Program-made: the position numbers and the translations under genes
The notes under the pieces: model-generated
The model's database searches: none
The model's input: only the letters and a program-made list of their open reading frames with translations
What the model was told of the DNA's origin: nothing
Shown here: positions 1-64,000 of the stretch, piece after piece
Numbering within the stretch: the first letter of the stretch is position 1
Layout: every line of letters starts with the position of its first letter
IMG/VR virus record: IMGVR_UViG_3300017700_000409
Coordinates: 9,240 to 73,239 of that record
Direction: 5' to 3' (one strand)
DNA from: a virus
Lineage: Duplodnaviria > Caudoviricetes
Length of the DNA: 64,000 nucleotides

Positions 1-2
1 GC

Positions 3-752
3 GGGACGGTTGGAGTTGCTGCTAGCACCATCCTCCTTCCCTTCCTCGGGCCTCTCGCTCCTTTCGTTGGTGGGGCGATAGGAGCCGGGGTGGGGTGGGC
101 AGCGGGGCACACCGCCGATAAAACAGCCGCCTCCTATTCGGAACCGGGGCCCCCGGGGCCTCCCGGTAAGCAAGGGGCTCCTGGCGCACCCGGTAAGCCT
201 AGCTCTCCTGTGGCCCCGGGAGCCCTCCCGGAGAGGGTGTTTAGGACGATACAGACACTAGAAAGCGGGGGCCGGGATAACCTCCCGCCAACTCCAACCC
301 ACAACCCAAAGGACCCGTATGCGTACGGGAGGAACCAGATCACCTTGGAAACAGCCAGGGCCCGTGACAAAGACGTCACAATTGAGAAGTTGAAGGACCC
401 TGTATACAACGACAATATGGCAAAGCAGATACAAGCCGAGTACATAAAGAAATACGGGGACAACACAGACGCAATAGCAATCGCCTACCACAATGGCCCC
501 GGGGCGGCTGACCAGTTCGTTGCACAAGGCGGAAGTACAGCGAACATAAAAGACTTCGGAAGTCAGTCGCAAAAGTATCTTTCCGATGCGAGAGCTAAAT
601 TGTCTGGCGGAGCCCCGACAACGAATAACACCAGCACAGTTCATATCGGGTCTATGAATATTGCAACAAACGCTACGGATGCGAGAGGGGTTGCATCTGG
701 AATGCGTGATAATCTAAAGACTGTAATGGCAGCCCCAAATGGACAGAATTAA
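3..752 (+). CDS. Tape measure protein, C-terminal part (5'-truncated) with lytic transglycosylase (SLT-like) domain
   Basis: Frame is open from base 3. SLT-like motifs IQTLESGG, AYGRNQI and AIAYHNGPG; lies directly upstream of baseplate genes. Confidence 0.8.
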   Translation, partial: GTVGVAASTILLPFLGPLAPFVGGAIGAGVGWAAGHTADKTAASYSEPGPPGPPGKQGAPGAPGKPSSPVAPGALPERVFRTIQTLESGGRDNLPPTPTHNPKDPYAYGRNQITLETARARDKDVTIEKLKDPVYNDNMAKQIQAEYIKKYGDNTDAIAIAYHNGPGAADQFVAQGGSTANIKDFGSQSQKYLSDARAKLSGGAPTTNNTSTVHIGSMNIATNATDARGVASGMRDNLKTVMAAPNGQN

Positions 753-1709
753 ATGGCAAACCCTGATGGTGTCCCCGTCCTCCAAGACAATGATGTATTC
801 TTTGAGAATACTGAACCTGTTTTCGAGGACGGTTTTGATCTTCCTGATGTGTCCTCCTTCGTTCAATGGGGGATTTTTAACGGGGATGGGACACCAGTTA
901 TCGTAGGTGACTCTGTCCTTGCTTTTCAATATGCGCGTGATTCAAATATATCGATGTACCCGGTCGAGGACGGGGGTTTTGCTGCTTACAATAAAGTGCA
1001 GACCCCTTTTGGTGTCCGCTTCTCTTTCACTAAAGGCGGAACCGATAGCGAGCGAACTGATTTTTTGAATGACGTAAAGATTGCGCAAGACACCTTGGAG
1101 CTATTTCAAGGGATAACGTCTGATAAGTCATATTCAAATATCACAATCGATCACGTGGACTATCGGAAAACCTCCCGCCACGGTGTACAACTTCTTATCG
1201 TTGATGTGTGGTGTGTTGAAGTTAGGCAGGCTCCTCCTCTTCAATTCTCCAACTCCAATTCAACGGAAGCCGCCACAGACCCTGCTCCGATTGTTTCGGC
1301 TATTGAACCTCAGGCAAATAACTCAATCAATAACGGGACTGTTCAAGGTATCGCCCCGACGCCACAGCGAGCTTTGAATGAGCAGAGGTTCCTTATTGAC
1401 GCGCCTCTTCCTGGGAGCGTTGTTGTTACAGGCGGGGATCGAGGATCGCTTGTATCGCCTGCGACAATAACCGCGCCTTTGATTTCGCTTACCAACTCGG
1501 TTGGAAATATAGCGCCCCCTGCGATTGCGACTGCGGTGCGTAGTCAGATAACCTACGGGACTGTTAACAGCCCCGCCTCTGCCTTGGTTTCGGGGGTTCT
1601 TCGCGGGGCCCTTAATCAGACAATCGGGTATGTGACAAATAGCGGGTTGAGTGTTTCTGTTAACGTTGTTCAGCACATAATTCCCCCGGGCTTCACGGTG
1701 GTTCAATGA
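753..1709 (+). CDS. Baseplate/tail-tube initiator protein
   Basis: Position right after tape measure; N-terminal 170 aa has the YPVEDGGFAAYNKVQTP pattern of Bcep781/PB1-type baseplate proteins. Confidence 0.6.
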   Translation: MANPDGVPVLQDNDVFFENTEPVFEDGFDLPDVSSFVQWGIFNGDGTPVIVGDSVLAFQYARDSNISMYPVEDGGFAAYNKVQTPFGVRFSFTKGGTDSERTDFLNDVKIAQDTLELFQGITSDKSYSNITIDHVDYRKTSRHGVQLLIVDVWCVEVRQAPPLQFSNSNSTEAATDPAPIVSAIEPQANNSINNGTVQGIAPTPQRALNEQRFLIDAPLPGSVVVTGGDRGSLVSPATITAPLISLTNSVGNIAPPAIATAVRSQITYGTVNSPASALVSGVLRGALNQTIGYVTNSGLSVSVNVVQHIIPPGFTVVQ

Positions 1710-2026
1710 TACAAATTCCTCTTCAAGCCGTAGCGTCGCAGGTTCTTTCTATAGTCTTGGGTGGGCAAAATACTCAGCTGAATATTTATAGCAAATTTGG
1801 CACTCTCTATATGGATGTGTCGGTTAACAACTCTCCTATCATTCTTGGTGTTCAATGCCAGAATGGTAACCGCATCGTTCGTTCCGTCTATCTCGGGTTC
1901 CAAGGTGACTTGATATTTGTAGATACTCAAGGCTCCAGCAATCCGAACTTTGAAGGTTTGAATTCTCGTTTCCTTCTTCAGTATCTGACTGTTGATGATC
2001 TTGAGACGCTAGGGATTGAAACATAA
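1706..2026 (+). CDS. Baseplate plug-like protein
   Basis: 106 aa, MIQIPLQAVASQ...LYMDV...GDLIFVDTQG pattern; ATGA overlap with upstream gene; synteny. Confidence 0.6.
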   Translation: MIQIPLQAVASQVLSIVLGGQNTQLNIYSKFGTLYMDVSVNNSPIILGVQCQNGNRIVRSVYLGFQGDLIFVDTQGSSNPNFEGLNSRFLLQYLTVDDLETLGIET

Positions 2027-3009
2027 TGCCTTTCATCGAGCGGCAAATAACAGTAACGATCACCCTACAGTCAAGGCTTGGTTCCCCAACGAGAGGTATC
2101 GCAGCGAATGCGAACCCGACATTTGCAGGGACATCGAGCAACACAGTCAAGATAACCGGGGGTGGCGCTGCTGCACAAAATGGCTATCGGATTTCAGCCC
2201 GGGTAACTAGGGCGGGCAATCCGAGTTTTGGGGATGCTGATGTACAGATTTACAATCTCCCGGAGTCAATTGCTAAGCAGGTTTCAACTCTGGGCGTCCC
2301 GTTGGCTTATATGGTCGGAGCCAACAGCATAATAATTCAGGCAAATGATGTCGGCTCTCCTCCGACAACGATATTCTACGGAACGATAAACACTGCCTGG
2401 ATGGACTATCAAGCGTTGCCCGATAGCATCTTCAATATCTCAGCCCACTCTCTCGGGATATATGGCTCTGCCCCTGCTGCCCCTTTGAGCATACAAGGCG
2501 CAAGTCTTATCTCTTCGATCCTCGGAAATCTTGCGCCGCTTGTTGGATTGAAACTCATAAGCCTTTTTTCGAGTGGGGACACAGAGCCTAGTCTTTCAAA
2601 TCAGTATCTCCCCGGCTCTCTTCGTGATCAGATAAGGGCTGTGTGTCAAAAGGCGGGTATTGATTATACAATTGACGATGTAACAAGCTCACTAATCATA
2701 GCTCCAAAAAACAAAAGCCTTAATTTGACCGGGGCTCCCGTTCCGATTATCGGGCCTCCTCCTATTGGAAACATGGTTGGTTATCCGTCTTACACAGCAC
2801 AGGGCCTCCGGGTTAGAAGCGAGTTCACAACCGCGATAGGCTTCGGGAGTGATGTGATAATAAAAGGCAGCAGCCAGGATGTCGCAAACGGGACGTGGAA
2901 GGTTACATACCTTGACTATGATCTCGAATGCCAGGCAGAAAACGGACCTTGGTTTACTAATCTTGAACTTGCAGCCCCAGGCTACGCTGTAGCAGCACCA
3001 TCGAGGTAA
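2026..3009 (+). CDS. Baseplate hub protein (gp27/gpD-like)
   Basis: 327 aa; ADVQIYNL, TIFYGTI and GMVGYPSY-like motifs; synteny before spike. Confidence 0.65.
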   Translation: MPFIERQITVTITLQSRLGSPTRGIAANANPTFAGTSSNTVKITGGGAAAQNGYRISARVTRAGNPSFGDADVQIYNLPESIAKQVSTLGVPLAYMVGANSIIIQANDVGSPPTTIFYGTINTAWMDYQALPDSIFNISAHSLGIYGSAPAAPLSIQGASLISSILGNLAPLVGLKLISLFSSGDTEPSLSNQYLPGSLRDQIRAVCQKAGIDYTIDDVTSSLIIAPKNKSLNLTGAPVPIIGPPPIGNMVGYPSYTAQGLRVRSEFTTAIGFGSDVIIKGSSQDVANGTWKVTYLDYDLECQAENGPWFTNLELAAPGYAVAAPSR

Positions 3010-3012
3010 TAA

Positions 3013-3684
3013 ATGGCCGAAGGCAATCAGGCGTACGCAGGGCAAAGAGATTTCCCGTCCGCCAACTCGCAATACAATGTTATGGAGTTTGTATTCCGTG
3101 TCTTAGCTGGACAGATGGCGACCTGTACCCTGGTTAAAGTCATGGCGGTTTATCCTGGGGACGATCTAACCCCAGGGTCAATTGATGCGCTTCCCTTAGT
3201 TAATCAACAAGATGCTCTCGGCAACACGACGCCACACGCAACTATATATGGCCTTCCTTTCTCTCGGGTACAAGCCGGGGCAGCGGCTGTAATTGTAGAC
3301 CCTGCTGTTGGTGATATCGGCATCGCAGTTTTCGCGAGCCGGGATATTACATCAGTCAAGAACAATGTAAGAGATGATAAAGACCCGCAATCAAGTCCAG
3401 GTTCATTCCGGCAATTTGATTACTCGGATGGCTTGTATCTCTTCACGGCTCTTAGCAAGACCGAACCAACAGACTATGTCCAAATACTTCCAGATGGCGG
3501 AATAAACCTAAAGGACCGCTTCAACAATAGCATCGAGATGGCTAGCGGGGGAATAACTATCAACGGCATCTTCTTCCCGACTAGTGGAATAGAATTCAAC
3601 ATCAAGACGCACAAGCACACACAGCCTAACGATAGCCACGGCGACACGGAACAGCCGACAAACGCCCCAACAAATGGATCGTAA
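3013..3684 (+). CDS. Baseplate central spike (gp5/gpV/Gp138-like)
   Basis: PAVGDIGIAVFASRDI and RQFDYSDGLY motifs; C-terminal THKH metal-binding tip motif. Confidence 0.8.
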   Translation: MAEGNQAYAGQRDFPSANSQYNVMEFVFRVLAGQMATCTLVKVMAVYPGDDLTPGSIDALPLVNQQDALGNTTPHATIYGLPFSRVQAGAAAVIVDPAVGDIGIAVFASRDITSVKNNVRDDKDPQSSPGSFRQFDYSDGLYLFTALSKTEPTDYVQILPDGGINLKDRFNNSIEMASGGITINGIFFPTSGIEFNIKTHKHTQPNDSHGDTEQPTNAPTNGS

Positions 3685-4035
3685 ATGTCAACATCAATCC
3701 TTCTTAATCCCTCGACATGGGACCTTCTAATTGATGTTAATGGGAATATCGCTCTTGCTTCTGAGCCTTACTCCCTTGCTCAAGATGTCGCTTGCGCTTG
3801 TAAGCTTCAAAAAGGGGAACTTTATTATGACACAACGCAAGGTGTGCCTATCTGGTCAATCCTCGGGAAACTCCCGACGCTCCAATTTATAAAAAATTCT
3901 TATGTAGCCGCTGCGCTTACCGTTCCGACTATTAAAGCTGCAGTGTGTTACATCACCCGGATCGAGAACAGAGTTGTTGCCGGGCAAGTCCAAACTACAA
4001 ACCGAGATGGCAGAACAACATTAACAAGGTTTTAA
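3685..4035 (+). CDS. Baseplate wedge subunit (gp25-like)
   Basis: WDLLIDVNGNIA...LAQDVACA..L..GELYYDTTQGVP pattern; synteny between spike and baseplate J. Confidence 0.7.
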   Translation: MSTSILLNPSTWDLLIDVNGNIALASEPYSLAQDVACACKLQKGELYYDTTQGVPIWSILGKLPTLQFIKNSYVAAALTVPTIKAAVCYITRIENRVVAGQVQTTNRDGRTTLTRF

Positions 4036-4038
4036 ACC

Positions 4039-5703
4039 GTGGGCACCAATGTACCTTTACCTAATTTTGGTCCGCAGGGATTTCAGGCCCCGACAGATGC
4101 CCAGATACTAGCGGGCGTTCAAGCGGATATGAATGCCGCTTTTGGTGGTGGTTTAAATTTCTCCACATCAACAGGGTCGGCAGTAAATCCTACTCCTCAG
4201 GGGCAACTTGCGATTAGCCTGACTGCGATTATCTCTGCTGTGTATGCCGAGTTTGTGAATTTCACAAACCAGGTAAATCCGGCTTTTGCCGAAGGCCGGA
4301 TGCAAGATGCTATAGGCAACATTTATTTTATCCAAAGATATCCGGCGCAAGGAACCGTTGTTCAATGCATTTGCACCGGGGCGGAAGGAGTTACAATTCC
4401 AGGCGGATCGATTGGAACGCCTCCTGCTGTGATGGCGGTCGATGAATCTGGAAATCAATATCGCTGCTCCGAGGGTGGTGTAATTCCTGCAGGCGGCTCT
4501 CTTACTCTTCCTTTTGTTAACATTCTTCCCGGCCCTATACAGTGTCTCGCGGGGACGCTGAATGTTATTTACAGCACGATCCCGGGCTGGGATAGCATAA
4601 CCAACCCATCAGATGGGGTGGTTGGGAATGACGCTGAAAGCCGCGCTGCCTTTGAAACGCGACGTGTCGCAACAGTCGAAGGAAACAGCTTCGGCCCGGT
4701 TGGGGCGGTTATCGGTGCTGTTGCAAACGTTGATGGCGTCTTGGATTTTATCGGTTATAGCAACAACACCGCAGCGCCAGTGAACTATCTCGGGGTCATG
4801 GTCCCGGCCAACTCGATGTTCATATGTGTAGCCGGGGGAAGTGAAGCCGATATCGGAGCGGCTATCTTTAGCAAGCTCAACCCTGGCCCGCCGATGTTTG
4901 GAAATACAACGGTTACTGTTTATGACGACAATCCGTTGTATACCGCGCCAATCCCGTATGAGGTGACGTTTGAAGTTCCGGAAGAACTCGCAATCATATT
5001 CTCGGTCGTTATCCACAATGGCCCGACCGTTCCTTCAGATGCAGTTGCATTGATACAAAACGCCATCGTCAATGCCTTTAATGGAGTTGACGGTGGGCCT
5101 CGCGCGCGGATTGGGTCGCTTCTCTTCGCGAGCCGCTATTACTCGGCTGTTGCTGTCCTCGGGTCTTGGGCTCAAATTGTTAGCCTAAAGATTGGGTCAA
5201 ACAACTCCCCGGGCGCAGTGTTCTCTGGAACTATCGCAGGTACAGTCCTAACCGTTGATAATCTAGTCTCCGGGTCTATTGCTATAGGTCAAATTCTATC
5301 TGACCCGTTGGGCCGTGTAGCGGCTGGAACCCGGATAACAGGCGGGGCGAGTATGACCTGGTCTGTTGACAAGACGCAAACGGTAGAGGGCGCGAGCTTC
5401 ACTGGTGATGTAGGCTCTCCTACAACCCGGCTTATCGTTACAGCTGTAACCGGGACGATCAACATAGGAGATACTGTTGCGGGAACCGGGATCACAGCAG
5501 GCACAACGATCCTATCACAAGTAAGCGGGACCCCGGGGGCAGCAGGAACGTATGAACTTAGCGCGACAAACACCGCATCAAGCTCATCGTTAACCACCTC
5601 CGATACTTTTACGGCCTCGACCGCGAGCCTCAATGACCTACAGGTTCAAGCGGACCAAGTCCCTGTTACATCAGCCCCTCTTATCTATGTTACAACTGGG
5701 TGA
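4039..5703 (+). CDS. Baseplate J/gp47-like protein with C-terminal Gly/Thr-rich repeat domains
   Basis: NPAFAEGRMQDAIG and GNDAESRAAFETRR baseplate-J motifs; 554 aa. Confidence 0.85.
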   Translation: MGTNVPLPNFGPQGFQAPTDAQILAGVQADMNAAFGGGLNFSTSTGSAVNPTPQGQLAISLTAIISAVYAEFVNFTNQVNPAFAEGRMQDAIGNIYFIQRYPAQGTVVQCICTGAEGVTIPGGSIGTPPAVMAVDESGNQYRCSEGGVIPAGGSLTLPFVNILPGPIQCLAGTLNVIYSTIPGWDSITNPSDGVVGNDAESRAAFETRRVATVEGNSFGPVGAVIGAVANVDGVLDFIGYSNNTAAPVNYLGVMVPANSMFICVAGGSEADIGAAIFSKLNPGPPMFGNTTVTVYDDNPLYTAPIPYEVTFEVPEELAIIFSVVIHNGPTVPSDAVALIQNAIVNAFNGVDGGPRARIGSLLFASRYYSAVAVLGSWAQIVSLKIGSNNSPGAVFSGTIAGTVLTVDNLVSGSIAIGQILSDPLGRVAAGTRITGGASMTWSVDKTQTVEGASFTGDVGSPTTRLIVTAVTGTINIGDTVAGTGITAGTTILSQVSGTPGAAGTYELSATNTASSSSLTTSDTFTASTASLNDLQVQADQVPVTSAPLIYVTTG

Positions 5704-5706
5704 TAT

Positions 5707-6393
5707 ATGTCGGAAGATGAAATCAGCTTTTATCCTTCGATTGATGTATCAAGTGCATTCGGGGAGTTTATATTTGGTGTAAGCCCGTTTGGAACTGTTC
5801 CGATCCTTAATTGGAGAGATACGGTTGTTACGCAATATGCGAATAGCCCAATTCTTCTTCACCTTATTGAAAGCTGGTTCCAAAGCATAGATCAAGAGCA
5901 AGATATTGATTCATTCTTTGATCTAATCTGGAATGTGATGACCGCCCAAGGTTACGGGCTAGATATCTGGGGCACGATTGTCGGAGTTGATAGGAACCTT
6001 GAGGTTGCCGATCCAGAAGAGGCGTTTGGGTTTAGTCAGGGTGAAACTTGGGATACATTCGGTCCTGCCGGAACTGCCCCGTTCTATACAGGGGCCTCCT
6101 TGACTAATATCTTCACTCTAACAGACACCGCCTATCGCCAATTGATATTGGCGAAGGCGCTTGCAAATATATGTGATGGATCGATACCGTCAATAAATGC
6201 AATTCTCCTGGCCCTTTTTGGACCATCTAATCCGTTTGGGCCAGGAGGTAATTGCTATGTTACAAATGGGCAAGATATGACTATGACGTTCACTTTTGAG
6301 TTCACTCTGAATCCAGTTCAGAATTCTATCATCTACAACGCAGATGTGCTCCCCGTTCCAAGCGGCGTAGTAATATCAATTGTTGTCCCATAG
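5707..6393 (+). CDS. Baseplate wedge protein (DUF2612-like)
   Basis: VVTQYANSP, TAQGYGLDIWGTIVG, LTDTAYRQLILAKALANI and LPVPSGV motifs. Confidence 0.8.
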   Translation: MSEDEISFYPSIDVSSAFGEFIFGVSPFGTVPILNWRDTVVTQYANSPILLHLIESWFQSIDQEQDIDSFFDLIWNVMTAQGYGLDIWGTIVGVDRNLEVADPEEAFGFSQGETWDTFGPAGTAPFYTGASLTNIFTLTDTAYRQLILAKALANICDGSIPSINAILLALFGPSNPFGPGGNCYVTNGQDMTMTFTFEFTLNPVQNSIIYNADVLPVPSGVVISIVVP

Positions 6394-6404
6394 GAGCATT
6401 ACAA

Positions 6405-7241
6405 ATGCAACTTTCAAATTTGCCGCTGAAGTTTCTTAAAAGGTTTGGCGAAAGCGCAAACCCGGTAAACATTCGGCCCATCCCGGTAACAACAGCCGAT
6501 CCAACAGCAGCCTCACAAACGACTGGTTGGCCCGCCAACGCCTTCGTTCCCTCGGGGGCCGGGGGTATTCCCCCTGATGGCCGGGATATGAATGGCCTGG
6601 ACAATCAGCTTTCATCTTGGGCGCAATGGCAATCGGCTGGTGGATATGTCCCTTATGATTCTGTATTCCAGATTGCTATTGGGGGCTATCCAATATGGTC
6701 TGTTGTTGGATCGGTAACAAACCCTGGATCATATTGGCAGTCGACTGCTGAAAATAATCTAACCAACCCAGATACCGGGGGAGCCGGGTGGCAGGCTTGG
6801 CCTGCCGCTGCGGCTATCCCTTGGAGTTCTCCCGGAGCTATCGGGAACGTCGCACCTAACTCGGGTACATTTACGTCTCTGTATTCTGCGGCGGGTTTAA
6901 CGGCAAACGGGCCTGTTAATGCAACTGACCTTAGAATAGGCGGAGTTGGGTTCACTCAGTTCTTTGGTGTTCCTTCAAGTTACGCAAAGCTTCCGAGTGG
7001 TATGATCATCCAATGCGGCCGCTTCTTTTCCGCAACGGGCAATGGTGATGTTACTGCATTCCCTGCAACCTTCCCTAACACTTGCGCAATGGCGATGGTC
7101 GCCGGAACTGATAGCAGTAGCAATCGTCATGAAGTGAACGTTAAACTCGATGCCGGCTTTGGCTTCTTCACAACGTGGACTTGGCGTAATGGCTCTATCT
7201 CTTCGGCGGTTCCTGTTGGTTGGATAGCGATAGGGAATTAA
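6405..7241 (+). CDS. Tail fibre protein
   Basis: GGIPPDGRDMNG baseplate anchor; C-terminal YAKLPSGMIIQCG...FPATFPN...WIAIG fibre domain. Confidence 0.8.
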   Translation: MQLSNLPLKFLKRFGESANPVNIRPIPVTTADPTAASQTTGWPANAFVPSGAGGIPPDGRDMNGLDNQLSSWAQWQSAGGYVPYDSVFQIAIGGYPIWSVVGSVTNPGSYWQSTAENNLTNPDTGGAGWQAWPAAAAIPWSSPGAIGNVAPNSGTFTSLYSAAGLTANGPVNATDLRIGGVGFTQFFGVPSSYAKLPSGMIIQCGRFFSATGNGDVTAFPATFPNTCAMAMVAGTDSSSNRHEVNVKLDAGFGFFTTWTWRNGSISSAVPVGWIAIGN

Positions 7242-7245
7242 AAAT

Positions 7246-7893
7246 ATGAAATTCTTCAAAAGAAATAAAGCAAAGTCAGAACAACCCGCAGAAGTCGCGG
7301 AAGGTGAAAAGCCTCCTGAAGTAAAATTCTCGACCGCGAAAGAACCTCTTAAGCGTTATGTGAAGACAGATGGCGCTGGTGTGATTGTTGGGTTTTATTC
7401 GAGCGACATAAATCCAGTGATCCCTCCTGAGGCTGTTCCGATTAAGGAAGAGGATTATCAGCGCATCCATAGCGAAGGTGGAACGAAATATAGGTTTCTC
7501 AAAGGCAAGCTTATATTTGTTGACACCCCTTCAACTCGGGATCATCACGCGCGTAACGCAATTCATTCCGGTTTAACAATAACCATAGCGGGTGTCCTCA
7601 AAAAAGTAACCTTCTCGGCAGACCGCACGACTGTTCGGAGACTGGTAAATGTTATGTGTCTCCTAACGAACAAAGGAAAGTTCCCCGGAAGCGCTGAAAA
7701 ATACCCAATCAAAGACGCAAAGGACGGATGGCACGTTCTTACAATGGAACAATATAAGGCGGTAGCTCTAGCGATCATCTCTTATGCCGAGGGCTGTGAG
7801 ATAGTTGCTGATGGATGCACGCTACACGATGACGATGGGGACCCGACAAATGGCGCGGGTCTTCCAGCCTCTGATATAACTATCAAGATATGA
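7246..7893 (+). CDS. Tail fibre assembly/chaperone protein
   Basis: Follows tail fibre; IVGFYSSDIN..IPPEAVPI motif typical of fibre chaperones. Confidence 0.6.
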   Translation: MKFFKRNKAKSEQPAEVAEGEKPPEVKFSTAKEPLKRYVKTDGAGVIVGFYSSDINPVIPPEAVPIKEEDYQRIHSEGGTKYRFLKGKLIFVDTPSTRDHHARNAIHSGLTITIAGVLKKVTFSADRTTVRRLVNVMCLLTNKGKFPGSAEKYPIKDAKDGWHVLTMEQYKAVALAIISYAEGCEIVADGCTLHDDDGDPTNGAGLPASDITIKI

Positions 7894-7903
7894 GGATTGA
7901 AAC

Positions 7904-9259
7904 ATGAAACAAATGTTCAAGAAGCTTTTTCTTTTAGCTGTCCTGACGATCTTCCCTGCCATAGAAGCACAAGCCCTTACTGCTGGGTGCTCTGCTCCGC
8001 CCCCCTCTTATGGGGTGGTGTGGTCTCCAAGCCAGTGGGTTACTTGCCTTTCATCTTTTCAAGCTAACCTTGGATATGTTCCGCTAAATTCAGCGGGCGG
8101 CTCGATGAGCGGGGAGCTATTTGTTGCCCCGTCAATTACCTCTAACGCTCCTCTGAATTTCCCATTGGGAGTTGCGCCTACATCTCCAACGAATGGAGAC
8201 TTGTGGTTCACCTCCTCGGGCCTCTTCTATCGGGCGGGTGGAGTTTCGGTTGGGCCTCTTGCTGGAACCACCAGCCAGACCTTCATCAACCCGACCTTCA
8301 CAGGAACCGCGACGTTCCCTGATGGAACCACCTGGACGTCAGCTGTAATTACTCCGGGAACGGCACCTTGGGCGTCTCTTACATCTACAGGCACAACGAT
8401 ACTTGGCGGGGCTTCAGCGGCTGAAGGCCTTCGTGTATATCCTATCGCAAGTGCGGTAAATCGATGGTCAATGAGCGGCAATACAACGGGAAATTCCCCC
8501 GTTCTTATTGCCGATGGAAGCAACACAGATATCTCGGGCACCTACTATACGAAGGGAACGGGCGGTCATTCTTTCTATACAGGCGCGGCGGGTGGAGGGT
8601 CTACGAGCGGAGGTGTCTTACAGGTTGCGATCCTCAACACCTCATCCGCTTCCCGATATGTTACGATTACAGGAAGTAACGGGGGAACCCCTGCGATAAA
8701 CACTTCCGCTGGCGCATTACAGCTTGGGTCAGCTGCTTCTGCTGGTCTTAATGTAACTGGGGGAACGAACCAACTAACAATAACCGGGGGAACCGCTCCG
8801 GCGATAAACACCAGCGCTGGTAATTTAGCGATAGGAAGCGCAGGGGCAACAACATCGCTTTCTGATGCTGCCGTTCAGCTTTCTAATGCCGGCTATCACA
8901 GTTGTGATAGTTTAGGAACGAGTGGCGCCGGGACTATAACTTGTGGTGGCGCGCCATCTGGATATATCACATATAACGATGATATAACAACCAATACAGC
9001 CGCAGCCACAGGCAATCTCTATTGTATGAATACTGCCTCGGGGGCGTTGACACTAACTCTCCCTGCCTCCCCAAGCAATGGAGCTTATGTTGCTTTCTCG
9101 GATTGTGGCGGAAACTTTGGAGCTAACGCCTTGACGATTGCTAGGAATGGCAGCAATATTATGTATTCGGCGGGTAACATGACGGTATCAACCCCCTACG
9201 CAGGCGGGGTTCTCCGGTACTCGAATGGACGCACAAGCTGGATACTTAGCCCGCTCTAA
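7904..9259 (+). CDS. Tail-fibre/receptor-binding-like protein with N-terminal signal-peptide-like sequence
   Basis: Gly/Thr/Ser-rich; APTSPTNGDLW and TLTLPASPSNG..LTIARNGSNI fibre-type motifs; N-terminus MKQMFKKLFLLAVLTIFPAIEAQA. Confidence 0.6.
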   Translation: MKQMFKKLFLLAVLTIFPAIEAQALTAGCSAPPPSYGVVWSPSQWVTCLSSFQANLGYVPLNSAGGSMSGELFVAPSITSNAPLNFPLGVAPTSPTNGDLWFTSSGLFYRAGGVSVGPLAGTTSQTFINPTFTGTATFPDGTTWTSAVITPGTAPWASLTSTGTTILGGASAAEGLRVYPIASAVNRWSMSGNTTGNSPVLIADGSNTDISGTYYTKGTGGHSFYTGAAGGGSTSGGVLQVAILNTSSASRYVTITGSNGGTPAINTSAGALQLGSAASAGLNVTGGTNQLTITGGTAPAINTSAGNLAIGSAGATTSLSDAAVQLSNAGYHSCDSLGTSGAGTITCGGAPSGYITYNDDITTNTAAATGNLYCMNTASGALTLTLPASPSNGAYVAFSDCGGNFGANALTIARNGSNIMYSAGNMTVSTPYAGGVLRYSNGRTSWILSPL

Positions 9260-9274
9260 AAAGGACACGGACAA

Positions 9275-10414
9275 ATGAACAAGCTTCTCAAGACAATTAT
9301 TATTTGTATCTCTCTTCTCTTCTCGATTCAGTTGGCGACTTCGCCTGATGTATCTGCGCAGACAAACTTTAGCCAGTTCGCTGGTGCGCCTGCTATAGTA
9401 TCCTACGATCAATGGGGCCGAGCGGGAACATTTACATATGTTGCCCCGGCCACGGGTTGGTATTATGCAGAGGCCCTCGGGTCTGGCGGTGGTGGCGGGT
9501 CTGGGCGCTTTACTGGAATTGTGGGTGGTGGCGGTGGTGGCGGTGGTGGCTGCGGCTTCGGCTGGGTTTTTCTAACTAGCGGCACATCTGTAACAGTAAC
9601 AGTTGGGGCTGGAGGGGCTGGGGGTTCTGGACCCGGCTCTGGTGCCTCTGGGAACACTTCATCGTTTGGGTCATTTATATCGGCTCCAGGGGGAGGCGGT
9701 GGTGCGCTTGGTGGAGCCGCTGGAACTGCAGGATCAGCTGCAACTCTATCTTCAAGCGTTATAAACGGCATCGCATACGCTGGTGGAACGGGGGGTGCAG
9801 CAGGAGCTTCATCTAGCGCGGGTGCTGGCGGTGGCGGGGCTTGTACCCGTTGGGGGGCCGGGGGTACAGGCGGAGCGTCCCAGGCCTCTGGGACCCTTGC
9901 CGGTGGCGGTGCTGGTGCAAATGGGAACGCAGGTCCAACCGCAGCTGCGTCAACCAGCGGCCAGGGCGGCTTTGCGATGTCAAATGGGACTATAAACGTC
10001 ACAACGCCAAATAGGACAATGCCGATTGCGACTGCTATTTTCCCTGGTGTGGGGAGCGTTACTGCAACTGACGCGTCAGGCCCAGGGTATCCTCTTCCGT
10101 GGGGGCTTATGAGTCCGGGAACAGGGGACATGTTTTATGGGGCTGCTGGAGTTGCCCCAAGCGGCCCTGGCCTCGCAGGAGGGGCGTTTGGCGGCGGCTC
10201 TGGAGGCTCTGTTTCTGGCGGGGCTGCACAGCCTGGTGGCGCTGGCGGAATATTCGGTGGTGGTGGTGGTGGTGTAAATGGGACAGGAGGCTTGGGCGCT
10301 GTAGGAGGACTTGGTGGCGGTGGCGGTGGTGGCGGTGGTACGACAGGAGACTGGGCCCCCGGTGGGGCTGGTGGCGCCGGATATGTTTTTGTTGCCCTAA
10401 TCAACTTCCCATAG
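9275..10414 (+). CDS. Glycine-rich tail-associated (adhesin-like) protein with signal-peptide-like N-terminus
   Basis: GSGGGGGSG and VTVTVGAGG motifs, long poly-Gly runs; N-terminus MNKLLKTIIICISLLFSIQLATSPDVSA. Confidence 0.6.
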   Translation: MNKLLKTIIICISLLFSIQLATSPDVSAQTNFSQFAGAPAIVSYDQWGRAGTFTYVAPATGWYYAEALGSGGGGGSGRFTGIVGGGGGGGGGCGFGWVFLTSGTSVTVTVGAGGAGGSGPGSGASGNTSSFGSFISAPGGGGGALGGAAGTAGSAATLSSSVINGIAYAGGTGGAAGASSSAGAGGGGACTRWGAGGTGGASQASGTLAGGGAGANGNAGPTAAASTSGQGGFAMSNGTINVTTPNRTMPIATAIFPGVGSVTATDASGPGYPLPWGLMSPGTGDMFYGAAGVAPSGPGLAGGAFGGGSGGSVSGGAAQPGGAGGIFGGGGGGVNGTGGLGAVGGLGGGGGGGGGTTGDWAPGGAGGAGYVFVALINFP

Positions 10415-10423
10415 GAGGATAAC

Positions 10424-10924
10424 ATGAACGCATATTGCAGAGTTGTTGATGGAAAGGGCACGGATGTATGCTATGGAGAAAACGCCGAATTAGCCATCAC
10501 CACTTCTTTTGTTACGGAATATATTGAAGAGGTTGGAGGTGTACCGGCTTGGCTCCCTATCCAAGATGGTGTTACGGTTAATGGCGGGTGGCTTGTTACA
10601 GTGACAGATGGTGTTGTTACAGCTTCGGTTGCCCCTTCACCTCCGCCACCCGTTCCGAAGACAATAAATAAGCAGGAATACAATGACGTTTGTATCGGGG
10701 CCTTGGGCGGCATCCCGGCTGGCGTTGCGGCATTCCAAGCGGTTATTGACGCTGCTGTTGCGGCCGGGGGAGCGGCCCGAGGAACTATCACTTATTACAA
10801 CGGAGCTAACACCTTCACTCTTCCCCAAACCCAAGCGTTCTTCGTTATCCTGGTTGACGCGCAATGCTGTACGCAAGAGCAAGCTGATGCGGTCATTGCC
10901 GCATGGCCTATGGTGGCTTCATGA
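10424..10924 (+). CDS. Hypothetical tail-associated protein
   Basis: Strong SD (GGAGG) before ATG; between the Gly-rich gene and the endolysin. Confidence 0.6.
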   Translation: MNAYCRVVDGKGTDVCYGENAELAITTSFVTEYIEEVGGVPAWLPIQDGVTVNGGWLVTVTDGVVTASVAPSPPPPVPKTINKQEYNDVCIGALGGIPAGVAAFQAVIDAAVAAGGAARGTITYYNGANTFTLPQTQAFFVILVDAQCCTQEQADAVIAAWPMVAS

Positions 10925-11367
10925 ACTCTGGGGATCGTGATACTATTCTCCTCGCTCTAACTGCCTATGGCGAGGCAAGCGATCAAGGCCGCGACGGTAT
11001 TCGGGCCCAAGTCCACTCTGTGCTTAATCGGCACAGGGCAGGGGCTTGGTACTCCCGTAAGACCCTCGCGGCTTGCGTAATGCTCGGCTATGCCTACTCG
11101 ATGTGGAATGACGATGATAAAAATAGGGTAAGGGTTTGTGAAGCTTCGCTTGACGATCCCACTATGAAAATCTGTATCGAAGAGGTTGAAGCGGCAATCG
11201 CAGGGAAGACCCAGGACCCGACCGGCGGGGCAACTCATTACTATGTCGCCGGCACTCCGGAACCAACCTGGGTTTCGGGCAAGAATAAGAAGGGGGAGCA
11301 AGTTGCTCCGCCCGCAACATACACAACAATGATCGGAGCACATCGTTTTTACAAGGGGGTAGCCTAA
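10921..11367 (+). CDS. Endolysin, cell-wall hydrolase SleB/Hydrolase_2 family
   Basis: LTAYGEASDQG, VLNR, TGGATHYY and IGAHRFY motifs; ATGA overlap with upstream stop. Confidence 0.85.
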   Translation: MNSGDRDTILLALTAYGEASDQGRDGIRAQVHSVLNRHRAGAWYSRKTLAACVMLGYAYSMWNDDDKNRVRVCEASLDDPTMKICIEEVEAAIAGKTQDPTGGATHYYVAGTPEPTWVSGKNKKGEQVAPPATYTTMIGAHRFYKGVA

Positions 11368-11715
11368 ATGGAAAAGCGCAAAAGAAATGAAAAGTTCGCC
11401 TTCTTTCTCGTCATCGCAGTCATCTTCCTCTTCATCCTAATCCTCGGGGCAATCGTCTTCGGCAATATGAAGCCCGAGGATAAAACCGCAGTCATCGGTT
11501 GGGGCTCGCTTCTCCTTGGTGTCCTTACTACCGCTGCCTCTTATGAATGGGGAGCCAGCAAGGAGGCCATCACAAAAAACGAAGTTCCCCCGCCTACACC
11601 TGGGAAGACAACAATGACGGCAGACGTTCACATGTCATCGGCTTCCGCGGAACCTAAAACGCCTGACCCTAAAACTCCAGAACCTTCGACATTACAACCA
11701 AAGACAGGAGACTAA
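11368..11715 (+). CDS. Putative holin (2 TM segments)
   Basis: Two hydrophobic segments, YEWGASK motif after TM2, adjacent to endolysin. Confidence 0.6.
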   Translation: MEKRKRNEKFAFFLVIAVIFLFILILGAIVFGNMKPEDKTAVIGWGSLLLGVLTTAASYEWGASKEAITKNEVPPPTPGKTTMTADVHMSSASAEPKTPDPKTPEPSTLQPKTGD

Positions 11716-11718
11716 AAG

Positions 11719-12111
11719 ATGAACCGCACAAAATTAGTTATTCTGACTTCCGCTATCTTGGTCGCCCTCTCTATGGCGGCTTGCTCTTCTGACGGGAAGC
11801 TCGCCAACAAGGATAAACCTTTTGATAAGCAAGTCACACTCACCGCCGTTTGTAGCGGGATCGTAAAGGCCAACGAAGTATTCCAGACCCTCGCGGCCAC
11901 TCTCCCCGGGGTCATCGACCAAAATGGGATGGACTTTGAGGGGGCTCTCCTCGATACCGTGGGGTTATCTGCAAACGTTTCCCCGCCTAAGCCCCCGAGG
12001 CCGGGGAGTGTTTGTGCTTCGCCTTATGCCGGCGATCTTAATGTGGCGCTTAACGCGGCCATTACCGCTTCGGTGAATATTACGAAGCTCCTAGCGACTT
12101 GGAATAAATAA
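11719..12111 (+). CDS. Lipoprotein in lysis cassette
   Basis: Signal peptide ending in lipobox-like SMAA-C. Confidence 0.6.
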   Translation: MNRTKLVILTSAILVALSMAACSSDGKLANKDKPFDKQVTLTAVCSGIVKANEVFQTLAATLPGVIDQNGMDFEGALLDTVGLSANVSPPKPPRPGSVCASPYAGDLNVALNAAITASVNITKLLATWNK

Positions 12112-12342
12112 GTGGGGTGGTGGGAGGCAATAAAACTCTTCCTTGGCCTCGGTAAGAACGTCACCGACATCGTAAAGAACAACCAGGAAGAGAAGAAGAC
12201 AACCGCGATAGAGAAACAAGGGGAAGCAAATGCTACAGCGAAATCAAATGCAGAGACGCTCGATGCAGTTCGCACGTCCAATCGCGCTAATACTGACCCT
12301 GTTATTGACGACTTCGTGCGTTCACGATGGGAACGCCCCTAA
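12112..12342 (+). CDS. Putative i-spanin (Rz-like)
   Basis: GTG start; hydrophobic/amphipathic N-terminus then coiled-coil; 3' end overlaps a lipoprotein ORF in another frame. Confidence 0.5.
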   Translation: MGWWEAIKLFLGLGKNVTDIVKNNQEEKKTTAIEKQGEANATAKSNAETLDAVRTSNRANTDPVIDDFVRSRWERP

Positions 12343-12496
12343 GCTTCCGACTACAATACACGACTTCTGCCTCTTCTATCGCCCGTATCCTTATCACCTA
12401 AGTGACGGGCCGAAGTCTTCGGCGGATGCTACCTACTCGCTTAAAAACCACACTTGTCTTTGTACGGACAACCCGCCGAAGGAGTGCAAGCCTTGA
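12263..12496 (+). CDS. Putative o-spanin (Rz1-like lipoprotein)
   Basis: MQFARPIALILTLLLTTS-C lipobox; Pro/Cys-rich mature part; overlapping arrangement. Confidence 0.65.
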   Translation: MQFARPIALILTLLLTTSCVHDGNAPKLPTTIHDFCLFYRPYPYHLSDGPKSSADATYSLKNHTCLCTDNPPKECKP

Positions 12497-12669
12497 TGGC
12501 GTATGTTCTTGCTGGGATCGTCTTTTCTATCTCGGTTATCTATGCTGCTCTGGTTTGTCTCGCTAATTCGATGAGCAGCGCACCTCTAGTTACGATTAGC
12601 TACAAGCCGTCAATTGTTGGGGTGATAATGTCTATAGTTGTCTTGATCGTCCACCACTACCGGGGATAA
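12496..12669 (+). CDS. Small membrane protein
   Basis: Two hydrophobic segments; TGATG overlap with upstream stop. Confidence 0.45.
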   Translation: MAYVLAGIVFSISVIYAALVCLANSMSSAPLVTISYKPSIVGVIMSIVVLIVHHYRG

Positions 12670-12717
12670 AGGGCTGCGGGGCGCATTTCACTTAACTCTA
12701 TAAAGGAGACTACGCCC

Positions 12718-12915
12718 TTGGACTTATTTTCTCTAATCGCTCTCATCCTAATTGTTGGTGTTGTCGTGTTCCTTATCAACGCGGCTCCCTTCATTGACGC
12801 TAGGTTCAAGCAGATCGCAACCTGGCTTCTTCTCGCTGTCGTCATAATCTATGTGATCCTAACTGTGTTCGGCCCTCTTCCTAATGTTCACATTGGGCGA
12901 GGACGTTTGAACTGA
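12718..12915 (+). CDS. Small 2-TM membrane protein
   Basis: SD AAGGAG upstream of TTG; two TM helices. Confidence 0.6.
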   Translation: MDLFSLIALILIVGVVVFLINAAPFIDARFKQIATWLLLAVVIIYVILTVFGPLPNVHIGRGRLN

Positions 12916-12960
12916 CGGTTGTCCTCGCGCTTTAGAGCCTCCCCTTGGGCGCGAGGAACA

Positions 12961-13005
12961 GGGCGCGGGGCCTGTGTGCGGACTGGGCCCCGCGTCTATT
13001 TTTTT
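12961..13005 (+). terminator. Intrinsic terminator after lysis genes
   Basis: GCGCGGGGCC/GGCCCCGCGT stem followed by T7. Confidence 0.7.
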
Positions 13006-13018
13006 GAAAGGCTTCTCG

Positions 13019-13807
13019 ATGAATAAAACTTTCGCGCTTATCTTTCTTCTCTTCCTATCGGCTTGTGGTGGGGGAACGTCTCCCGGCCCGGGGCCAAACC
13101 CCACCCCAACCAATCCAAGCTCTCTTGTCTTTGAGGCGGATTGGAATGCCCCGCTCGGGCAATCTCTCGTTTGCGGGGGCCCAGGGCACGTTCATCCTTT
13201 TAGCTGTAGTCTACCGCCCGGGGCAGTCTGGGGATTGCTTCCGGATGAGCAGGGCGGCTCGCCTTGCGCGGGGCCTTTACCTAATGTCTGCTACCAACTC
13301 GGCACAGGTAAGCTCGGTTACACCTCCAATGTAATTCCTGCCTTTGCGCTCATAAACGCAAACAGCGTTCCCCGTCTCAAGCCCATTTCAGTTGAGGCCG
13401 AGGTTACAGCGACAAATGATTGCACCGCCCCGGTTGCATTTGTAGGCCCGGTTATCTATGATGGAGAGGGGGCAGGCGAAGGAGACACAGGGAAATATTA
13501 CGCGCTGTATTTGAACTGCTGGACGCTTACGGGTGACCGAAATGTTTATGCCTGGGTGTACTCGGGAATTTATGCAGGGGCTACGAACGGAACAATATAT
13601 GCCCCGGGGTCTACCCACAAGTTGCGGATTGATTATCTCCCGGGCATCTCGGTGACCTATAAGGTCGATGATATTGTTGTTATGGTAGAGACGCCAGGGT
13701 CACTTACCCCGGGTCTAATAATGTTTGATCAAGACCCGCACCCGGCTTTGTGGTTCGGCAATTCAGTCGGCTCTATCGGCCCATTCAAAGTTTATTCTGG
13801 ACCTTAA
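13019..13807 (+). CDS. Lipoprotein with probable concanavalin/LamG-like beta-sandwich
   Basis: MNKTFALIFLLFLSA-C lipobox; GP/NP-rich linker; HKLRIDY..VTYKVD beta pattern. Confidence 0.6.
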   Translation: MNKTFALIFLLFLSACGGGTSPGPGPNPTPTNPSSLVFEADWNAPLGQSLVCGGPGHVHPFSCSLPPGAVWGLLPDEQGGSPCAGPLPNVCYQLGTGKLGYTSNVIPAFALINANSVPRLKPISVEAEVTATNDCTAPVAFVGPVIYDGEGAGEGDTGKYYALYLNCWTLTGDRNVYAWVYSGIYAGATNGTIYAPGSTHKLRIDYLPGISVTYKVDDIVVMVETPGSLTPGLIMFDQDPHPALWFGNSVGSIGPFKVYSGP

Positions 13808-13837
13808 ATACAAAACGAAATTGGTAGCCATAAACTC

Positions 13838-13870
13838 AGGGGGCGCGGGAAACTGCGCTCCCTATTTTTT
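13838..13870 (+). terminator. Intrinsic terminator ending the late operon
   Basis: AGGGGGCGCGG-GAAA-CTGCGCTCCCT stem with GNRA loop and T-run. Confidence 0.8.
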
Positions 13871-14042
13871 TGTCCGTGGGGGATTGGTTCCGGCTCTAGG
13901 GCCGAAGGCTGGCACGGGCTCGATGCCGTACGCAGCTGTGTACCTTCCTCGGGTCGAGAGCTACGGGTGGACCCGGGAAGGAGAAGGCCCACTGCAGGGC
14001 CTTAAAAGGGGCCGGATAGCCCCTCATAAAAGGGCCTAAAAG

Positions 14043-14111
14043 CCCTTATTTTTCAACGACTTAGCTGGTATTCAAACTAATGGCTAAAAACCCTTATATT
14101 TCAAGGACTTA
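14043..14111. repeat. 21-bp imperfect direct repeat containing IHF-like sites
   Basis: CCCTTATTTTTCAACGACTTA (14043-14063) vs CCCTTATATTTCAAGGACTTA (14091-14111), 19/21 identical; each is 1 mismatch from WATCAANNNNTTR. Confidence 0.6.
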
Positions 14112-14225
14112 AGAGCCGCCCTGTAGGCCTTAAAACAAGACCCTAGGGTGGCCCCGGCTCCCGCGCGCTAGGACGGGAGCCGAGGAAGGCCGCGAGCGAC
14201 ACTGTGCCTTGCGGCAATCGATCCT

Positions 14226-14453
14226 CTACCCCGAGGACATAAGGTCCCAAGCCTCCGAACACATCGCCATGTAGAGGGCCTTACTTGTCTGACCTGTCTC
14301 GATAGAGAGGAGAGCCCCACTAACAATCGCGCCCATCGCCATGACCCTTTGCGATTGAGGATAGGCGTTGCGCAACAAGTCCGCGACAATAAGATAATGC
14401 TGACCCTCAAAGCACCGTCTAACAACTTCCTTCGCCTCTTTTTCGTAATCCAT
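14226..14453 (-). CDS. Hypothetical protein
   Basis: 75-aa ORF abutting the helicase stop, with SD. Confidence 0.55.
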   Translation of the reverse strand: MDYEKEAKEVVRRCFEGQHYLIVADLLRNAYPQSQRVMAMGAIVSGALLSIETGQTSKALYMAMCSEAWDLMSSG

Positions 14454-14454
14454 T

Positions 14455-16242
14455 TCAACCTCCTGATGCTAATTCTTTCCAACCTTCCGGCTCATCCAGA
14501 AAGAGACGGCTTACAGTTATCTTCTTGACGACTGCTTTGTGGATGTAATCGTCAATCGTCTTAGGCGCGCGGAGCCGTCCATAAAGGCAAGACCCTACCG
14601 CGCCAATCCTTCGGGTTCGGCCTTTGCTCTGGTAGTGATAGAGGCTGTCGAAGTATTCCGAATAGAACAAGACAAGCTGACACATCTTTTGTAGACCATC
14701 TAGCCCCGCTGACCCGGAGGCTTGATTGATTAACATGATGCCTGCTTTCTTAGTTATAAAGTCATTTAGAAAGCGGGCACGGTCAGTCTTGCTTATCGTT
14801 CCATCATAGCGATAGACCCGAGGCGGGTTTTTTATTTCTCCAAAGGCCTCGGTTAGAATATCAAAGTCAGCGTGGAACCTCGCCCAGATAACCATAGGCG
14901 CTCTGTTGCCCTCGATCCAAAAGTCAATAGCTGCTTGCGCCCGGTTACTCGGCACGCGCGTTGCCCTAACATTCTCCGACCCATCGTCATTCGTGCTCGT
15001 AACAATCGGGACGTGACCGCAGACAACTTGCTGCATCCTCATCATCCGGGTAATAGCCTGGTCGGCCTTTACATGCCCGCCCGAATGATCAATCATGTAT
15101 TCAAACTTATCGTTCAACTGCTTGTAGAGATTTTCTTGCTCCTTCGTAAGCTTCACATCAATAACAACATCTCGCGCGGGCGGAAGGTCGAGGCAATCTT
15201 CAGCCTTAACCCGCATACAGTGAGCATCTACCTTGTCCCACAACTCCTTCACATTCCGATAGCCCGTTATCTTCACCGCACCATGAGGCGCACCCTTATA
15301 GGCTGGGATGACATCGCAGTAGCGGTTGCGGAATGTATAGAAGGAGCTATAGCCCAAGACATCTTCAGACAGGAACTTCATCTGTCCAAACAGGTCTTCC
15401 AACCCCTCCGGTGTAGGGCTCCCCGTTTCGATGGCGCGCACCTTCGCCTCCTCGCCCCATTTCCAGCACCATTCCGAACGCTCCGAGGACGGGGATTTTA
15501 TTGTGAAGCTTTCCACGATTAAGAACATACACCGGCCCGAACGTATGAAACCTTCAGCGAGCCTTCGGCCTTCACCGGGGCGCGAGATGGCTTCGATGTT
15601 CATGGCGTAGCAGCGTAGCTTATCGCCCGCAATGAACAGTTTTGGGTCGTGGTGCTTACGGCGCTTTGGGCTGTACCAATCTGATATCGTTTTAACGTCC
15701 GTGGGAACGTGATCAATAAGGGCTTGCTCCACGTATTGTTCTGCGATCCCGGATGGCCAGACTAGGATGAAGAAACAATCAATTTCACCTTTCATGTATT
15801 TGTACGAGGCAATGTCGATCATCGCCTTGCTCTTTCCGGTCCCGATATCGAATAGGAGGCCGAAATATTTAGCATCCTTGAAGCGGTGGAAGGACTTTAA
15901 CTGGTGCTCATAACATTTTCTGCGGAAGGGGAATGACTTCGCGGCCTCGGGCGGGAGCTTGCGTTTCTTGCCTTCGCGTCCTGCCTTCTCTAGCCGGTCG
16001 GCCTCCTCAATTTCCTTGAGGCGTTTTCCTTCGTCAATCCACTTCGCCTCAGGAAGTTCTTTCTTGAGGTGTCGGATATTCGCGGCACTCGGCTCGAATA
16101 GAAGTTGACCGTTGTTATCCCAACGCTTGCGGCCGGGCATGTCGCGGATAGCTTCTAATATCTTCGCGTTCACGGACCCGGACAACGTACAATTCCGGGG
16201 GCCGGTAGTGATAACGAGAGGACGGCGCTTTTTATTAATCAC
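14455..16242 (-). CDS. SF2 (SNF2-like) DNA helicase with atypical motif II
   Basis: DIGTGKS Walker A; IVESF in place of DExx; IWARF, GLDGLQ and QSKGRTRRIG motifs IV-VI. Confidence 0.85.
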   Translation of the reverse strand: MINKKRRPLVITTGPRNCTLSGSVNAKILEAIRDMPGRKRWDNNGQLLFEPSAANIRHLKKELPEAKWIDEGKRLKEIEEADRLEKAGREGKKRKLPPEAAKSFPFRRKCYEHQLKSFHRFKDAKYFGLLFDIGTGKSKAMIDIASYKYMKGEIDCFFILVWPSGIAEQYVEQALIDHVPTDVKTISDWYSPKRRKHHDPKLFIAGDKLRCYAMNIEAISRPGEGRRLAEGFIRSGRCMFLIVESFTIKSPSSERSEWCWKWGEEAKVRAIETGSPTPEGLEDLFGQMKFLSEDVLGYSSFYTFRNRYCDVIPAYKGAPHGAVKITGYRNVKELWDKVDAHCMRVKAEDCLDLPPARDVVIDVKLTKEQENLYKQLNDKFEYMIDHSGGHVKADQAITRMMRMQQVVCGHVPIVTSTNDDGSENVRATRVPSNRAQAAIDFWIEGNRAPMVIWARFHADFDILTEAFGEIKNPPRVYRYDGTISKTDRARFLNDFITKKAGIMLINQASGSAGLDGLQKMCQLVLFYSEYFDSLYHYQSKGRTRRIGAVGSCLYGRLRAPKTIDDYIHKAVVKKITVSRLFLDEPEGWKELASGG

Positions 16243-16649
16243 AGTGGTGCGGCTCCTTGTGCGTCAATCGCATTTCTCAAAACTTCATCTAGGCTAGTGC
16301 CAGTGTAACTCTTCTTTCCGACTTGGATATAAGCAGTCGTGGTGGCGTCATCCCAGAATATTTTTACAGTTGTATTAGAACCGTCTTGAACGAACCCGAT
16401 TAGATTTTTTAATCCCTTCCAATAATCGGCTTGGTCGAGAGCTTTTAGAATATCTGTGACCGGCTTGAAACCTATGCTGCCTCGTAGCTGTTCAGCTGAT
16501 GCCTTCATCTCCGCTAGTGCTTTCTCTTTCTCTTCTCCTTCAGTCTGGGTAACACGGAACATAGCGGCTGTTCCTTTTGAAACAAGTTCACGCGCTTCCC
16601 TGCGCCATTTGTCTAGATCAAAAACATAGGGTGGAATTTTATCGCTCAT
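16239..16649 (-). CDS. Hypothetical protein
   Basis: 136 aa; SD; overlaps helicase start. Confidence 0.6.
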   Translation of the reverse strand: MSDKIPPYVFDLDKWRREARELVSKGTAAMFRVTQTEGEEKEKALAEMKASAEQLRGSIGFKPVTDILKALDQADYWKGLKNLIGFVQDGSNTTVKIFWDDATTTAYIQVGKKSYTGTSLDEVLRNAIDAQGAAPL

Positions 16650-16652
16650 TTT

Positions 16653-17481
16653 CTACTCCTGAATTTCTATTAAAACATTGCGGGCTCGGAAGCCTCTGGC
16701 GTGAAGGTTCTTATGGTCGGCTCCAGTCCCCATTATGTAATCTCCTTCTAGGCGGGTGTTTTCATAATTGCACCAGGCATCTTGTGCGGTTGTACCAGGA
16801 GGAGAGAACACAAGTTCATTCTTAGGGCCGACAAGCATATAAAGGCTATGGCGGGTTTTCATTGTGCCAATTCCTTCTTTCCATTGCTTTCGAGATACGC
16901 AACTGTCGGCTTCTCTTCCCCGAGGTATCCAGCCCGGAAGCCAAAGAGAAGATAAGGGTACAATGTCTTGTCCTTATATTCGTCTATCCATAGCGCCTCG
17001 GCATATCTGAGATCGGTTCCGAACCAGCCGTTGTTCTTTAGAGTTGAACCGAACTCAAACGCCATATCAATCGCTTCTTCCTTTGTTGTTGATACGTTCT
17101 CTCTGATGAACATGCTAATCCCCTTAAAACGCAACTGCTTTCCGGATGTCATAGAACACCTCTGTAATGGGCCCGAGGCTAATGTGAAAAACCGGGTAGG
17201 CCTTCCCATCTCGCCCAAGAAGCTTAATCGCCTCGACCGGATAGCCGCTGCGGCTCTTGGCTGCGATCCGACGCGATTTAATTGTGAAGAAGTCATCGGC
17301 AACTTTTTCTTTCTTCATTTCAAGCTCCCATTGTCCAGTTGAAATTATCATCATAGATTGCGAGCATCCGGTGAGCCCAATAAGCGAATTGTTTTGAAGG
17401 CTCGTACTTCTCTGGGCTTTCAAATTTCTTCTTAAGCTTCTTCCCACGGCCAACGCTCCACGTAACGAATACACAATACAT
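16653..17481 (-). other. Four tandem small hypothetical ORFs (16653-16862, 16859-17113, 17124-17318, 17320-17481)
   Basis: Tightly packed ATG-start ORFs with SD-like sequences. Confidence 0.5.
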
Positions 17482-17820
17482 TTAGTTCTCCATCTGGTTA
17501 TCGAGGAACACAACCCGCCCCTTCATCGTTAAGTAAGGCGAATTAGAAATGGCGTCCGATAGGTATTGATCCTCTGGCGTCTCCGGAGGAAACAAAGGAT
17601 CAAGCAACAGCCCTATCATCCACTGAATAATCTGGTAAGCCCTTTGTGTATTTACGCCAAGGCGCTCTCCGATGCTCCTATATGTGTGACCGATAAGCCT
17701 CATTTTAACAGCCGCTCTCGCTCGGTCGTGGTTACCCATCTCGCTCACCACACAAAGATTGCGGAATAAATCGAAGCGATAACGCCTCCAATAATCCCGA
17801 GGAGGATACAAGCTCCCCAT
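17482..17820 (-). CDS. HTH protein (sigma region-4-like)
   Basis: HTYRSIGERLGVNTQRAYQII helix-turn-helix. Confidence 0.5.
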   Translation of the reverse strand: MGSLYPPRDYWRRYRFDLFRNLCVVSEMGNHDRARAAVKMRLIGHTYRSIGERLGVNTQRAYQIIQWMIGLLLDPLFPPETPEDQYLSDAISNSPYLTMKGRVVFLDNQMEN

Positions 17821-17870
17821 ATCTGTACCATGTCCATATCCTGAACGAAGTCAATAAACTTTCTCATCTT

Positions 17871-18161
17871 CTACTCCTCACAAATCATCGCCCCGTGATC
17901 GGGGCACAAAGGCGGTCCAACGTCGCGTATCCACTTGCGCGCAACCCGGGAGATGTAGCCGCAGGTAACGCACTCGCACTTCAAGAGGCGCGCATTATCC
18001 TTCTTCTTCTCCTTCACTCTCTCGGGCTTGCGCTTGCCTGATTCTAAGGCCACTAGGTAAGCCTTAGCCCCGCCCCGGGTCGAGAAGCGGGGCGCAAGCT
18101 CCTCTCCCCCAAAGACAACAGAGTATCCATCCTTCATCTTCCTAGTTCGGTTCGGGTTCAC
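17871..18161 (-). CDS. Hypothetical zinc-ribbon protein
   Basis: LKCECVTCGY...PLCPDHG motif; GTGA overlap with upstream stop. Confidence 0.5.
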   Translation of the reverse strand: MNPNRTRKMKDGYSVVFGGEELAPRFSTRGGAKAYLVALESGKRKPERVKEKKKDNARLLKCECVTCGYISRVARKWIRDVGPPLCPDHGAMICEE

Positions 18162-18457
18162 TTCGCCCAAGCCCGGGCACTAGCCCAAGACCATTTGTTA
18201 GAGCCCCCTAGAGCATTACCGAATGCCTTGAGGGTAGCGGACTGGGGCTTGCGGGTTCCTCCCTCAAACCATCCATGGACAGTGTTAGGGCTAACCCTCG
18301 ACCGGCGGCAAGCCTCCCGGATGACCCAACCTTTCGAGACGTTGTTTGCTTTCGCTAAGTCATCGACCCGCGTGCGCATGACGTCAATCTCCGGGTCCTT
18401 CTCTTTAAAGAAGTATGTGGGATAAACCCCTGCGGCTTTCAAAATACCTCGGGCCAT
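18158..18457 (-). CDS. XRE/Cro-like HTH protein
   Basis: SRVSPNTVHGWFEGGTRKPQSATLKAFGNALG. Confidence 0.7.
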   Translation of the reverse strand: MARGILKAAGVYPTYFFKEKDPEIDVMRTRVDDLAKANNVSKGWVIREACRRSRVSPNTVHGWFEGGTRKPQSATLKAFGNALGGSNKWSWASARAWAK

Positions 18458-18458
18458 A

Positions 18459-18782
18459 TTACACCTTCACCCATTGTCCGCGCTTCGGATGCTTCACTAG
18501 TTTCAACCGCACAAGAGAGCGGAGGTGAAACCCGGCAGTGCCGGCGAGCATCTTTCCAATCCTCCCAAGCTCCACGGTACGGTAGACGATGCCCTTGTGC
18601 ATGTTCCCATAGATACGCATTTGGGCAGAGGTCAACTCAGGAATATCTCCCCGTTCCTTCGTTTCGATGACGGGGGAGAATTCAGGGCAGATCGTAATGC
18701 CGGCCTCGACCATCTTGCGGAGGAAGCCGCCGACATCTGTGTCCTCGATCCGGAAGATGATGTTTGTTACATTGGTATTCAT
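18459..18782 (-). CDS. Winged-helix hypothetical protein
   Basis: LTSAQMRIY...AGFHLRSLVRLKLV..KRGQW pattern. Confidence 0.5.
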   Translation of the reverse strand: MNTNVTNIIFRIEDTDVGGFLRKMVEAGITICPEFSPVIETKERGDIPELTSAQMRIYGNMHKGIVYRTVELGRIGKMLAGTAGFHLRSLVRLKLVKHPKRGQWVKV

Positions 18783-18784
18783 AG

Positions 18785-21684
18785 CTATGTTCCTTTCTTT
18801 TGCTTCGCCTCTAGTTTCTTGAATTTCTTCACATCTCTATCAAGCTCCTTTGCCCGGTGCCGAAGTTCAAAAGCAACATCTTCGGTTATCCAGGTTACAC
18901 AGCCGAGACAAAGGCATTCCCCCTCTTCATTAGGAGGGTCACGCGGGTCTTCATAAAATGGTAGCGGCTTTTTATCTCCGCACTCGATACATTCCATCTT
19001 TCTCTTCGCCATTACAAGCACTCCCAAGCAGATCGAAGAGAGCCCTGCGCCTTCTTAAGATACTCAAGAACATCCGGCCTTTGGTTTTCGGTTCTTCCTT
19101 CAAGCTCTCGCGAAAGCTCCTTTACAACTTGTTCCAGGCGCTTGATGCGGAGGTTCAATGCCTCATTTGGCATACCTTTAAAATTAGCCATAGCTCATGA
19201 TCCTTTCTTTGGGTTCAATACCGGGTGGAATGGATTATCGTGCTGTAGGTCTAATACCACCTCCCGGGCTCGCTCTGTCTGCGCCTCCAGGTCTTCCACC
19301 CGCTCTAGGGCTACCTTGTATTGGGCGGCTATCCCGGCTTGTTGCTCATCCCACTCCTTCTTCCCGGCCTCGGTCTTTAGCTCATAGTAATCGGTTTGGA
19401 TGAGGCGCTTGAGTTGATTGATCAATCGCTTGGCTACCTCGACCGATTTAGTGCGGGAGTAGAACTCTTCTTTCACGAAGATGTTGTGCCACCCTTCGCG
19501 GTCTGTGTAGGCGTAGATGTCCCCGGGAAGGTAGTCCACCATGACGAGAGCAAGCACCTTATACTTCTCTCGCCTCTCGGGATCGAAGAACTCAGCGCGA
19601 TTGGGCATTGAGGCCTCTCCCTTTGTTTAGAGCTTCGCAGATTAGCTTCGCTTCATCTTCGTAGAAGCCCGAGCCTTGATAAAAAAGTCCGATGCTTAGA
19701 CCGTATTTTTTACAAACTGGCGCCCCACACTGACACTTTACCGGGGCAATAGGGGTTAGACCGAAAGCTTGTATCAGCTTGTCCTTTAGGGTCGGGAGGG
19801 GTTGTTTTTTACCCTCTCTCATCGCCTTCTCGCCTCCCCAATCGATATTATGTACAGCCCTGGCGGCATAGCCAGCCTTCTCATGGTGTTGGCAAAAGTC
19901 GCTTCCTCTCTTCGCTATTTTTGCGCAGCGATGGGCGGGAGGGCGAGCGACTTCAAACTGACACTGCCGTTTCTCCCATCCTTTCTTTAGAGGCCGAACG
20001 GTCATGCTTCGGTCCTTTCACAAATGAACTTGTTGCGCCTCTCGACTTCCCGCCGCGTCATCTTACACTTTCGGCAATAGCTTGCGTTTATGTCATCGCC
20101 TTCCGTGAACCAATGAAGCCTCTTTCTCCCGGGCGGGGCTTTTGAATATACAGTTACCATTTCACCTCCCCTCCCTCTTCATTTTCTGGTTGGCTTTCTC
20201 TTTGTCGCGAGCCCGCTGAATTGCTCGGCTAACATCGTTGCGGTGGTCCCAGCACCCAGCTAGGACTTCCCGCGCGAATGTGTGTTCGCCATCGGCTCGC
20301 GCCATCTTCGCAATCTCCTCGCGCCCGATTTCATCTGGGGTCTTGTTCGTATTCATTTATCACCTGTTGAAATATCTATCGCCGCATTAAGCCGACTGCT
20401 TGCCGTCAATAGATTATCTGTTTCATCAGCACGGGCGATTTTAGAAATACGGCTAAGCCTTATTTCCTTTTCATTTATCTGATCCGCGAAGAAGATGATA
20501 TCCACCTCCATCCAGGCGCCCATCCGTTGACTGGCAATAAATTGCTCACCTGTCTCTAGGTCATTACAAGCGATCCATTTCGGGCAGTCAGAAGAACTAG
20601 TCCACTTCGTCATGACCTGGCACTGGACGTATCTTCCATTGCGCCGGACAATCTCGCGGGTTGGGTATACTCTCGGGTCTTCGGGCTTCGGCGGCTCGCT
20701 CATCTTTTTTATCTTGGCTAGCTCCAACCGGGCGTATCGGTGTTCATCTAGGAAGTCGAGGCAGCGGAAGACATCGACCTTGAACCCGTCTCCGAGCTTG
20801 GAGAAAAATTCAGAACCTCCCGGGACAAGCTTGAGGAGCCGCTGGCCGAGTTCATGAAGCTCATCATCCGTTAGCTCCACAACAGCGTCGCCCTTCCTAG
20901 ACTTCCGCGCAACAGCTTGTAGGATGTCGTACAGCCGCACCATGCTGTCCGGGGAGGTAGAGAGGGCTAGGGTGGCCTCCCGAACGCGCAAGGCGGTCGA
21001 GGCACGGCCTGACTGCTCATATTCCCCAGCTAAGGTCTGGAGCGCGAAGAGGAGAGCGTTGGATTTTTGAAGTTCGTTCATGTTCATATTCCTTTCTAAA
21101 TCTCATTCCACGGGAAGCGAGGAGATACAATCTTAAGCCGCATGTGCCGCTTACAGTCATAAAGCCGAGGCTGGTAGACCCCGCCAAACTCTTCGCGCCT
21201 CCCGCTAGTTGCATATTCAAGAGCATCAGCGAGACGGCGGAAGCGGGCTTCATTCCGCCCATCTTCATTCCGCCAGATTAAGAGGAAGCGACCTTCCATC
21301 ATCATTCGCCTGTGGAAGTTATCATGGGCGCTTTCTTCCCATACGTTTTCTGGATATCCAAACTGGTCCATATTAAATATCCTCCAAGGTTCTAATGACG
21401 CGCAGGCCGTTCTTCCCTACGACAAAGAGCATGCGGCGAGGGTTTGACCTCTTGTATTCAATCGCATCTCCCTTGTTGCGGAATTTTATGCGATCAGGTT
21501 CCCCGCCCCGCTTGTCTACGAAGCTTGTGACTTCGTAGTGGCTAGGATTTTTCAAAGCCTCTTGCTCAGCTGCCGTAAGCGGGGAGGGTTTCAAAGTCAT
21601 CTCCTGTGTTGTTAGAATTATTACCGGCCTCCATGAAATCCGAGGGTCGAGGTCAAACCACTCTTCTAAGGTTGTTTGTTTCAT
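18785..21684 (-). other. Run of small hypothetical early genes (18785-19027, 19195-19608, 19592-20005, 20162-20356, 20353-21087, 21096-21371, 21373-21684)
   Basis: Contiguous same-strand ORFs with SD sequences and short overlaps; no family recognised. Confidence 0.55.
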
Positions 21685-21693
21685 GTCTTCCCC

Positions 21694-22071
21694 CTAACAC
21701 CCGAACCGTCTTTCAGCGGCCTGAATAGCATCCATCTCTGCTATAGCCTCTCGCTCATTATCGTAGGCTTTTATCTGCTCCTTCGTGCACTTCGCTCTAT
21801 CGAGGACGGCGATGACCCGCTGGCCTTCGCACCTGTAGCAAGCTACGTCATAAGCCCCGCCTAGATAGTCGGCCTTGAAGTCGGGGTCTTGATCGAAGTC
21901 CTCTTGGGTTAGGCCGTTCCCATCTATCGAAGGGTTGACGTGCGTTCCTTTCCCTGAACACCTTGGACACACCTTGAACTTAGTAGGGAGAGTTACTTCA
22001 ACCTCTTCCATCGCTCCATTGATACTGATCATCATGAAGGTGGTGCATTCTTGCTTATTTTTCATTTCCAT
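21694..22071 (-). CDS. DnaJ-type zinc-finger-containing hypothetical protein
   Basis: CPRCSGKG and CYRCEG repeats. Confidence 0.6.
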   Translation of the reverse strand: MEMKNKQECTTFMMISINGAMEEVEVTLPTKFKVCPRCSGKGTHVNPSIDGNGLTQEDFDQDPDFKADYLGGAYDVACYRCEGQRVIAVLDRAKCTKEQIKAYDNEREAIAEMDAIQAAERRFGC

Positions 22072-22076
22072 TACTC

Positions 22077-23150
22077 CTATTTGACTTGCTTGAGAGGATC
22101 GTAACCAACCTGTTGGTTGAGAGAAATTTTCTCGGCTCTCGCGTGACCTGCGTTGAAGGCCCCGTGGTCGCGCTTTGCGGCCTCGCGTTCTTCCTTGCGG
22201 TCTTGGCGCTCCCAGTACTTCCGGTTGCTTTCCTCTTCCTTGGCCTTTTCCTTCGCGGCCTTCTCGATGATGCGGGCGTAGAGCTTAGGATGGAAGATAG
22301 CGAGGCATTCCATCCCTTCGGCTTCATAGCGTTCTTCCCGCTCAATCTTGGCGTAATACTTCGCCATAGCGTCGGGATCGACAACTTGTCGCGCTTGCCG
22401 TCTCGCCCAGGCCCCTTCGCCATAGCGAGCGTCATAGTTGCCGGCTTCTTCCGATGCGGCATAGTCCGCCAACACCAAGGCGGTCCCGGTCGAGGGAGCC
22501 GAGGCGGGGTGTGCGGCCCGTCTCTCTTCTTCCTTCGCCTTCTTCTGGCGCTCTAGGTCAACGCGGTCCCGCTCCTCTTGGATACGGTCGATCAGGTTCG
22601 CCACAGCACCCTCGCGGAAGTTCATTGCTTTCCGGGAGAAGAGCATTGTTGAATCATAGTTGTACTCGGCCATCCACTCCCGAAGAAGGCGTTCAATTGC
22701 CTGGTCGAGATATCCAACCATTACCTTCGTCATTGCGACGTTGACCTTGCGGCCGATGAGCTTGTGGACCGGGCGAAGAATACGGAAATTTTCCGGGCAT
22801 CCTTGCGACTTCCATTCCCGCCGGTCATTTGAGTTTTTCGGAGGAAGCTGCGATTGAATCATCTCCTTCGTGATCCAGTGCATGCAGAAGTTGAGCTTGG
22901 CGACAGCTGCGTATAAGTCGTGGTTGTATTTGTAGAAGCTACCTTCCACGGCTTCCTTCTCGCGCTTTTCGTCCGTGGCTCCGGACTTCCGCTCAATCGA
23001 CCCCATGTCCAGGTTGTGCTGGGTCATGATCTCCTGGGCCTTCGCGGCCGCAGATGCCGCTTCTTCCGCATTGGGGTTGTTGCTCGCGAGCTTAAGGAGC
23101 TTCACAACGCGGTCGAGGATTTTGTTCATGTCAGGTGTGTTATTAGACAT
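22077..23150 (-). CDS. DUF2786-domain protein
   Basis: KILDRVVKLLKLASNNPNAEEAASAAAKAQEIM N-terminus. Confidence 0.8.
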   Translation of the reverse strand: MSNNTPDMNKILDRVVKLLKLASNNPNAEEAASAAAKAQEIMTQHNLDMGSIERKSGATDEKREKEAVEGSFYKYNHDLYAAVAKLNFCMHWITKEMIQSQLPPKNSNDRREWKSQGCPENFRILRPVHKLIGRKVNVAMTKVMVGYLDQAIERLLREWMAEYNYDSTMLFSRKAMNFREGAVANLIDRIQEERDRVDLERQKKAKEEERRAAHPASAPSTGTALVLADYAASEEAGNYDARYGEGAWARRQARQVVDPDAMAKYYAKIEREERYEAEGMECLAIFHPKLYARIIEKAAKEKAKEEESNRKYWERQDRKEEREAAKRDHGAFNAGHARAEKISLNQQVGYDPLKQVK

Positions 23151-23161
23151 GTGGTTATTCC

Positions 23162-24838
23162 TTATTTGCTATTCGGGTGAGGGATGACGGTGTCGGAGTA
23201 AATCTTGTCCCGGGTAACAACGGACATGATCCCGCGTTCAAGAAGCTCTTCCACCTCGACAGGGTGGATGTCCTGGCCGATCTTATAGCGGATAGTGTTG
23301 AAGGCCTCGATGACGCGGAAGCCCAAGCGTACATCCGGCTTGCCGGAGGCGGCAGAGCCGTAGACTTCGTTGACGATGATCTTCTTTTGTAGGTTAGCCA
23401 TTTTAATTCCTTCCTTGGAGGATGCGTTGAAATTTAACGATGGACCATTTTATTGAGCGAATTTTTCCTTTCGATGGGTTAGGGAATTTAGACAAGGCTT
23501 GAAGTTCAAGGTCCAACGCTTGTATGCGCTTTTTAGCAAACTCGCGGCGCTGAAGCGTTGATGGTTCTGTTCTTCTCATTTCAATTCTCCTAGCGCAAGA
23601 CGATTGCTGAAATAGTTTCCCCACTCTCATCATCCTCGATGAGTTTCGGCATGTTGTGATATGATGAATGTTTTACGGGCATTTCTTCTATGCTAGAGAC
23701 TTCCGGGGCCACAACTGTTTTCCAATAGTCTCCATAGTTGTAGGCGAAGTGGACGGGGAGGTTTTTGTCTAACCCCTTAAGTTGTTCAATCAATTCTCCA
23801 ACGGTCATCTTATGTTCCTTTTTAAGTTAGCCGAAAACCATGAAGCCTTTTTGGGCGATGTGTATTGCGGCAACGTTTGCGTCACGGCCCTGTCCCTGAG
23901 GGTTGGCGAAGATCGCAGTGAACCGATGCTCCCGGTTGAGGACGATTATGTGACGCTCTTTGTCGAAGCCGTATTTTTTGATGTGCTTTTTCAAAAGGTC
24001 TTCGGTTGCGTATGAGCGGGAGTGGTCGATGTTGTTGAGAGCTTCCATCTTATTTTTCCTTCCAGGTGCGAAGCCAAATATTTATGAAGCCGTCAGCGAA
24101 CCAGACGGCCTCCGGGTCGTTGCTATCTCCGAGGAGGAAGAGACGCCCACCACACTCGAAAGTCTCCTTGTTCATGCAGAGCATCTTTAGCTTCTGGCAT
24201 ATCTCTTCCAGAACCTCGATGTTACATTTTGAAAGTCGCACCCTTGCAACGAAGGTGTCGACTTCAGCGTTTGTCGAGTGGAAACTTACATCGACATCTA
24301 TCATCAAATTATTCACGCTGAATAATTCTTTGGTGATTTCGTGAGCGACTTTCTTTTTGAGAGTTTCTCTATCCATTTTCATCTCCCTACGGTTGGCCGA
24401 TAGCGTGAGCGACTTTGTTCGCAATCTCTTGATCGTCTTGCGAAGGGTCGCGGTGGATTTCCTCTAGCGCCATATCAGCGGCATCGTCAATGTCGTAGTC
24501 CTTGAGAACGATCAGCGCGATGTCTTCGGCTCTAGTCCAGATTGTCCGTCCCATTTTAGTTCTCCCTAGATGTGCTTATGAAAAACAGCCCAGAAGATTA
24601 GCTTGGAGTTTTTAATTCCAATCCACATCGGCCCGAGGCCCGCTCCAATTATCCTTTCGCAGTCTTGCCTTAAAGTCTGTAAGCTGCTTGAATCAGCGAT
24701 GTTGCCCATTGTATCTATGATAGAACTTGAGAACTCGATGCCTTTATCATTTACAACAACCTGCCCATCAATAAAGATGTTGATGCATTTATTAGCAGCG
24801 CGGAGAAGTTCATTCTGTGATTTTTTTGTAATTTTCAT
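23162..24838 (-). other. Run of small hypothetical early genes (23162-23401, 23403-23633, 23590-23808, 23827-24048, 24050-24382, 24387-24554, 24566-24838)
   Basis: Tandem ORFs, most preceded by AAGGA/GGAG SD. Confidence 0.55.
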
Positions 24839-24904
24839 TTGATGTTCCTTTCTTGAGAGGCTTACTGGCCATCATCGTCAGCGCTGTGGAGCCATCCACA
24901 ACGT

Positions 24905-24936
24905 AAAAGAGCGGACCAACCGGCCCGCTCTCTTTT
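24905..24936. terminator. Bidirectional intrinsic terminator-like hairpin
   Basis: AAAAGAGCGGACC-AACC-GGCCCGCTCTCTTTT; stem flanked by A-run and T-run. Confidence 0.65.
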
Positions 24937-25450
24937 CGATTTTGTAAGCTGTTTAGTTTTTAGAAGCCCGAGGCGCGTGCCCAGGGGGAGACGGGTGTAT
25001 TTAATCAGGCGGTCATTCTCCGGTAGAGAACGATCCTGTACCCGGGCAAGCCCCTGGGCACTCGTCTCGGGCCTCTAACGTATGCGCGTTCAACTGAGCT
25101 TCACAGCGGCAGTCACGTATCGCATTTATCTTCCGGCTTGGCCGGGTCCTAAGTCCTAGAGCTAATGCGACTGGCGCTCGCTCCTCGGGCTTCGATGTCG
25201 CGTGCTGACTAGGGGTCTGGGCTCCCTGTCTCACCTCGCCTCGGTAGGGCTTCGCCCTTCGCCTGATGCCCTAGTCCCGCGCTGTGCGCTAGAGGGCCTG
25301 TCCTGGCTACCGTTGCGGGCCTCTAGTTGCGCTTTCTTCCGGGAACATTTCTAAGTCTCCTCCGGGTTCGCAACCAGTCAGCTTTCGCGTCCCCCGTATT
25401 TGTCCGCCCCGGGGGAGGGGTCGGGAGGGGCTCCGTAGGCCCGTCCTTCG
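24937..25450 (-). ncRNA. Putative structured non-coding RNA / leader
   Basis: About 500 nt without a long credible ORF; several hairpins; bounded by TATATATTA (25461-25469) and a terminator. Confidence 0.35.
24961..25077. repeat. 27-bp inverted repeat (24/27)
   Basis: TAGAAGCCCGAGGCGCGTGCCCAGGGG (24961-24987) pairs with CCCCTGGGCACTCGTCTCGGGCCTCTA (25051-25077). Confidence 0.85.
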
Positions 25451-25570
25451 ATTAAGAGTGTAATATATAGAGTGTAGGGCTCAAAACCCTATTTCAGCCA
25501 TATTCCCCAACAAAACAAGCAATTCACTATCCGCCCGGGGCCTATTCGGCTCAAAACCGGCCTCGGGGCC

Positions 25571-25765
25571 CTAGTCGTGGCGGGCGGGTATCGGTTCGTC
25601 CTTTTGTTCTTCTTGTTCGTGGAGAAGACGGCGCACCAGTTCCGCTTCTTTGTGAAACTCTGGAGAGAATATAGCAACCGGAATTCCATGCCCTGGGTGT
25701 GGAGAGCGGAACAAATGAATTGAGCCGTGGTCAGAGAGGTGTGTTGTCCAGCGATACATCTTCAT
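25571..25765 (-). CDS. Hypothetical protein
   Basis: SD AAGGGA before ATG; 64 aa. Confidence 0.5.
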   Translation of the reverse strand: MKMYRWTTHLSDHGSIHLFRSPHPGHGIPVAIFSPEFHKEAELVRRLLHEQEEQKDEPIPARHD

Positions 25766-25857
25766 TCCCTTTCTTTGTAGCGAAGCGGGGTGCGCCAGCA
25801 AGACTTCCTTAAAGGGAGGAAGCGTTGACGGGCCTAGCGCACCCCTCTCCTCGGCTC

Positions 25858-26847
25858 TTAGAACTTCCCGTCACCTTGCGCGGCTCTGTCCGCGTCACGG
25901 TTCTCGTCAGTGTAGTTCATCCGGACTTCGCCCTTGTTGATGCTATCTTTGAATTGCTCAGCGCGGTTGACGATATCTTCCCCGCCCGGCAGATCGAAGG
26001 TCAGGAAGCTTTCATCATCCGGGTGATCGGCGGGTTTGTAAACCTGAACCTTCCACGACATCCAGTCGCCATCGTCATTGCTTTCGGGTTGCGTCGTGAG
26101 ACGATACGGACGGAAGTACATTTCCGGATTGTAGGTTCCGCTCTCGCCTTCTCCCTTCGGCTCCTGCCAGCCTTGGATCAAGGAGTTGAGGCGCTTGGCC
26201 GCTTTCCAGTTGCTAGAGGTCATCGAGATGATGCACTCATCGGCCTTGCCGCTTTCGGGATCAACCAAGAACCCGAAGTAATCGCCTGACTCAACGATCT
26301 GCTCCTTGCCGCCGGCAAGAAGGTTGCGGCCCTTCTTGTCCGTCTCGACAACGAGCGCCATTGCGCCCTTTTCGTCCTGGCCCCAGTCCTTCACGAAGCC
26401 ACCGCCATCGCCTTCCTTGCCGCGAAGCTTCCACTGGGTCCAGCGGCGAGTGTACTTCGTGGGAACGAAAATGATGCCCTCTTCGCCATCGAAAAGATCA
26501 GCATTAGCGTTGTTGTAAATCATCCCTTCCGCTGCGCCATCCACAAACTTGTCGCTGCTCTTAACGCAAGGTTGCGACTTCGCTTGGAGGATAACAACGA
26601 ACGGGATCAGAAGGTCACGCTGCTCAAAGCCGTGGCCTTTAGTCTTAGAAGCAGCCGCAAGCATCCGGCTCCTGGCGTCTCCGGTCGTCAGGGCCGTACT
26701 TCCCTTGGAGCGGTTAGCAACAGCGCGGCTCCCCGAGGAAGCGTTGCCGGCTTCCGGCTTGGTCTTGTTGTTCTTCGTTTTGGCTTTGGCTGCTGCGGCC
26801 TTCGCGGCTTTATCAGCAGCGGCTTTCTTCGGATCAATTTTTCCCAT
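25858..26847 (-). CDS. Putative single-stranded DNA-binding protein with Lys/Ala-rich N-terminal tail
   Basis: DLLIPFVVILQAKS, AKRLNSLI and YRLTTQPESNDDGDWMSW patterns of phage SSBs; acidic C-terminus; replication cluster. Confidence 0.7.
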   Translation of the reverse strand: MGKIDPKKAAADKAAKAAAAKAKTKNNKTKPEAGNASSGSRAVANRSKGSTALTTGDARSRMLAAASKTKGHGFEQRDLLIPFVVILQAKSQPCVKSSDKFVDGAAEGMIYNNANADLFDGEEGIIFVPTKYTRRWTQWKLRGKEGDGGGFVKDWGQDEKGAMALVVETDKKGRNLLAGGKEQIVESGDYFGFLVDPESGKADECIISMTSSNWKAAKRLNSLIQGWQEPKGEGESGTYNPEMYFRPYRLTTQPESNDDGDWMSWKVQVYKPADHPDDESFLTFDLPGGEDIVNRAEQFKDSINKGEVRMNYTDENRDADRAAQGDGKF

Positions 26848-26852
26848 AGCAC

Positions 26853-27092
26853 TTATTCCCTTATTAGATTTTCGATGCCTTTTTCAACCGCCAGCCACTC
26901 CGGCATTGTGAAGATGTGGCCATCGCGTTTAACAATACTCATCGGTAAAAATAAAATCTCTTCCTTGGCGACTAGCGCCTGCCTCATTCCTTTCTTGTAG
27001 TTAGGATTTTTAACAATGTAGGACGCTGGGCCGTCCTTCTCATATACAAGTTCAATTTCAACCAGCCGTTTACTACCGCGCCCCGCCATCAT
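26853..27092 (-). CDS. Hypothetical protein
   Basis: FLPMSIV...FTMPEWLAVEKGI pattern common in phage small proteins. Confidence 0.55.
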   Translation of the reverse strand: MMAGRGSKRLVEIELVYEKDGPASYIVKNPNYKKGMRQALVAKEEILFLPMSIVKRDGHIFTMPEWLAVEKGIENLIRE

Positions 27093-27714
27093 CACCCCTC
27101 TTCGGAAAATCAATGCGAACAAAAACCCCCGTCTCTCCATCGAAGACATCAAAAGGAATATCCTTGCCTGCCTTAAGCCGCTCGCGGAAGAACGCCTGGA
27201 GCGTTTGCGGGTGGACCCGTTCTTTCAATTCAACAACAGCCTTGCCCCCCTTCTTAAGCTGCTCAAAGAATTTGCGAGCTAGGGCTGAATCGTTACGGGA
27301 GAACTTTCCAATCAGTTCGCACTTCAGAAGGTCCTCCGCCTTCCACTTCTTCAAGAGGCCCAGTGCAGTTTTGAGCTTCTTCGGTTCCTTGGGCCAAGTC
27401 CCGGTGAGGTAGCTATCCAACTCTAAGTGAGCGCCTGAATCTTGATCTGTGAAATCTCGGATGCCCGCTTCAGCGAAGACGGCGGGGAGAGTTTTTCTTT
27501 GCATCTCCAACATCTTTGACCGGATTTCATCGCAAGAGGTTTCGAGCGCATTCAATTCTCCTTGCAACGCTTCGTATTCCGCGACGCACCTGTGTACTTG
27601 CTTAAGGTCTTTGTTGCTGGCCTTGACCGTCCGCGCGAACATGTCGCGCTTTTGATCCGACTTCTTATCCTTCTTCGCGGGGGCTTTTGCCGCCGCTTTC
27701 TTCTTTGACGCCAT
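27073..27714 (-). CDS. Conserved phage replication-module protein
   Basis: Coiled-coil plus VHPQTLQAFFRE motif; upstream of SSB; basic N-terminal tail. Confidence 0.65.
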   Translation of the reverse strand: MASKKKAAAKAPAKKDKKSDQKRDMFARTVKASNKDLKQVHRCVAEYEALQGELNALETSCDEIRSKMLEMQRKTLPAVFAEAGIRDFTDQDSGAHLELDSYLTGTWPKEPKKLKTALGLLKKWKAEDLLKCELIGKFSRNDSALARKFFEQLKKGGKAVVELKERVHPQTLQAFFRERLKAGKDIPFDVFDGETGVFVRIDFPKRGDDGGAR

Positions 27715-27730
27715 AACGGATGTTCCTTTC

Positions 27731-28093
27731 TTAGATGTAGATGATTTTTGTTGGTGTATAAAAGCCGCCTTTAGTTCTTTCTCCTTCCGTGTCTCGCTCG
27801 CGCTCCCACCGGAGCCAATTGATTGGTTCCTTCATCATGTTCTCTCGGGCGAAGACCATCCCCGCCAGGAACAATCCAGCCGGGTCCGCGAGGCCGTAAG
27901 CAATATAATCATCCGGGTGGTAGTCCTTAAGGGCCTTCTTCAATTTGAATAGCGCGGGCCCGGGCATCCGGCCTGGGTGGTCTTGCGGGGTAAGGATCGG
28001 CATAACAGTTCCATAACGTTGAGCAGAGCTTAGGTCAGCGTTTTGCGACCAACTCTCTTGTATCAACCAAACCTTTGGTTCACGTTCACTCAA
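27731..28093 (-). CDS. Hypothetical alpha/beta protein, paralogue of 50639-51004
   Basis: Shared VxLxQE, AxxxGT, DYI..xDP and WLR(W/F) blocks. Confidence 0.65.
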   Translation of the reverse strand: MSEREPKVWLIQESWSQNADLSSAQRYGTVMPILTPQDHPGRMPGPALFKLKKALKDYHPDDYIAYGLADPAGLFLAGMVFARENMMKEPINWLRWERERDTEGERTKGGFYTPTKIIYI

Positions 28094-28132
28094 ATCAATT
28101 CTCCTTTCTCGGGAGATTATAGAAGGGAAATT

Positions 28133-28525
28133 TTAACCAAGTCTTCCACGTTTAAACGGTCCTGCTATTGCGCGACTTAGCGAGGTATAACGGGTGTCCC
28201 CGCTAAACCAGTTCCACTCATGTGTATTCATCCATCTTACCAGTACGTACTTCTCCCCGGGCCATCCGCCTATATCAGAGAAGAATGGAATTTGCGGGGC
28301 CTCTAGTCCTAATTCAAACATGTGAGTGCGGTTAGGCGGGCACTTCGCAAGCTCCTTCACCTCTACAAAAAACTGCCGTCCTTTATCGGGTCCTTTGTAG
28401 ATATCGAGGCGCGGAGAAACCCAAACGATGTAATCAGGTATTCCACGCATCCCATGAAGACGCTTCCAAACACCAGGGAACTCGCCCCGCTCAATAGCAG
28501 CATAACAGTTGCCTTCATTTACCAT
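28133..28525 (-). CDS. PD-(D/E)xK nuclease (VRR-NUC/resolvase-like)
   Basis: GIPDYIV...FFVEVKE motif. Confidence 0.7.
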   Translation of the reverse strand: MVNEGNCYAAIERGEFPGVWKRLHGMRGIPDYIVWVSPRLDIYKGPDKGRQFFVEVKELAKCPPNRTHMFELGLEAPQIPFFSDIGGWPGEKYVLVRWMNTHEWNWFSGDTRYTSLSRAIAGPFKRGRLG

Positions 28526-28608
28526 CGGTCGTTTCCTTACATCCGCCCCCTAGTGAATCATAATCCAGGTATATCGTCTCCCACTCCTCCATCTCATCTT
28601 CGGAGGCC

Positions 28609-31572
28609 TCATCTAGCGGCAACCCGTTTCTCACTCTTCTTCGGCTTCTGGGCCTCGGGCTCCTTCTCCTGATCCTCTTGTTCGCCATTTTTACTCTCCA
28701 GCAACGCTGTGTTTACTTCTAGCTTGCGAACCTTCTCAACGAACACCATCCCATAGGTCGGGGCGTATTGTCCGCGAACAAGGTACCAATCCTCATCAAT
28801 AACCCCGTGCTCAACAATAGGCAGCGCCATCTCTTCGTAGGGTTGCCCCTTCTTAATTCGACACATCACGATCCCAGAGTCATCGGCAACCCGGAAGTTC
28901 AAGGCGAGCGTCGGCCCAGTCAACACCTTCCCGTTACGCTTTTGAACGCTGATCGTTTCATTCGCATCTCGCACGTTCTTAGTCTTTAGCTTCCCGAGGA
29001 ACACAATATTTTGATCTGGTTCCTGGTCGATGACCTCAAGTATTTTCCAAACATGCCCCCGTATCCCGAACTTCTCAGGGTCCTCATAGTATTCAGCAAA
29101 TAAAGTCTCAGCTTCAAAGATGTTATCGAAAGGCGTAACGGGGTTCTCTAGCTTCTTCGCGAGCCCCGCCGGAAGCTGGTATTGCCTCATCGCAACTTCT
29201 TTTACTTTTTTCTTCCCGACTTTTTTGACGATGTTTATTTCAGTGAGTTTTTTATTGCGCCAATCGATAATCTTTTGGGCGGCATTACCGCCGACACCCC
29301 GGATATTCGTAAGCCCTCCATATAGCACACCATTCTTAACAGCCCAGTTGATTTCAGACTTTTCCGCGTCAACGGGGATATATTTGAAACCTTCTTTGAC
29401 TAATTCGCGAAGTGTTAGAATGGTACTATCATCCCCCTTGGAGTTACGTAACTGAGCCGCTGCGTATTCAAGAGGAAACTTGCTTTTAAGAACACAGCAC
29501 CAGTAGGAGACATTTCCATAAGCCACAGCATGGCTTCGGTTGAAGCCGTAGGAGCCCATCGTACACATGTGATCCCAAACGTGCTGACTTTCCTTTTCGG
29601 TGAGTCCATTCTTCTTCGCTCCTTCCCAAAACTTCCCATAGTAGCCATCGAAGTATTCTTTGCCGAGGCTCTTGCCCATCGCTTTACGCAGCGCGTTGAC
29701 TTCTTCCCAGGTCAGATTGCCGATGTCTTTGGCGATCTTCATGACCTGCTCTTGATAGATAACAGTGCCGAAGGTCACTTTTGTGATAGGCTCGGCCATT
29801 GGGTGGAGGTACTTAACCGCCTTCTTACCCGTCCGGACGTTCACGAAGTCGCCTGCAGACCCTGAGACTAGCGGCCCGGGGCGCGCGAGAGCGGTTAAAG
29901 CGATGATGTCCTCGATGTTCTCCACCTTCATCTGCCGGCACAAGCCCTCGACCGCGCGCCCCTCGAATTGGAAGATGCCGGTCATGCGGCGCTTGTTGAT
30001 TACGTCAAAGGCCTTCTTATCGTCTAACGGATAGCTCTGGAGCCAGTGTATGTCCTTGCCTACGTGCTCCAAGGTGTCTTGTATCACAGATAGGGTCCGG
30101 AGGCCTAGTGCGTCAATCTTTAGAAGATTGATCTTAGCCGCGTCACGCCAGTCGACTTGCGCCACACCCGTCCGTAGGTCCACCGAACAATAATGGTTAA
30201 CCGGGTGCTGGGTGATAATAATTCCGGCCGCATGCTGCCCCGTATGGTTGGCGTGGTTCTCGATTTCTCCCGCGACCTTCATGGCGGGATACTTCTTGAT
30301 GAACTCGCGCCCCATTGTATTGTCGGTGAACGTATCCATAATACACAGCATCGCACGCGCGTCGCCCGAGGACCGCTTGAGCATCGCGGCCTTAAGCGCC
30401 TCAGTCTCTTTAATCGGCACCTTCAATTCTTTTGCGACATCGTTGATGGCGCTGTCCGACTTGTACCGGCTTATGGTTCCGATGCGGGCGATGCGGTTAC
30501 TCCCGTACTTCTCCTTGATGTAATCAAATACAAGCTCGCGCCTATCGTCCTGGAAGTCCACATCAATGTCGGGCAAGTCTGCGCGGCTAACGTCAATGAA
30601 CCTCTCGAAGAGGAGCCCATAGTGGATAGGGTCAATGTCCGTGATACCTAGAAGGTAGCAAGTCAAAGAGCCGCAAGAGGAGCCGCGAGCCGGTCCCACC
30701 ACCATATGTTGCTTCGCCCAGGCAATCATATCCGCCAATACAAAGAAGTAATCTTCAAACTTCTTATCCGAGATTAGCGTCAACTCGTTATGAAGCCGGT
30801 CACCATAAACCCTATTTTTCAAGTCAACCTTGCGGACCTTCGCGCCCTCGATACAAAGCTGGCGAAGCGTCTTCTTTGATTCAAACTTAACCATCTCCGC
30901 TTTCGGAAGCGTGACGTTACACTGATCATATAACTTCCCCGTCTCCTTGATAGCGGCCTCGGGGCACCAAGGTACATACACCCTCAACTCTTCCTCAGTG
31001 AGAATGTGAAAGCCCTCGGCAACGTTCTCCTTGAAGCGCGGGGAAATAATCTCATAGGCCCCATAATGCTCGGGACGGGGGTAGTAGTTATTTGAACCAG
31101 CGAGAGGCTTTAGGCCCCGCTCCATTGCTTGCTTGACGTTATACTCCTGGGCCCCGGGCGTTACGGCAACGTATGCCTTCGGCGGGGCCTTCCTCCAGTC
31201 TGTATCCGGGGCGATGACGATTAGGTTGGCCCAGTCTATCTCGTGTAGACCCAACCTGCTAAGCCGCCCCTTATCGTCCTCTGTGCTCTTCGTGGTTATC
31301 CGGTATATCTCCCGGAGCCCTACGTCATTGCGCGCTAGGAAGCGGTAGAAGTACACAGGCACCTTAGTCTCATGCGAGGTGTCCATGACCGGAAGCTCTA
31401 CGCCTAGGACGGGTTTCACGTTCGCCTTCTTCGCGGCATTGAAGAAGTCAACATGCCCCCACGTCCCAGCGCGGTCAGCGATGCCCACTCCACCAGCAGT
31501 GAGAACCTTAGAGGTTTGCCCGAAGGTGCTGCGATAGGAATATTCAGTGCGGCAGAATAGGTTTTTGAACAT
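28609..31572 (-). CDS. dnaE: DNA polymerase III alpha subunit (family C)
   Basis: PHP N-terminus (GVEL), GPARGSSCGSL, LLFERF, PDIDVDF, KIDALGL, YGFNRSHAVAY. Confidence 0.95.
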   Translation of the reverse strand: MFKNLFCRTEYSYRSTFGQTSKVLTAGGVGIADRAGTWGHVDFFNAAKKANVKPVLGVELPVMDTSHETKVPVYFYRFLARNDVGLREIYRITTKSTEDDKGRLSRLGLHEIDWANLIVIAPDTDWRKAPPKAYVAVTPGAQEYNVKQAMERGLKPLAGSNNYYPRPEHYGAYEIISPRFKENVAEGFHILTEEELRVYVPWCPEAAIKETGKLYDQCNVTLPKAEMVKFESKKTLRQLCIEGAKVRKVDLKNRVYGDRLHNELTLISDKKFEDYFFVLADMIAWAKQHMVVGPARGSSCGSLTCYLLGITDIDPIHYGLLFERFIDVSRADLPDIDVDFQDDRRELVFDYIKEKYGSNRIARIGTISRYKSDSAINDVAKELKVPIKETEALKAAMLKRSSGDARAMLCIMDTFTDNTMGREFIKKYPAMKVAGEIENHANHTGQHAAGIIITQHPVNHYCSVDLRTGVAQVDWRDAAKINLLKIDALGLRTLSVIQDTLEHVGKDIHWLQSYPLDDKKAFDVINKRRMTGIFQFEGRAVEGLCRQMKVENIEDIIALTALARPGPLVSGSAGDFVNVRTGKKAVKYLHPMAEPITKVTFGTVIYQEQVMKIAKDIGNLTWEEVNALRKAMGKSLGKEYFDGYYGKFWEGAKKNGLTEKESQHVWDHMCTMGSYGFNRSHAVAYGNVSYWCCVLKSKFPLEYAAAQLRNSKGDDSTILTLRELVKEGFKYIPVDAEKSEINWAVKNGVLYGGLTNIRGVGGNAAQKIIDWRNKKLTEINIVKKVGKKKVKEVAMRQYQLPAGLAKKLENPVTPFDNIFEAETLFAEYYEDPEKFGIRGHVWKILEVIDQEPDQNIVFLGKLKTKNVRDANETISVQKRNGKVLTGPTLALNFRVADDSGIVMCRIKKGQPYEEMALPIVEHGVIDEDWYLVRGQYAPTYGMVFVEKVRKLEVNTALLESKNGEQEDQEKEPEAQKPKKSEKRVAAR

Positions 31573-31577
31573 GTTAG

Positions 31578-31748
31578 TTACTCCAAGCTAGCGATGAACT
31601 CTTTTGCCTTCTTATCCGCCCACTCTCCATCAGACATAACCGGAGCGTCCTTCGGGCAGATAACTCCGGCGGCTCCCATAAACCGCCCTAGCTCTAGGGC
31701 TTGTTTAAGAAGCATCGCAATTCCAACCTCAATATGTCTCTCTTTCAT
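31578..31748 (-). CDS. Small hypothetical protein
   Basis: 56-aa ORF immediately upstream of dnaE. Confidence 0.45.
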   Translation of the reverse strand: MKERHIEVGIAMLLKQALELGRFMGAAGVICPKDAPVMSDGEWADKKAKEFIASLE

Positions 31749-31761
31749 CTTCTTGTCCTTT

Positions 31762-32091
31762 CTAAGCGAGCAGATGCCAGCCGCGCAAATGTAGTTGCTT
31801 TTTCTCGCGTCTATGAAGAATGTAAACGTTCCATTCCTCTGTATCAAAATAAGCTTCACGCAAAAGATTTATGCCCGCGAGAACGTCTGCGATTTCATCG
31901 GCAACCCAAACGCGGTTTACCTTCTGAGTAACCGGCTCACGCTCATCGATCCCTTGTATAATACAGCGAGCCAACGCAGATTGAAGCTCTCCAAGCTCCT
32001 CGATTAGTTTGCCTAACTGTTTCAGTGTAACCGGGTCCGTAATAGGATGCCACGGGTTTGCTGGCTTTAGATCATCTACATCAATCGGCAT
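31762..32091 (-). CDS. MazG-like NTP pyrophosphohydrolase
   Basis: KLIEELGEL...DEIADV (ExxE...ExxD) all-alpha motif. Confidence 0.75.
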   Translation of the reverse strand: MPIDVDDLKPANPWHPITDPVTLKQLGKLIEELGELQSALARCIIQGIDEREPVTQKVNRVWVADEIADVLAGINLLREAYFDTEEWNVYILHRREKKQLHLRGWHLLA

Positions 32092-32092
32092 C

Positions 32093-32347
32093 TCACCCTC
32101 TCTTTTCTCTGTAACCATTTGTTGCGCAAAAATGAGTAAAGTCCAAAGTCTTTAATTTATTAACATAATCTGCTTTTGACCTCCAAAGAGATGGGCATTT
32201 TTCACATGTAACAGAACTATAACGACTTGGTGAAAAACGGTAACCATTGAAGGCGGACCTGTTGCCGTTTCTTTCGACAACCCACCAGCGTCTTTTTTCT
32301 AATGGTTTGTTTCTCTCTTTGCAATTACAAACTGCTCCGCCACTCAT
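32093..32347 (-). CDS. Hypothetical Cys-rich protein
   Basis: CNC and CEKC motifs; AT-rich. Confidence 0.55.
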   Translation of the reverse strand: MSGGAVCNCKERNKPLEKRRWWVVERNGNRSAFNGYRFSPSRYSSVTCEKCPSLWRSKADYVNKLKTLDFTHFCATNGYREKRG

Positions 32348-33222
32348 TTTCTATTCTCCAGAATATGGAAGTAACAACGAGCGCAGGCAATAACATCAGG
32401 TGTGGCGCGGTGAGCCGGGAAGCCTTCGCCAAAGAGATGCTCGTGAAGTTGAGTTAGCGTCATTCTATGGCCCTTGATATCCATACTCATCTGAACTGTA
32501 TCAACAACCGTTAACGGCCAAGGGAACCCTTCCGCCCCAACTCGCTTAAGTTCAAACCCGAGCATTTGAAAATCAAACCAAGGATTGTGACCGACAGCGC
32601 GGCGTACACCCCAGAACAATTCTTTGAGCGTCGGGAGGTAGGTGATGAACTTCGGTTGATCCTTTAGCATCTCATCTGTGATGCCTGTGATCTTCGGGAT
32701 ATTCGGAACCCTTGAGTTGTTAGGATCACCTTTAGGAAGGAGGAAGCCGGGGTTAATAAGAAACTCAACATGCTCAACCTCCTTCTTCCCCTCGAATATT
32801 GTACCAGAGAACTCAATGACGGACGGCTGAAGGTTTAGGTCAACAGCGCCATTAACAGGAAGGCCTGTTGTCTCAGTGTCAAACACCAGCGTCAGGTCGG
32901 GCTTTGCGATCTGCTTTTGAACCTTCCGTTGTACGCCTATCACCAGCGGTACGTTTGCGTCGGCAATCGAAGCGGATGCGGAGGATACGGATGCGCCTGT
33001 CTTCTCCCGAGCGGCCCCGGGCTTCGCGCCCGCTGTCCCAGAGACGGCGCGATCCTTCCCTGGCGTTTCCCGGGAAACCAACTCCGATTTCTTCTGCTCC
33101 GCGCCTTTCGCCTTTGCGCTCATCTCTTGCTTTTGCTTCTTCACGCTTTTCTTCTTCACCACAAGAGCACTCACGCTGCGCCTCTTCAACTGCTGCATCC
33201 GCATATTCCCCGTTCTCGACAT
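32344..33222 (-). CDS. DEDDh 3'-5' exonuclease (DnaQ/epsilon-like); start uncertain
   Basis: VFDTETTGL (ExoI), GHNPWFD (ExoII), HRATPD (ExoIII). Confidence 0.85.
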   Translation of the reverse strand: MSRTGNMRMQQLKRRSVSALVVKKKSVKKQKQEMSAKAKGAEQKKSELVSRETPGKDRAVSGTAGAKPGAAREKTGASVSSASASIADANVPLVIGVQRKVQKQIAKPDLTLVFDTETTGLPVNGAVDLNLQPSVIEFSGTIFEGKKEVEHVEFLINPGFLLPKGDPNNSRVPNIPKITGITDEMLKDQPKFITYLPTLKELFWGVRRAVGHNPWFDFQMLGFELKRVGAEGFPWPLTVVDTVQMSMDIKGHRMTLTQLHEHLFGEGFPAHRATPDVIACARCYFHILENRK

Positions 33223-33553
33223 TGTCTAGCTCCTGTTGTATTGCCCAGTAGACGATTGAATCAATTGCGCTGTCTTCGTGCCCGCCTGTATTAAAGTTCT
33301 TACAATAGCGAGAGAGCTTGCTTATGATGTTGAAGAGATTAGATGCCCTCGCAAAATCCCCTTCCGTCTCTAGTTTCAATCCGGACGGGAACAATACTTT
33401 CAGCATAACCCCGAAATATTCATAGTTGTTCCCATACTCGCGGTTTTTCTCTTTGAACATTTCGATTGCGCATCTCATTACCGCAACGGGATTGTGAATA
33501 TTCACCTCTTTCATCGCCTTAACAAACTCCGGATCAGGCCGATTCATTTGCAT
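32879..33553 (-). CDS. Nucleotide-modification-associated domain 1 (Nmad1/DUF1599-like) all-alpha pyrophosphatase
   Basis: KNREYG, KLSRY and DSAIDSIVY motifs in first about 110 aa; C-terminal tail overlaps the exonuclease frame. Confidence 0.6.
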   Translation of the reverse strand: MQMNRPDPEFVKAMKEVNIHNPVAVMRCAIEMFKEKNREYGNNYEYFGVMLKVLFPSGLKLETEGDFARASNLFNIISKLSRYCKNFNTGGHEDSAIDSIVYWAIQQELDNVENGEYADAAVEEAQRECSCGEEEKREEAKARDERKGERRGAEEIGVGFPGNAREGSRRLWDSGREARGRSGEDRRIRILRIRFDCRRKRTAGDRRTTEGSKADRKARPDAGV

Positions 33554-34097
33554 TGATCCTTATGCAAGCTTTGAAATCGAAGCCCAGTGCCTCGCGGCTC
33601 CCGAAGATAATATTATGGTAGGTGCGCTTGCCGGCAATAATCGGGTTGGTGTGCTTGTAGGAGGTGTCTTCCCAGACGGGGTGTATATCTCGCTGCCCAA
33701 GATGAAAACGCCAATCCTTCCCCTCTTCCTCTGTGCAATGAATTCCGAGATGGCTTATGAAAGGCATATCCACACCCATGCTTCCGAGTTTTTCATAAAG
33801 GCTCGGAGCATAGAGGCCCAGTGGAGATATTCCACGGTTTGAAACAGAGTGGAAATTGTGAAGCGAAAGGAACTGGATCAACTCCAACTCCTTAAAAGGA
33901 ATGTCTTGCTCATAGTTATAGAACAGTTTGAACTCAACTTCCTTGGGCTCCGGATAACCGGCAACAACCGCTCTGCTATAAGCGTGGTCGTGAGACCATG
34001 TTGATCCGCCAATCCACTTCATCAAAGTAGATGGGAACCGCGTGGCGATAGCGAGTTGATCGAAGTCCGCTTCACGCCCAAAAATATTCATCTTCAT
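33534..34097 (-). CDS. VOC/glyoxalase-fold-like protein
   Basis: DQLAIA, ELELI and SHLGIH segments match metal-ligand positions of VOC modules. Confidence 0.45.
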   Translation of the reverse strand: MKMNIFGREADFDQLAIATRFPSTLMKWIGGSTWSHDHAYSRAVVAGYPEPKEVEFKLFYNYEQDIPFKELELIQFLSLHNFHSVSNRGISPLGLYAPSLYEKLGSMGVDMPFISHLGIHCTEEEGKDWRFHLGQRDIHPVWEDTSYKHTNPIIAGKRTYHNIIFGSREALGFDFKACIRINANESA

Positions 34098-34231
34098 AGT
34101 TCTAAGTCTCCATCGCAATCGCCAATTGAACCTTTTTCATTCGCCTCGCGCTCTTTCTTAGCGTCCTCGGGCGTCCAACCCGCTTCAATTAATCTTTGCT
34201 CAAACTCATCACACGACATGTCCTTACCCAT
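34094..34231 (-). CDS. Small acidic hypothetical protein (45 aa)
   Basis: MGKDMSCDEFEQRLIEAGWTPEDA...; fills gap between SDR and VOC genes with ATGA overlap. Confidence 0.45.
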   Translation of the reverse strand: MGKDMSCDEFEQRLIEAGWTPEDAKKEREANEKGSIGDCDGDLEL

Positions 34232-34233
34232 CT

Positions 34234-34995
34234 CTAGGCTCCATACGGAATGATACAGCCGGTTAGATACTTATGCCGCTCTTTGTTCTGGAGGAGGAAG
34301 GCAATGAACTCAGCGACTGCCTTCGGGGGTGTCGGAACCCCGTTGGGGATCATGGATGCTTGCTTAGCTTCCGCCTCTTCCTCTGTCCAGCCCCGGAGCC
34401 CCGGGACTTGGGACTTCACTGAATTACTAATCCCCGTCCCCTCTAGGACGTTCGGAGCGATAGCGAACACATCGATGCCGTGCCTCGGCTTAAGCTCGCG
34501 GGCCATTTGCCGCGTCATCATGTGAACTGCGGCCTTACTCGCGTTGTAGATGTGGGTGCAGGTCATCGGTGTCCAGGCCGCTGTGGAGCCGATGTTGATA
34601 ATTGTGCCGCCTTCAGACTTATCGAATGGGCGATACTTGCGGCCGTCCGGTCCTCGGGCCGACAGATAGGGGATAGCCGCCCGGGTCATGTTGAAGATGC
34701 CCTTGCAGTTTGTATCCATAATCGCATTCCAGTCTTCGTCTTTGGCGTTCTCGATAAAGCTGAGCGGGGAAACTCCTGCGCAGTTGATGAGCACGTCAAT
34801 CGAGCGTTTGCGTTTCTCTCCTGGAGGACAGTGATGATCAAGGAACGCTTCGCAATCAATCGGGCTTCTCACATCATATACAGGATATGAGAAATCCAAA
34901 ACTTCATGTGTGGTCTGGGCGTTGTCTCCTTGAAGCGCAAATTTAATCTCTTGACCAAGGCCGCTGGACGCTCCGGTGATAACAATACGACTCAT
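34234..34995 (-). CDS. Classical short-chain dehydrogenase/reductase (SDR)
   Basis: TGASSGLG, NCAG, GSTAA and YNASK catalytic motif. Confidence 0.9.
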   Translation of the reverse strand: MSRIVITGASSGLGQEIKFALQGDNAQTTHEVLDFSYPVYDVRSPIDCEAFLDHHCPPGEKRKRSIDVLINCAGVSPLSFIENAKDEDWNAIMDTNCKGIFNMTRAAIPYLSARGPDGRKYRPFDKSEGGTIINIGSTAAWTPMTCTHIYNASKAAVHMMTRQMARELKPRHGIDVFAIAPNVLEGTGISNSVKSQVPGLRGWTEEEAEAKQASMIPNGVPTPPKAVAEFIAFLLQNKERHKYLTGCIIPYGA

Positions 34996-35453
34996 TTAAA
35001 AAACTCCTGTCTGTAGAGAAGGGCGGGGATGCCGTTCATGTTGAATGCGTTCGCAACGTCTTTCCGGTCTTCGATGATTAGAGAGGCCTTTGCTATGGGT
35101 TTGAAATCTCCAAGAAATTGAGCGTACATCTTCATCTTTAGAACAGGCGACGTGTCTTCATTCCCGTAAGGACGCATGAAAACGGCATCTTGCGGGATGT
35201 TGGCGGCTTTTATCTGCTCAATAGTTTCGTTGCGGTACTCCTCGGAACGGGCCGTAAAGATGATGGAGTTGTTATCGAGAGCGAAAGCCCGCGCCACCAT
35301 TACCATTTGCGGGATAGGAGGGGCTACGAGTTGGAACCTTACAACCGCGTCATAGTCCTTTTTGGCGTAAGCCTCCTTGGAGACATCCCGGAACTTAAAC
35401 AAAACACCATCCAGGTCCCAGATGATTGATGTTTTAAATTTTAGCGGCGGCAT
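34992..35453 (-). CDS. HAD-family phosphatase (T4 PNK phosphatase-like)
   Basis: WDLDGV motif I, FTAR motif II, K and IIEDR motif IV. Confidence 0.8.
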   Translation of the reverse strand: MPPLKFKTSIIWDLDGVLFKFRDVSKEAYAKKDYDAVVRFQLVAPPIPQMVMVARAFALDNNSIIFTARSEEYRNETIEQIKAANIPQDAVFMRPYGNEDTSPVLKMKMYAQFLGDFKPIAKASLIIEDRKDVANAFNMNGIPALLYRQEFFK

Positions 35454-35807
35454 CTTTTGTTCCTTTCTTACAGGCTTTAGGGTCTGGAGACCAACGGGTG
35501 AATACTGACTTTGTATTACAAGATGAAGCGACCCGTTTTTGTTCAAAGGCGCAGTTAACACAAACCCGGTGTTCGTCCGTTGGATAGCTCCAGGCGTGCG
35601 CTACATATACAGTTGGCTTCCGCGCCATCACACGCCCTCCTCAGGCGGTTGCTTCTCACAATGGTTAGGATCGCCAATTACAGCAATTTCATTTGGGGTG
35701 GCGGAACAATATTTACAAAGCATATTTCCGCCATGACCTAGGTTTGCATATTTAAATTCATGAGGACCATACTTCGCCCGCTCCTCTTCCGGCTTCCAAG
35801 CGAACAT
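35434..35807 (-). other. Two small Cys/His-containing ORFs (35434-35631, 35628-35807)
   Basis: Overlapping start/stop codons inside the operon; CxxC motifs. Confidence 0.45.
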
Positions 35808-36535
35808 TAGCCAATCTCCTGACGGGCGCGGTCAATATCCTTGAGCGCATCGACAGCCAGAGTGGTGTCTTGGTTCCGGAACTTCGCAATGAACGCCTCG
35901 ACCTTATCGAAGACACCCCGGCCCCTCGGGAATAGGAACTGCTCCGCCCAGGGGTGGACATCGAGAATAGCGGAGTGCATAGCCGCTAGAACCTCGCGGT
36001 ATTCGTCCTGGACCCGTCCGCCCGTCCGCTTCCGGGCTAGCTCCGACATTGTGCGGAGGTTGAATTTAGCGACAAGGTTGGTGTGGATGTTTAAAGGAAG
36101 GACGCCCCGGGCATCTTCCGCCGGCACTCCCATAGCAATCATATCATTATAACCTTCGCGAATTTTATCCATTGTGCGCTGATAAATCCCGAATTGTTCT
36201 CTCATCATCAGAGGGACAAGAGACTTCGGCACAACGTAAGTGAATGCCGCATTGATAAGCATCCGCAACGTTTGTTGAGCATAGGAGCCTTGGCGCGTCC
36301 TTACGAGTTGATTGGCGAAGGCGCGGCTCACGTCCGTAATCAAGAAGACATAATCACAGAACTCCCAAGAGCTAGGGATTGTGCGGCTCATATACTTGAG
36401 GCCTTCGGCCTTCTCCTCTTCCGACATCGCCTGTATCTTCTCGAAAGTATCCTTGCCAAGCGTCAGCCGGGTTTCCTTTGTGAAGAGAAGAAGGTCAACG
36501 GCACCGTGAGTGTAGTTAATCAGTTCAACTTTCAT
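35807..36535 (-). CDS. thyX: Divergent flavin-dependent thymidylate synthase homologue
   Basis: SRAFANQLVRTRQGSYAQQTLRM aligns to the ThyX motif; ARGVLP, NLR and RKR retained. Confidence 0.8.
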   Translation of the reverse strand: MKVELINYTHGAVDLLLFTKETRLTLGKDTFEKIQAMSEEEKAEGLKYMSRTIPSSWEFCDYVFLITDVSRAFANQLVRTRQGSYAQQTLRMLINAAFTYVVPKSLVPLMMREQFGIYQRTMDKIREGYNDMIAMGVPAEDARGVLPLNIHTNLVAKFNLRTMSELARKRTGGRVQDEYREVLAAMHSAILDVHPWAEQFLFPRGRGVFDKVEAFIAKFRNQDTTLAVDALKDIDRARQEIG

Positions 36536-36541
36536 TTCCTA

Positions 36542-37483
36542 TTATCCTTTCTTTACGATTTCTTTGATCATTCCATAGCGGTCTTTTTGTCCAATCATCT
36601 TATCAACAAGTTGGACATCTTGTACAACATCATCAAGGAGTATCTGCCTCCAAGTCGCGAAACGCCCCACAGAGTAAATCCCAAACTTCTCAGTCGCATA
36701 AAGAATGAATGAGCGGCGCACCTCATCATCGACCGAAAGAAGCTTACCAAACTTCTGGGCCTTTACTCCTTCAACTTTTACCTGCGCACCTTCGATCCCG
36801 AAAACTTGCTCAAGCAACGGGTGTATACGCCACCCGCCCTTATCCACCCCCTCAGGGTCAGAAACATATTCGAGCGTTAAACGGCTCCCCGTTATCGAAG
36901 CCCGATACAAAGCAATATCACTCTCGGGAAAATAAACAGTTTGGTACAAATCAATATCGGGGCTCTCAATGGTAATCGTCTTTGTCCATATCTTCTTCGC
37001 CTCAAACTTCACCTGAGGCTCAACCCCGAGAATGTTAGCTAAAGCCGGCATTGGGATGGTGCTAATAAGCGGCACAGAGCCATCGCCATGGACTGCAAAC
37101 TCTTCTAGCCCAGTTCCATAGACAATATTAACACCTTGCGCGAGCCGCTTTAGAAAGTCGGGAGGTGCGATGTACCGCTCGGCTGGCGCGAGGTTGAGGA
37201 TGCTGCGGCCTGTCGCGCGCCCCGATACCTTAAGCGAATACTGATTGTTGTGTTGAAGCGTGCCCGTAGTCCGGAGGCGCTTACCATCCCACAATCCTTT
37301 TTGAACAGCCACCTTCTTAAAAGCAATCCCCGTTGCCTCGGCCACTGCGTTAGTTCGGAAGCGGAGGAGAGCGGCGTGGTTGTCGGGTAAGCTCGGCTGA
37401 AGTTCGTGTATGACGGGGGAACGGTTTTTCAGAATGTGTGCGGTTAGCAGGCCAGCCATCCCGGCCCCGAAGATTTTTATCAT
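36542..37483 (-). CDS. FAD-dependent oxidoreductase, UDP-galactopyranose-mutase/PPO-like
   Basis: GAGMAG dinucleotide fold with terminal Glu; C-terminal GRFATWRQILLDDVV resembles the Glf GRL..Y.Y.DM..V motif. Confidence 0.65.
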   Translation of the reverse strand: MIKIFGAGMAGLLTAHILKNRSPVIHELQPSLPDNHAALLRFRTNAVAEATGIAFKKVAVQKGLWDGKRLRTTGTLQHNNQYSLKVSGRATGRSILNLAPAERYIAPPDFLKRLAQGVNIVYGTGLEEFAVHGDGSVPLISTIPMPALANILGVEPQVKFEAKKIWTKTITIESPDIDLYQTVYFPESDIALYRASITGSRLTLEYVSDPEGVDKGGWRIHPLLEQVFGIEGAQVKVEGVKAQKFGKLLSVDDEVRRSFILYATEKFGIYSVGRFATWRQILLDDVVQDVQLVDKMIGQKDRYGMIKEIVKKG

Positions 37484-37501
37484 AAATTACACCCCTTGGT
37501 A

Positions 37502-37541
37502 GAAAAGCGAAACGCCCCCGGGGAGATAACCCCGGAGGCGC
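37502..37541 (-). terminator. Intrinsic terminator-like hairpin
   Basis: GCGCCTCCGGGG/CCCCGGGGGCGT stem followed by U-rich tail on minus strand. Confidence 0.6.
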
Positions 37542-37567
37542 TTTCTTAGTCGATTGTAGCAGGCAGA

Positions 37568-38359
37568 TTACTTGCTGACGCGGACGTACTTTTTGCGGAC
37601 AGCGAGGCCTTGAAGGTCGTTGAGCGTTCCGCCCTTCTTCAAGAAGTCCTCATAAGTGATGCCGGGCTTGTCGAGGACGATCTGCATGCACTTGTGGCGC
37701 TGCCCCGGCTTGCCGGCGAACATCGGGTTGCAGGGGTTCTCCTTCTCGATGGGGTAGAGCTTTGCGGTGGGCTCGTAGGGCGACTTGCGGCCCGCGCCAC
37801 TCGGAGCGGCCTTCTTCGCGGCTCCCTTCTTGGCCGGGGCCTTCTTCGCGGACTTCTTGGAAGCAGTCTTTTTGGTAGCAGCCATTTCAGTATCCTCTTC
37901 TTCGCTTTTGGTTTCCGTCTCCTCCGGATTGGTGGAGCGGTCTCTGTCTGTAGCGGGGTTGTAAGGCTCGGGCCCGGTATTTTTCAACTCGGGGTAATCG
38001 GCCTCACGCACCTTCGATTTAGCAACACTGACTTCAAGCGGCTCTTCATCGTCCTTGAACTTCGGGATTTTGAAACCAGCCGCCTTCTCAAACATTTCTT
38101 CATCGAATGCTTTTTTCACCTTCGGGTACACATCCATCAGGTAGCGAGGGAACGGCTTGAGTTCCTTCCCGGTGAAAAAGGTGTAGAGTGCCTTGAGTTG
38201 GTTTGGAGAGAGTTTCTCAATGGCAGCGTCTTTGTTTTCCAGAACGACAAACATTGTATTGCCTCGACCCTGTTGGGCGCAGGCTTGAACGATTGTCGCG
38301 TTGTTACCCTTGACGGCATAACGAACCTTAAAATTCCAAAACTGGACGCCAAAGATCAT
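37568..38359 (-). CDS. DNA-binding protein with histone-H1-like segment; probable internal start at 37885
   Basis: MAATKKTASKKSAKKAPAKKGAAKK preceded by GAGG SD; C-terminal GITYEDFLKKGG domain. Confidence 0.65.
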   Translation of the reverse strand: MIFGVQFWNFKVRYAVKGNNATIVQACAQQGRGNTMFVVLENKDAAIEKLSPNQLKALYTFFTGKELKPFPRYLMDVYPKVKKAFDEEMFEKAAGFKIPKFKDDEEPLEVSVAKSKVREADYPELKNTGPEPYNPATDRDRSTNPEETETKSEEEDTEMAATKKTASKKSAKKAPAKKGAAKKAAPSGAGRKSPYEPTAKLYPIEKENPCNPMFAGKPGQRHKCMQIVLDKPGITYEDFLKKGGTLNDLQGLAVRKKYVRVSK

Positions 38360-38448
38360 CTAATGCTCCTTTCCTGTGGCCGAGGGGTTCCCCTCAGCGG
38401 CTGTGATTATAATTGAATTGGTTAGGGCCTCATAGCGCGTTTAAACGA

Positions 38449-39930
38449 CTAAATGCGGAAAGCCCTTTCTGTCTTCGGTTGTATCAAATAAAGGTTTTCT
38501 TTGGTCCTTGTTATGCCCACGAAGAAAACCCGCGTTTCATCGTCCTCCCCTCTTCTCATCATTCTCTCCACTCGCTTTGAAACATCCAAACACAATACCA
38601 CGTTATCTTCTTCCCATCCTTTAGCCCCGTGAATTGTGCTCAATCTGATATCTCCCTCTTCCTTCAAGCTCTGCCCATTGCGGCGAAGCGAGCGGATATA
38701 TTCGCGCATGGTAGGTGAGAGACGCGTCAGCCCTTCAATCCAACTCGGCAAGTCCTCTGCGGGCGCTAGCCCCATCTCTTCGCTTCCATATCTCTCTAGC
38801 CCCGGGATACGTGCGGGCGTCTTCGCGTCTGTTATCCAGCTACATATCAACCGGGCTTCCGAGTAAGGCACCCGGTTGCCCCGCCGCAAGCTCTCGTAAG
38901 CTATGACCGCCTTTATCTCTTCTGCTGTATTGGACCACTTCCCTTTGTGGAAGTAAACCAGCCCGAGGTTCATACAAGCATTCGCCGCATCCGTTAGCTG
39001 CCAGTGGTGCCGGGCCAGCAGTAGCCATTTTCCAACACTGATTGGAGCTTCTCCGAAGTCTTTGACCCACTGTACTGTTCCCGGAACGCCTCTTGAGGCG
39101 AAATGTTTTGGAATACGATTACTGATCCGTTCGACAACTTCCATAGCGAGGTTTTTGACGGTGTCAGGGAGGCGAAAGCTTTTTGGGAGAATGATCCGAT
39201 CTCCTCTAAAGCTAAGCATCGCGGTGGCGTCTGCACCAGCCCAGGTATAAATAGATTGGTCATCATCTCCGGCGATAATAATTGATTTTGCGGCAGCACC
39301 AATAAACCGTACAAACCCCCACTGCTGAAGTGTGAGGTCTTGCCCCTCATCGACAATAAGGGCATCAACGTCCAATATCTGCTTAGGTAGTTCCAGCATG
39401 TCAGTGAAGTCGAGGAGATGGCGAGTTGTCTTATATTCATATAACTCCTTCCGGAAATTCTCGACCGTAACAAAAGCGAGTTGTTCTTCATCAGCAAAGC
39501 GCCAAGCTTCATCTAACGTTATCCCTTTGGCAAGAGATAATGCATGTATCTTCAAACAACGATCCCCGAGCGAGCCGCCTTCAAACGTTGTCCATACAGT
39601 ATTGTCCGCCCGGATGTTAAAAGTTGTTCCGAGAATTTCCCCTAGCTCTTCCCAATGCTTCTTATTCATCACCTCATCGCGGCTAAGGCCGTGAAGCCTA
39701 AAGGCCGCAGAATGAATTGTACGAAACCAGATGAAGTCCGCCTCGGTGAAGTGTGGGAACAGTTCCAAAACGCGGCGCTTCGCTTCCTCGGCAGCGGCCC
39801 GGGTGAAAGCGAGATAGGCGATGCGCTTGGGGTGTATTCCCGCCTCGACAAGCCGCAGGACTTCATCTAGCAGGGTCTTAGTCTTCCCAGTCCCGGGAGG
39901 ACCTAGATATATTTTTACCTTGCGCTTCAA
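38449..39930 (-). CDS. UvrD/Rep-like SF1 helicase
   Basis: GPPGTGKT, AFTRAAAEE, IVDEGQD, GDDDQSIY, STIHGAKG motifs. Confidence 0.9.
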   Translation of the reverse strand: MKRKVKIYLGPPGTGKTKTLLDEVLRLVEAGIHPKRIAYLAFTRAAAEEAKRRVLELFPHFTEADFIWFRTIHSAAFRLHGLSRDEVMNKKHWEELGEILGTTFNIRADNTVWTTFEGGSLGDRCLKIHALSLAKGITLDEAWRFADEEQLAFVTVENFRKELYEYKTTRHLLDFTDMLELPKQILDVDALIVDEGQDLTLQQWGFVRFIGAAAKSIIIAGDDDQSIYTWAGADATAMLSFRGDRIILPKSFRLPDTVKNLAMEVVERISNRIPKHFASRGVPGTVQWVKDFGEAPISVGKWLLLARHHWQLTDAANACMNLGLVYFHKGKWSNTAEEIKAVIAYESLRRGNRVPYSEARLICSWITDAKTPARIPGLERYGSEEMGLAPAEDLPSWIEGLTRLSPTMREYIRSLRRNGQSLKEEGDIRLSTIHGAKGWEEDNVVLCLDVSKRVERMMRRGEDDETRVFFVGITRTKENLYLIQPKTERAFRI

Positions 39931-40430
39931 TTGCTTCTCGATTTTCTTACGGTGTCGGCACTGTTGTTAATGTAGCTACGCGCAATTGCGTCCGCTGCTT
40001 TCTTGTGTCCCGCATCGGAAAGCTGAATGAAGATTTCCTGTATGGTGTAGTTGTCCATAACCCCGGCCCGGTGAGGGAGGCAGATGGGATGATCCGCCTG
40101 ACCTTTCGTGTAAAGCTCTTTGACGCCCACTGTCGGAACGTCTGAAGGACGCCAGATATATCCGCAGTCATGGCAAAGGTGCGAGCGGTGTGGCGGATTG
40201 GTCCAAGTACCTTGAGGTTCATCGACGTGCTGCGCCCCACAAGACGGGCAATACAAAACCATTCTCACCGGCCCGTTATAGTCCGTCTTCTTTGCGATGT
40301 AGTTGTGTAGGTTCTTGGCTATGCCTAGCAACTCGCGGTTCAATTTAGAAGGAGCCCCGCCCACAGCATCAAAACCACCCTCGATAAAATCGAGCCGGTC
40401 ACGTACCGCGTCCATTTCACTCTTCGCCAT
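39927..40430 (-). CDS. Hypothetical zinc-ribbon protein
   Basis: CPSC...HRSHLCHDC motif. Confidence 0.6.
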   Translation of the reverse strand: MAKSEMDAVRDRLDFIEGGFDAVGGAPSKLNRELLGIAKNLHNYIAKKTDYNGPVRMVLYCPSCGAQHVDEPQGTWTNPPHRSHLCHDCGYIWRPSDVPTVGVKELYTKGQADHPICLPHRAGVMDNYTIQEIFIQLSDAGHKKAADAIARSYINNSADTVRKSRSN

Positions 40431-40537
40431 CTCTCTTCTCCTCGATCAAAAAACCACCCCTAAGACCCGTTTCCGGGGCCCCTCAGGCCTTAAAATCCGG
40501 TCCTGCAGTGTCGGTTCCCTTAAAACGGGCTACCTCG

Positions 40538-40587
40538 GGACGCCCCGGAGCCCGAAACCCACCCTCAGGCCTTATTCCGGGGCGTCC
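40538..40587. repeat. Perfect 12-bp inverted repeat
   Basis: GGACGCCCCGGA (40538-40549) / TCCGGGGCGTCC (40576-40587). Confidence 0.8.
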
Positions 40588-40606
40588 TAAACGCCCTCCC
40601 GGGCCC

Positions 40607-41812
40607 CTAATCGCCCCTCAAGATTTTACCTAGTTCAGACTCAGGGCTAACAATCTTCTTCATATCGTCAATAATTCTTTGATTTCGCACTGCTCTGTCT
40701 CTCCACTCTTTTAAATCAAAAACTAAAATTTCAAGCTCGTCAGCAGAGAGCCTTAAGTCATTAGCAATTTTACTCGCAACATCAGAATTCCATTTAGGGT
40801 CGCTTACCATCTCAAGGCCCTCTGTCGTCCGTTTCTAAAATATGAATTCGTTCGTGCATCCAACTTTGAACATTCGGGTTCGCTTCCAGGTTTTGAATAT
40901 CCAAGGCCGTAAGTTCCCGGACAACTTGCCCTGAAGGTTGAACAATAAAGCCGCGAAGGTTCTTCACCTCAGGGTCTTCATCTTTATAAGCAATTTCATA
41001 ATCAAAAGTCAGATTTACATACTGCCCGCGCGACAAACTGATCCCCGTCGGCAACGGGGAGTTGTCTATTTTGATTGTTGTAGTCGGCATCTCAGTTCCC
41101 CTTCTCTAACAAAACTTCACGGTCATTGTCGAAGAGGCGAAGCCCCGAGAGCTTGCCCCAGTATTGTGATCCGTCAAACCACACTCTCTTTTTGTCCGGG
41201 TTCTTGATCTTCGATAGTAGCTTCATTAGTTCTAGCACTGTGAGATGCTTCTTGTTCTGGTCGAATACCGCCTGCCCATAGTCCTCTTCGCCTTTCGCTA
41301 GAGGCTTAGGGGATGTTGCCGGCATATCCGAACGCCCGTGGAGCTTGGTGAGTTGATCTTTACTTAATTTGTTGTCGCGCTTCGATGCGAAGAACTCTAG
41401 GGGCTTTAATTGCTTCTTCCCTATCTTCGACACCTTTGCCTTAAGTTGCTTCGACATCGCTATCTGTTTCATCGTTTTCGCTTCCGATAGCTTTTGCTTC
41501 ACTTTGGATTTTGTCGAGTTCTTCATATTCGTCTTCTTCGACATTTGGAAATTCCTTTGCCTCTTTCTCGATTGCTTCGGCGCAGGAGAAACACATCATA
41601 GGCAAATCGTCCTCGACATGTACCCCGCGCAAATGGTTACCGCAAAAATATCCTTCGCAAGCGCCATCAGGCCCGACCCCGTGCATCCCGCCGCAAGCGT
41701 AGGATAAGCCCCGGTCAATAGTCTCGGTACAACCTGGGTGGTCGCAGAAGGCCTCGATGGCGTAACCAATCTTGCGGCCCTTGCTGTCCTCTCCGCAGTT
41801 AGCCCAGCCCAT
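40607..41812 (-). other. Four small hypothetical ORFs (40607-40810, 40812-41090, 41092-41457, 41441-41812)
   Basis: Tandem ORFs; last is Cys/His-rich (CDHPGC, CxxxH, CFSC). Confidence 0.55.
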
Positions 41813-42479
41813 TGATCTTCTCCTTCTTCACCTTCCAGTTTGGGTGGCTATTTGCACCTAGAAACTTTAAGGCGCTTTCTTCATCTGGAAAACTTTTTGC
41901 CTTGTGCTGGTGTGCTGTAGGTGTATCGTTGCCGCAGCTATCTAATCCCTGCCTTATATACACTCCGGTTATTTCGTTTCTGATATAATATCTTTCTTCC
42001 TCTCTCGCCATATCAATCCCAATCCAGTGAACGGCGATTATGGGCTGTATCTCCCATTCACGCCCCATAGCTTTCCACCTCTCCTCAGAGTCAGAGTGGT
42101 TCGGGTAGGGTGCCGCAGCAACGATGCGCTTAGCGTTAGGAAGAGCAATCAACATATCCACGCAGAATTTGCAGGGCGACACCGTCACATAGATCGTGTG
42201 TACCCGGCTCGGGTCCGTACAATGCGCTAAGGCATTTACCTCGGCATGAATAGCCTTACATTCCGTCAACGCAGTCCCGCTCGGGGCGTCCGCTCCCTTA
42301 CAAGGGAACCCTTCGTTACAGTGAGGCTGGCCCTTAGGCACGCCATTGCGGCCGGTCGAGAGGATGTGCCCGTTCTCATCTACGAGAACGCACCCGACCG
42401 AACGGCGGATACAAGTAGAGCGTTTCGAGGCTACAGCAGCGTGCTCTAGGTTCGTTTGGTCTTCTGTAGGGCGGTTCAT
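41799..42479 (-). CDS. dCMP deaminase family protein with C-terminal extension
   Basis: STCIRRSVGC, HAEVNAL and SPCKFC zinc motifs. Confidence 0.85.
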   Translation of the reverse strand: MNRPTEDQTNLEHAAVASKRSTCIRRSVGCVLVDENGHILSTGRNGVPKGQPHCNEGFPCKGADAPSGTALTECKAIHAEVNALAHCTDPSRVHTIYVTVSPCKFCVDMLIALPNAKRIVAAAPYPNHSDSEERWKAMGREWEIQPIIAVHWIGIDMAREEERYYIRNEITGVYIRQGLDSCGNDTPTAHQHKAKSFPDEESALKFLGANSHPNWKVKKEKINGLG

Positions 42480-42667
42480 CTCACAATCCTTTTTGATCCT
42501 GATTCCCATTGCTTCTCTAACTCTTTCATAAAGGCATATGGTGGGCTTTGTACTCCTGTTATGTATTGTCTAAGCAAATCATCGGAGCAATTAAGGACAT
42601 CCATAACCTTTGCGAATTTATCCGGATCAGCAACAAGCTTGAGAAGTTGGTTCTGGTGAACGCTCAT
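42476..42667 (-). CDS. Small HTH protein
   Basis: LNCSDDLLRQYITGVQSPP XRE-like helix pattern. Confidence 0.5.
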   Translation of the reverse strand: MSVHQNQLLKLVADPDKFAKVMDVLNCSDDLLRQYITGVQSPPYAFMKELEKQWESGSKRIVR

Positions 42668-43200
42668 ACCTTCGCAACCTTCCCAGCTAAATTTGACTCT
42701 TGAACCACGTCTGCGGCCTTCACTTCCTTGATGCTACTATTCTCGACTGTGACTGAACCATTAGGCCAGATGATCTTTAAGGGAACCTTCGCGGCTCTCG
42801 TGTAGCGTATCGTGGCCCAGGTCCCGCTTTTTAACTCCTCCTCGAAACCTGCAGGCGTAGCAATCATCCCATTAGCCTTCGCAACAATGACGCGGTTGCG
42901 GTCGAGAGGTGGAGCGGGCCGGTGAAGGACAATCTTCGCCATAAAATCTTCAAGAGGATTATTCCAAACTGAATTAAAATTCCTTAGCTCACGGCAAGGA
43001 TAAATATTGATCGTCTCAAAGTAGCGGACCTTAGCAATACAATGCGCTTCGTAGTCCGCACCCTCGGCGCCACCATGGTCGAAGTTCAATTTTATTCCTA
43101 CTTGGTTACAAGCAGAATAAACCTCTCCAAAGATACAGCGAAGCATCGCTTGCTGCTCGGGTGTCATTCCTTTGCGTGTACCTGTGAATCCAATGTTCAT
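42664..43200 (-). CDS. SLOG-superfamily (YspA/DprA-like) nucleotide-binding protein
   Basis: IGFTGTR, HGGAEGAD, RNRVIV and SGTWATIRY motifs. Confidence 0.7.
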   Translation of the reverse strand: MNIGFTGTRKGMTPEQQAMLRCIFGEVYSACNQVGIKLNFDHGGAEGADYEAHCIAKVRYFETINIYPCRELRNFNSVWNNPLEDFMAKIVLHRPAPPLDRNRVIVAKANGMIATPAGFEEELKSGTWATIRYTRAAKVPLKIIWPNGSVTVENSSIKEVKAADVVQESNLAGKVAKV

Positions 43201-43341
43201 CTCACTCTTCCTTCTTCGGAATAACAGTCCAGCGAGCTTGCCCTGTGTATTGATTTACATATAACTGTTCTAAAATATTCTCATTCCACCGCAATCGAGG
43301 TGTGGGATAAAAACCTCTTTCTTCTAGCTCTTTAGCTTCCA

Positions 43342-44472
43342 TCACTTATTTCTCCCCTTCGGGGCCTTACGTCCCGAGGTAACATGTACAATCTTCCCAC
43401 CGCCAATTTGATCTTCAGGTCCTAATACAACTTCACCTTGAGCCGGTTCTAGTTTCGACATCGCCTCTTCAAAATTAAATCCGCTCGTCTCCCAAGGTTT
43501 CATCCAAGGTGCAATAGCGCGCATAATCTGCTTCGCCTTATCCCGGGAGTTACCGCGCAAAATCTTTAAGGCCGCAGGCGAATACTCCTTCATGGCCTTC
43601 TCTTCCCAAAGCCACGGGGTCAAGACCTTCGCAACCTCGGTTACAATATGACCCTTATAAACAATCTCCCGTTCACGGTCAGTCATCGAAAATACAGTTT
43701 CATCATGACTGGTCTTAGGCATCACACCTTCTCCCAAACATACACCTTTTGAACTTCATAAAGGCGCGCATCCCGGGGACGGGAGATTATTTTGTAAGGT
43801 TCTTCTTGCTCTTTGTATTGATCCTCAATCCCGAGATACTGCCCAATCCAATTTAGGTTGCTGTGCTCTTCATCGGCTTTCATCAAATAGTATCTGCCCC
43901 ACTCTGGGTCGTGCCTCGGGTTGGGTTCTTTAGCCACAGGCTTCTCCTCTTCCTTTTTAGGCAATAACGTCTCGGCCATATCCATCGCATGGGCGAAGCT
44001 CTCGGCTTCGATCATCTGCCCTTCCTTCTTACTCCGGGCATTGACGCGGATTTTGCGAAGGTACATAGCCCCATCGTCAACTGAGATGAAGCCTGCTTTG
44101 CTTCTTGAGATAAAGAACTGCATATCACTCTCCCTTGCGAGCCGCTCTAATTTCTTTGGCCTGTCTGCATCTCTCATTACACCATTCTACTAAAGCCCCA
44201 CCAACAATCGGGCCTCGGGAAGTTGCGAGTGCGTCAACACACAAAGAGGCGTGAAGTCCAATTGCCGTAAAATGAATCCAGGTTCCGTCTCGGCCTACGT
44301 TGACCCTAAGGCCTGCTTTATCAATCGGGATATCAACCGCTAACTCAGGGGCAACAGGCCCGCTCTGAGTTGTAAGTTCAAAAATCCTACTGAGGCTTTC
44401 TTTTGCCAACTCAATTTTCGGCATGGAAAGAAGTATCGAAGCAATCTCTTTCAGTCTTTCTTCAGCGTTCAT
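43342..44472 (-). other. Three hypothetical ORFs (43342-43722, 43722-44177, 44125-44472)
   Basis: Tandem overlapping ORFs. Confidence 0.5.
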
Positions 44473-44750
44473 CTTAGTTTCCTTTCTTGGGTTCCTAGCA
44501 TTAACTTTGCGACTTCTAGCCGTTGTTCGTGACTATTTATTGCGTGTAGTACGGTCTTGGGATCGTGCGTCCATCCGATTGCCTTAGCTATGAGGCGATA
44601 GGTCAACTGTGTTTCTCTCCGGAGACGGAAGCAGGCTTCATGGCGCGCGGCAATTGGTATCGGCTCCCTTGACTTCCCACGGACGGCCCGGACTGTAATC
44701 CCATATTTGGCTGCGGTTTCTTGTATGATATCGTTAGATGTCTTTACCAT
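44469..44750 (-). CDS. DnaA C-terminal (domain IV) DNA-binding-like protein
   Basis: YGITVRAVRGKSR...ARHEACF.LR...LTYRLIAKAIG..HDPKTVLHA resembles DnaA domain IV (R..ARQ.AMYL....S...IG..F..DHTTV.HA). Confidence 0.75.
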   Translation of the reverse strand: MVKTSNDIIQETAAKYGITVRAVRGKSREPIPIAARHEACFRLRRETQLTYRLIAKAIGWTHDPKTVLHAINSHEQRLEVAKLMLGTQERKLR

Positions 44751-45058
44751 CTATCTGCAACCTTCTCTTTCTTTGCTTCTTCCTCCTCAACGTGATCTTG
44801 AAACGCAGCAGAAGCGCCCATCCCGGTGAAATGTCCTAAAGAAGACCACCCGCAAGTGCATCTGGCCGCAATACCACCTGCCTCGACCTTTACGCAGCCG
44901 TCCACCAACTTATGCTTTGTCATCTTCCTTCTCCACCTTTACAGTCATCTTCCCGCGTGCGGCCGCAATAGCCCCGACTATTATTGATCCAACAGTTCCG
45001 AGAAGCACCAGGCAACCGATAAAGCGCCAGAACCCCGCGAATATGAATTCAAGGTAAA

Positions 45059-47193
45059 TCACATATCACCAAGCCTCTCACGCGCATTCCAGATAAGTTC
45101 ACGAAGCTCATTCATTTTAGGATCAGAAAATTTGCCGTTGTGACGGGCTTCTGTGAATGCTTTAAGCATAACACGAGTTACACCTTCAGCGCCATTCACG
45201 TGTCCTCGCCACCAAGCCGGATGCGCTCCATCTGTTGAATCAAGCTCCGGGTTATTGGCCTCTAGCAGTTTCTTATTCGAGGCTTGTAACAATTCAATTG
45301 CCTTCTTCTCCTTACCCGGGCAAACAATATCGCAATCCAACTGACAAAATATATCATTCTCTTCATGTATCTCGCAAACCTCAGGAGAGACGCGAGATAA
45401 AAGCGCGCGGGTTATCTTCTCGAAATAAGGGTCAGCGGCTTGTGACGCCTTGCTCAATTTTGCAGCGGCCAAAAATTTGAGGGCGTTGTTACAAAGTTTT
45501 ATGAGTTCTTCATCTGTTGTAGTGGGGCTATTCACTTGTCTGCCCCTTTTCATCTTCCACAGTTCCTATTCCCACATTGGGTTTAACTATCTCCCGCGCG
45601 AAATTCTCGGCAATGTGCTTATCGATATAGACCGGGATTTCACCAAAGGCCGTTTCCTCATCGTCCTTAAACCGGATGGGAACCCGAAGGATCGCATCTA
45701 CAATATTCTCAAACGAACGGGCGGACGGCCAATGATCGATAACAACAGTGAAGCTTCCGTCATCTTCTTTATCAACCTTAAGGATCGGAGCAGTAGTTGT
45801 TCCGATTGCCTCACCGCACTTTGTGTAAAATTGAGCGTTAATTACAGGGAACTTATGCTCAACAAGCAAGTCCGCTTTCTCAAGCCTGTCAATAAGCATT
45901 CCAATCGGAAGCGAGTTGGATAGACCTAGCTCCCGCGCGAATGTAAAGGCAATAGAGCGGGCCGCAGAAATAGCGTTACAATCCTCTGGTGCTTCCTTTC
46001 CTTCTGCCTCCTTCCTCCTCTCAGCTAGCTCCTTGCGCGTCATCGGGCGGGTAGAGCAATTAGCCGAGTGGTGAATGTGGCACCGCCCTAGCTCCGCACA
46101 AACGTGTAAAGGGCAAGGGGGCCTCTTCGCTTTCTTATCAGACATCTTACGCACTCCCTTTCGTTTCCATCAATCCAGCAAGGATTTGAGCATTACCTCG
46201 CTCAACATTTTTCGCCACAACCTCTAAGACTTGAGCAGAGGTGTACTGCCTTTGATCTTGAAGCGCAGTCAACTTTCCCACGACATTCGAGGCTATCGCA
46301 AGAAGCTCTATTGCATTCACTTTGTCCTTGTGCTTATTCATCAAATTCAAAATATCTTGGTAAGCTATCTCATGCTCCGGCTTAGCTAGATAATCGCCCA
46401 TTAGTGTAACCTTGTCCCGAGAGGAACAACTTGCGGATCAAGTTCATTCCACTGATCAATAGGCATCCAGTAAGGCTTTCCAAAGTTCTCCTTCCCGGTG
46501 GCGAAATACTTTATGCAAAGAACACCATCGTGCGGCTCGGCTCCCTGGGGCTCGTAGGGCTGGGGCGGGAGGGCTGTGGCGACAGGAATAGGCGAAGGAG
46601 TAGGGGCGGGAGAAGGCGCATCCTCTATAACATCGATACGCTCCGCCATATCATCTTCTGTCATCCCAAACACCTTCCCATCCGGCATCCGCAAAATATA
46701 TTCCCCGGGCTCAAACAGGTTCGTCTTCAAAGTCTCATTGCCCCTGATCATAAGGCACCAAAGCTCAGTCATCGGAACAGGGAGGATCGCAATAAATCGA
46801 AGGTTCACCCAAGCCGGGGCCGTAGACAGATCAAGCTGCTTCCCCGTCCACTTAAAAATATCAACGGGGAGGGGTTTAAGGCGATAACTCATTTCAGTGT
46901 TCCTATTTGTTTGATGGCTTCTTAGATGTAACAACGTGCTTGGGCGGGTTGGAGGGGATATACACGCCACCTACGCTGCGCTGGTTCGTCCCGGGTATAC
47001 AACCTCTATCATCCCGGTCCACCTTCTCTTTATCAGTGAAGATGGCTTTAGAAAAAGAAACACCCAGAGAAATACCAATCATAATTCCGAGAGCCCAGAA
47101 GATAACAAAGTCATTCTTCCAGATCCCAATGACGATGTACCTATCAACGAAAAAATAAAGCGACAGGATACAGGCGATGATTAAACCGATCAT
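45059..47193 (-). other. Hypothetical ORFs (45059-45553, 45528-46145, 46147-46401, 46401-46892, 46903-47193)
   Basis: Tandem ORFs with SD; last has two TM segments. Confidence 0.55.
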
Positions 47194-47759
47194 TTTGATT
47201 GGCTCCCTTTCAAGTGATCGCGAGTGTAGGGAATAAGCTTAGCGGCCCCTCGGATATACAAGGGGTGCTTGGGTGTGCCGTCTGAGTTGATGGTAAGACA
47301 ATGGGTCCAGGGTTTAGTTTCCCAGACATACTCAAGAACAACCCCATCTTGCGCGAGGAGCTTACCGTCCAAGCCCCACCCGAGGATTATAGCATCAGCC
47401 TTGCGCAAGGTCTTGGCTAGCTGGTCCCAGTACTCGGGGCCGATGATGTCCTTGTCGTAGCGAACAGCCCGCAACTCCTCGCGGGAGGAGGTACGATAGG
47501 CGAAGAGGTTGGCGACAACGAGACGGTTGGAGCCGTTCATCTTCGCGAAGGAAACGCACCGGCGAATAGTCGGGTCATCTTCGGTGGCGTCTGCTGTGCT
47601 CGGATTGAGCATAATAAAGAGGGTTGTCTTGGGTTTTGGCGCGGGGTCCGTCTTACGGATGCGCGGGGGCAGAGCCCACTCACGCGTCAACTCATATCGG
47701 TAATGCTTGCAATTCGATATGATTGCGCTGGTAGCGGTATATAGATTTTGCTTCGTCAT
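47190..47759 (-). CDS. DUF1643 family protein
   Basis: YRYELTR, FIMLNPSTAD..DDPTIRR, NLFAYR, GWG and PKHPLY motifs. Confidence 0.85.
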   Translation of the reverse strand: MTKQNLYTATSAIISNCKHYRYELTREWALPPRIRKTDPAPKPKTTLFIMLNPSTADATEDDPTIRRCVSFAKMNGSNRLVVANLFAYRTSSREELRAVRYDKDIIGPEYWDQLAKTLRKADAIILGWGLDGKLLAQDGVVLEYVWETKPWTHCLTINSDGTPKHPLYIRGAAKLIPYTRDHLKGSQSK

Positions 47760-47958
47760 CTCAGATGATCCTTTCTAGTCGCTTTATTCTAGTCTTCTTG
47801 GTCTGCGTAAATTCTCAATACCTTCGGGCCTGAACAAGTTGGTTCAATCTTCATAGCGCGAATTGAATTTACGCCTTCGCCAGACGCCTCAACTAAAACC
47901 TCGCAATCCAATTCGCTTATGAATACAGCATCAAGGAGCTTCTTCATCTCTCTTACGG

Positions 47959-48493
47959 TCATTTTGTTTCTCCTAATATCCGTTCACGCTCTGCCTTGAG
48001 TTGTTCTGGTGTGAATTCGGGCGTTCCATAATGCTTTCCGGTAAAGTGCCGGTTGTAATAGGCATCATAAAGAGCTTTATGGTCGATGGAGATTTTTGTC
48101 TCCTTCAAAAGCTTACCATGAGCAACCTCTCCACGCGTCCAAACGCTATGATCATCGGACATAGCATAATACCAATCGTGACAAGCGAGAGCCTTATCAA
48201 ATTCTTTTAAGTTCATTCCCTTATCCTTTCTTTATCAAATCAATAACCTGTTGAGCGGTAACAGGTTTGGCTTGATCGTAAGTCTCATAAAAATAATCTC
48301 CAGGCTTTAGCTGATCACGCCAGCCATGAAGACGTAAGATTTGATTTGTAGCCATATCTTTACAGACAAGCTCTCGGCATCCAGAAGGCTCTTGGCGAAT
48401 TACCCGGCAAAATTTGTTCTCGGATGGCACGCCACCAAGATAGGATCGAATGTCAATTTGGAATGGAGCTTTCATGTAATCGTTCCTTATCAA
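47959..48493 (-). other. Two hypothetical ORFs (47959-48216, 48221-48493)
   Basis: HDWYYAMSDD motif in first; AT-rich. Confidence 0.55.
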
Positions 48494-49014
48494 AGAGCCC
48501 CTATCTGTGCCCCAGAAAACTTATCAACCCATTCATCGTCAGCTTCACGAGTTATCATAATTTTCCCCTTCTCTACAACTTGATAAAATTCCGGGGCTAT
48601 CCTTGCTTTCTGATAATTCCGAAAAGTCTTTATAGAAACCCCTCTCAATAAGCACCATTCCTTTAATGATAGAGATAATCCAATTTTATGACGAAGTTTT
48701 ATCTCATCAATATTCTCTTTCGTCTCGCTCTGTTTATCAAAACCTAATCTCTCAATCATTTTCTTAAGATTAAGTGGTGTAACGTCAAACCATTCACCAT
48801 GGAGACGATAAGAAGAAAAATTTTCATGTATAACAGTTTCAATCCTCCTCAAGTCAGAATTAGGAGGGAACTTAAACACATGAAATATTTTCAATACAAC
48901 AGGGGACCCAACCTGAAGTTCACGAAGTCTCTGGGCAACAGACTTCTTCCTAGTTGATCCAATCTTAGTTGGGGCGCGACCTGTCGCTGCGGCAATAAGA
49001 TAAATCCCACTCAT
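48490..49014 (-). CDS. GIY-YIG (T5orf172/MUG113-like) nuclease with C-terminal HTH
   Basis: GIYLI..KIGST..RLRELQVG..E..IH..RLHGEWF motif; lower GC than neighbours. Confidence 0.75.
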   Translation of the reverse strand: MSGIYLIAAATGRAPTKIGSTRKKSVAQRLRELQVGSPVVLKIFHVFKFPPNSDLRRIETVIHENFSSYRLHGEWFDVTPLNLKKMIERLGFDKQSETKENIDEIKLRHKIGLSLSLKEWCLLRGVSIKTFRNYQKARIAPEFYQVVEKGKIMITREADDEWVDKFSGAQIGAL

Positions 49015-49015
49015 A

Positions 49016-50593
49016 TCAAAACTCCTCGGTCCCGCCCTTCTTCGCGGCTGTGCCTGTCGCCTTCGTGTCCGGGGCCTTGGGCGAAGGCAACTCCCAAAGG
49101 TTCATAGGCTTACCCCCGACCTTCTTGACGTTACTCGACCCGCCTTTATCCTGGAGCATACGGTAGACCGATTGCCTAGAACGCCCATAGTCAACTCTTC
49201 GTTGATCGAGATAGGTAAAAAGGTCCACAGAGCGGAAATAAATAAATTTCCCGTCATTGTGTGGGCGCCCAGTCCATACTTCATCGAGGGTTTTGGCTTG
49301 GGCCTTTTGGAGACAAAACATCTCAATGTGATCCCAGAGCAATCCCTTCGGGCCTGCCTCAACGGGGAGTTGTATTATGTCGGCTCCTAGTACCATCTCC
49401 CCTAGCGTCTTAATCCACTGGGCTGGCGGAAGGTGGACGGGTATGATGCCTAGCTCGCCTAGACAATACTTGTTGAAGCTGTCGCGGTTGTAGAGCGTTT
49501 CGTTGTCCATGAAGAGCCGCGAGCCCGCAACTTCTAATCCCCACCACACTGGATCGCCAGGGGACGTTATGTAACGGGTCATGCCGCCTATCTCTAGGAC
49601 GCCCTTGCGCGTCTCGCCAATTCCATACTCACGCTTGAGGCACTCTGGCTTATTACAAAAGTCACATATGGGCGCTTCTTCGCATTTGTATTTGTACTCT
49701 TTCTTAGAGACTGACTTGCGTATCTCGTTAATCTCGTTCTTAGAGAGAAGAGGCTTGCAAAACTCAGCGTTGTATTCGTCCAGCTTGTGTTCCCAGTCAC
49801 CCGGGAAGCGGGACTTTAGGTACACAGCAACATCAAACATCCCATCGTTGCGCGTCCCGTCCGGAAAGCCACCATCTTCGTGCAGTATCTGGAGGCAAGG
49901 CGGGGCCTCAAAGAGAAGTGTATCACCCTCGGGGCGCTTGAGGGCTTTTGTCTTTACGTTATCGAAGGTGACCTTTGACTTTTCCGCGCGGTCGAGGAAG
50001 GCCCCTAGTTCGGCTTTCTCGCCGTCTAGGATGCCGTAGCGGTTACAGTCTTTCCCGAATGCCCCGAAATAGGGCATGTTGATCCAATTGCCGAAGTCCT
50101 CGGGGGAGCCGCGCCCACTCTGCTTGGGGAATATCTCGCACCCGCCAAACCCAAGCTCAGCAGACCAATCGGCTAAACGCTCGCGGACCTTCGCGGCCTC
50201 GACTGGCTTTTTGAAGAAGATATAGAGGTGAGCGCCACCCGACTTAGAGCGGCATATCAGCAGCGGATATTTCTTCGCCTTTATCTTCGCTTCGAGCTTC
50301 TTGTGATTGATGTCGTTTTGGTCGATGTCGAGGGCTGACCAAAGTACGCAATTGTCGGCCATCAAGGGTATAACACCCATAGCATCAGACGGGGAGGCCC
50401 CGAAGAGGTGCTTTATATAGTCCTCTAGGGTTGCGCCGCGCTTGTGGGTGATGGCGCGGCCTTTGACTTTGCCGTTAGCTTCTTTGGTCTTTATCTCGTA
50501 GGTGCCGAAGGCTTCTTCATAGCCCGCGAAGAGAGCGGAGAAGCGCAAAGCCAGCGCGTTCTGCTCATCCGTCATGGATGGTTTCTTTGCCAT
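49016..50593 (-). CDS. AEP-family primase with PriCT domain
   Basis: LDID, RSKSGGAHLY, EIFPKQ and GNWINMP motifs; GTRNDGMF; Cys cluster CEEAPICDFCNKPEC. Confidence 0.85.
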   Translation of the reverse strand: MAKKPSMTDEQNALALRFSALFAGYEEAFGTYEIKTKEANGKVKGRAITHKRGATLEDYIKHLFGASPSDAMGVIPLMADNCVLWSALDIDQNDINHKKLEAKIKAKKYPLLICRSKSGGAHLYIFFKKPVEAAKVRERLADWSAELGFGGCEIFPKQSGRGSPEDFGNWINMPYFGAFGKDCNRYGILDGEKAELGAFLDRAEKSKVTFDNVKTKALKRPEGDTLLFEAPPCLQILHEDGGFPDGTRNDGMFDVAVYLKSRFPGDWEHKLDEYNAEFCKPLLSKNEINEIRKSVSKKEYKYKCEEAPICDFCNKPECLKREYGIGETRKGVLEIGGMTRYITSPGDPVWWGLEVAGSRLFMDNETLYNRDSFNKYCLGELGIIPVHLPPAQWIKTLGEMVLGADIIQLPVEAGPKGLLWDHIEMFCLQKAQAKTLDEVWTGRPHNDGKFIYFRSVDLFTYLDQRRVDYGRSRQSVYRMLQDKGGSSNVKKVGGKPMNLWELPSPKAPDTKATGTAAKKGGTEEF

Positions 50594-50638
50594 ATATCCC
50601 TAGTCCTTATATAAGCAGCTGCGAGTGAATGTGCGCGC

Positions 50639-51004
50639 TTAAAAGACAACCGGGATTTTTTCGGGGATGTAAGTGAACTCGCCTGTGGGCTGGCCCTTGC
50701 TCCGGTCGATGTGCTTAGAGAAGCGCAGCCACATGAAGTGAGGAATGCTCAGCTTTGCTAGAGCAATGCCGACCATCAGCGGGGCGAGGGGATCGCCGAT
50801 GGCCCAGAGGATATAATCATTCCAATGATCGAAGTTTTTCAGACCCTTCTCAATCTCCCCGAGAACCAGGAGAGGATTTTGAGATGCCTTGACGTCTTCG
50901 TGGAGGAGAGATTTGATTGTGCCGAACTTGCGGGCAGGATCAAGATTGATTGGTGATGCGCGGTTCTTCTGACGTGGTTCTTGAACGAGATAGACTGTAG
51001 GCAT
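50639..51004 (-). CDS. Hypothetical alpha/beta protein, paralogue of 27731-28093
   Basis: See paralogue; directly upstream of primase. Confidence 0.65.
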   Translation of the reverse strand: MPTVYLVQEPRQKNRASPINLDPARKFGTIKSLLHEDVKASQNPLLVLGEIEKGLKNFDHWNDYILWAIGDPLAPLMVGIALAKLSIPHFMWLRFSKHIDRSKGQPTGEFTYIPEKIPVVF

Positions 51005-51030
51005 AATTATTTCCCCAAGTTATAGAAACG

Positions 51031-51070
51031 AAAAAGCAGCACTCATAACTGGTCCCAACCAGAGTGCTGC
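51031..51070 (-). terminator. Intrinsic terminator
   Basis: GCAGCACTC/GAGTGCTGC stem with U-run on minus strand. Confidence 0.7.
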
Positions 51071-51385
51071 CTTCTCAATATAGCGCCCCGTCACATGACG
51101 GTCCTTGCTTCGGGGCAGTTCAGGCCTTCTAGGATTTCGAGCAATCCCCAGGGGCATCATCAGGGTGGGGGAGGAGAAAGTCAAAAGTCCAGTGCCGCGA
51201 CCTACGCCTAGTTAGCCTCCGGAAAATGAGAAAGGGAAGAGGTTAGTAAAAAGGCCCGAGGCTTCGGGGTTTCCGGCCCCTCCCGGGGGCGTAGGGGAGT
51301 GGATAGGGCTTCGCGGCTCGGGATAGACCGGCCCCGGGGGAGATGTGCGCCTGCAGGCCTTAAAAATGGCGCGGGAGGGGAGGGA

Positions 51386-51859
51386 TTAAGCGGGCTCTTC
51401 CATTAGATCGAAGTCCTCGATGCGGGCTGTAGTCTCGGGGAAGACGTGGGGCTTGAACCAATACTTCGGGCCGTCACCTCTTACCATGTTTTCCATATGT
51501 GTGACTGCCTCTAGGTGATCTGGATTAGCGCACTGACGGACTTTACAAAGATGATCAACCACTAGGCCTTTAGGAACTTCTTTCCCATGGAACAGTTTCC
51601 AAGCCGCCCGGTGAATATATTCGCACCTACCCTCAAACCATATCTTAACGTGGGACTTATCTTCGCCCTTGCCGTTGTCGGCACTGCCTTCATATATCCA
51701 GCACCCACAATGCGGGATTGTGAAGCAACGGTTGAAAATATCCTCTAGGGTCTTGATTGGGGGATTAACGTTCACCGGGAATTTTCCTTCCAATGCGGCG
51801 GAAATTCTTATTACGCTTTGCGATACGAGCGTCAAATTTATCGAGGCCCCTGCGGGCAT
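51386..51859 (-). CDS. HNH endonuclease (start uncertain)
   Basis: CGCWIY, HRAAW, VDHLCKVRQCANPDHLEAVTHMENM. Confidence 0.85.
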   Translation of the reverse strand: MPAGASINLTLVSQSVIRISAALEGKFPVNVNPPIKTLEDIFNRCFTIPHCGCWIYEGSADNGKGEDKSHVKIWFEGRCEYIHRAAWKLFHGKEVPKGLVVDHLCKVRQCANPDHLEAVTHMENMVRGDGPKYWFKPHVFPETTARIEDFDLMEEPA

Positions 51860-52220
51860 CGTAAGGTTCGCGCTCGATAGTGCGCTTGATCTCTTGGGCC
51901 TTCGCTTCTTTCATCCCGCGCTTCCTCGCTAGCCAATATGCCTTATTCGCTCGCACTTCAAGAAGGTCTTTCGCTGCGGCGTGACGTCTCCGGAGAAGGG
52001 CGCGATGGAGTACTGCTTTTAGGTCATCGTCCTTTAGCGTTTCGCGAATTGCCTTCACGAGAGACACTAGGTTGTCTTCATTGAAGAGAACTAGCTCAAT
52101 TTCATGGCGGAGATATTTGTACATCCTGTCCATCTCCCGCTCCACCCGTTCTTGCGGGGTGATCAGGTAATCTTTTACTTCGTATTTTTCGAGACGGTCA
52201 GGGAATTTAGTTTTGGGCAT
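51765..52220 (-). CDS. Hypothetical basic protein
   Basis: 151-aa ORF overlapping neighbours. Confidence 0.55.
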   Translation of the reverse strand: MPKTKFPDRLEKYEVKDYLITPQERVEREMDRMYKYLRHEIELVLFNEDNLVSLVKAIRETLKDDDLKAVLHRALLRRRHAAAKDLLEVRANKAYWLARKRGMKEAKAQEIKRTIEREPYDARRGLDKFDARIAKRNKNFRRIGRKIPGER

Positions 52221-52599
52221 TTTGTTTTCTCTTTTCTTCCCGCTTCTCAAAAGCACGCTGCCTTTGTTCTAGTTTCATTTTGAAAATGTTAAGTTCACTT
52301 CTTAGATTTCCTCTTATCTCTTTGCTTAGGGTCCTGTCTTTCAGTTTATCTTCAATCAACCTAATCCATTTAAGAAGCCCGCCAAATGTTCCATTCCTTC
52401 TTTTAGCGTCCATGTTCTTTGGATCGCTATGCCACTTCTTCATACGCGCGGATTGTTCCATTTTATTTCGAGGGTCTTTCCAATACCTTTGCCTTCCCAT
52501 TTTTACCGCAGCAGACCAGTGCCTCTTAAATGAGGGATTTTTGTGAAGCTCTTTCATTCTCTGAGACTGTTCCAACGCGGCCTTCGATCCTTTTTTCAT
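52207..52599 (-). CDS. Basic helical-repeat (NUMOD-like) protein
   Basis: Repeated S.RMK..H/W..P units; SD GGAG. Confidence 0.5.
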   Translation of the reverse strand: MKKGSKAALEQSQRMKELHKNPSFKRHWSAAVKMGRQRYWKDPRNKMEQSARMKKWHSDPKNMDAKRRNGTFGGLLKWIRLIEDKLKDRTLSKEIRGNLRSELNIFKMKLEQRQRAFEKREEKRKQNAQN

Positions 52600-53144
52600 T
52601 CTCTTCGCTCCAAGGCTAGCGGGACGGATAATATATACTAAAGCCTTGAACTATTTTAAGGACGCTGATGGGAGGAAAAGGAGGTGAGGCCGGTACGGTA
52701 ATACTAGGGAAAGGCAGATATAGTTTTTTTCTATAACTATCTTGATTTTGTATCGTGTATAACCTGTAGTGGTACTTAACCCATAAACATAAGGCTAAGT
52801 TACAGGTTATAGAGAAGGTTATAGCAGTTATTCAATAACTTGGGAGAAGATGTAGATGATACGGGGATTAGTTTAGTTATGGTTGTAAAAAAATTCGCTA
52901 TTCTCCAGTGGGTCCTCGTTCATGTAAAAAATATATATCTGGCTTTCTCGCGTATATAACCGGAGACGCTTCCCCGTCTCTCCAATGATTTCGCGGCGAT
53001 GTTGTACTTTTTCTGGGTATAACCCTTATAATCACTGAGCAACTTGTGGGTGTGATTTCGCTGGTTCAAACCAATTCACATCACCACAAAGCTATTCCCC
53101 GTACTGGCTAACGTTTATCCTCCTGCCCTATTGATTAGTGACTG
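52600..53144. promoter_or_regulatory. AT-rich divergent control region with TATAACC/GGTTATA repeats (candidate origin, pac or promoters)
   Basis: Longest non-coding gap between divergent blocks; TATAACC at 52758, 52955, 53018; GGTTATA at 52805, 52817. Confidence 0.5.
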
Positions 53145-53741
53145 ATGCGGGCGGGGGCCGAAACCAAATTGAATGAGCATTTCGTAATTGAAACGAATAT
53201 GATGAGTGAGGCACTCGCTCAAAGTGAAGTTTCAAATCTCGGCTTTGACGTCACGTGGTTGAATACCAGAATTGAATTAAGAACCAAAAACGGAAGACGG
53301 GTGATCATCACCTCGCTCTTCCCATCCTACATCTTCGTAGCATTCGACCGTAGACAGAACTATTGGAAACGCATAATACAATGCCGAGGTGTTAAGCAAA
53401 TCCTCGGCTCCACACCCGATAAACCTCAACCATTGCCCGCTGGAGCTTTAGACTTAATCCGGTCACGGTTCGCGGCAGGTGAGTTTTCGGGGGTGGAGCC
53501 GAAGGAGAAGAAGACCGAAGAACCAAAACGTGTGCTACAACGTCGCGTTGAAGAAGGTGACTTGGTCTTAGTCGAGATGGGAAGCCTGGGCGGAAAGGTT
53601 TCTGGGGTTTGTACGATGAGCGCCAAGGACAGAGTGAAAGTCCTAATGGAGTTCATGGGTGGGTTACGCCAGTTGGAATTTGCTTCCTCTCGCGTAACAT
53701 TAGCAACTAGCAATATATCAAAACAACTTGAACTAGCCTAG
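53145..53741 (+). CDS. NusG/RfaH-family transcription antiterminator
   Basis: HFVIET..E..A...GFD, SLFPSYIFVAF, CRGVKQILG (NGN) and GDLVLV..GSLGG..SG (KOW). Confidence 0.8.
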   Translation: MRAGAETKLNEHFVIETNMMSEALAQSEVSNLGFDVTWLNTRIELRTKNGRRVIITSLFPSYIFVAFDRRQNYWKRIIQCRGVKQILGSTPDKPQPLPAGALDLIRSRFAAGEFSGVEPKEKKTEEPKRVLQRRVEEGDLVLVEMGSLGGKVSGVCTMSAKDRVKVLMEFMGGLRQLEFASSRVTLATSNISKQLELA

Positions 53742-53836
53742 CTAGCATCGACAGGCCACCTTGCCCTCGGGCAATCCAACCTCACGTGTGTAGCTCGGCC
53801 CTACCAACTTCCAGAACTAATGGGAGAGCGTGAGCA

Positions 53837-54487
53837 ATGGCCAAACCCGCACGGAAGCCAAAGCCCAAGACCAAAGCTAAAGCGAAGGCGACAAAGAAGC
53901 CAGACGGCCCGAAGATCAAAAACAACTTCGTGTCCAGACGCCACCATGCCGCGTCATTAGGCAAGCGTCCCCCGGTCGAGGGTGCTGAGCTTATCCTTCC
54001 TAAAGCCAAGGCTGGGCGCCCTTCTCTCTACAAACCTGAAATTTATTGGCCTATCCTTGAGCGCATCTCGGCAGGTGAAAGTCTCATCCGCATTTGCGCG
54101 GAAGAAGGCCAGCCTGATGCGAATACAGTAAATGGCTGGGTTACTCGATATCCAGAGTTCAAAGAGAAATACAAAGAAGCTCTGGCCCTTCGCACCCATC
54201 ACTGGGCTGAACAGCTTGTCGAGATTGCCGACACTCCTGAGATAATGGAGAAGGTGATCACGAAGACGGGCGGCAAGGAAGGCGACACCGAACAGGTCAT
54301 CAGTGGCGATGCTGTTGAGCACCGCAAGCTCCGGATCGAAACCCGGTTGAAGATGATGGCGCGCCACAATCGCGCGGAGTATGGGGAGAAGGTTGAGACT
54401 TCTGGCACAATGGAACATAACCACACCATCAAGGTTATCCGGATGCATGCTGTGAAGCCGAAGCCTTGGATTGAACATGAGGGATGA
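53837..54487 (+). CDS. terS: Terminase small subunit
   Basis: GRPSLY...ILERISAGESL..IC HTH; EQLVEIAD; RKLRIETR..YGEK. Confidence 0.85.
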   Translation: MAKPARKPKPKTKAKAKATKKPDGPKIKNNFVSRRHHAASLGKRPPVEGAELILPKAKAGRPSLYKPEIYWPILERISAGESLIRICAEEGQPDANTVNGWVTRYPEFKEKYKEALALRTHHWAEQLVEIADTPEIMEKVITKTGGKEGDTEQVISGDAVEHRKLRIETRLKMMARHNRAEYGEKVETSGTMEHNHTIKVIRMHAVKPKPWIEHEG

Positions 54488-55808
54488 GAAAGCAGAAGCC
54501 GAAATCTCTGATAAGGAAGCGTTGGATTGGGATTACGCTGAAGCATTCAAACCGCTGATTGATCCGAGACGCTACAAAGGCGCGCGAGGTGGGCGTGGTT
54601 CTGGTAAGTCTCACTTCGTTGCTGAGCGTCTTGTGCTTGACTGTATTGAAGAGCACCACCGCGTTGCTTGTATGCGCGAGTTTCAATCTTCAATATCTGA
54701 GTCAGCGAAAAGAACCATTGAAGATAAGATTGCGAAGTTCAAGCTAAGTAAGCTCTTCAAGATCACAGACAATGAGATCAGAGGGCCGAATGACTCGCTG
54801 TTCATCTTCAAGGGTCTTCACGGACATACCGCTGAATCCATTAAATCACTGGAAGGGTTCACAAGGCTTTGGGTTGAAGAAGCTCAAACAATCTCTCAAA
54901 ACTCGCTTGATCTTGCGATCCCAACTTTCCGCCAGCATCCTGGCCTCGCCATACCTGAACTTTACTTTACGTGGAACCCGGGCAAGCCGACTGACCCAAT
55001 TGAGACGATGTTCGCGGAAAACTCGGGTGACCCCGACTATGCCTGCGTCACCGTAAACTTCCGGCACAATCCTTGGTTCCCGGATGACTTGAAGAAGGAC
55101 ATCGCACGCGACAAGCGCCGCAACAAAGACAAGTACACGCATATCTGGTTGGGTGGATATAAGAACGCTTCCGAGGCGCGTGTATTTAGTAACTGGCGTG
55201 TTGAATATTTCGAGACGCCCGCTGACGCTCGCTTCTACTATGGCGCTGACTGGGGCTTCTCGATTGACCCGACAGTGCTGGTGCGTTGCTTCATCGACCA
55301 CAAAAAGAAAATCCTGTACGTTGACTATGAAGCGTACAAGGTTGGATGTAAGCTAAAGCAAACGCCCGCTCTCTTTGATCTGGTTCCCAATAGCCGCAAG
55401 TGGTCGATTGTTGCCGATAGCGCACGACCCGAGACGATTGACTTGATGAAGGATGAGGGCTTCAAGATCGAGCCCGCTATCAAAGGGCCCAACTCCGTCA
55501 TTGACGGGGTCGAGTTCCTTCAAGACTATGACATCATCGTTCATCCTCGGTGCGTGTACGTTGCCGATGAACTGGCGTTCTATTCGTATAAGACCGATAA
55601 GAAGACCAATGAAGTGCTGCCGCAACTCGAAGACAAGAAGAACCATGTCATTGATGCCTTGCGCTATGCGGTTGAGAGCGTGAGGCACTCAAAGGATATA
55701 TCAGTGTCAGATGGCTTTGTGGTGGCTCTCGATCAATTGACGAAGCGGGGTGGTGGAGGTGGACGTTTCCACGCTCCCCAACGGAACATCATCCGGAGAG
55801 GAAGATGA
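54471..55808 (+). CDS. terL: Terminase large subunit (PBSX-like, headful type)
   Basis: GGRGSGKS, WVEEA, ADWGF..DPT, ADSARPE, NHVIDALRY. Confidence 0.95.
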   Translation: MNMRDEKAEAEISDKEALDWDYAEAFKPLIDPRRYKGARGGRGSGKSHFVAERLVLDCIEEHHRVACMREFQSSISESAKRTIEDKIAKFKLSKLFKITDNEIRGPNDSLFIFKGLHGHTAESIKSLEGFTRLWVEEAQTISQNSLDLAIPTFRQHPGLAIPELYFTWNPGKPTDPIETMFAENSGDPDYACVTVNFRHNPWFPDDLKKDIARDKRRNKDKYTHIWLGGYKNASEARVFSNWRVEYFETPADARFYYGADWGFSIDPTVLVRCFIDHKKKILYVDYEAYKVGCKLKQTPALFDLVPNSRKWSIVADSARPETIDLMKDEGFKIEPAIKGPNSVIDGVEFLQDYDIIVHPRCVYVADELAFYSYKTDKKTNEVLPQLEDKKNHVIDALRYAVESVRHSKDISVSDGFVVALDQLTKRGGGGGRFHAPQRNIIRRGR

Positions 55809-56119
55809 GAGGAAATTGGTCTAGGCGCACCGTCCTAATTGACGGCAACCGCATCGACTTCACTTTGGCAGAATGGTTCTTGTTCCGTGAGCTTTTGGCG
55901 GAGCGGGGCACGCCAATTGATTCACTCTCGCTTCACAACAGGATGTATAACCACAGGCGAGATGGCGGACCAAGCTTGAATACAATGGCGAAACACATGG
56001 ATGCGGTTCGTAAGAAGTTAGAACCCACCCGCTTCCGCATTCCCAAGATAAGGGGAACCGGGTGCTTCCAAGGCGGACGATGGATCAAACTCGAAAGGCT
56101 TGAATATGCTCAAGCGTAA
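55805..56119 (+). CDS. Stand-alone OmpR/PhoB-type winged-helix DNA-binding domain
   Basis: IDFTLAEWFLFREL...SLNTMAKHMDAVRKKL...IPKIRGTG; no receiver domain. Confidence 0.7.
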   Translation: MRGNWSRRTVLIDGNRIDFTLAEWFLFRELLAERGTPIDSLSLHNRMYNHRRDGGPSLNTMAKHMDAVRKKLEPTRFRIPKIRGTGCFQGGRWIKLERLEYAQA

Positions 56120-57812
56120 AGCCATCCCAAGAAAACAAAAGACGCGAGCCATAGCAAAGCCCAAGCCACAAGCGGGCTTCGTGATGACTGTCGCGCAAAA
56201 GCTTCAGAACCTTCTCGATGGCTTAAGGGGGATGGCGTCTGAAAAGTTCTCCCGTCGCAAGATGTTTGAAATCCACCAGCCTTTCCCCGGTGTCGTTCCC
56301 GTCAGCACCAAGAAGGAAACGCTTTTAGCTATGGACAATGCCATCGGGTCCATGAGCTCATTTGCTTTCGCCATGGGCGGTTGGGACCAAGCCGGGTTCC
56401 TAGGTTACGCCTTCTTATCCGAGTTGTCGCAGATAACTGAATACCGCCGTCCCGCTGAAATCCTCGCCAACGAGATGACGCGTAAGTGGGGCAAGCTTGT
56501 TTCAACATCCGATGATGAAGCCAGCAAGCGCAAGCTCAAAGAACTGGAAGATGATCTCAAGAAGTTCAATGTCCAGGAAGTCTTCGGCATCGCTTTCGAG
56601 TTGGACAACTTCTTCGGCATCGGGCATATCTACATTGACGTAGGCACCGAGGGCGAGGAACTAAAGTCCCCGTTGCTGATCAACAAGACCAAGATTGGAG
56701 TGGGAACGCTCAAGGCACTACGGCCTGTTGAGCCGATGTGGACATATCCGAATGTCTACAATGCGAACAATCCGCTGAAGGATCAGTTCTATGATCCTGA
56801 GACGTGGTTTGTGATGGGGACTGAAGTCAACAAGTCGAGACTGTTGCGCTTCATCTCGCGCCCCATTCCCGATATGCTCAAACCAGCATACTTGTTCGGT
56901 GGTGTATCGCTGACGCAGCTTATGGAGCCCTACGTCAACAACTGGCTCCAGACCCGTCAAAGCGTTTCGGAAATCACCCGCAATTATTCAACGCCTGTCC
57001 TTAAGACGGACATGGACCAGATGACACAGACGCAAGGCGCGCAAGTCGTTGCGAACCGTGCTGCTGTCTATAACATTATGCGCACCAACCAAGGTCTTCT
57101 GGTGTGCGACAAGGAGAAGGAAGACTTTGAAATTGTCTCGGCCTCTCTCTCTGGCTTAAGCGAGCTACAGGCCCAGGCAATTGAGCAAATGGCATTCCCC
57201 GCCGGCATCCCTTTGGTGAAGCTCCTCGGGGTTACGCCCTCGGGACTTAATGCTAGCTCTGATGGCGAAGTGCGTACGTTCTATGACTCGATTGCCTCAC
57301 TCCAGGAGAAAGTAGGCACGCCAAACTTGATGAAGATCATCGAGATACTTCAACTAAACCGCTATGGGGTTATTGACCCGGGCATCAAGTGGGAGTGGGC
57401 TCAGCTTTGGGAACTGGACGAAGAGAAGAAGGCGGCATTGCGTAAGACGGATGCCGAAACTGACGTCATCTACCTTGAAGCGGGCATTCTTGATGGGAAG
57501 GCAATCCTCGATAAGCTCTCATCTGACCCTGACTCAAGGTATGCTGGACTTGACCTTGGGGAACTGCCTGATCCGCTCGCTGCGGGCCAGAACGACTTGA
57601 GCCTTGAGGATGTTGTTGGGGAAGTGTCTGCTAAGTCTATCCTCAAGGATGAAGAGGATGATCCGAGGGAGACACGCCAAGGAAGAGCAGCGCCAGAGCC
57701 GAGGCCCGCAAGGACAGCCGAGGAAGCGCGACCCGCTGAGCACCAGCCACCGGGCCGTGGCGAGGAAAGAAACGCAGGAAGAAGTTTAGCTGAAAGGAAA
57801 CCACTGAGATGA
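56100..57812 (+). CDS. Portal protein (DUF1073 type)
   Basis: FLGYAFLSELSQ, TRKW, LFGGVSL, SLSGLSEL, GIPLVKLLG.TPSGLNASSDGE. Confidence 0.9.
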   Translation: MNMLKRKAIPRKQKTRAIAKPKPQAGFVMTVAQKLQNLLDGLRGMASEKFSRRKMFEIHQPFPGVVPVSTKKETLLAMDNAIGSMSSFAFAMGGWDQAGFLGYAFLSELSQITEYRRPAEILANEMTRKWGKLVSTSDDEASKRKLKELEDDLKKFNVQEVFGIAFELDNFFGIGHIYIDVGTEGEELKSPLLINKTKIGVGTLKALRPVEPMWTYPNVYNANNPLKDQFYDPETWFVMGTEVNKSRLLRFISRPIPDMLKPAYLFGGVSLTQLMEPYVNNWLQTRQSVSEITRNYSTPVLKTDMDQMTQTQGAQVVANRAAVYNIMRTNQGLLVCDKEKEDFEIVSASLSGLSELQAQAIEQMAFPAGIPLVKLLGVTPSGLNASSDGEVRTFYDSIASLQEKVGTPNLMKIIEILQLNRYGVIDPGIKWEWAQLWELDEEKKAALRKTDAETDVIYLEAGILDGKAILDKLSSDPDSRYAGLDLGELPDPLAAGQNDLSLEDVVGEVSAKSILKDEEDDPRETRQGRAAPEPRPARTAEEARPAEHQPPGRGEERNAGRSLAERKPLR

Positions 57813-57970
57813 TTAAGGGCAATCGAGGCAAGGTTACATCAAAGGATGCCGCTTGGATCGCCAAGCACAAGCGCAAGAACCAGGAAGTGCGGTCAACGAA
57901 GAATGGACACCCATACGCAGTTCTTCGGGCTTCGGTTATGAAGAAGCGCAACCCATTCAATAAACGTTAG
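57809..57970 (+). CDS. Small very basic protein (53 aa)
   Basis: ATGA overlap with portal stop; Lys/Arg-rich. Not in the ORF track (short). Confidence 0.4.
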   Translation: MIKGNRGKVTSKDAAWIAKHKRKNQEVRSTKNGHPYAVLRASVMKKRNPFNKR

Positions 57971-57987
57971 TCGGGTGGGGATAGGCG

Positions 57988-58377
57988 ATGACATTACGGG
58001 AAGAGAATGACCGCCGAGATAGGCGCGACTTAGATCGCAAGTTTGAGAAGCTTGATATGGACATAAAGAATGTTGCCGCCATTCACGCTCAAGAGATGAG
58101 CGACATGGAAGGCCGGATGTCCGAAGTCGCTACATGGCAAGGAACCCATGATGCGAAAGACGAAGAGAGATGGAAGAACAACGGAGAGAAGTGGGCAGCT
58201 AACGATAAAAGGCATGAAGGCATGGACCTAAAGCTCAACGCCATCATCGGCACATCAATCCTAACACTTCTATCTGCTCTTGGCTTCTTCGTGACGCTCT
58301 GGATTGATCGTCAAGAAGGCAAGTCAGCGGCAGCAAAAGAACCTCCCCGTATTGCCCAACAATGGGAAAACCAATGA
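57988..58377 (+). CDS. Coiled-coil protein with C-terminal TM helix
   Basis: Charged heptads followed by AIIGTSILTLLSALGFFVTLWI. Confidence 0.6.
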   Translation: MTLREENDRRDRRDLDRKFEKLDMDIKNVAAIHAQEMSDMEGRMSEVATWQGTHDAKDEERWKNNGEKWAANDKRHEGMDLKLNAIIGTSILTLLSALGFFVTLWIDRQEGKSAAAKEPPRIAQQWENQ

Positions 58378-58610
58378 GCGTCTTGCCCCGTATCTGCTAC
58401 CCTTTATCCGAGGATGCTGAATATAGGGCAGGGCCTCGGAAGTGGAGCGTTATTTGTAAGGTTAAGGACGCGAGCGGGAAGATGGTTATCAAGTCGCCAC
58501 CTGTCAATGTTATTGCCTTAAGTGAAGCGGCGGCTAATCAAAAGGCCATCGCCAATCTCAAGGCGCAAGGTTTCTCTTCGGTTGAAGTCTACAGCACAAT
58601 GGAGATATGA
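58374..58610 (+). CDS. Small head-module protein with MSVLP leader (copy A)
   Basis: MSVLPRICYPLSED-A...; ATGA overlap with upstream stop. Confidence 0.65.
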   Translation: MSVLPRICYPLSEDAEYRAGPRKWSVICKVKDASGKMVIKSPPVNVIALSEAAANQKAIANLKAQGFSSVEVYSTMEI

Positions 58611-58611
58611 A

Positions 58612-58812
58612 ATGAGTGTCCTTCCGAAGATCGCCACACCTAACTCCTTGGCTATGGATCAGAAATGGACTGTAGAAACCATTGACGAAGGCACTCCACA
58701 CAAGATCAAAAACCTGGAAGCCTCTTCTTATGAGGGTGCGATTGAACGAGCAAAGAGAGTTTATCCACACTTGAAAGAACGGAAGCTAAAGGCTTTCATC
58801 ACAGGCATTTAA
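58612..58812 (+). CDS. Small head-module protein with MSVLP leader (copy B)
   Basis: MSVLPKIATPNSLAMD-Q...; SD GGAG at 58601. Confidence 0.65.
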   Translation: MSVLPKIATPNSLAMDQKWTVETIDEGTPHKIKNLEASSYEGAIERAKRVYPHLKERKLKAFITGI

Positions 58813-58824
58813 AGGCAGAGCGCC

Positions 58825-59628
58825 ATGCCCAAGAAAACAAATGAAACAATCCTCCCGTCCATCAAGCCCAATGCTGTTTTGGAAGCTCGCTTCCGCAAGC
58901 GCCTAAATGCTTTGATCGAGGAGATGAACAAGTCCGTTATCTATTGGATCGCAGCCCAGTGGCGCAAGGACACTCCAGTATTGGCCGAGGACGCGAAGCG
59001 GAGGACCCCGGCTGATAAGCTCGCTGAACAAATGGAAGAGCTAGCGGAGAAGTGGAAGGCTCGCTTTGATGAGGCAGCGGAAGAGTTATCCGAATACTAT
59101 GCCCAAGGCATAGCAGACCGTTCAGACAAGCAGTTGCGCGCGGCACTTCGCAAGTCGGGCTTCTCGGTCGAGTTCAAGCCGACCAAGGCCCAAAAGGATA
59201 TCATCTCAGCGACAGTCCACGAGAGCGCAGCACTTATCAAGTCAATCCCGGACAAGTATCTAACGGACGCAACCGGGGACATTATGCGTTCAGTCCAAAA
59301 GGGCGGGGACCTAGCGGGGCTCTCTAAGAAGCTCCAAGAGAACTACGGGGTGACGAAGCGTAGAGCACACACGATTGCCCGCGATCAGAACAACAAGGCA
59401 ACCGCTGCCTTGAACCGGGGCAGGCAGATCGAGTTGGGGATCACCGAGGCGATATGGCGCCATAGTCACGCAGGCAAGTCTCCTCGCCCAACGCATGTGA
59501 AGATGAACGGGAAACGCTACAACGTTGACGAGGGAATGTGGGACTCAGCTGTTGGTGAATATGTCCTGCCTGGACAGCTTATCAATTGCCGGTGTACTTC
59601 CCGCTCGGTCATAAAGGGGTTCATCTGA
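58825..59628 (+). CDS. MuF/SPP1 gp7-like head morphogenesis protein
   Basis: RRAHTIARDQNNKA, AIWRHS...PRPTH, PGQLINCRC. Confidence 0.9.
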   Translation: MPKKTNETILPSIKPNAVLEARFRKRLNALIEEMNKSVIYWIAAQWRKDTPVLAEDAKRRTPADKLAEQMEELAEKWKARFDEAAEELSEYYAQGIADRSDKQLRAALRKSGFSVEFKPTKAQKDIISATVHESAALIKSIPDKYLTDATGDIMRSVQKGGDLAGLSKKLQENYGVTKRRAHTIARDQNNKATAALNRGRQIELGITEAIWRHSHAGKSPRPTHVKMNGKRYNVDEGMWDSAVGEYVLPGQLINCRCTSRSVIKGFI

Positions 59629-59846
59629 TGTCCGTTCTTCCGAAGATCGCTCTGCCTAATTCTTTGGCTATGGACGCGAGTGAGTTTTATAACAGCAAGT
59701 CCGAAGCAATTGAAGCCGCAAAGAAGGCCCGAGAGAAGGGCCGCACAGTAAAGATATTCGAGCACAAGCAGAACATTGTTCATGCGAACAGCGGTGGAAG
59801 CCAGAGGGCGGAGACTGCTGTGAGGTACGAAGTCAAGGATGTCTAA
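59628..59846 (+). CDS. Small head-module protein with MSVLP leader (copy C)
   Basis: MSVLPKIALPNSLAMD-A...; TGATG overlap with MuF stop. Confidence 0.65.
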   Translation: MSVLPKIALPNSLAMDASEFYNSKSEAIEAAKKAREKGRTVKIFEHKQNIVHANSGGSQRAETAVRYEVKDV

Positions 59847-60157
59847 TGCCCCGAGAACCAACCCGAGATTTCGACTTCTTCAAACGGGTCATGAAACGTT
59901 GCCGACAATTCGGAATGAATGATTCCGAGATTGCGCGCGGCCTGGGCGTAAACCCGAGAACTGTTATATTTCACATAGGCCCAGGACGTACTTGGGCGAA
60001 AACAAAGAAGGCGAATAATTTTCTTGGCCGTGTAATGAGCCGCTTGATAACCGCCCCAATTCGTTTGAAACAGAAAGACATTGCGGAGTTGTATGGCTTC
60101 TCTTCCGCTTATGTCTGCGTGCTGATTAAAGAAGCCCGCTATCCTTGGACTATTTAA
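59846..60157 (+). CDS. Double-HTH protein
   Basis: MNDSEIARGLGVNPRTV and KQKDIAELYGFSSAYV helices. Confidence 0.55.
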   Translation: MPREPTRDFDFFKRVMKRCRQFGMNDSEIARGLGVNPRTVIFHIGPGRTWAKTKKANNFLGRVMSRLITAPIRLKQKDIAELYGFSSAYVCVLIKEARYPWTI

Positions 60158-60179
60158 CCGCACAACCCGCACAAAGGAT

Positions 60180-60714
60180 ATGAATATGAACCTCCCGCTT
60201 GATAGTGAGCCGTTTAAATTCACAGAAGAACAACTCAAAGCCTTGACGACCACCATGGAGCCCCCGCCTCGGGATGTTGATGCGGAAATTAAGGGCGAGT
60301 TGATCAAGGCAATTGGTTATCTCTTCCCGAGCATCGGCCTATTTCTTCGCACAATCGCAACTGCGAAGGAGGAGAACCGCAATGTTATTATCCCGGTGGT
60401 TTTCACTTGCGATGGTAAGGTTCTTATCCAAGAGCCAATTGTTATTAAGTCGCAGGAAGTGGCTCCGAAACCCGAGGAGAAGGGCGCTGAGGAAAAAGGC
60501 ACGGATGGCGCTGCGCCGGTGAGTGCCTAGCATGGAGAGGACGGATGCCGAACGTGCGACTGACATAAGAAATGAGCTTAGGCCTCATCTTAATGCTGTC
60601 GCTGACGTGTTGGAAAAATCAAAACAATTAGGCTTAACAGTTCGTTTCGATATTGGCAATGACAGCAACAATCGGGTTGTCGTCAAGGAAATAACAATTT
60701 CCAAACCTCTATAG
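60180..60714 (+). other. Two hypothetical ORFs (60180-60530, 60523-60714)
   Basis: Tandem ORFs before the protease gene. Confidence 0.5.
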
Positions 60715-60721
60715 GTGATAC

Positions 60722-62818
60722 ATGAACGCAATTGTAAAACAGATCGCAGAGAAATTTTCCTCAGTCAAGGATATCTCGACTGGTAACGGCAAAATTACTT
60801 TGGCGCTCGGCAAGGATATGTTGCCCGAGGAGATGGACCAGTTGCGTTCATTAATTGATAAGTTCTTTTCGGAAGAGAAGGTGGAGAAGGAACACCAAGA
60901 TGGGCCGGGTGGACAAAAGCTCGGTGGCGGCTTGGTGCTCCTCGCTCCCACGGGCCGTGTCCTTCTTCTTAAGCGCGCGGACCATGAAAAGAATTATGGA
61001 GGCCATTGGGGGCTCCCGGGCGGGAAGGCAGAAGACGGGGAAGGCCCCGAGGATGCTGCCGCCCGGGAGTGTTTTGAAGAGACGGGCTACCAAGCCGTTG
61101 AAGTTGGCGAAGAGATTAGCAACGTCAACACTCCAAACGGGTTCAACTTCGTAACCTTCCTTCACAAATGCCCCGCTGAGTTTGTTCCTGACTTATCGGA
61201 TGGCGAGCACTCTGCCTTCCAGTGGGTTGAGCCGGGTTCGCCTCCCGAGATGACACATCCTGGCGTAGCGGAGACGCTCGCGGGATTAAATGTGTCGCAA
61301 GCCTCTGACTCAATCGCTTTCGATTGGAGCACTGTCCGGGACTTCGATGACGTTGGGCGAATGAAGGTCGCGTTGGCGCACATCTCTAAAGCTTGCGTCA
61401 ATCCATACTATGGAAAAGAAATCCCCGGCTGCGAAGCCTTGGGCCTCGATCCAGAGCGTATTTACCAATTGTTCCGCGACCCTAATGAACTGGAGAAGGC
61501 CGCGAGTACATTCAACAATATTCAAATTCTCATCCGACACACCCCGGTGACCGCTGACGATCATAAGCCGGATGAGATTGTGGGCACCACCGGGACTGAG
61601 GCTGCGTTCAATCCGCCTTATCTGGACAACTCGTTAACGATCTGGTCAAAGGAGGGGATTGCCGCGATACAAAGTGGATTACAAAAAGAACTGTCGTGCG
61701 GATATGGATACACCCCAGTCATGGAGCCCGGGGAATATCAAGGGCAACCCTATGATGGGCGCATGACGAATATCAGGGGTAATCACGTCGCCCTTGTGAG
61801 CAAGGGCCGTGCTGGCCCTGATGTTGTAGTTGGAGATGAAGCACTCAAACCCAAACAGGAGAAACAGATGAAGACAAAGCCGCTCTCACGGACGGCAGTC
61901 ATGGTCAGGGCGGCTCTTACCGCCTTCATCATGCCGAAGATCGCTCTGGATCAGGAATTGAAACTGACCACGGCGCTCACGACCGGATTGAAGGACTTCA
62001 ACCGGAAGGCCATGGAAAAGAAAGGCTTCAAAGAGGCCATCATCAAGATGGCGCGGGACGCGGCTGAGCCGCTGCTGCCTGAACCCGTAAAGAAAGAGGG
62101 CATTGGACCGGATGCGGTCATGATGCGCCTCCTCGATATGGTCGAAGGTCAGGCGACTTCCGAAGCTCCGGAGATGGATGCGGCAGGCGTTGCCGGCCCT
62201 GAAGCCGCAGTCGAGGAAGATGCCGCAGCGGTTGCGGCTCCTGGCGAGGATGGTGGTGAATGGCGCAAGTCAGCTATTGACGCCATGGTCCAGAAAGGCA
62301 TGTCGGAAGACGATGCCAATGCTATCTGCGACATGTTCCCGAAGACCGGGGCAAGTGATGTGAAGGAAGAAGACACATCAAATGCCGAGGATAACGAGGA
62401 AGAAGTTGCGGAAGACGATACCGAAACCCCTGAACAGAAAAAAGCCAAGGAGGAAGAAGTGAAGAAAGCCCAGGATGCGGCAATCACCACCGCCAAGACG
62501 GAAGTCAAAGCGGAAATGTTCCAGACCCTGAAAGATATCCGCGCTGCTGAAAAGGCCGTGCGTCCTTTGATCGGGGAAGTCTCTATCGCTGCCGACAGCG
62601 CCGCTGAAATCTATATCGCGGCACTCAAGCACTGTGGTGTCGCAACCGATGGCGTTCACCCCTCTGCCTTGCCGGCCTTGGTCGAAATGGCAGTCAAGAG
62701 CCGTGACACCAAGAAGACCAACCATGTTGTCGGTGACGCTGCCCTCTCGGGTGACGTCCTCGCTACATTTGAAAAGGACAACGGCATTGCTAGCCGTTCT
62801 GTCCGCGTCCTCAACTAA
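60722..62818 (+). CDS. Nudix hydrolase - DUF2213 prohead protease - scaffold fusion
   Basis: Complete Nudix box G-KAEDG-E-GPEDAAA-RECFEETGY; DUF2213 motifs (ISKACVNPYYGKEIP, KELSCGY, NHVALV..GRAG); acidic scaffold tail. Confidence 0.9.
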   Translation: MNAIVKQIAEKFSSVKDISTGNGKITLALGKDMLPEEMDQLRSLIDKFFSEEKVEKEHQDGPGGQKLGGGLVLLAPTGRVLLLKRADHEKNYGGHWGLPGGKAEDGEGPEDAAARECFEETGYQAVEVGEEISNVNTPNGFNFVTFLHKCPAEFVPDLSDGEHSAFQWVEPGSPPEMTHPGVAETLAGLNVSQASDSIAFDWSTVRDFDDVGRMKVALAHISKACVNPYYGKEIPGCEALGLDPERIYQLFRDPNELEKAASTFNNIQILIRHTPVTADDHKPDEIVGTTGTEAAFNPPYLDNSLTIWSKEGIAAIQSGLQKELSCGYGYTPVMEPGEYQGQPYDGRMTNIRGNHVALVSKGRAGPDVVVGDEALKPKQEKQMKTKPLSRTAVMVRAALTAFIMPKIALDQELKLTTALTTGLKDFNRKAMEKKGFKEAIIKMARDAAEPLLPEPVKKEGIGPDAVMMRLLDMVEGQATSEAPEMDAAGVAGPEAAVEEDAAAVAAPGEDGGEWRKSAIDAMVQKGMSEDDANAICDMFPKTGASDVKEEDTSNAEDNEEEVAEDDTETPEQKKAKEEEVKKAQDAAITTAKTEVKAEMFQTLKDIRAAEKAVRPLIGEVSIAADSAAEIYIAALKHCGVATDGVHPSALPALVEMAVKSRDTKKTNHVVGDAALSGDVLATFEKDNGIASRSVRVLN

Positions 62819-62844
62819 AGCAACAATGAATAGGAGAAATTGAT

Positions 62845-64000
62845 ATGGGTTTTCCCCGTCAAGTAAACGTCCAGCCCGCGGTTGCGGTTGCTGGTGACTT
62901 CGCTTCGGACAATCCGCGCGCGACTGTTATTGCGGGCGTTGGTGCGTTCATCGCTGGCGCTCTCGGCCTGACTGTCGCGGCTTTCGCTTGGTCTGACCCG
63001 GATGATCCGGCTTTGCTCAACAGCTTTGGTTCCGGTCCTGTGACTGGCTTCATTGGTCGTGAAGGCCTTCGCGCGGATATCATCACCCCTGGCCCGGGAT
63101 ATCCGGATGCCAGCATGACGATCCTCGGCGGCTCCTTCATTACCGCCTACAGCACCGGCGACTTCTTCGTTGTTAACAACGGCGCTGCGGCCTCGGTTAT
63201 TGGGCAGAAGGCATATGCCGACTTCTCGACCGGGCTGGCGAGCTTCGCGGCCACGGGCACTCCGCCCACTTCGGCTGTTATTGGCGCGGGCACGATTGCG
63301 AAGAACGTCTTGAACGTCTCCGCTATCGCGATCAACGCTTTCACCGGCTCGATCAGCGGCACCACCCTCACCGTCTCTGCCGTCGCCACAGGGGGCTTGT
63401 TCCCCGATCAGGTGATTGCGGGCGGTAATACGTCAAACCCGGTTGACCCCGGCACGGTTATCGTGTCGCAGTTGACGGGCTCTGCCGGCGGCACGGGCAC
63501 TTACGAAGTGTCCATCAGCCAGACTGTTGCTTCCGGGTCGATGACCGGCAGCGGTGGCTTGCTCACCGTCACCTCGCTTACCTCTGGCAAAGTTTGGGTG
63601 GGTCAGTCTATCACCCATTCCAGCGTCCAGGTCGGGACCTTGGTCACGGCGCAGGTTAGCGGAAGTGGCGGCGCTGGGACGTATGCCGTTAGCGTTGCGC
63701 AGACGGTTGCGAGCGTTGCGACTGGCGTTCTCTCAGGTGCCGTTCTTACCGCCACCACCCTCACCTCGGGTGCGTTGCGTGAGAATGATACCCTGTCGAG
63801 CACTTCCGGCACCTCCAGCATCCTCCCGTTCGGCACGGGCGGCACCACCGGGGTCGGCATCGGCGGCTCAACTACCTATGCCCTTAGCGATGATGGCAAC
63901 TACGGCGACACGGACTTCACTGTCAAGAGTGGCGTTGAAACGAAATGGTATGCGATGTCCGCCAATGCTGTTGGCGAACTCGTGACCATCAGTGCCACGC
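62845..64000 (+). CDS. Capsid decoration/minor head protein with inserted Gly/Thr-rich repeats (3'-truncated)
   Basis: SD AGGAG; MGFPRQVNVQPAVAVAGDFASDNPR N-terminus; open to window end; C-terminal ETKWYAMS..GELV. Confidence 0.8.
   Translation, partial: MGFPRQVNVQPAVAVAGDFASDNPRATVIAGVGAFIAGALGLTVAAFAWSDPDDPALLNSFGSGPVTGFIGREGLRADIITPGPGYPDASMTILGGSFITAYSTGDFFVVNNGAAASVIGQKAYADFSTGLASFAATGTPPTSAVIGAGTIAKNVLNVSAIAINAFTGSISGTTLTVSAVATGGLFPDQVIAGGNTSNPVDPGTVIVSQLTGSAGGTGTYEVSISQTVASGSMTGSGGLLTVTSLTSGKVWVGQSITHSSVQVGTLVTAQVSGSGGAGTYAVSVAQTVASVATGVLSGAVLTATTLTSGALRENDTLSSTSGTSSILPFGTGGTTGVGIGGSTTYALSDDGNYGDTDFTVKSGVETKWYAMSANAVGELVTISAT

Follow-up and report, generated by a model that had tools for sequence, protein, structure and literature searches.

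The gene block described here raises the question of whether an uncultured phage uses it for ordinary nucleotide supply or for making a modified base. It is a compact block on the minus strand, running from 37483 to 28609 in the window (the whole 64-kb stretch of DNA that was analyzed), and it begins with a flavoprotein of the UDP-galactopyranose mutase (UGM) fold and a variant of the thymidylate synthase ThyX. That the block encodes a base-modification pathway is plausible, and we give roughly even chances to the more specific reading that it is the local form of a cassette making a thymine-replacing pyrimidine with a sugar-derived group on C5.

Layout of the gene block

The gene order given in a preliminary description was borne out on the minus strand, with most labels verified: the UGM-fold flavoprotein is followed by ThyX, two small Cys ORFs (c59 and c65), a HAD phosphatase, a short-chain dehydrogenase/reductase (SDR), a VOC-fold protein and a helical DUF6378 protein, and then by DnaQ, a zinc-ribbon-like ORF (z84), a MazG-like protein and DnaE. 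The dCMP deaminase reported upstream was likewise found (41799..42509, on the minus strand as are all features below; phrog_174 at 9.7e-36, with an HAE...PCxxC motif in the translation); it lies 4.3 kb upstream of the block and is likely the supplier of dUMP. Just 5' of the flavoprotein gene, a strong terminator-like hairpin (37510..37543; 14 pairs, 10 of them G-C) marks the start of the block. The tight coupling by overlapping start and stop codons that had been claimed holds at seven junctions, with overlaps of 1-4 nt at four (ThyX/c59, c59/c65, HAD/SDR, DnaQ/z84) and of 20-26 nt at three (c65/HAD, taking the ATG at 35453 as the HAD start, which it likely is; VOC/DUF6378; z84/MazG-like), but it stops short of DnaE, since 189 nt lie between that gene and the MazG-like one.

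On the replication side, DnaE is a replicative polymerase (28609..31572; DNA_pol3_alpha PF07733 at 9.5e-68, PF17657 at 3.8e-43) and DnaQ a 3'-5' exonuclease (32344..33222; RNase_T at 7e-17, phrog_192 at 2e-38) with a low-complexity N-terminal extension, the DnaQ of the nearest relative having 272 aa. Between them lie the 84-residue z84 (32093..32347; CxC...CxxC), which is not conserved, and the MazG-like all-alpha nucleoside triphosphate pyrophosphohydrolase (31762..32118; phrog_4856 at 7e-13). The latter is homologous to the 'pyrophosphatase' of Pantoea phage Kyle at 5e-7 and sporadic among relatives, and no such gene occurred within 8 kb in any of 80 related loci.

Between ThyX and DnaQ is a slot whose content changes. 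The catalytic motifs of its HAD, SDR and VOC proteins are intact here. The HAD protein (34992..35561) is a phosphatase of the PNKP-phosphatase type, with a DLDGV motif and matches to phrog_415 (4.6e-16) and, weakly, to HAD_PNKP PF25109 (1.5e-5; 25.6 bits, under the 27.6 cut-off). The SDR (34234..34995; adh_short at 9.7e-34, TGxxxGxG and YxxxK motifs) is classical and present in 48 of the 80 related loci. The VOC (glyoxalase/epimerase) fold protein (33534..34118) travels with the SDR and occurs in 37 of the 80; no Pfam match was obtained for the copy in the window, but its family, with 132 representatives, matches Glyoxalase_4 in 13 of 45 members, and the family profile finds PDB 3gm5 at 2e-4. 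SDR and VOC are accessory tailoring enzymes, and podophage VA-RY-3 has a sulfotransferase-family protein in this slot instead. Between SDR and VOC lies an uncertain gene, a 45-aa acidic ORF (34094..34231); in the matching position, Kyle has one of 41 aa, likewise acidic.

The ORF once labelled 'Nmad1-like' (32879..33553) is a DUF6378 protein, PF19905 being matched by 20 of 24 of its relatives. These are about 100-110 aa long or fused to HAD (a single gene in Pbunavirus F8 and 14-1 and in Kyle); the domain covers residues 1-125 (33179-33553), and the last 100 residues, which overlap the DnaQ ORF, are probably not real. Its AF2 model (pLDDT 85) has five helices, and a PDB fold search with it matched nothing solved. 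The two Cys mini-ORFs do exist as ORFs, c59 with 59 residues (35628..35807; CxxC...HC) and c65 with 65 (35434..35631; CxxC...C...C), the latter overlapping the HAD ORF in its long version. However, they have no family match, are lineage-specific and fall outside the conserved set, neither the 80 related loci nor the nearest relative showing a detectable counterpart.

A co-inherited flavoprotein and ThyX variant

The first core gene (36542..37483) encodes a 313-aa FAD protein assigned to phrog_4828 and to no Pfam family. UGMs are the best PDB matches of its AF2 model (pLDDT 90.4), with a Foldseek value of 1e-11 and a VIA Z of 21.2 that covers 300 of 313 residues; the Z for protoporphyrinogen and amine oxidases is 17-19. 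The earlier label 'Glf-like' is upheld by the fold, though a search with Pfam GLF found no match. The UGM structures 3ukk, 4dsg, 3hdq and 1i8t share the fold over nearly the entire length and have the same FAD-binding motifs, and the UGM segments 'YRA' and 'GRFxxWR' find short local matches. On the other hand, UGMs are longer (367-510 aa), those that match best (eukaryotic) are 14-16% identical and those of bacteria 11-18%, hhalign with E. coli Glf covers just the first 24 residues, and, unlike UGM, the family never occurs in a glycan locus. Judging from the model, the flavoprotein is a structural relative of UGM and nothing closer. Its family has at least 1204 homologues, of which none has a Pfam domain, and keeps a GxGxxG motif and invariant R41, K62, K85, R93, R103, R194, K247, R274 and W278, with no invariant cysteine. 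It is found on phage-sized contigs only, always adjoining ThyX and DnaE.

The second core gene (35807..36535; PF02511 at 8e-31) had been called a divergent ThyX, and the divergence reaches the active site. We read its residues from a profile alignment to the T. maritima and M. tuberculosis enzymes (1kq4, 2af6) and compared them with three control phage ThyX. Like canonical ThyX, the variant has the Pfam Thy1 domain, the Q..E motif and the arginines that bind dUMP, keeping R78, R80, R90, R147 and R174. In contrast, RHRx7S has become RTRx7T (RHR to RTR, and Ser88 to Thr), His53 is replaced by an invariant Ile, Asn85 by Ala, and Tyr91 by Met or Ala; His59 is replaced as well. Among the controls, the residue matching His53 is His in CP26F and Bacillus phage 1_ICo-2020 and Tyr in STSV1, with RHR intact in all three. 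In ThyX, His53 stacks the folate pterin and hydrogen bonds to Tyr91 and Asn85, mutation of Tyr91 slows the methylation step 1000-fold, and free formaldehyde can charge the flavin as a carbinolamine (PMC11940539). By this alignment, the variant lacks the folate-stacking and acid-catalyst triad His53/Asn85/Tyr91 while keeping the arginines for dUMP and FAD.

The flavoprotein accompanies this ThyX clade in 71 of 80 IMG/VR loci; each of the other nine has less than 2 kb of upstream sequence, so that all 71 loci with enough upstream sequence carry the pair. In GenBank, flavoprotein and ThyX tallies agree for phages of Pseudomonas (292/292), Escherichia (27/27), Serratia (9/9) and Xanthomonas (6/6). 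The pair always adjoins DnaQ-DnaE, in Pbunavirus, Wifcevirus, Kylevirus and 40-kb podophages, and distantly in Microbacterium phages, as in OverHedge, where a distant pair adjoins DnaE (hhalign 89%, E 2e-6). A BLAST-level comparison of this phage with VA-RY-3, a podophage of 40 kb, finds only the flavoprotein, ThyX, DnaQ and DnaE in common, and no further gene is common to all the carrier lineages compared. Flavoprotein and ThyX clade are thus strictly co-inherited and tied to DnaQ-DnaE, as part of a widely conserved, phage-only set, which argues that the block is not ordinary nucleotide supply. The co-inheritance with DnaE across lineages could also reflect a replication module moving as a single unit without shared chemistry.

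Modified thymidine in Pbunavirus and the competing readings

The preliminary description had mentioned a related neighborhood in PB1-like phages, and it is real: Pbunavirus F8 and 14-1 both carry the cassette. At TG sites, their DNA contains thymidine derivatives with masses of 362 and 390 Da (Yee et al. 2025 preprint, PMC12191111), which its authors read as sugar alcohol and pentose derivatives, naming no genes; the modified base occurs in TG context only and replaces about a quarter of T (PMC12191111). In the literature searched, no paper assigns genes to these nucleosides. We found that 27% of Pbunavirus T precede G, in accord with the quarter replaced. By mass arithmetic, 362 equals dU + pentose + 2H - H2O and 390 equals dU + hexose - H2O, formulas that are isomers of the authors' readings. 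In favor of the cassette reading, 6-bp palindromes that contain TG escape avoidance (O/E 0.96 in F8, 0.99 in 30 pooled cassette loci) whereas other palindromes do not (0.70-0.73), and T7 and LUZ24 avoid the two kinds about equally. Against it, this palindrome signal is gone under a first-order model, and the most depleted 4-mers in this genome are TGCA (O/E 0.51) and CATG (O/E 0.62).

The cassette is the best, though unproven, candidate for the maker of the sugar-bearing thymine in these related Pseudomonas therapy phages. By homology, the dCMP deaminase can supply dUMP. We surmise that the ThyX variant would alkylate its C5 via a flavin-N5 iminium, with carbon from an aldose or sugar phosphate and not from folate; and that the UGM-fold partner may prepare or present that sugar. 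HAD, together with DUF6378, would remove phosphate, SDR and VOC, in lineages having them, would reduce or epimerize the side chain, the MazG-like enzyme would purge the competing canonical dNTP, and DnaE-DnaQ would copy the product into DNA. At least one step must read DNA, because a free dNTP pool cannot give the TG pattern of Pbunavirus; among the conserved genes the analysis turned up no candidate for it. The TG-only context (27% of T in TG vs. about a quarter replaced) contradicts the purely nucleotide-level installation first proposed. The proposal as a whole is supported in part: the block is no routine nucleotide supply, its ThyX is without the triad and the tailoring slot changes, while the nucleotide-level route and the Cys mini-ORFs fall away.

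It is possible, but we think rather unlikely, that the block is a nucleotide-supply or housekeeping module after all, in which dTMP is still the product of the ThyX variant, perhaps through a changed mode of folate binding or with the flavoprotein acting as its reductase; HAD and the MazG-like protein would then serve to sanitize nucleotides, and the Pbunavirus modification would come from other genes. ThyX scores well above the Pfam cut-off with every dUMP-binding arginine kept, dCMP deaminase and thymidylate synthase are combined in many phages, eukaryotic UGMs bind NAD(P)H (PDB 5vwt and 5vwu titles), and the DNA-level enzyme that the TG context demands is absent from the block. However, an enzyme without His53 and Tyr91 should be crippled in the folate-dependent reaction, the pair is invariant although ThyX works without a partner reductase, SDR, VOC or sulfotransferase in the ThyX-DnaQ slot have no role in dTMP supply, and the carrier lineages compared have no other gene that all of them share.

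Improbable in our judgment is that the ThyX variant releases 5-hydroxymethyl-dUMP, which enters DNA, and that an unrecognized transferase then adds a sugar to hmU at TG after replication, from an activated furanose or polyol made by the UGM-fold protein, SDR and VOC. Such a transferase would explain the TG context, sugar-donor synthesis suits these enzymes, and the masses equal hmdU + tetritol or pentose - H2O, in keeping with the authors' reading of thymidine plus sugar alcohol or pentose. Against this, the ORFs scanned in this genome yielded no glycosyltransferase, kinase or TET/JBP gene, a hydroxymethylase would still depend on folate although the folate-stacking histidine is lost, and the other three quarters of T, being plain thymidine, would need a second dTMP source or reduction on DNA. 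The preliminary description had recognized no hmU (ThyA-type) pathway, and a search of the genome for ThyA-family and TET/JBP genes found neither. That the sugar-type enzymes act on a host metabolite or envelope sugar and owe their place in the replication operon to timing only is very improbable: UGM, SDR and VOC folds are frequent in cell-surface sugar pathways and E. coli glf lies in an O-antigen cluster, but this family keeps to phage-sized contigs beside ThyX and DnaE, lacks the Pfam GLF signature and is not accompanied by transferase or export genes.

Comparison with known systems

The closest system is that of Pbunavirus, whose replication module (F8 ORF065-ORF055, 14-1 ORF65-ORF55) has the same gene order, with HAD, DUF6378, DnaQ and DnaE in common, flavoprotein identity of 34-35% and ThyX variant identity of about 37%; its structural genes are distant relatives of those of this phage. 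In Pbunavirus, HAD and DUF6378 are fused, five small ORFs separate flavoprotein and ThyX, and there is no SDR or VOC, whereas this phage has HAD and DUF6378 split and SDR, VOC and the MazG-like gene added.

Thymidine hypermodification in ViI, M6, SP10 and phiW-14 uses a ThyA-type dUMP hydroxymethylase, a 5-hmdU DNA kinase, aGPT-Pplase and others (PMC5889632, PMC8989533). There, as would be the case with the candidate cassette, part of the thymidines are replaced by bulky C5-substituted bases; in both systems the genes are neighbors of replication genes, and the presumable effect is to defeat restriction. Unlike in those phages, there is no ThyA-family enzyme here, kinase and aGPT-Pplase were not recognized, and the core consists of two flavoproteins from other families.

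For the proposed chemistry, a covalent adduct between flavin and sugar is known from UGMs (PDB 5hhf title), and TrmFO and MnmG carry out flavin-/folate-dependent C5 alkylation of RNA uridine (PMC11940539; see also PMC10723064). The likeness of the latter to the flavoprotein, whose family is without an invariant cysteine, would be one of analogy and not of sequence; they are Rossmann-type FAD enzymes that pass an electrophilic carbon from flavin N5 to uracil C5, and thereby give a precedent for action at the polymer level.

Composition of the gene block

The virus record from which the window derives is complete, at 73,239 bp with direct terminal repeats. The block under study lies on the minus strand and opens with a gene for a 313-aa flavoprotein (36542-37483; phrog_4828, without a Pfam match), followed by ThyX (35807-36535; PF02511 at 8e-31), two ORFs of 59 and 65 aa that each contain a CxxC motif (35628-35807 and 35434-35631), a HAD phosphatase (34992-35561; phrog_415 at 4.6e-16, with a weak Pfam HAD_PNKP match under the cut-off), an SDR (34234-34995; adh_short at 1e-33), a 194-aa protein (33534-34118), a 224-aa ORF (32879-33553), DnaQ (32344-33222), an 84-aa Cys-rich ORF (32093-32347), a MazG-like protein (31762-32118; phrog_4856) and, after a gap of 189 nt, DnaE (28609-31572); a dCMP deaminase gene is found at 41799-42509. 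Most gene junctions of the block overlap by 1-26 nt, and the catalytic motifs are intact in HAD (DLDGV), SDR (TGxxxGxG and YxxxK), DnaQ (DTE) and the deaminase (HAE and PCxxC). A nucleotide search of the whole block against GenBank phages returned nothing beyond one 66-nt match. In the 84-nt gap preceding the flavoprotein gene, we observed on the minus strand a hairpin of 14 pairs, 10 of them G-C, with a T-rich tail (37510-37543), which is the strongest terminator-like site within 15 kb. Downstream of DnaE, also on the minus strand, are proteins resembling gp34 and gp33 (DUF7307) of Pam3 (25858-27714); both are common to the window, phage F8 (ORF051 and ORF052) and marine contigs with the same block, and accompany the replication module as conserved neighbours.

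Several accessory genes could be labeled by way of their relatives. The 194-aa protein gave no matches on its own, and its preliminary label as a VOC-fold protein, with the paired beta-alpha-beta-beta-beta module of the glyoxalase type, holds at the level of the family, which comprises 132 representatives: Glyoxalase_4 (PF13669) is matched by 13 of 45 relatives and the family profile matches PDB 3gm5 at 2.2e-4. The 224-aa ORF, previously called Nmad1-like, matches only the C-terminal part of phrog_4889 and corresponds to Pfam DUF6378 in 20 of 24 relatives; its model consists of five helices (pLDDT 85), for which no solved relative was found, the best hits (Foldseek E 1.0; VIA-wide Z 7.0) all being generic helical proteins. 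This ORF runs for about 100 low-complexity residues over the N-terminal extension of DnaQ in another frame (344-nt overlap, 32879-33222). Because its relatives are either short (about 100-130 aa, ending at the DnaQ start) or fused behind HAD (as in the Pbunaviruses F8 and 14-1 and in Pantoea phage Kyle), we surmise that these additional residues are probably not real; the long frame may stem from loss of a stop codon, from an error in assembly or from sequence composition that keeps the frame open. Between SDR and VOC, a 45-aa acidic ORF (34094-34231, minus strand) has a counterpart of 41 aa, likewise acidic, at the same position in Kyle; the two display no BLAST similarity, while both start with MG(K/E)D and end near DCxGD.

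The preliminary description had also listed the cysteine-containing mini-ORFs in the operon. We have set them aside as conserved parts of the pathway, as none of the best 80 related loci yielded the MazG-like gene or any of the three small Cys-rich ORFs, and the mini-ORFs are without homologues in relatives; Kyle alone has a pyrophosphatase homologous to the MazG-like protein. In the 40-kb podophage VA-RY-3, a Vibrio phage, the slot taken by SDR and VOC in the window phage is occupied by a sulfotransferase-family protein (PF13469, 30.4 bits; VA-RY-3 21766-22521), positioned between the variant ThyX and DnaQ, a possible sign that the side chain there is sulfated or differs in some other way.

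A variant ThyX next to a flavoprotein with the UGM fold

The window ThyX is a full-length member of Pfam Thy1 (PF02511; 107.7 bits vs. a cut-off of 24.8). Alignment of its clade profile to the ThyX of T. maritima and M. tuberculosis showed that the dUMP-binding arginines (R78, R80, R90, R147 and R174) all align and are invariant in the clade, with Q180 and E182 kept as well. Replaced in the clade are His53 (by an invariant Ile), His59 (Phe), His79 (Thr), Asn85 (Ala), Ser88 (Thr), Tyr91 (Met or Ala) and His178 (Arg). At the His53, Asn85 and Tyr91 positions the window protein thus has Ile, Ala and Met, and in place of the signature RHRx7S it reads R-T-R-QGSYAQQ-T, with RTR or RNR in the whole clade. 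Among three control ThyX proteins, RHR is kept in all; the position of His53 is His in Clostridium phage CP26F and Bacillus phage 1_ICo-2020, and Tyr in Sulfolobus virus STSV1. The same residue losses recur in proteins annotated as ThyX-like in Gordonia and Microbacterium phages. In canonical ThyX, the triad of His53, Asn85 and Tyr91 serves folate stacking and acid catalysis: the pterin of folate stacks on His53, which Tyr91 and Asn85 keep in place, mutation of Tyr91 slows the methylation step 1000-fold, and free formaldehyde can charge the flavin as a carbinolamine (PMC11940539).

The flavoprotein had been described as Glf-like, i.e. related to UDP-galactopyranose mutase (UGM), a label that stands for the fold and is unproven for the family. 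The model, built from 51 homologues (pLDDT 90.4), has the three-domain UGM fold, with UDP-galactopyranose mutases as the best-matching solved structures (Foldseek E 1e-11): 300-302 of 313 residues align with the A. fumigatus and T. cruzi enzymes (VIA Z 21.2, rmsd 3.6), with Z scores of 17-18 for bacterial UGMs, 19 for protoporphyrinogen oxidases and 17 for amine oxidases. With respect to sequence, the protein did not match Pfam GLF (PF03275) even at E <= 10, a precomputed Pfam domain was absent from all 120 relatives looked at, and hhalign of the family with E. coli Glf aligned only 24 N-terminal residues, corresponding to the dinucleotide-binding motif, at 9.9% probability. With regard to the active-site arginines and tyrosines that hold the UDP diphosphate in UGM, and to its histidine loop, a comparison of the profile with T. 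cruzi UGM gave local matches below significance at "YRA" and "GRFxxWR" and no others (whole-sequence E 0.94); these segments contain the invariant residues R194 in the former and R274 and W278 in the latter. Overall, eight basic residues are invariant across the family, and no cysteine is.

Co-inheritance of the block, and modified DNA in two of its carriers

A tblastn search with the flavoprotein retrieved 362 GenBank phage records, and ThyX retrieved the same genera in the same counts at 36-48% identity, vs. 26-35% for other phage ThyX. Patterns of clade-specific peptides were found in at least 597 IMG/VR stretches, at least 553 of them confirmed; together with flavoprotein homologues forming at least 1204 protein clusters, all on phage-size contigs, this places the cassette in well over a thousand phage lineages. 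Among the best 80 of these at least 553 loci, the flavoprotein gene was present in 71, and in the other 9 the sequence upstream of ThyX spans less than 2 kb; DnaQ and DnaE came next in every locus reaching far enough, and tblastn detected SDR in 48, VOC in 37 and DUF6378 in 59 of the 80. The same gene order recurs in marine and NCBI metagenome contigs, Kyle, Pbunavirus and VA-RY-3, and the only proteins common to the window phage and VA-RY-3 at the BLAST level are the flavoprotein, ThyX, DnaQ and DnaE. In Microbacterium phage OverHedge (5091-11435), the gene of a 268-aa "oxidoreductase" lies immediately upstream of, and overlaps, that of a 439-aa ThyX-like protein, and a split DnaE comes after them; as hhalign identifies this oxidoreductase as distantly homologous to the flavoprotein (89%, E 2e-6), the pair of flavoprotein and ThyX extends to actinobacteriophages.

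F8 carries homologues of the flavoprotein (4.5e-39), ThyX (1.1e-35), HAD (3.7e-4), DnaQ (1.7e-26) and DnaE (2.8e-159), and its ORF057 matches the DUF6378 domain at 6e-10. The DNA of F8 is cut by EcoRI, HindIII, XbaI, DraI and BsaI and is left uncut by five enzymes with TG in their sites (Yee et al. 2025, PMC12191111). That preprint also describes new nucleosides, of 362 Da in F8 and 390 Da in 14-1, that take the place of about a quarter of thymidines; its authors interpret them as derivatives with an erythrose or threose sugar alcohol and with a cyclised aldopentose, and emphasise that known modification genes are missing from phages of this type. In segments of 30 kb from the replication side of the F8 and 14-1 genomes, we found that 27% of T precede G, and therefore essentially every TG would be modified. 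We compared the two phages to see which enzyme might account for 362 vs. 390 Da. The proteins that diverge most are the HAD-DUF6378 fusion (81%) and the small ORFs around ThyX, which stand out at 78-82%, vs. 92-99% for other proteins of at least 100 residues; the changes in the fusion, however, are chiefly in an acidic linker repeat of the AEDAAEDA type, and no determinant emerged.

As a proxy for TG protection, we compared observed/expected ratios of 6-bp palindromes with and without TG under a maximal-order model. The ratios for TG-containing vs. other palindromes were 0.96 vs. 0.73 in F8, 0.92 vs. 0.75 in VA-RY-3 and 0.99 vs. 0.70 in 30 pooled cassette loci, compared with 0.60 vs. 0.58 in T7, 0.62 vs. 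0.69 in LUZ24 and 0.59 vs. 0.43 in phiKMV; these data are suggestive of TG protection in the carriers, with three controls only and a similar ratio in phiKMV. For the window the statistic is ambiguous, at 0.88 vs. 0.69 under this model and 0.66 vs. 0.68 under a first-order model, the latter owing to the strong depletion of TGCA and CATG themselves. Among 4-bp palindromes, depletion in the whole window is greatest for TGCA (0.51), CATG (0.62) and GATC (0.69), and CTCGAG, GGATCC, CGATCG, ACCGGT and TTCGAA are each found zero times vs. 9-20 expected.

Candidate route to the modified thymidine

The initial impression that genes for ThyA-type hydroxymethyluracil synthesis are missing was borne out, as a search of the 73-kb genome for the ThyA-family dUMP hydroxymethylase (PF00303) gave nothing at E <= 0.1, with a control search that was positive in 10 of 14 genomes; the Tet_JBP dioxygenase (PF12851) likewise had no match in the genome. 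Given that the two flavoenzymes are conserved as a pair, that ThyX has lost its folate-handling triad, that the tailoring slot changes, that ThyA and TET/JBP genes are absent and that carriers show the chemistry described above, we propose the cassette as the best candidate for making the thymidine modification of Pbunavirus.

As for the chemistry, in the parent families of UGM and ThyX alike an electrophilic carbon is carried covalently on flavin N5, as a sugar adduct in UGM (according to the entry PDB 5hhf) and as a carbinolamine in ThyX. Since both load carbon on flavin N5, a sugar-derived alkylation of dUMP C5 would be chemically reasonable. Such alkylation would proceed via a flavin-N5 sugar iminium, reductively or non-reductively, and C1 of a pentose or hexose, rather than a one-carbon unit from folate, would end up as the "methyl" carbon of the hypermodified thymine. 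By mass arithmetic, 362 equals dU + pentose + 2H - H2O and 390 equals dU + hexose - H2O, so that the two masses are equally consistent with dU + pentose (reductive) and dU + hexose as with the readings of the authors. We regard it as rather unlikely that the variant ThyX and the UGM-fold flavoprotein together install a sugar chain directly on dUMP C5 through a carbon-carbon bond by this mechanism. The TG context of the modified thymidine is a genuine difficulty for installation purely at the nucleotide level, as put forward in the preliminary description; our search yielded no conserved candidate for a DNA-reading step.

If true, alkylation by sugar C1 would be a reaction class new to the UGM and ThyX families alike, and a new way of making modified DNA. 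More generally, if the cassette makes modified DNA, such DNA would be far commoner in nature than recognised, and two well-studied flavoenzyme families would be seen to perform new chemistry. Pbunaviruses belong to the phages most often applied against Pseudomonas aeruginosa, and Wifceviruses withstand almost all restriction systems tested. In the searchable literature, we found no gene assignment for the Pbunavirus modification or for DNA protection in Pbunavirus and Wifcevirus, nor a UGM-like protein linked to ThyX in phages; the cassette offers a short, testable list of genes for this protection. Knowing the genes would aid in predicting which defences, such as END nucleases and type IV enzymes, stop a therapeutic phage, and would also account for the trouble in sequencing and cloning such DNA. 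The window contains the set typical of Pbunavirus (flavoprotein, variant ThyX, HAD, DUF6378, DnaQ and DnaE), all in order in one block; compared with Pbunavirus itself, its cassette is in split-gene form with SDR, VOC and MazG-like genes in addition, in an uncultured phage that is a distant relative of Pbunavirus.

Follow-up and report, generated by a model that had tools for sequence, protein, structure and literature searches.

ThyX (FDTS) of T. maritima (TM0449, PF02511) stacks its folate and gates its active site with the triad H53-N85-Y91, in which His53 stacks the folate pteridine and Tyr91 is the proposed general acid; Y91 and S88 have been described as 'strictly conserved' and critical, the Y91 mutant being 1000-fold slower (PMC11940539). 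The T. maritima H53A mutant was crystallised with folate bound (PDB 4gtf title), so loss of His53 alone need not end folate use. ThyX also accepts a free aldehyde, formaldehyde, via a flavin N5-carbinolamine (PMC8316439). PolB from polyoxin biosynthesis, a UMP/dUMP C5 methylase, is a precedent for a ThyX-family enzyme drawn into a secondary pathway, its substrate use having changed in the process (PMC5954106); PolB still methylates with folate. Among phage enzymes, L5/D29 gp48 is a biochemically studied ThyX.

Thymidine hypermodification in phages M6, ViI, SP10 and PhiW-14 proceeds through a ThyA-family dUMP hydroxymethylase and 5-hmdU kinases and transferases that act on DNA (PMC8989533). A 2025 preprint describes sugar-derived thymidines in the DNA of Pbunavirus and assigns no genes to them. 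In DNA of F8 and 14-1 the novel thymidine-derived nucleosides, of 362 and 390 Da, are described as derivatives, one of a tetrose sugar alcohol and the other, cyclised, of an aldopentose. The Pbunavirus modification is reported to occur in TG context and to cover about a quarter of thymidines, the remaining three quarters being canonical T, not 5-hmdU. Finally, UDP-galactopyranose mutase (UGM) is the enzyme class known for a flavin-N5-sugar-C1 adduct (PDB 5hhf title), and direct binding of NAD(P)H is documented for the eukaryotic UGMs (PDB 5vwt and 5vwu titles).

Here we describe a ThyX-like protein, and the cassette it belongs to, from a 64,000-nucleotide stretch of viral DNA (the window; Table 1). 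Pbunavirus has its DNA chemistry reported, whereas the present phage is an uncultured 73-kb virus, known here from its genes alone; a megablast of 16 kb around the ThyX-like gene against the phage collection gave no match; it has no close cultured relative. The reading we favour, at a probability of about 0.5, is that the protein is a ThyX-family enzyme with changed function, acting at the dUMP level in a sugar-thymidine pathway of Pbunavirus type. That it is an ordinary CH2-THF-dependent thymidylate synthase is unlikely.

Table 1. Positions in the window of the ThyX-like gene, its partner and the genes discussed with them
Feature	Position	Strand	Length	Matches and remarks
ThyX-like flavoprotein (subject of the finding)	35807..36535	(-)	242 aa	Thy1 fold
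UGM-like partner, phage-only flavoprotein (phrog_4828)	36542..37483	(-)	313 aa	phrog_4828 E 9e-68
HAD-superfamily phosphatase, PNKP/GmhB type	34992..35561	(-)		PF25109 HAD_PNKP E 1.5e-5 (just under curated cut-off); phrog_415 E 4.6e-16
Classical short-chain dehydrogenase/reductase (SDR), accessory tailoring	34234..34995	(-)		PF00106 E 1e-33; overlaps HAD gene by 4 nt
Accessory protein, possible VOC/glyoxalase fold	33534..34118	(-)	194 aa	invariant His, Glu, His
Small DUF6378-type helical domain protein	33212..33553	(-)		N-terminal 114 aa of ORF 32879-33553; phrog_4889 E 6e-12
DnaQ-like 3'-5' exonuclease	32344..33222	(-)		Lys/Ala-rich N-terminal region; PF00929 E 7e-17; phrog_192
DnaE-type (family C) DNA polymerase	28609..31572	(-)		co-inherited with the cassette; PF07733 E 1e-67, PF17657 E 4e-43
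dCMP deaminase	41799..42509	(-)		phrog_174 E 1e-35

Active-site residues and the clade they mark

The ThyX-like protein is a genuine ThyX relative in which the residues for folate stacking and acid catalysis are missing. Thy1 (Pfam PF02511) matches residues 5-196 with an E-value of 8e-31 and 107.7 bits against a cut-off of 24.8, and the AF2 model has a pLDDT of 89. The top Foldseek matches are all ThyX, with T. maritima ThyX at a TM of 0.7-0.79 and ~21% identity. Fold, a similar core size and the ligand set R-x-R/R90/R147/R165/R174/Q75/N163 are shared with TM0449, which has neither the C-terminal two-helix extension of the ThyX-like protein (about residues 205-242) nor its second-flavoprotein partner.

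Residue equivalences were obtained by aligning a profile of the clade to the PDB chains of T. maritima ThyX, in which chain numbering is native + 12. Given as ThyX-like = T. maritima they are I53=H53, W57=F57, E58=E58, F59=H59, R79=R78, T80=H79, R81=R80, S84=S83, Y85=Y84, A86=N85, T89=S88, R91=R90, M92=Y91, R143=R147, N159=N163, R161=R165, R170=R174 and R174=H178. Hence His53, His79 of the RHR signature and Tyr91 are lost and Ser88 is a Thr, with the nucleotide- and flavin-binding Arg residues kept; Asn85 is absent as well. Where the family signature has RHRxxxxxxxS (His79, Ser88) the protein reads RTRQGSYAQQT. An earlier note on this DNA had read residues 79-92 as RTRQGSYAQQTLRM, with His to Thr, Ser to Thr and Tyr to Met, and residues 53-58 as IPSSWE. 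Both segments were found as described when the ORF was re-read, and the replacements in the former agree with the T. maritima alignment.

The pattern of loss is far beyond chance and is common to all 120 nearest homologues, which have I/V at 53, T/S/N at 80, A at 86 and V/M/I/L/K at 92, next to fully conserved R79, R81, R91, R143, R161 and R170. The same replacements recur in a wider tally of 80 representatives of 50%-identity clusters. Position 53 is I, V or L in 77 of these (two have Asn and one a gap) and in none His or Tyr; the Tyr91 position is V, T, I, A, M or L, and Tyr in a single representative. Across the clade the triad H53-N85-Y91 is jointly replaced by I-A-V/M. Since the Ser88 position holds Ala in 18 of the 80 (S in 37, T in 25), a hydroxyl is not conserved there. 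By contrast with the donor-side losses in this comparison to ThyX, equivalents of R78, R80, R90, R147, R165, R174, Q75 and N163, the dUMP/FAD ligand set, are all present, at 100% in the 120 nearest homologues and at 91-100% in the 80 representatives (N163 equivalent 73/80, R90 75/80). The profile alignment and this conservation bear out the earlier claim that the FAD/dUMP-binding Arg residues remain, and, together with the fold, indicate that FAD and a pyrimidine mononucleotide are probably still ligands of the protein. Invariant residues specific to the clade include K20, R23, W57 and R174.

Canonical phage ThyX (phiCP26F, Mgbh1, STSV1, Synechococcus phage ACG-2014b, L5/D29 gp48) retain RHR...S.R[YF]. 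Their upstream segment terminates in LEH or FEH, except in ACG-2014b (FEQ), and position 53 is His in MAFFT alignments, or Tyr in STSV1; in the HMM alignment behind our tree the position-53 column is gapped for three of them. In that tree the residue loss marks a single clade of 108 of the 118 tips (SH-like support 0.95), with all canonical ThyX outside. A search of the phage database showed the same separation, clade matches having E <= 1e-31 and the next ThyX matches E >= 1e-16. The clade takes in the 'thymidylate synthases' of Pbunavirus (PB1, F8, 14-1) and Wifcevirus.

With several catalytic residues missing, the protein might be a catalytically dead scaffold for protein-protein contacts in a replication complex, or it might act on another nucleotide (e.g. 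dCMP, UMP or a nucleotide sugar), as PolB, a ThyX paralogue with relaxed substrate choice, methylates UMP as well as dUMP (PMC5954106). We regard this as very improbable: the entire uracil/phosphate-binding Arg set is under strong purifying selection, K20, R23, W57 and R174 are invariant, and the ligand residues are kept across about 80 clusters at 50% identity, which would be unexpected of a dead protein.

Inteins tend to occupy functionally important proteins, and some clade members carry inteins inside the Thy1 domain, just upstream of model position 71, which also speaks against a dead scaffold. Longer clade members have N-terminal extensions, in which inteins and a weak Pam3_gp59 match were found but no informative domain.

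The UGM-like partner and the cassette

The gene immediately upstream encodes a flavoprotein with an N-terminal GAGMAG Rossmann motif; 6 nt separate its stop codon from the ATG of the ThyX-like gene. This neighbour is present in 76 of 84 ThyX-anchored loci, the other eight each having <2 kb of upstream DNA; reciprocally, the ThyX-like gene was found in 77 of 79 UGM-anchored loci, and the two exceptions have <500 nt downstream. Both proteins occur in the same phage genera with equal record counts (Pseudomonas 292, Escherichia 27, Serratia 9, Xanthomonas 6). A separate clade co-occurring with a Glf-like gene was one of the checks named in the earlier note, and both the clade support of 0.95 and this two-way synteny agree with it. 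Actinophage members of the clade are without the UGM-like partner, an observation that counts against the favoured reading.

The fold nearest to the AF2 model of the partner (pLDDT 88) is that of UGM, with the A. fumigatus enzyme at VIA Z 19.5 and an rmsd of 4.0 over 294 residues. Shared with UGM are the flavoprotein fold and motifs around a conserved Arg (YRA) and in a C-terminal GR(F/L)xx(W/Y) segment. The assignment is near-tied, protoporphyrinogen oxidase (VIA Z 18.8) and amine oxidases (MAO, 17.5) lying within ~1-2 Z units; in Foldseek the partner matches renalase, an NAD(P)H-related flavoenzyme, just as well. A Pfam scan gave no family at E 0.01, and a profile of the partner against PDB UGM chains reached E-values of only 0.7-1.7, with ISTxP, Y.PE..YRA and GRFxxWR aligned. 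As to a helical UDP-binding domain like that of UGM, the partner at 313 aa is shorter than the matched bacterial UGM chains (361-367 aa), and its model has only short helices between residues 76 and 152. The flavin-N5-to-sugar-C1 chemistry of UGM would suit the role proposed for the partner below.

The pair is usually followed by genes for a HAD phosphatase, a DUF6378 domain, a DnaQ-like exonuclease and a DnaE-like polymerase, and the slot between pair and polymerase takes variable tailoring genes (SDR, VOC-like, carbamoyltransferase, sulfotransferase-like). A NodU-type carbamoyltransferase gene lies between the two flavoprotein genes in three loci, and a Vibrio phage has a sulfotransferase-like protein in the slot. 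Whereas tblastn with the HAD protein at E 1e-10 gave no match, an iterative HMM run on the fetched loci placed HAD homologues directly after the ThyX-like gene in 70 of 85. PB1 ORF57 and ECML-117 gp77 contain the same HAD domain. The true start of the phosphatase here is probably the internal Met right before its DLDGV motif. The ThyX-like and HAD genes are set apart by a gap of 350 nt, in which no promoter or terminator consensus was found.

The DUF6378-type protein is homologous to the C-terminal domain of PB1 ORF57 and ECML-117 gp77, in which this domain and the HAD phosphatase form one polypeptide. In phmmer the C-terminal domain of 14-1 ORF57 hit its ORF at E 1.3e-9, with ORFs matched in 70 loci, and seven of 16 family members match PF19905 (DUF6378). 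A relationship of this domain to the T7 gp1.7-like nucleotide kinase was rejected (hhalign probability 0.1%). By tblastn the SDR occurs in 47 of 84 ThyX-anchored loci, and also in Wifcevirus, Serratia and Xanthomonas phages; none was detected in Pbunavirus at E 1e-15. The 194-aa protein was found in 33 of 84 loci by tblastn, and in 40 by a clustering count with separate criteria. It has no Pfam or PHROG match and no usable Atlas match, and the best PDB match of its family profile, 3gm5 of the lactoylglutathione-lyase family, reaches only E 0.14. In the inspected loci it co-occurs with the SDR, as an observation without formal tally.

The exonuclease is co-inherited with the cassette in 62 of 84 and 66 of 79 loci. 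At a blastp E-value of 1e-5, the present phage and two 40-kb phages, one of Ralstonia and one of Vibrio, have only the polymerase, the exonuclease, the ThyX-like and the UGM-like protein in common. Window positions 31762-32118 gave no meaningful match in the PDB. The DUF1643 protein at 47190-47759, weighed as a partner acting on DNA, was rejected as a cassette member: PB1, ECML-117, RHph_Y65, the Ralstonia phage and G001 all lack it, and its distribution among phages differs.

Thymidylate synthase content of the carriers

No other thymidylate-synthase-like gene was detected in six carriers, namely this phage, PB1, ECML-117, RHph_Y65, the Ralstonia phage and a complete IMG/VR phage, and neither this genome nor the five others gave a PF00303 match to a ThyA-family dUMP hydroxymethylase. 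RHph_Y65 has a 207-kb genome with RNR and dUTPase, and the ThyX-like gene is its only thymidylate-synthase-like gene. In the present phage the gene is located in a replication/nucleotide block with a dCMP deaminase nearby, which is likely the source of dUMP for the ThyX-like enzyme. A sole gene of this type in such a block is what one would expect of a plain dTMP synthase, and goes against the favoured reading.

The protein could accordingly still make dTMP with a rebuilt folate/NADPH side, using another binding mode for CH2-THF or free formaldehyde, and with the UGM-like protein possibly serving as a dedicated NAD(P)H-dependent reductase for its FAD; on this view the HAD, SDR and remaining genes would share the replication module without being related in function. 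Gene content in the six carriers, the conserved dUMP and FAD ligands and the adjoining DnaE/DnaQ genes with the deaminase nearby all suit such an enzyme, as do the folate retained in H53A crystals, the NAD(P)H binding of eukaryotic UGMs and the renalase match of the partner. Yet the critical Tyr91 is absent and the Ser88 position may be Ala; characterised phage ThyX (L5/D29 gp48) retains every canonical residue, and no canonical ThyX needs a partner flavoprotein. Carbamoyltransferase, SDR and sulfotransferase-like insertions within the pair or cassette are also left unexplained, as is the origin of the Pbunavirus sugar-thymidine. We consider dTMP synthesis a serious but minority possibility. 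If it applied, the residues by which the family is recognised and its mechanism anchored (His53, His79, Ser88 and Tyr91) would prove dispensable.

Pbunavirus sugar-thymidines and a proposed pathway

Pbunavirus F8 and 14-1 carry the same ThyX-like/UGM-like pair, and Wifcevirus phages carry the cassette. The Pbunavirus counterparts (PB1, F8, 14-1) are ORF59, annotated 'thymidylate synthase complementing protein', for the ThyX-like protein, ORF65 for the UGM-like protein and ORF57 for the HAD; those of Wifcevirus ECML-117 are gp78, gp80 and gp77. They share with the present protein the clade and the signature losses (PB1 reads RTRTGAYQQETSRA and TI-RSPFEF) at ~37-42% identity, and the gene order UGM-like, ThyX-like, HAD phosphatase, exonuclease, DnaE. 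The HAD phosphatase and DUF6378 domain, fused in PB1 and Wifcevirus, are separate ORFs in this phage, whose SDR and VOC-like pair Pbunavirus lacks. Given the residue loss and the constant pairing, the ThyX-like/UGM-like pair is a testable candidate for the Pbunavirus sugar-thymine pathway. By our arithmetic 362.3 equals dU + pentose + 2H - H2O and 390.3 equals dU + hexose - H2O, the masses expected from reductive and non-reductive C5 alkylation by an aldose.

The earlier note had proposed that the enzyme still binds FAD and a pyrimidine nucleotide but uses a donor other than methylene-THF. The first part is upheld by ligand conservation and the ThyX fold; the second gains indirect support, from the joint replacement of the H53-N85-Y91 triad across the clade, from the co-occurrence of this separate clade with the Glf-like gene in both directions, from neighbours that are sugar-type tailoring enzymes, and from the sugar-derived thymidines of Pbunavirus that have the same pair.

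In the sugar-thymidine pathway we favour, the ThyX-like protein would hold FAD and bind dUMP in the classical pocket, as the invariant Arg, Gln and Asn set suggests. Its donor side would have been rebuilt, the His53-Asn85-Tyr91 group that serves folate-pterin stacking, gating and help in dehydrating the flavin N5-carbinolamine having become Ile-Ala-Val/Met, and it would form one half of an obligate pair with the UGM-like flavoprotein encoded immediately upstream. The reduced flavin N5 may take up a sugar carbon, aldehydic or anomeric, from a sugar phosphate or sugar nucleotide in place of the CH2-THF methylene, and hand the captured carbon to C5 of dUMP by analogy with the known formaldehyde/carbinolamine route of ThyX. 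The predicted product is a 5-(sugar-derived alkyl)-dUMP. Its side chain would be dephosphorylated and tailored, and the nucleotide phosphorylated and used by the phage DnaE-type polymerase; the HAD phosphatase, the DUF6378 protein and lineage-specific tailoring enzymes (here the SDR and the possible VOC-fold protein) would make up the rest of the cassette. Such a pathway would supply the genes still lacking for the sugar-type hypermodified thymidines reported in Pbunavirus DNA. It would resemble the pathways of M6, ViI, SP10 and PhiW-14 in a C5 one-carbon transfer to dUMP in the nucleotide pool and in variable tailoring enzymes, but employ the unrelated ThyX family and a UGM-like flavoprotein. 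Partial PHROG and Pfam scans of window ORFs listed no 5-hmdU DNA kinase or aGPT-Pplase-type transferase.

Two observations go against the favoured pathway here. Each flavoprotein has its own FAD site, so that passage of the sugar carbon between them is unexplained, and the reported masses are met equally by O-linked structures on 5-hydroxymethyl-dU. Moreover, the TG context and the modification of about a quarter of thymidines indicate a sequence-specific step at the DNA level, beyond a mononucleotide enzyme, and the analysis identified no enzyme for such a step.

These points bear on a flavin-dependent dUMP hydroxymethylase, which would take one carbon from CH2-THF or formaldehyde and release the exocyclic-methylene intermediate to water as 5-hydroxymethyl-dUMP, to be joined in DNA, by O-glycosylation or as an ether, to a pentose or tetritol that the UGM-like, SDR and HAD enzymes provide. 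Its masses fit (5-hmdU + pentose - H2O = 390.3; 5-hmdU + tetritol - H2O = 362.3, own arithmetic), all known thymidine hypermodifications begin at 5-hmdU (PMC8989533), post-replicative glycosylation would account for the TG context, and without Tyr91 and His53 the last hydride transfer could become uncoupled. We nevertheless hold it to be improbable. The His53 loss speaks against an unchanged folate site, the canonical T reported for the other three quarters of Pbunavirus thymidines would require a second dTMP source or a reduction step, and, as a weak argument from partial scans, no glycosyltransferase or 5-hmdU DNA kinase family appeared among the window ORFs scanned.

More speculatively, and with less than even odds, the two proteins may form a new two-flavoenzyme system for C-C bonds between dUMP C5 and aldose C1, with a flavin N5-sugar iminium or carbinolamine in place of N5-methylene. 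It would give 5-(polyhydroxyalkyl)- or C-glycosyl-deoxyuridine nucleotides, placed in DNA by the dedicated DnaE-type polymerase, and would be the pathway for Pbunavirus sugar-thymidines, present in over a thousand phage lineages. If so, flavin N5-carbinolamine/iminium chemistry would extend from one-carbon to sugar transfer, and there would be a genetic handle on the DNA hypermodification that governs END nuclease sensitivity and resistance to restriction systems. Under any change of function, the label 'thymidylate synthase' would be wrong in hundreds of phage records (some 360 in the collection searched), including PB1-like phages widely used in Pseudomonas therapy and Wifcevirus coliphages. 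Carrier phages of laboratory strains that are cultured and genetically tractable make the question directly testable.

In favour of the preferred reading, F8 and 14-1 are most divergent from each other in this module, at 79% for ORF57 and 78-82% for ORF58, ORF60 and ORF61; most of the other proteins compared in the region stand at 94-99%.

Altered active site of a ThyX-fold protein

The ThyX-like protein (Table) belongs to a cassette that also comprises a UDP-galactopyranose mutase (UGM)-like flavoprotein, a HAD phosphatase, a DUF6378 domain, a DnaQ-like exonuclease and a DnaE-type polymerase, together with variable tailoring genes. We give a probability of about one half to a changed, non-methyl or non-folate role of this protein in thymidine modification, because residues regarded as essential were lost in a coordinated way, the second flavoprotein is obligate, tailoring genes are present and an orphan modification is reported in phages that carry the cassette.

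The source of the window is a complete virus record (73,239 bp, direct terminal repeats), of which 64 kb are covered. The ThyX-like protein is the only Thy1 match in this genome, in which no ThyA was found, and also matches PHROG families named thymidylate synthase. Its AlphaFold2 model (mean pLDDT 89, input of 29 homologues) has only ThyX structures as best Foldseek matches in the PDB (TM 0.7-0.79, about 21% identity), hence it is a true ThyX-fold protein.

Residue equivalents were determined by aligning the clade profile to T. maritima ThyX chains; the register is unambiguous since chain numbering equals native numbering plus 12. The strings quoted in the earlier note, RTRQGSYAQQTLRM and IPSSWE, match the protein exactly, and the replacements it described, His to Thr, Ser to Thr and Tyr to Met, correspond to T80 for His79, T89 for Ser88 and M92 for Tyr91. 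Furthermore, I53 replaces His53 and A86 replaces Asn85. The FAD- and dUMP-binding arginines that it considered retained were recovered as R79, R81, R91, R143, R161 and R170, equivalent to Arg78, 80, 90, 147, 165 and 174. His53 stacks the folate pteridine and is positioned via hydrogen bonds from Tyr91 and Asn85, whereas Tyr91 and Ser88 are termed strictly conserved and critical, the Tyr91 mutant being 1000-fold slower (PMC11940539); the roles the note had cited, folate stacking by His53 and a place of Ser88 at the dUMP site, are confirmed by the literature. Since His53, Asn85 and Tyr91 interact and all three are changed, the alignment indicates that the triad is lost as a set and replaced by hydrophobic residues.

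The dUMP pocket appears intact, a T. maritima ThyX His53 mutant binds folate in the crystal, and neither this phage nor any of five other carriers of the cassette, one of them a 207-kb phage that has RNR and dUTPase, encodes another thymidylate-synthase-like protein; a dCMP deaminase is encoded nearby. These points speak for a true, if diverged, dTMP synthase served by a partner reductase, which we regard as possible though rather unlikely.

Residue frequencies were obtained from the 120 nearest homologues and from 80 representatives of 50%-identity clusters (E <= 1e-30); the whole-library search yields 84 of these representatives at E <= 1e-30, rising to 513 at E <= 1e-10. All 120 homologues have R[TSN]R..SYAQQ[TS].R[VMLIK]. 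At position 53, 77 of the 80 representatives carry Ile, Val or Leu, two carry Asn and one has a gap; none carries His. The Asn85 equivalent is Ala across the homologues and representatives examined. Tyr91 gives way to Val, Thr, Ile, Ala, Met or Leu and is kept in a single representative, and Ser88 corresponds to Ser in 37, Thr in 25 and Ala in 18 of them. Nucleotide and flavin ligand residues are invariant or nearly so (91-100%) in both sets. Canonical phage ThyX, from Clostridium phiCP26F, Bacillus Mgbh1, STSV1, Synechococcus phage ACG-2014b and mycobacteriophage L5 (gp48, the D29 orthologue of which has been characterised as ThyX; PMC6999906), keep RHR...S.R[YF], and their upstream segment ends in LEH or FEH, with the exception of ACG-2014b (FEQ). 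By MAFFT alignment four of these five have His at position 53 and STSV1 has Tyr; in the HMM alignment used for the tree this column is gapped for three of them.

The FastTree phylogeny of 118 sequences has 108 tips in one clade (support 0.95) that lacks any canonical-type member and includes the query, PB1, ECML-117 and three actinophage proteins. It favours a single origin without proving one, since the sampled sequences lean towards the query and the root, L5 gp48, was set by choice. The actinophage members, 366-440 aa 'ThyX-like thymidylate synthases' of Gordonia phage Djokovic (L088), Mycobacterium phage Gumball (L090) and Microbacterium phage Krampus (L093), read R(Q/T)R...ES.RF without His53 and His79, and a search of their genera detected no partner of the UGM-like type. 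The SDR of the window is matched by 30 Gordonia phage records at E <= 1e-15. Inteins interrupt two clade members, P0347 (637 aa) and P0323 (428 aa), in which the C-terminal Thy1 segment restarts at model position 71, upstream of the R-x-R motif.

A flavoprotein partner and a conserved cassette

The separate clade co-occurs with the Glf-like gene, as the earlier note had envisaged: in 76 of 84 ThyX-anchored loci (IMG/VR and cultured phages) the ThyX-like gene is preceded, on its own strand, by the UGM-like gene, the remaining eight all having less than 2 kb of upstream DNA, and in 77 of 79 UGM-anchored loci the ThyX-like gene lies downstream (median 260 nt), the other two having less than 500 nt of downstream DNA. 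Among cultured phages both are found in the same genera with equal record counts (Pseudomonas 292, Escherichia 27, Serratia 9, Xanthomonas 6), with clade hits at E <= 1e-31 and the next ThyX hits at E >= 1e-16.

The UGM-like ORF has no Pfam match, nor has any of the 120 listed among its more than 1,200 homologues. Its model (pLDDT 88) is similar to a group of FAD enzymes made up of UGM, protoporphyrinogen oxidase and the amine oxidases; A. fumigatus UGM gives Z 19.5, against 18.8 for protoporphyrinogen oxidase and 17.5 for MAO. Foldseek ranks renalase and UGMs at the top. Profile comparison with the PDB gives insignificant E-values (0.7-1.7), the aligned segments being the UGM motifs ISTxP, Y.PE..YRA and GRFxxWR. 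Fold ranking and these motifs, despite the E-values, make UGM-like the best label, with membership of the UGM family being putative. UGM is the enzyme for which a covalent adduct between flavin and sugar is known (PDB 5hhf title).

After the ThyX-like gene, 70 of 85 loci have a HAD_PNKP-type phosphatase. A DUF6378-type domain occurs in about 70 loci; PB1 ORF57 and ECML-117 gp77 are fusions of it with the phosphatase, and in the window it is a separate ORF. Exonuclease and then polymerase lie downstream. When this phage is compared by blastp (E 1e-5) with a Ralstonia and a Vibrio phage of 40 kb each, only these last two and the ThyX-like and UGM-like proteins are found in all three.

Of the ORF with the DUF6378-type domain, just the first 114 aa look like genuine protein; the remainder runs, in a different frame, across the Lys/Ala-rich N-terminal region of the exonuclease ORF. 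The ends given for both genes are provisional, and a frameshift may be involved. Between the ThyX-like stop and the HAD gene lie about 245 nt (35562-35806), or about 350 nt if the latter starts at an internal Met, which contrasts with the tight packing in the rest of the operon; neither a promoter nor a terminator consensus was found in this gap. The 263-aa protein between the UvrD-like helicase and UGM-like genes gave no family match; it is the positional equivalent of ECML-117 gp81 ('TolA protein') and PB1 ORF66. The DUF1643 protein has homologues in 148 phage records, including Pseudomonas LKA5-like phages, Caulobacter phages and actinophages, and was rejected as a cassette member, being absent from PB1, ECML-117, RHph_Y65 and the other carriers checked.

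Features of the cassette and its surroundings (window positions unless a locus is named)
Feature	Location	Strand	Remarks
DnaQ-like exonuclease	32344-33222	-	
DUF6378-type protein	33212-33553	-	separate ORF; first 114 aa of 224-aa ORF 32879-33553
194-aa protein	33534-34118	-	weak glyoxalase-family resemblance only, E 0.14
SDR	34234-34995	-	47/84 loci by tblastn, 48 by separate clustering count
ThyX-like protein	35807-36535	-	242 aa; Pfam Thy1 (PF02511) E 8e-31, residues 5-196
UGM-like protein	36542-37483	-	313 aa; phrog_4828; ends 6 nt upstream of ThyX-like ATG
263-aa protein	37568-38359	-	Lys/Ala-rich, histone-H1-like middle
dCMP deaminase	41799-42509		
DUF1643 protein	47190-47759	-	PF07799, E 4e-33
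NodU/CmcH-type carbamoyltransferase	L074 and L078, 8221-9930		570 aa; between UGM-like and ThyX-like genes; 3 IMG/VR loci
Sulfotransferase-like protein	Vibrio phage vB_ValP_VA-RY-3 (L097)		after HAD fusion, before exonuclease
HAD phosphatase fusion	L097, 21101-22521		C-terminal domain matching PHROGs named nucleotide kinase; weak DUF3310 hit
T4 endonuclease V-like pyrimidine-dimer DNA glycosylase	L068, 10870-11232		PF03013 E 3e-15; directly after ThyX-like gene; also in 21 other loci (22 total)

Lineage-specific genes are interspersed among the core genes. The 194-aa protein co-occurs with the SDR in the loci inspected, and the carbamoyltransferase loci L074 and L078 have an identical layout. 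Reductases, carbamoyltransferases and sulfotransferases are typical tailoring enzymes of sugar hydroxyl and keto groups, and their presence is left unexplained if this is simply an operon for thymidylate synthase. The glycosylase could be a DNA-level component or a mere repair gene. In L097 the interval from the ThyX-like gene to the exonuclease holds both the HAD fusion and the sulfotransferase-like protein.

Modified thymidines of Pbunavirus and a possible chemistry

In PB1, F8 and 14-1 the cassette is made up of ORF65 (UGM-like), ORF59 (ThyX-like) and ORF57 (HAD-DUF6378), followed by exonuclease and polymerase; it is also found in Wifcevirus coliphages. A 2025 preprint describes novel thymidine-derived nucleosides of 362 and 390 Da in F8 and 14-1 virion DNA, replacing about a quarter of thymidines in TG context and regarded as a tetrose sugar-alcohol derivative and a cyclised aldopentose derivative, in phages without recognisable modification genes according to its authors (PMC12191111). 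No gene assignment was found in later literature.

Mass arithmetic gives 362.3 as dU + pentose + 2H - H2O and 390.3 as dU + hexose - H2O. With a changed role of the ThyX-like protein, an aldose C1 would take the place of the methylene in a ThyX-type reaction on dU, the two masses corresponding to products with and without a final reduction. Formaldehyde is a free aldehyde that ThyX is known to accept, by way of a flavin N5-carbinolamine (PMC8316439). Mass alone is not decisive, since O-linked products of 5-hmdU have the same formulae; these would equally suit a flavin-dependent dUMP hydroxymethylase, which we deem improbable, and the small remainder is left to other substrates or loss of catalysis. 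The TG context implies a sequence-specific step on DNA, for which none of the genes found here qualifies, this being the main gap of the pathway model. F8 and 14-1, which are reported to bear different thymidine modifications (PMC12191111), have most proteins 94-99% identical over a 16-kb region, whereas ORF57, ORF58, ORF60 and ORF61, adjoining the ThyX-like gene, are 78-82% identical (L098/L099, 45.9-48.5 kb).

Follow-up and report, generated by a model that had tools for sequence, protein, structure and literature searches.

Three small head-module proteins of a PB1-related phage share an N-terminal leader that resembles a scaffold junction and ends in a putative maturation-protease motif

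The uncultured 73-kb phage studied here is related to PB1 and has a genome of 73,239 bp, of which a stretch of 64,000 nucleotides is referred to as the window. In its head module, three small open reading frames (ORFs), denoted A, B and C, flank the muF gene, A and B lying upstream and C directly downstream. The relevant features are listed below; here and throughout, a slash marks a predicted scissile bond.

56100..57812, + strand: portal protein, 570 aa (Pfam Phage_portal_3)
58374..58610, + strand: ORF A, 78 aa; ATG at 58374, stop at 58608-58610; begins MSVLPRICYPLSED/AEYR
58374-58415, + strand: leader of ORF A, residues 1-14, MSVLPRICYPLSED; predicted mature protein 64 aa, pI 9.5
58612..58812, + strand: ORF B, 66 aa; ATG at 58612, stop at 58812; begins MSVLPKIATPNSLAMD/QKWT
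58612-58659, + strand: leader of ORF B, residues 1-16, MSVLPKIATPNSLAMD; predicted mature protein 50 aa, pI 9.5
58825..59628, + strand: MuF/SPP1 gp7-type minor head protein, 267 aa (Pfam Phage_Mu_F, E 7.5e-16)
59628..59846, + strand: ORF C, 72 aa; ATG at 59628, stop at 59846; begins MSVLPKIALPNSLAMD/ASEF
59628-59675, + strand: leader of ORF C, residues 1-16, MSVLPKIALPNSLAMD; predicted mature protein 56 aa, pI 9.5
60722..62818, + strand: fusion of Nudix, DUF2213 (putative prohead protease) and scaffold, 698 aa (Pfam DUF2213, E 1.4e-46)
62845..64000, + strand: decoration protein with a PB1 gp23-like N-terminus followed by repeats, running off the window; outside the cleavage set

The ATG of ORF A overlaps the stop codon of the preceding ORF (ATGA), ORF B has a GGAG 7 nt upstream of its start and ends 12 nt before muF, and the ATG of ORF C overlaps the muF stop codon (TGATG), with AAGGGG 8 nt upstream. 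ORF C is thus read in a frame different from that of muF and from its own Shine-Dalgarno sequence. The codon-usage scores of all three ORFs were above zero in the named frame only. A first-pass annotation had described three ORFs around muF with a common leader that diverge into bodies of 50-65 aa; all the features it claimed for A, B and C were recovered in place, with bodies of 64, 50 and 56 aa.

The leaders comprise 14-16 residues, open with MSVLP(K/R)I..P.S and terminate in LSED (A) or LAMD (B and C). When the entire 73,239-bp genome was scanned in six frames, exactly three copies were obtained. The same short N-terminal peptide stands on several otherwise unrelated small proteins, as in the T4-type arrangement. 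The leaders of B and C are identical at 15 of 16 residues; of the codons, nine are shared, six are synonymous variants, among them Ser AGT versus TCC and Leu TTG versus CTT, and one carries a non-synonymous difference. The 12 residues preceding the four-residue terminal motif are conserved between B and C and partly in A. Because 15 of 16 residues are retained in B and C although 6 of 16 codons have changed synonymously, selection acts on the peptide, and the data support the view that the leader is a portable module under protein-level selection. It might be argued that the repeat functions as DNA or RNA (a recombination junction, a translational enhancer or a homing target), since B and C contain a 41-nt direct repeat of 83% identity, one copy on each side of muF. 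However, the differences within this repeat are concentrated at synonymous positions, and in copy A the peptide is preserved although no more than 3-5 of the first 12 codons are identical, which makes such a role highly improbable.

Beyond the leaders, the bodies showed no significant pairwise similarity (Smith-Waterman alignment against 2000 shuffles; p = 0.30, 0.99 and 0.21). A single-sequence AlphaFold2 model of ORF A (pLDDT 73.6) comprises a coil over residues 1-21 followed by a compact beta-beta-beta-alpha-beta domain; in a low-confidence model of B, the leader likewise forms a coil ahead of the folded domain. A Foldseek search of the PDB with the A model returned no match with E < 0.1, and searches of Pfam, PHROGs and NCBIfam for a body function gave nothing above threshold. 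When the bodies were searched against a protein atlas, the matches were limited to small proteins without a name and a generic ribosomal-LX-like fold. A full HMMER search revealed a homologue of the C body, P0005 (52 aa, 48% identity, E 4e-5), which begins where the C leader ends; a second match to C was rejected as a repetitive false match. The contig encoding P0005, leaderless as seen, is 585 bp long, and nothing emerged when viral and genome contigs were scanned for its genomic context. The fold neighbours of the A body are, like this homologue of C, without the leader. The C body also aligned with positions 20-53 of the 62-position DUF2188 profile (PF09954; 18.8 bits, E 0.0018); as this score lies below the Pfam gathering threshold of 22 bits, C was not assigned to the family. 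A helix of the S-x-E-A-I/A type occurs in all three bodies.

The terminal motif of the leaders was compared with other head proteins. Across about 40-70 relatives, the capsid protein, portal, MuF and scaffold each have one position at which a hydrophobic-Ala-x-Asp sequence is almost invariant. The major capsid proteins of about 38 relatives read (L/I/M/F)A(M/L)D/AQP, and the capsid protein of the studied phage, whose gene lies at the genome start outside the window, has the predicted site VAMD/A. In the portal the predicted site is LLAMD79/N (56325-56336), ahead of the portal fold; aligned sequences have Ala at P3 and Asp at P1 in 62 of 63 cases each, and PB1 reads VAMD76/S. The MuF site is PVLAED56/A (58981-58992), with Ala at P3 in 65 and Asp at P1 in 67 of 68 relatives. 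The junction in the scaffold of relatives shows Pro at P6 in 43, Ala at P3 in 46 and Asp at P1 in 46 of 48 sequences. Combined over scaffold, portal and MuF, P1 is Asp in 175 of 179 sequences, and Ala occupies P3 in about 97% of the family sites. The position of the motif agrees with where the visible chain begins in solved structures of Pbunavirus capsids: the capsid proteins of PB1, E217 and Pa193 read SAMD64/S65, and the cryo-EM models of the E217 and Pa193 capsids begin at residue 66 (PMC10329688, PMC11456595). Similarly, residues 1-93 of the Pa193 portal gave neither density nor LC-MS peptides (PMC10329688, PMC11456595).

In the six frames of the genome, (L/I/M/V)AMD occurs five times compared with a shuffle mean of 1.1, and the only four real ORFs containing it are the capsid protein (at the propeptide end), the portal, B and C. 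Within the N-terminal coil segment, the motif lies at L13-A-M-D16 in both B and C and at L11-S-E-D14 in A. The leaders of B and C end in the motif predicted to be cut in the phage's own capsid, portal and scaffold proteins, whereas LSED departs from it at P3. The earlier claim that each leader ends in a putative protease site accordingly holds for B and C, whose LAMD belongs to a clade-wide motif, and is less certain for A, because Ser replaces the near-invariant Ala. Judging from these alignments, it is very probable that the leader ends in the site at which the maturation protease of this phage clade cuts.

A different account would take A, B and C to be paralogues or independently tagged proteins whose N-terminus serves an interaction unrelated to the protease, such as MuF or portal binding, oligomerisation or stability, LAMD being coincidental. 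The genes do flank muF, and the bodies could be much-diverged small alpha/beta domains, given the shared helix and the weak DUF2188 signal in C. Yet the chance of a hydrophobic-A-x-D falling inside a 16-residue N-terminus is only ~2%, the P1' residues of the three leaders (Q, A, A) match the family profile, and the two other real ORFs with (L/I/M/V)AMD carry it at predicted capsid and portal maturation sites. We consider this account unlikely.

Further candidate sites were examined and discarded. The ORF at 62845, whose N-terminus resembles that of PB1 gp23, encodes the decoration protein and not the major capsid protein. A conserved GD/F in this protein, which follows the protease, was rejected as a cleavage site because the decoration protein of E217 (residues 1-25 described) and that of Pa193 (residues 1-211 modelled) can be seen in the structures from their first residue onwards (PMC10329688, PMC11456595). 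PB1 gp21 (RRLATD/V) was rejected as a leader analogue, since the corresponding residues in Pa193 are LVVD.

The front of the leader resembles the Nudix-DUF2213-scaffold protein. IMPKIALD forms residues 403-410 of this protein, at the junction IMPKIALD410/Q, with PKIALD encoded at 61934-61951. The leader front copies PKIAL of this junction, which is part of the most conserved scaffold motif: the start MSVLPKIA-L/T-P mimics P-K-I-A-L-D, with Pro in place of the scissile Asp. As first noticed in the initial annotation, copy C and the scaffold also share 15 nt, and an exact count bore this out, with just two occurrences of the 15-mer CCGAAGATCGCTCTG in the window, at 59640 and 61934. Given the same peptide, the chance of 15-nt codon identity is about 0.007. 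These observations support the interpretation that the leader copies part of the scaffold's own processed junction, as predicted from the alignments. Within the fusion protein, IAFD201/W (61313-61324) is found where the DUF2213 domain starts, and AGGAG precedes a conserved internal Met383 (61868). The looser site [LIMVFS]-[AS]-x-D gives nine matches in this protein, seven of them past residue 440 and mostly in the scaffold part. The Nudix-protease linkers of relatives contain extra AMD motifs.

DUF2213 is the only protease candidate in the head module, and we infer that it is the cutting enzyme. Its protease role rests on annotation and on three invariant residues, His, Ser and His, with Ser325 as the putative active-site serine; an hhalign comparison of profiles with HK97 gp4 revealed no similarity. 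Since the putative protease is fused to the scaffold, it should sit inside the shell. The scaffold echo raises the alternative that A, B and C are decoys or regulators, in which a junction mimic with an uncleavable P1 Pro (PKIALP) occupies the protease or a scaffold-binding site and so times assembly or protease activation. PKIA(L/T)P indeed reproduces P6-P2 of the scaffold site without Asp. A putatively cleavable site nevertheless follows six residues further on, and three different bodies are hard to explain in this way; we know of no precedent for decoy substrates or regulators of this sort and regard them as quite improbable.

We favour, with a probability of roughly 0.5, the explanation that the leader is a propeptide which brings small basic proteins into the procapsid and is clipped off there by the DUF2213 protease. 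As the shared leader ends in a motif apparently cut by the head protease of the group, it is probable that A, B and C enter the capsid and are trimmed inside it, in the manner of the T4 internal proteins. In the proposed sequence of events, A, B and C would be small basic late proteins, each made with a portable N-terminal propeptide of 14-16 residues, and the DUF2213 prohead protease, which appears to trim N-terminal segments of the capsid protein, portal, MuF and scaffold at hydrophobic-Ala-x-Asp/, would act on them as well. During procapsid assembly the leader would dock the proteins on a partner of the scaffold junction (protease, scaffold core or shell interior), it would then be clipped by the protease, and the mature 50-64-aa proteins would stay with the DNA inside the head. 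By analogy with T4, we infer cutting and encapsidation of A, B and C and likewise all of their later fate; an injection or anti-restriction role, also suggested by analogy, is speculation.

Cleavage alone is no proof of targeting. The leader could be purely a processing signal, by which the prohead protease or another Asp-specific protease switches the proteins on or off late, with no packaging involved. No part of the leader is better supported than the cleavage motif, and there are shared N-terminal leaders that do not target, for example on the capsid and scaffold proteins of staphylococcal phage 80alpha, which the host L27 protease cuts. Against this stand the conservation of the 12 residues before the site and their copying of a scaffold segment, the fact that the other predicted substrates are all procapsid components, and the expected position of the scaffold-fused protease within the shell. 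We regard a pure processing signal as somewhat unlikely.

To determine how widespread the leader is, we searched 5.8 billion protein clusters by word-indexed searches with B, C and a three-protein profile; only A, B and C themselves were returned. The leader as a degenerate DNA pattern had no match in IMG/VR, and MuF proteins in IMG/VR and metagenome contigs were at most 57% identical; the cluster searches gave no leader-carrying orthologue. In the searches made, the leader family is thus confined to this genome. Across 160 related loci (110 non-redundant), shared N-termini, or N-termini resembling the PK(L/I)A of the respective scaffold, occurred at chance level only. The first-pass annotation had envisaged a general cargo-loading system in DUF2213 phages, traceable through small ORFs whose N-termini match PK(L/I)A of their own scaffold; none of the about 110 non-redundant related head modules contained one. 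Its portable leader, protease-site end and scaffold copy are supported, but not this generality. Accessory ORFs between portal and MuF with N-terminal sites were seen in four relatives, L010 and L087 (RRLAMD/AE, RMALD/AE), L066 (LAFD/G) and L074 (TILAMD/ES); enrichment of such sites in the small junction ORFs of relatives was not significant (four early versus three late matches).

The best-known counterpart is the capsid-targeting sequence of T4 (IPI, IPII, IPIII and Alt; prohead protease gp21). In both systems a short N-terminal peptide stands on small, basic, otherwise unrelated proteins and ends at a known or, here, predicted site of the phage's own maturation protease, and the mature sizes are similar to that of IPI* (76 aa). 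In contrast to T4, the putative protease here is a DUF2213 domain fused to Nudix and scaffold rather than a member of the gp21 family, the residue before the predicted cut is the Asp of hydrophobic-A-x-D and not the Glu of (L/I)-x-E, and the leader has three prolines and copies the scaffold junction. The present family numbers just three members, which cluster around muF. In giant phages (phiKZ gp175, 201phi2-1, SPN3US gp245), many head-internal proteins, ejection proteins among them, lose N-terminal propeptides to the prohead protease at a short consensus, but their sites are (S/A/G)-x-E, their genomes measure at least 200 kb and their substrates number dozens (PMC5694885, PMC7411985, PMC10052503), whereas the present phage has a 73-kb genome, an Asp-specific predicted site and nearly identical leaders. 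MuF-fused polyvalent effectors (Iyer et al. 2017, PMC5512222) and the Dar proteins of phage P1 are likewise accessory cargo tied to MuF or head-assembly genes and thought to be packaged in the head. A, B and C do not belong among the MuF-fused effectors, the putative cargo and MuF being separate polypeptides; they are small ORFs with their own starts and a predicted cleavable tag. Encapsulin cargo-loading peptides and the targeting tail of the HK97 protease send cargo into an HK97-fold shell by a short terminal peptide, as is proposed for the leader, but these are C-terminal, are not removed and are unrelated in sequence to the leader. Publications on phi24B and Pakpunavirus offered nothing of relevance to this comparison.

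If the favoured explanation is true, loading of capsids by means of a clip-off tag is not limited to T4-like and giant phages but also occurs in the DUF2213 head-assembly lineage, the large clade to which PB1-like phages used in therapy belong, and a 16-residue tag with a defined cut site would offer a simple handle for loading foreign proteins into such capsids. A more far-reaching version, which we regard as unlikely, holds that the leader is a transferable loading tag for DUF2213 protease-scaffold capsids, that the three mature proteins act as counter-defence factors, injected together with the hypermodified DNA, and that the motif defines a previously unstated Asp-specific code, hydrophobic-A-x-D/, by which this protease family cuts.

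The Pbunaviruses PB1, E217 and Pa193 share with the present phage the gene order portal, MuF, small ORFs, DUF2213 protease-scaffold, decoration protein and capsid protein, as well as A-M-D motifs; they differ in that their small ORFs after muF are without such a leader, and the LATD of PB1 gp21 is not kept in Pa193. The absent N-termini of their capsid protein (residues 1-65) and portal (residues 1-93) were noted by the authors, who named no cleavage motif and assigned no protease function (PMC10329688, PMC11456595). A testable cleavage rule, hydrophobic-Ala-x-Asp/, would follow if the favoured explanation is correct, and it would account for the first 65 capsid residues and the ~90 portal residues missing from the E217 and Pa193 structures.

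A direct repeat of 123 bp at the contig ends points to a circular assembly; the window is the final 64 kb of this single-contig phage genome of 73,239 bp. Its head module runs from terminase and portal through three small ORFs, A, B, MuF, C, a helix-turn-helix (HTH) protein and two small ORFs to a Nudix-DUF2213-scaffold fusion.

Head-module features (window positions unless stated)
56100-57812: portal
58374-58610: ORF A
58612-58812: ORF B
58825-59628: MuF
59628-59846: ORF C
60722-62818: Nudix-DUF2213-scaffold fusion, 698 aa
61313-61324: (L/I)A(F/L/M)D site that opens the DUF2213 domain
62845-64000: decoration protein, the ORF after the protease, with a PB1 gp23-like N-terminus
Genome positions 167-1273, outside the window: major capsid protein gene

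After its N-terminus the decoration protein contains three Thr/Gly/Ser-rich repeats of ∼65 aa each (DNA repeats at 63354, 63549 and 63747). The 103-aa HTH protein (59846-60157) has two helix-turn-helix-like segments (Pfam HTH_23, E 7.5e-6). Its translation is coupled to that of C; midway through a head module is an odd site for a DNA-binding regulator. A 129-aa ORF between portal and A (57988-58377), for which no family match was found, combines a charged, coiled-coil-like N-terminal part with one C-terminal transmembrane-like helix.

The first-pass annotation had described three ORFs around muF that share a leader and then diverge completely, and both observations stand. The N-termini are MSVLPRICYPLSED for A, MSVLPKIATPNSLAMD for B and MSVLPKIALPNSLAMD for C; across all six frames of the genome these are the only three copies. 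The conserved Met of each ORF has a credible start signal (for A, an ATGA overlap with the stop of the upstream ORF; for B, a GGAG that precedes it by 7 nt; for C, an AAGGGG and an overlap, TGATG, with the end of muF), and gene-like codon usage is restricted to the named frames. B and C agree at 15 of 16 leader residues, with nine identical codons, six synonymous differences (among them Ser AGT versus TCC) and one non-synonymous difference. A retains M-S-V-L-P-(K/R)-I-x-x-P-x-S, with merely 3-5 identical codons in the first 12. Past the leader, the bodies of 64 (A), 50 (B) and 56 aa (C) cannot be aligned, their Smith-Waterman scores being no better than those of shuffles (p 0.30, 0.99 and 0.21). 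The synonymous codon changes and the unalignable bodies exclude gene conversion, a duplication of recent date and an element acting as nucleic acid, and argue that the leader is maintained as a peptide.

This leader had also been said to end in a putative protease site, an assignment supported by related head modules from IMG/VR and metagenomes (160 fetched, 110 non-redundant; MuF identity 45-57%). Four head proteins each have a single aligned position at which a hydrophobic-Ala-x-Asp motif is kept almost without exception.

Aligned sites (P1 is the Asp before the predicted cut)
Scaffold, ∼35 residues past the DUF2213 domain: IMPKIALD410 then Q; relatives P6 Pro 43/48, P3 Ala 46/48, P1 Asp 46/48
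Portal, N-terminal region: LLAMD79 then N; relatives Ala 62/63, Asp 62/63
MuF, N-terminal region: PVLAED56 then A; relatives P6 Pro 54/68, Ala 65/68, Asp 67/68
Major capsid protein: NINVAMD50 then AQP; relatives (L/I/M/F)A(M/L)D then AQP in ∼38

Five (L/I/M/V)-A-M-D matches occur in the six frames of the genome (shuffle mean 1.1): at the end of the capsid propeptide, in the portal, in B, in C and in a 21-codon frame. Maturation cleavage in this clade very probably takes place at hydrophobic-A-x-D, after the Asp, a rule of which we found no statement in the papers searched, where DUF2213 is seldom mentioned. The looser pattern [LIMVFS]-[AS]-x-D matches nine times in the 698-aa protein, mostly in the scaffold part and seven times past residue 440. 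Every DUF2213 domain starts with a LAFD-type site, (L/I)A(F/L/M)D then R or K, in all relatives with or without the Nudix fusion, and the Nudix-protease linkers of relatives often hold a further AMD motif or two, so that release of the Nudix domain within the head is probable.

The inferred cleavage code would account for published Pbunavirus structures. In PB1, E217 and Pa193 the residues aligned with the capsid site are SAMD64 then S65, and the E217 and Pa193 capsid cryo-EM models start at residue 66, residues 1-65 being possibly cleaved according to their authors (PMC10329688, PMC11456595). The PB1 portal reads VAMD76 then S, and residues 1-93 of the Pa193 portal gave neither density nor LC-MS peptides. 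The Pa193 scaffold has RAMD413 then S. LC-MS also detected Pa193 gp20 and gp21 products in virions; judging by gene order, we take them to be MuF and the product of the next ORF, a 68-aa protein without the leader, so that small proteins encoded at the muF junction can be virion components. Predicted sites D214 and D358/D380 flank the scaffold fragment seen in the Pa193 capsid (residues 286-326; L083, the Pa193 locus, 1795-3231), and the retained piece could be a ∼150-aa product of which only a hairpin is ordered.

DUF2213 is the candidate cutting enzyme on the basis of its protease annotation in PHROG and RefSeq, its position as the only protease candidate in the head module and three invariant residues, His273, Ser325 and His355. 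Assemblin-like proteases use residues of these types. No similarity emerged when profiles were compared with HK97 gp4. Within the fusion, a conserved Met383 (window 61868) stands 28 residues before D410, with AGGAG 7 nt upstream (61850-61870), and in one relative (L037) the scaffold is a separate ORF beginning at the corresponding Met. Both features suggest a nested, internally initiated scaffold protein, like lambda C/Nu3, and an N-terminal propeptide ending in an A-x-D site is probable for the scaffold too. N-terminal segments ending in such a site measure 50 aa in capsid, 79 in portal, 56 in MuF, 28 in scaffold and 16 in B and C; A (14 aa) perhaps belongs to this set.

The echo of the scaffold in the leader, noted earlier, was confirmed. 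The PKIAL of C (residues 5-9) matches P6-P2 of the scaffold site of the same phage, and all 15 nucleotides beneath it are identical; given the same peptide, the chance of identical codons is ∼0.007 (codon usage of the head module), which makes a copy or conversion event between the two likely. The leader has Pro in place of the scissile Asp, the real site following six residues on. Two unlikely rivals are decoy regulators that use this scaffold-like front and an unrelated interaction motif; set against both is the leader end, which carries the predicted site of the other head proteins.

The predicted mature bodies are all basic (pI ∼9.5, 5.8-6.9 kDa). In single-sequence AlphaFold2 models, A (pLDDT 73.6) has residues 1-21 as coil followed by a compact beta-beta-beta-alpha-beta domain; B folds poorly, its leader likewise being coil. 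Fold neighbours of A in a protein atlas, 59-72 aa long, match it only from residues 15-20 on. A full HMMER search gave one real match to C, a 52-aa protein aligning to residues 21-70 and beginning at the end of the leader, on a 585-bp contig too short to show upstream sequence. The C homologue and the A neighbours fit a leader added to pre-existing small domains.

We favor a removable propeptide, with a probability of about 0.5 for packaging and clipping jointly: it would bring three small basic proteins into the procapsid, where the scaffold-fused protease would clip it. Cleavage of B and C is probable from the motif, and that of A less so because of Ser at P3. A processing signal without packaging, a less likely rival, would also use the site; the targeting role that separates the two is tentative, falling just short of even odds. 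Injection or counter-defence by the cargo, proposed earlier by analogy, is unlikely; a below-threshold match of C to DUF2188, a family with a bioinformatic link to conflict systems, is a weak lead. The leader would work like the T4 capsid targeting sequence and giant-phage propeptides, but the protease family differs and the predicted cut follows Asp, not Glu. What is new is a putative clip-off leader variant in a different head-assembly lineage, which adds an inferred cleavage code, hydrophobic-A-x-D, to the known systems.

The proposal of a general system in DUF2213 phages found no support: none of the related loci (160; 110 non-redundant) has small ORFs with a common N-terminus or imitating their own scaffold motif, and searches of viral DNA and protein databases found the leader family in no other genome. 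In some relatives, accessory ORFs lying between the portal and MuF genes carry such a site near the N-terminus; these cases are anecdotal, without statistical enrichment.

Accessory ORFs of relatives (locus: site, then following residues)
L010: RRLAMD then AETKHDPSNGQF
L087: RMALD then AEQERKDNGQF
L066: LAFD then G, then DHPRSDNGQF
L074: TILAMD then ES

In related phages, a motif H-(D/P)-(P/R)-x-(D/S)-N-G-(Q/K)-F with a Gly/Ser-rich stretch behind it recurs a few residues past the predicted sites of accessory head proteins and of linkers (L010:4614-4988, L087:890-1288, L066:4465-4998, L068:998-3832, and the protease linkers of L007 and L022).
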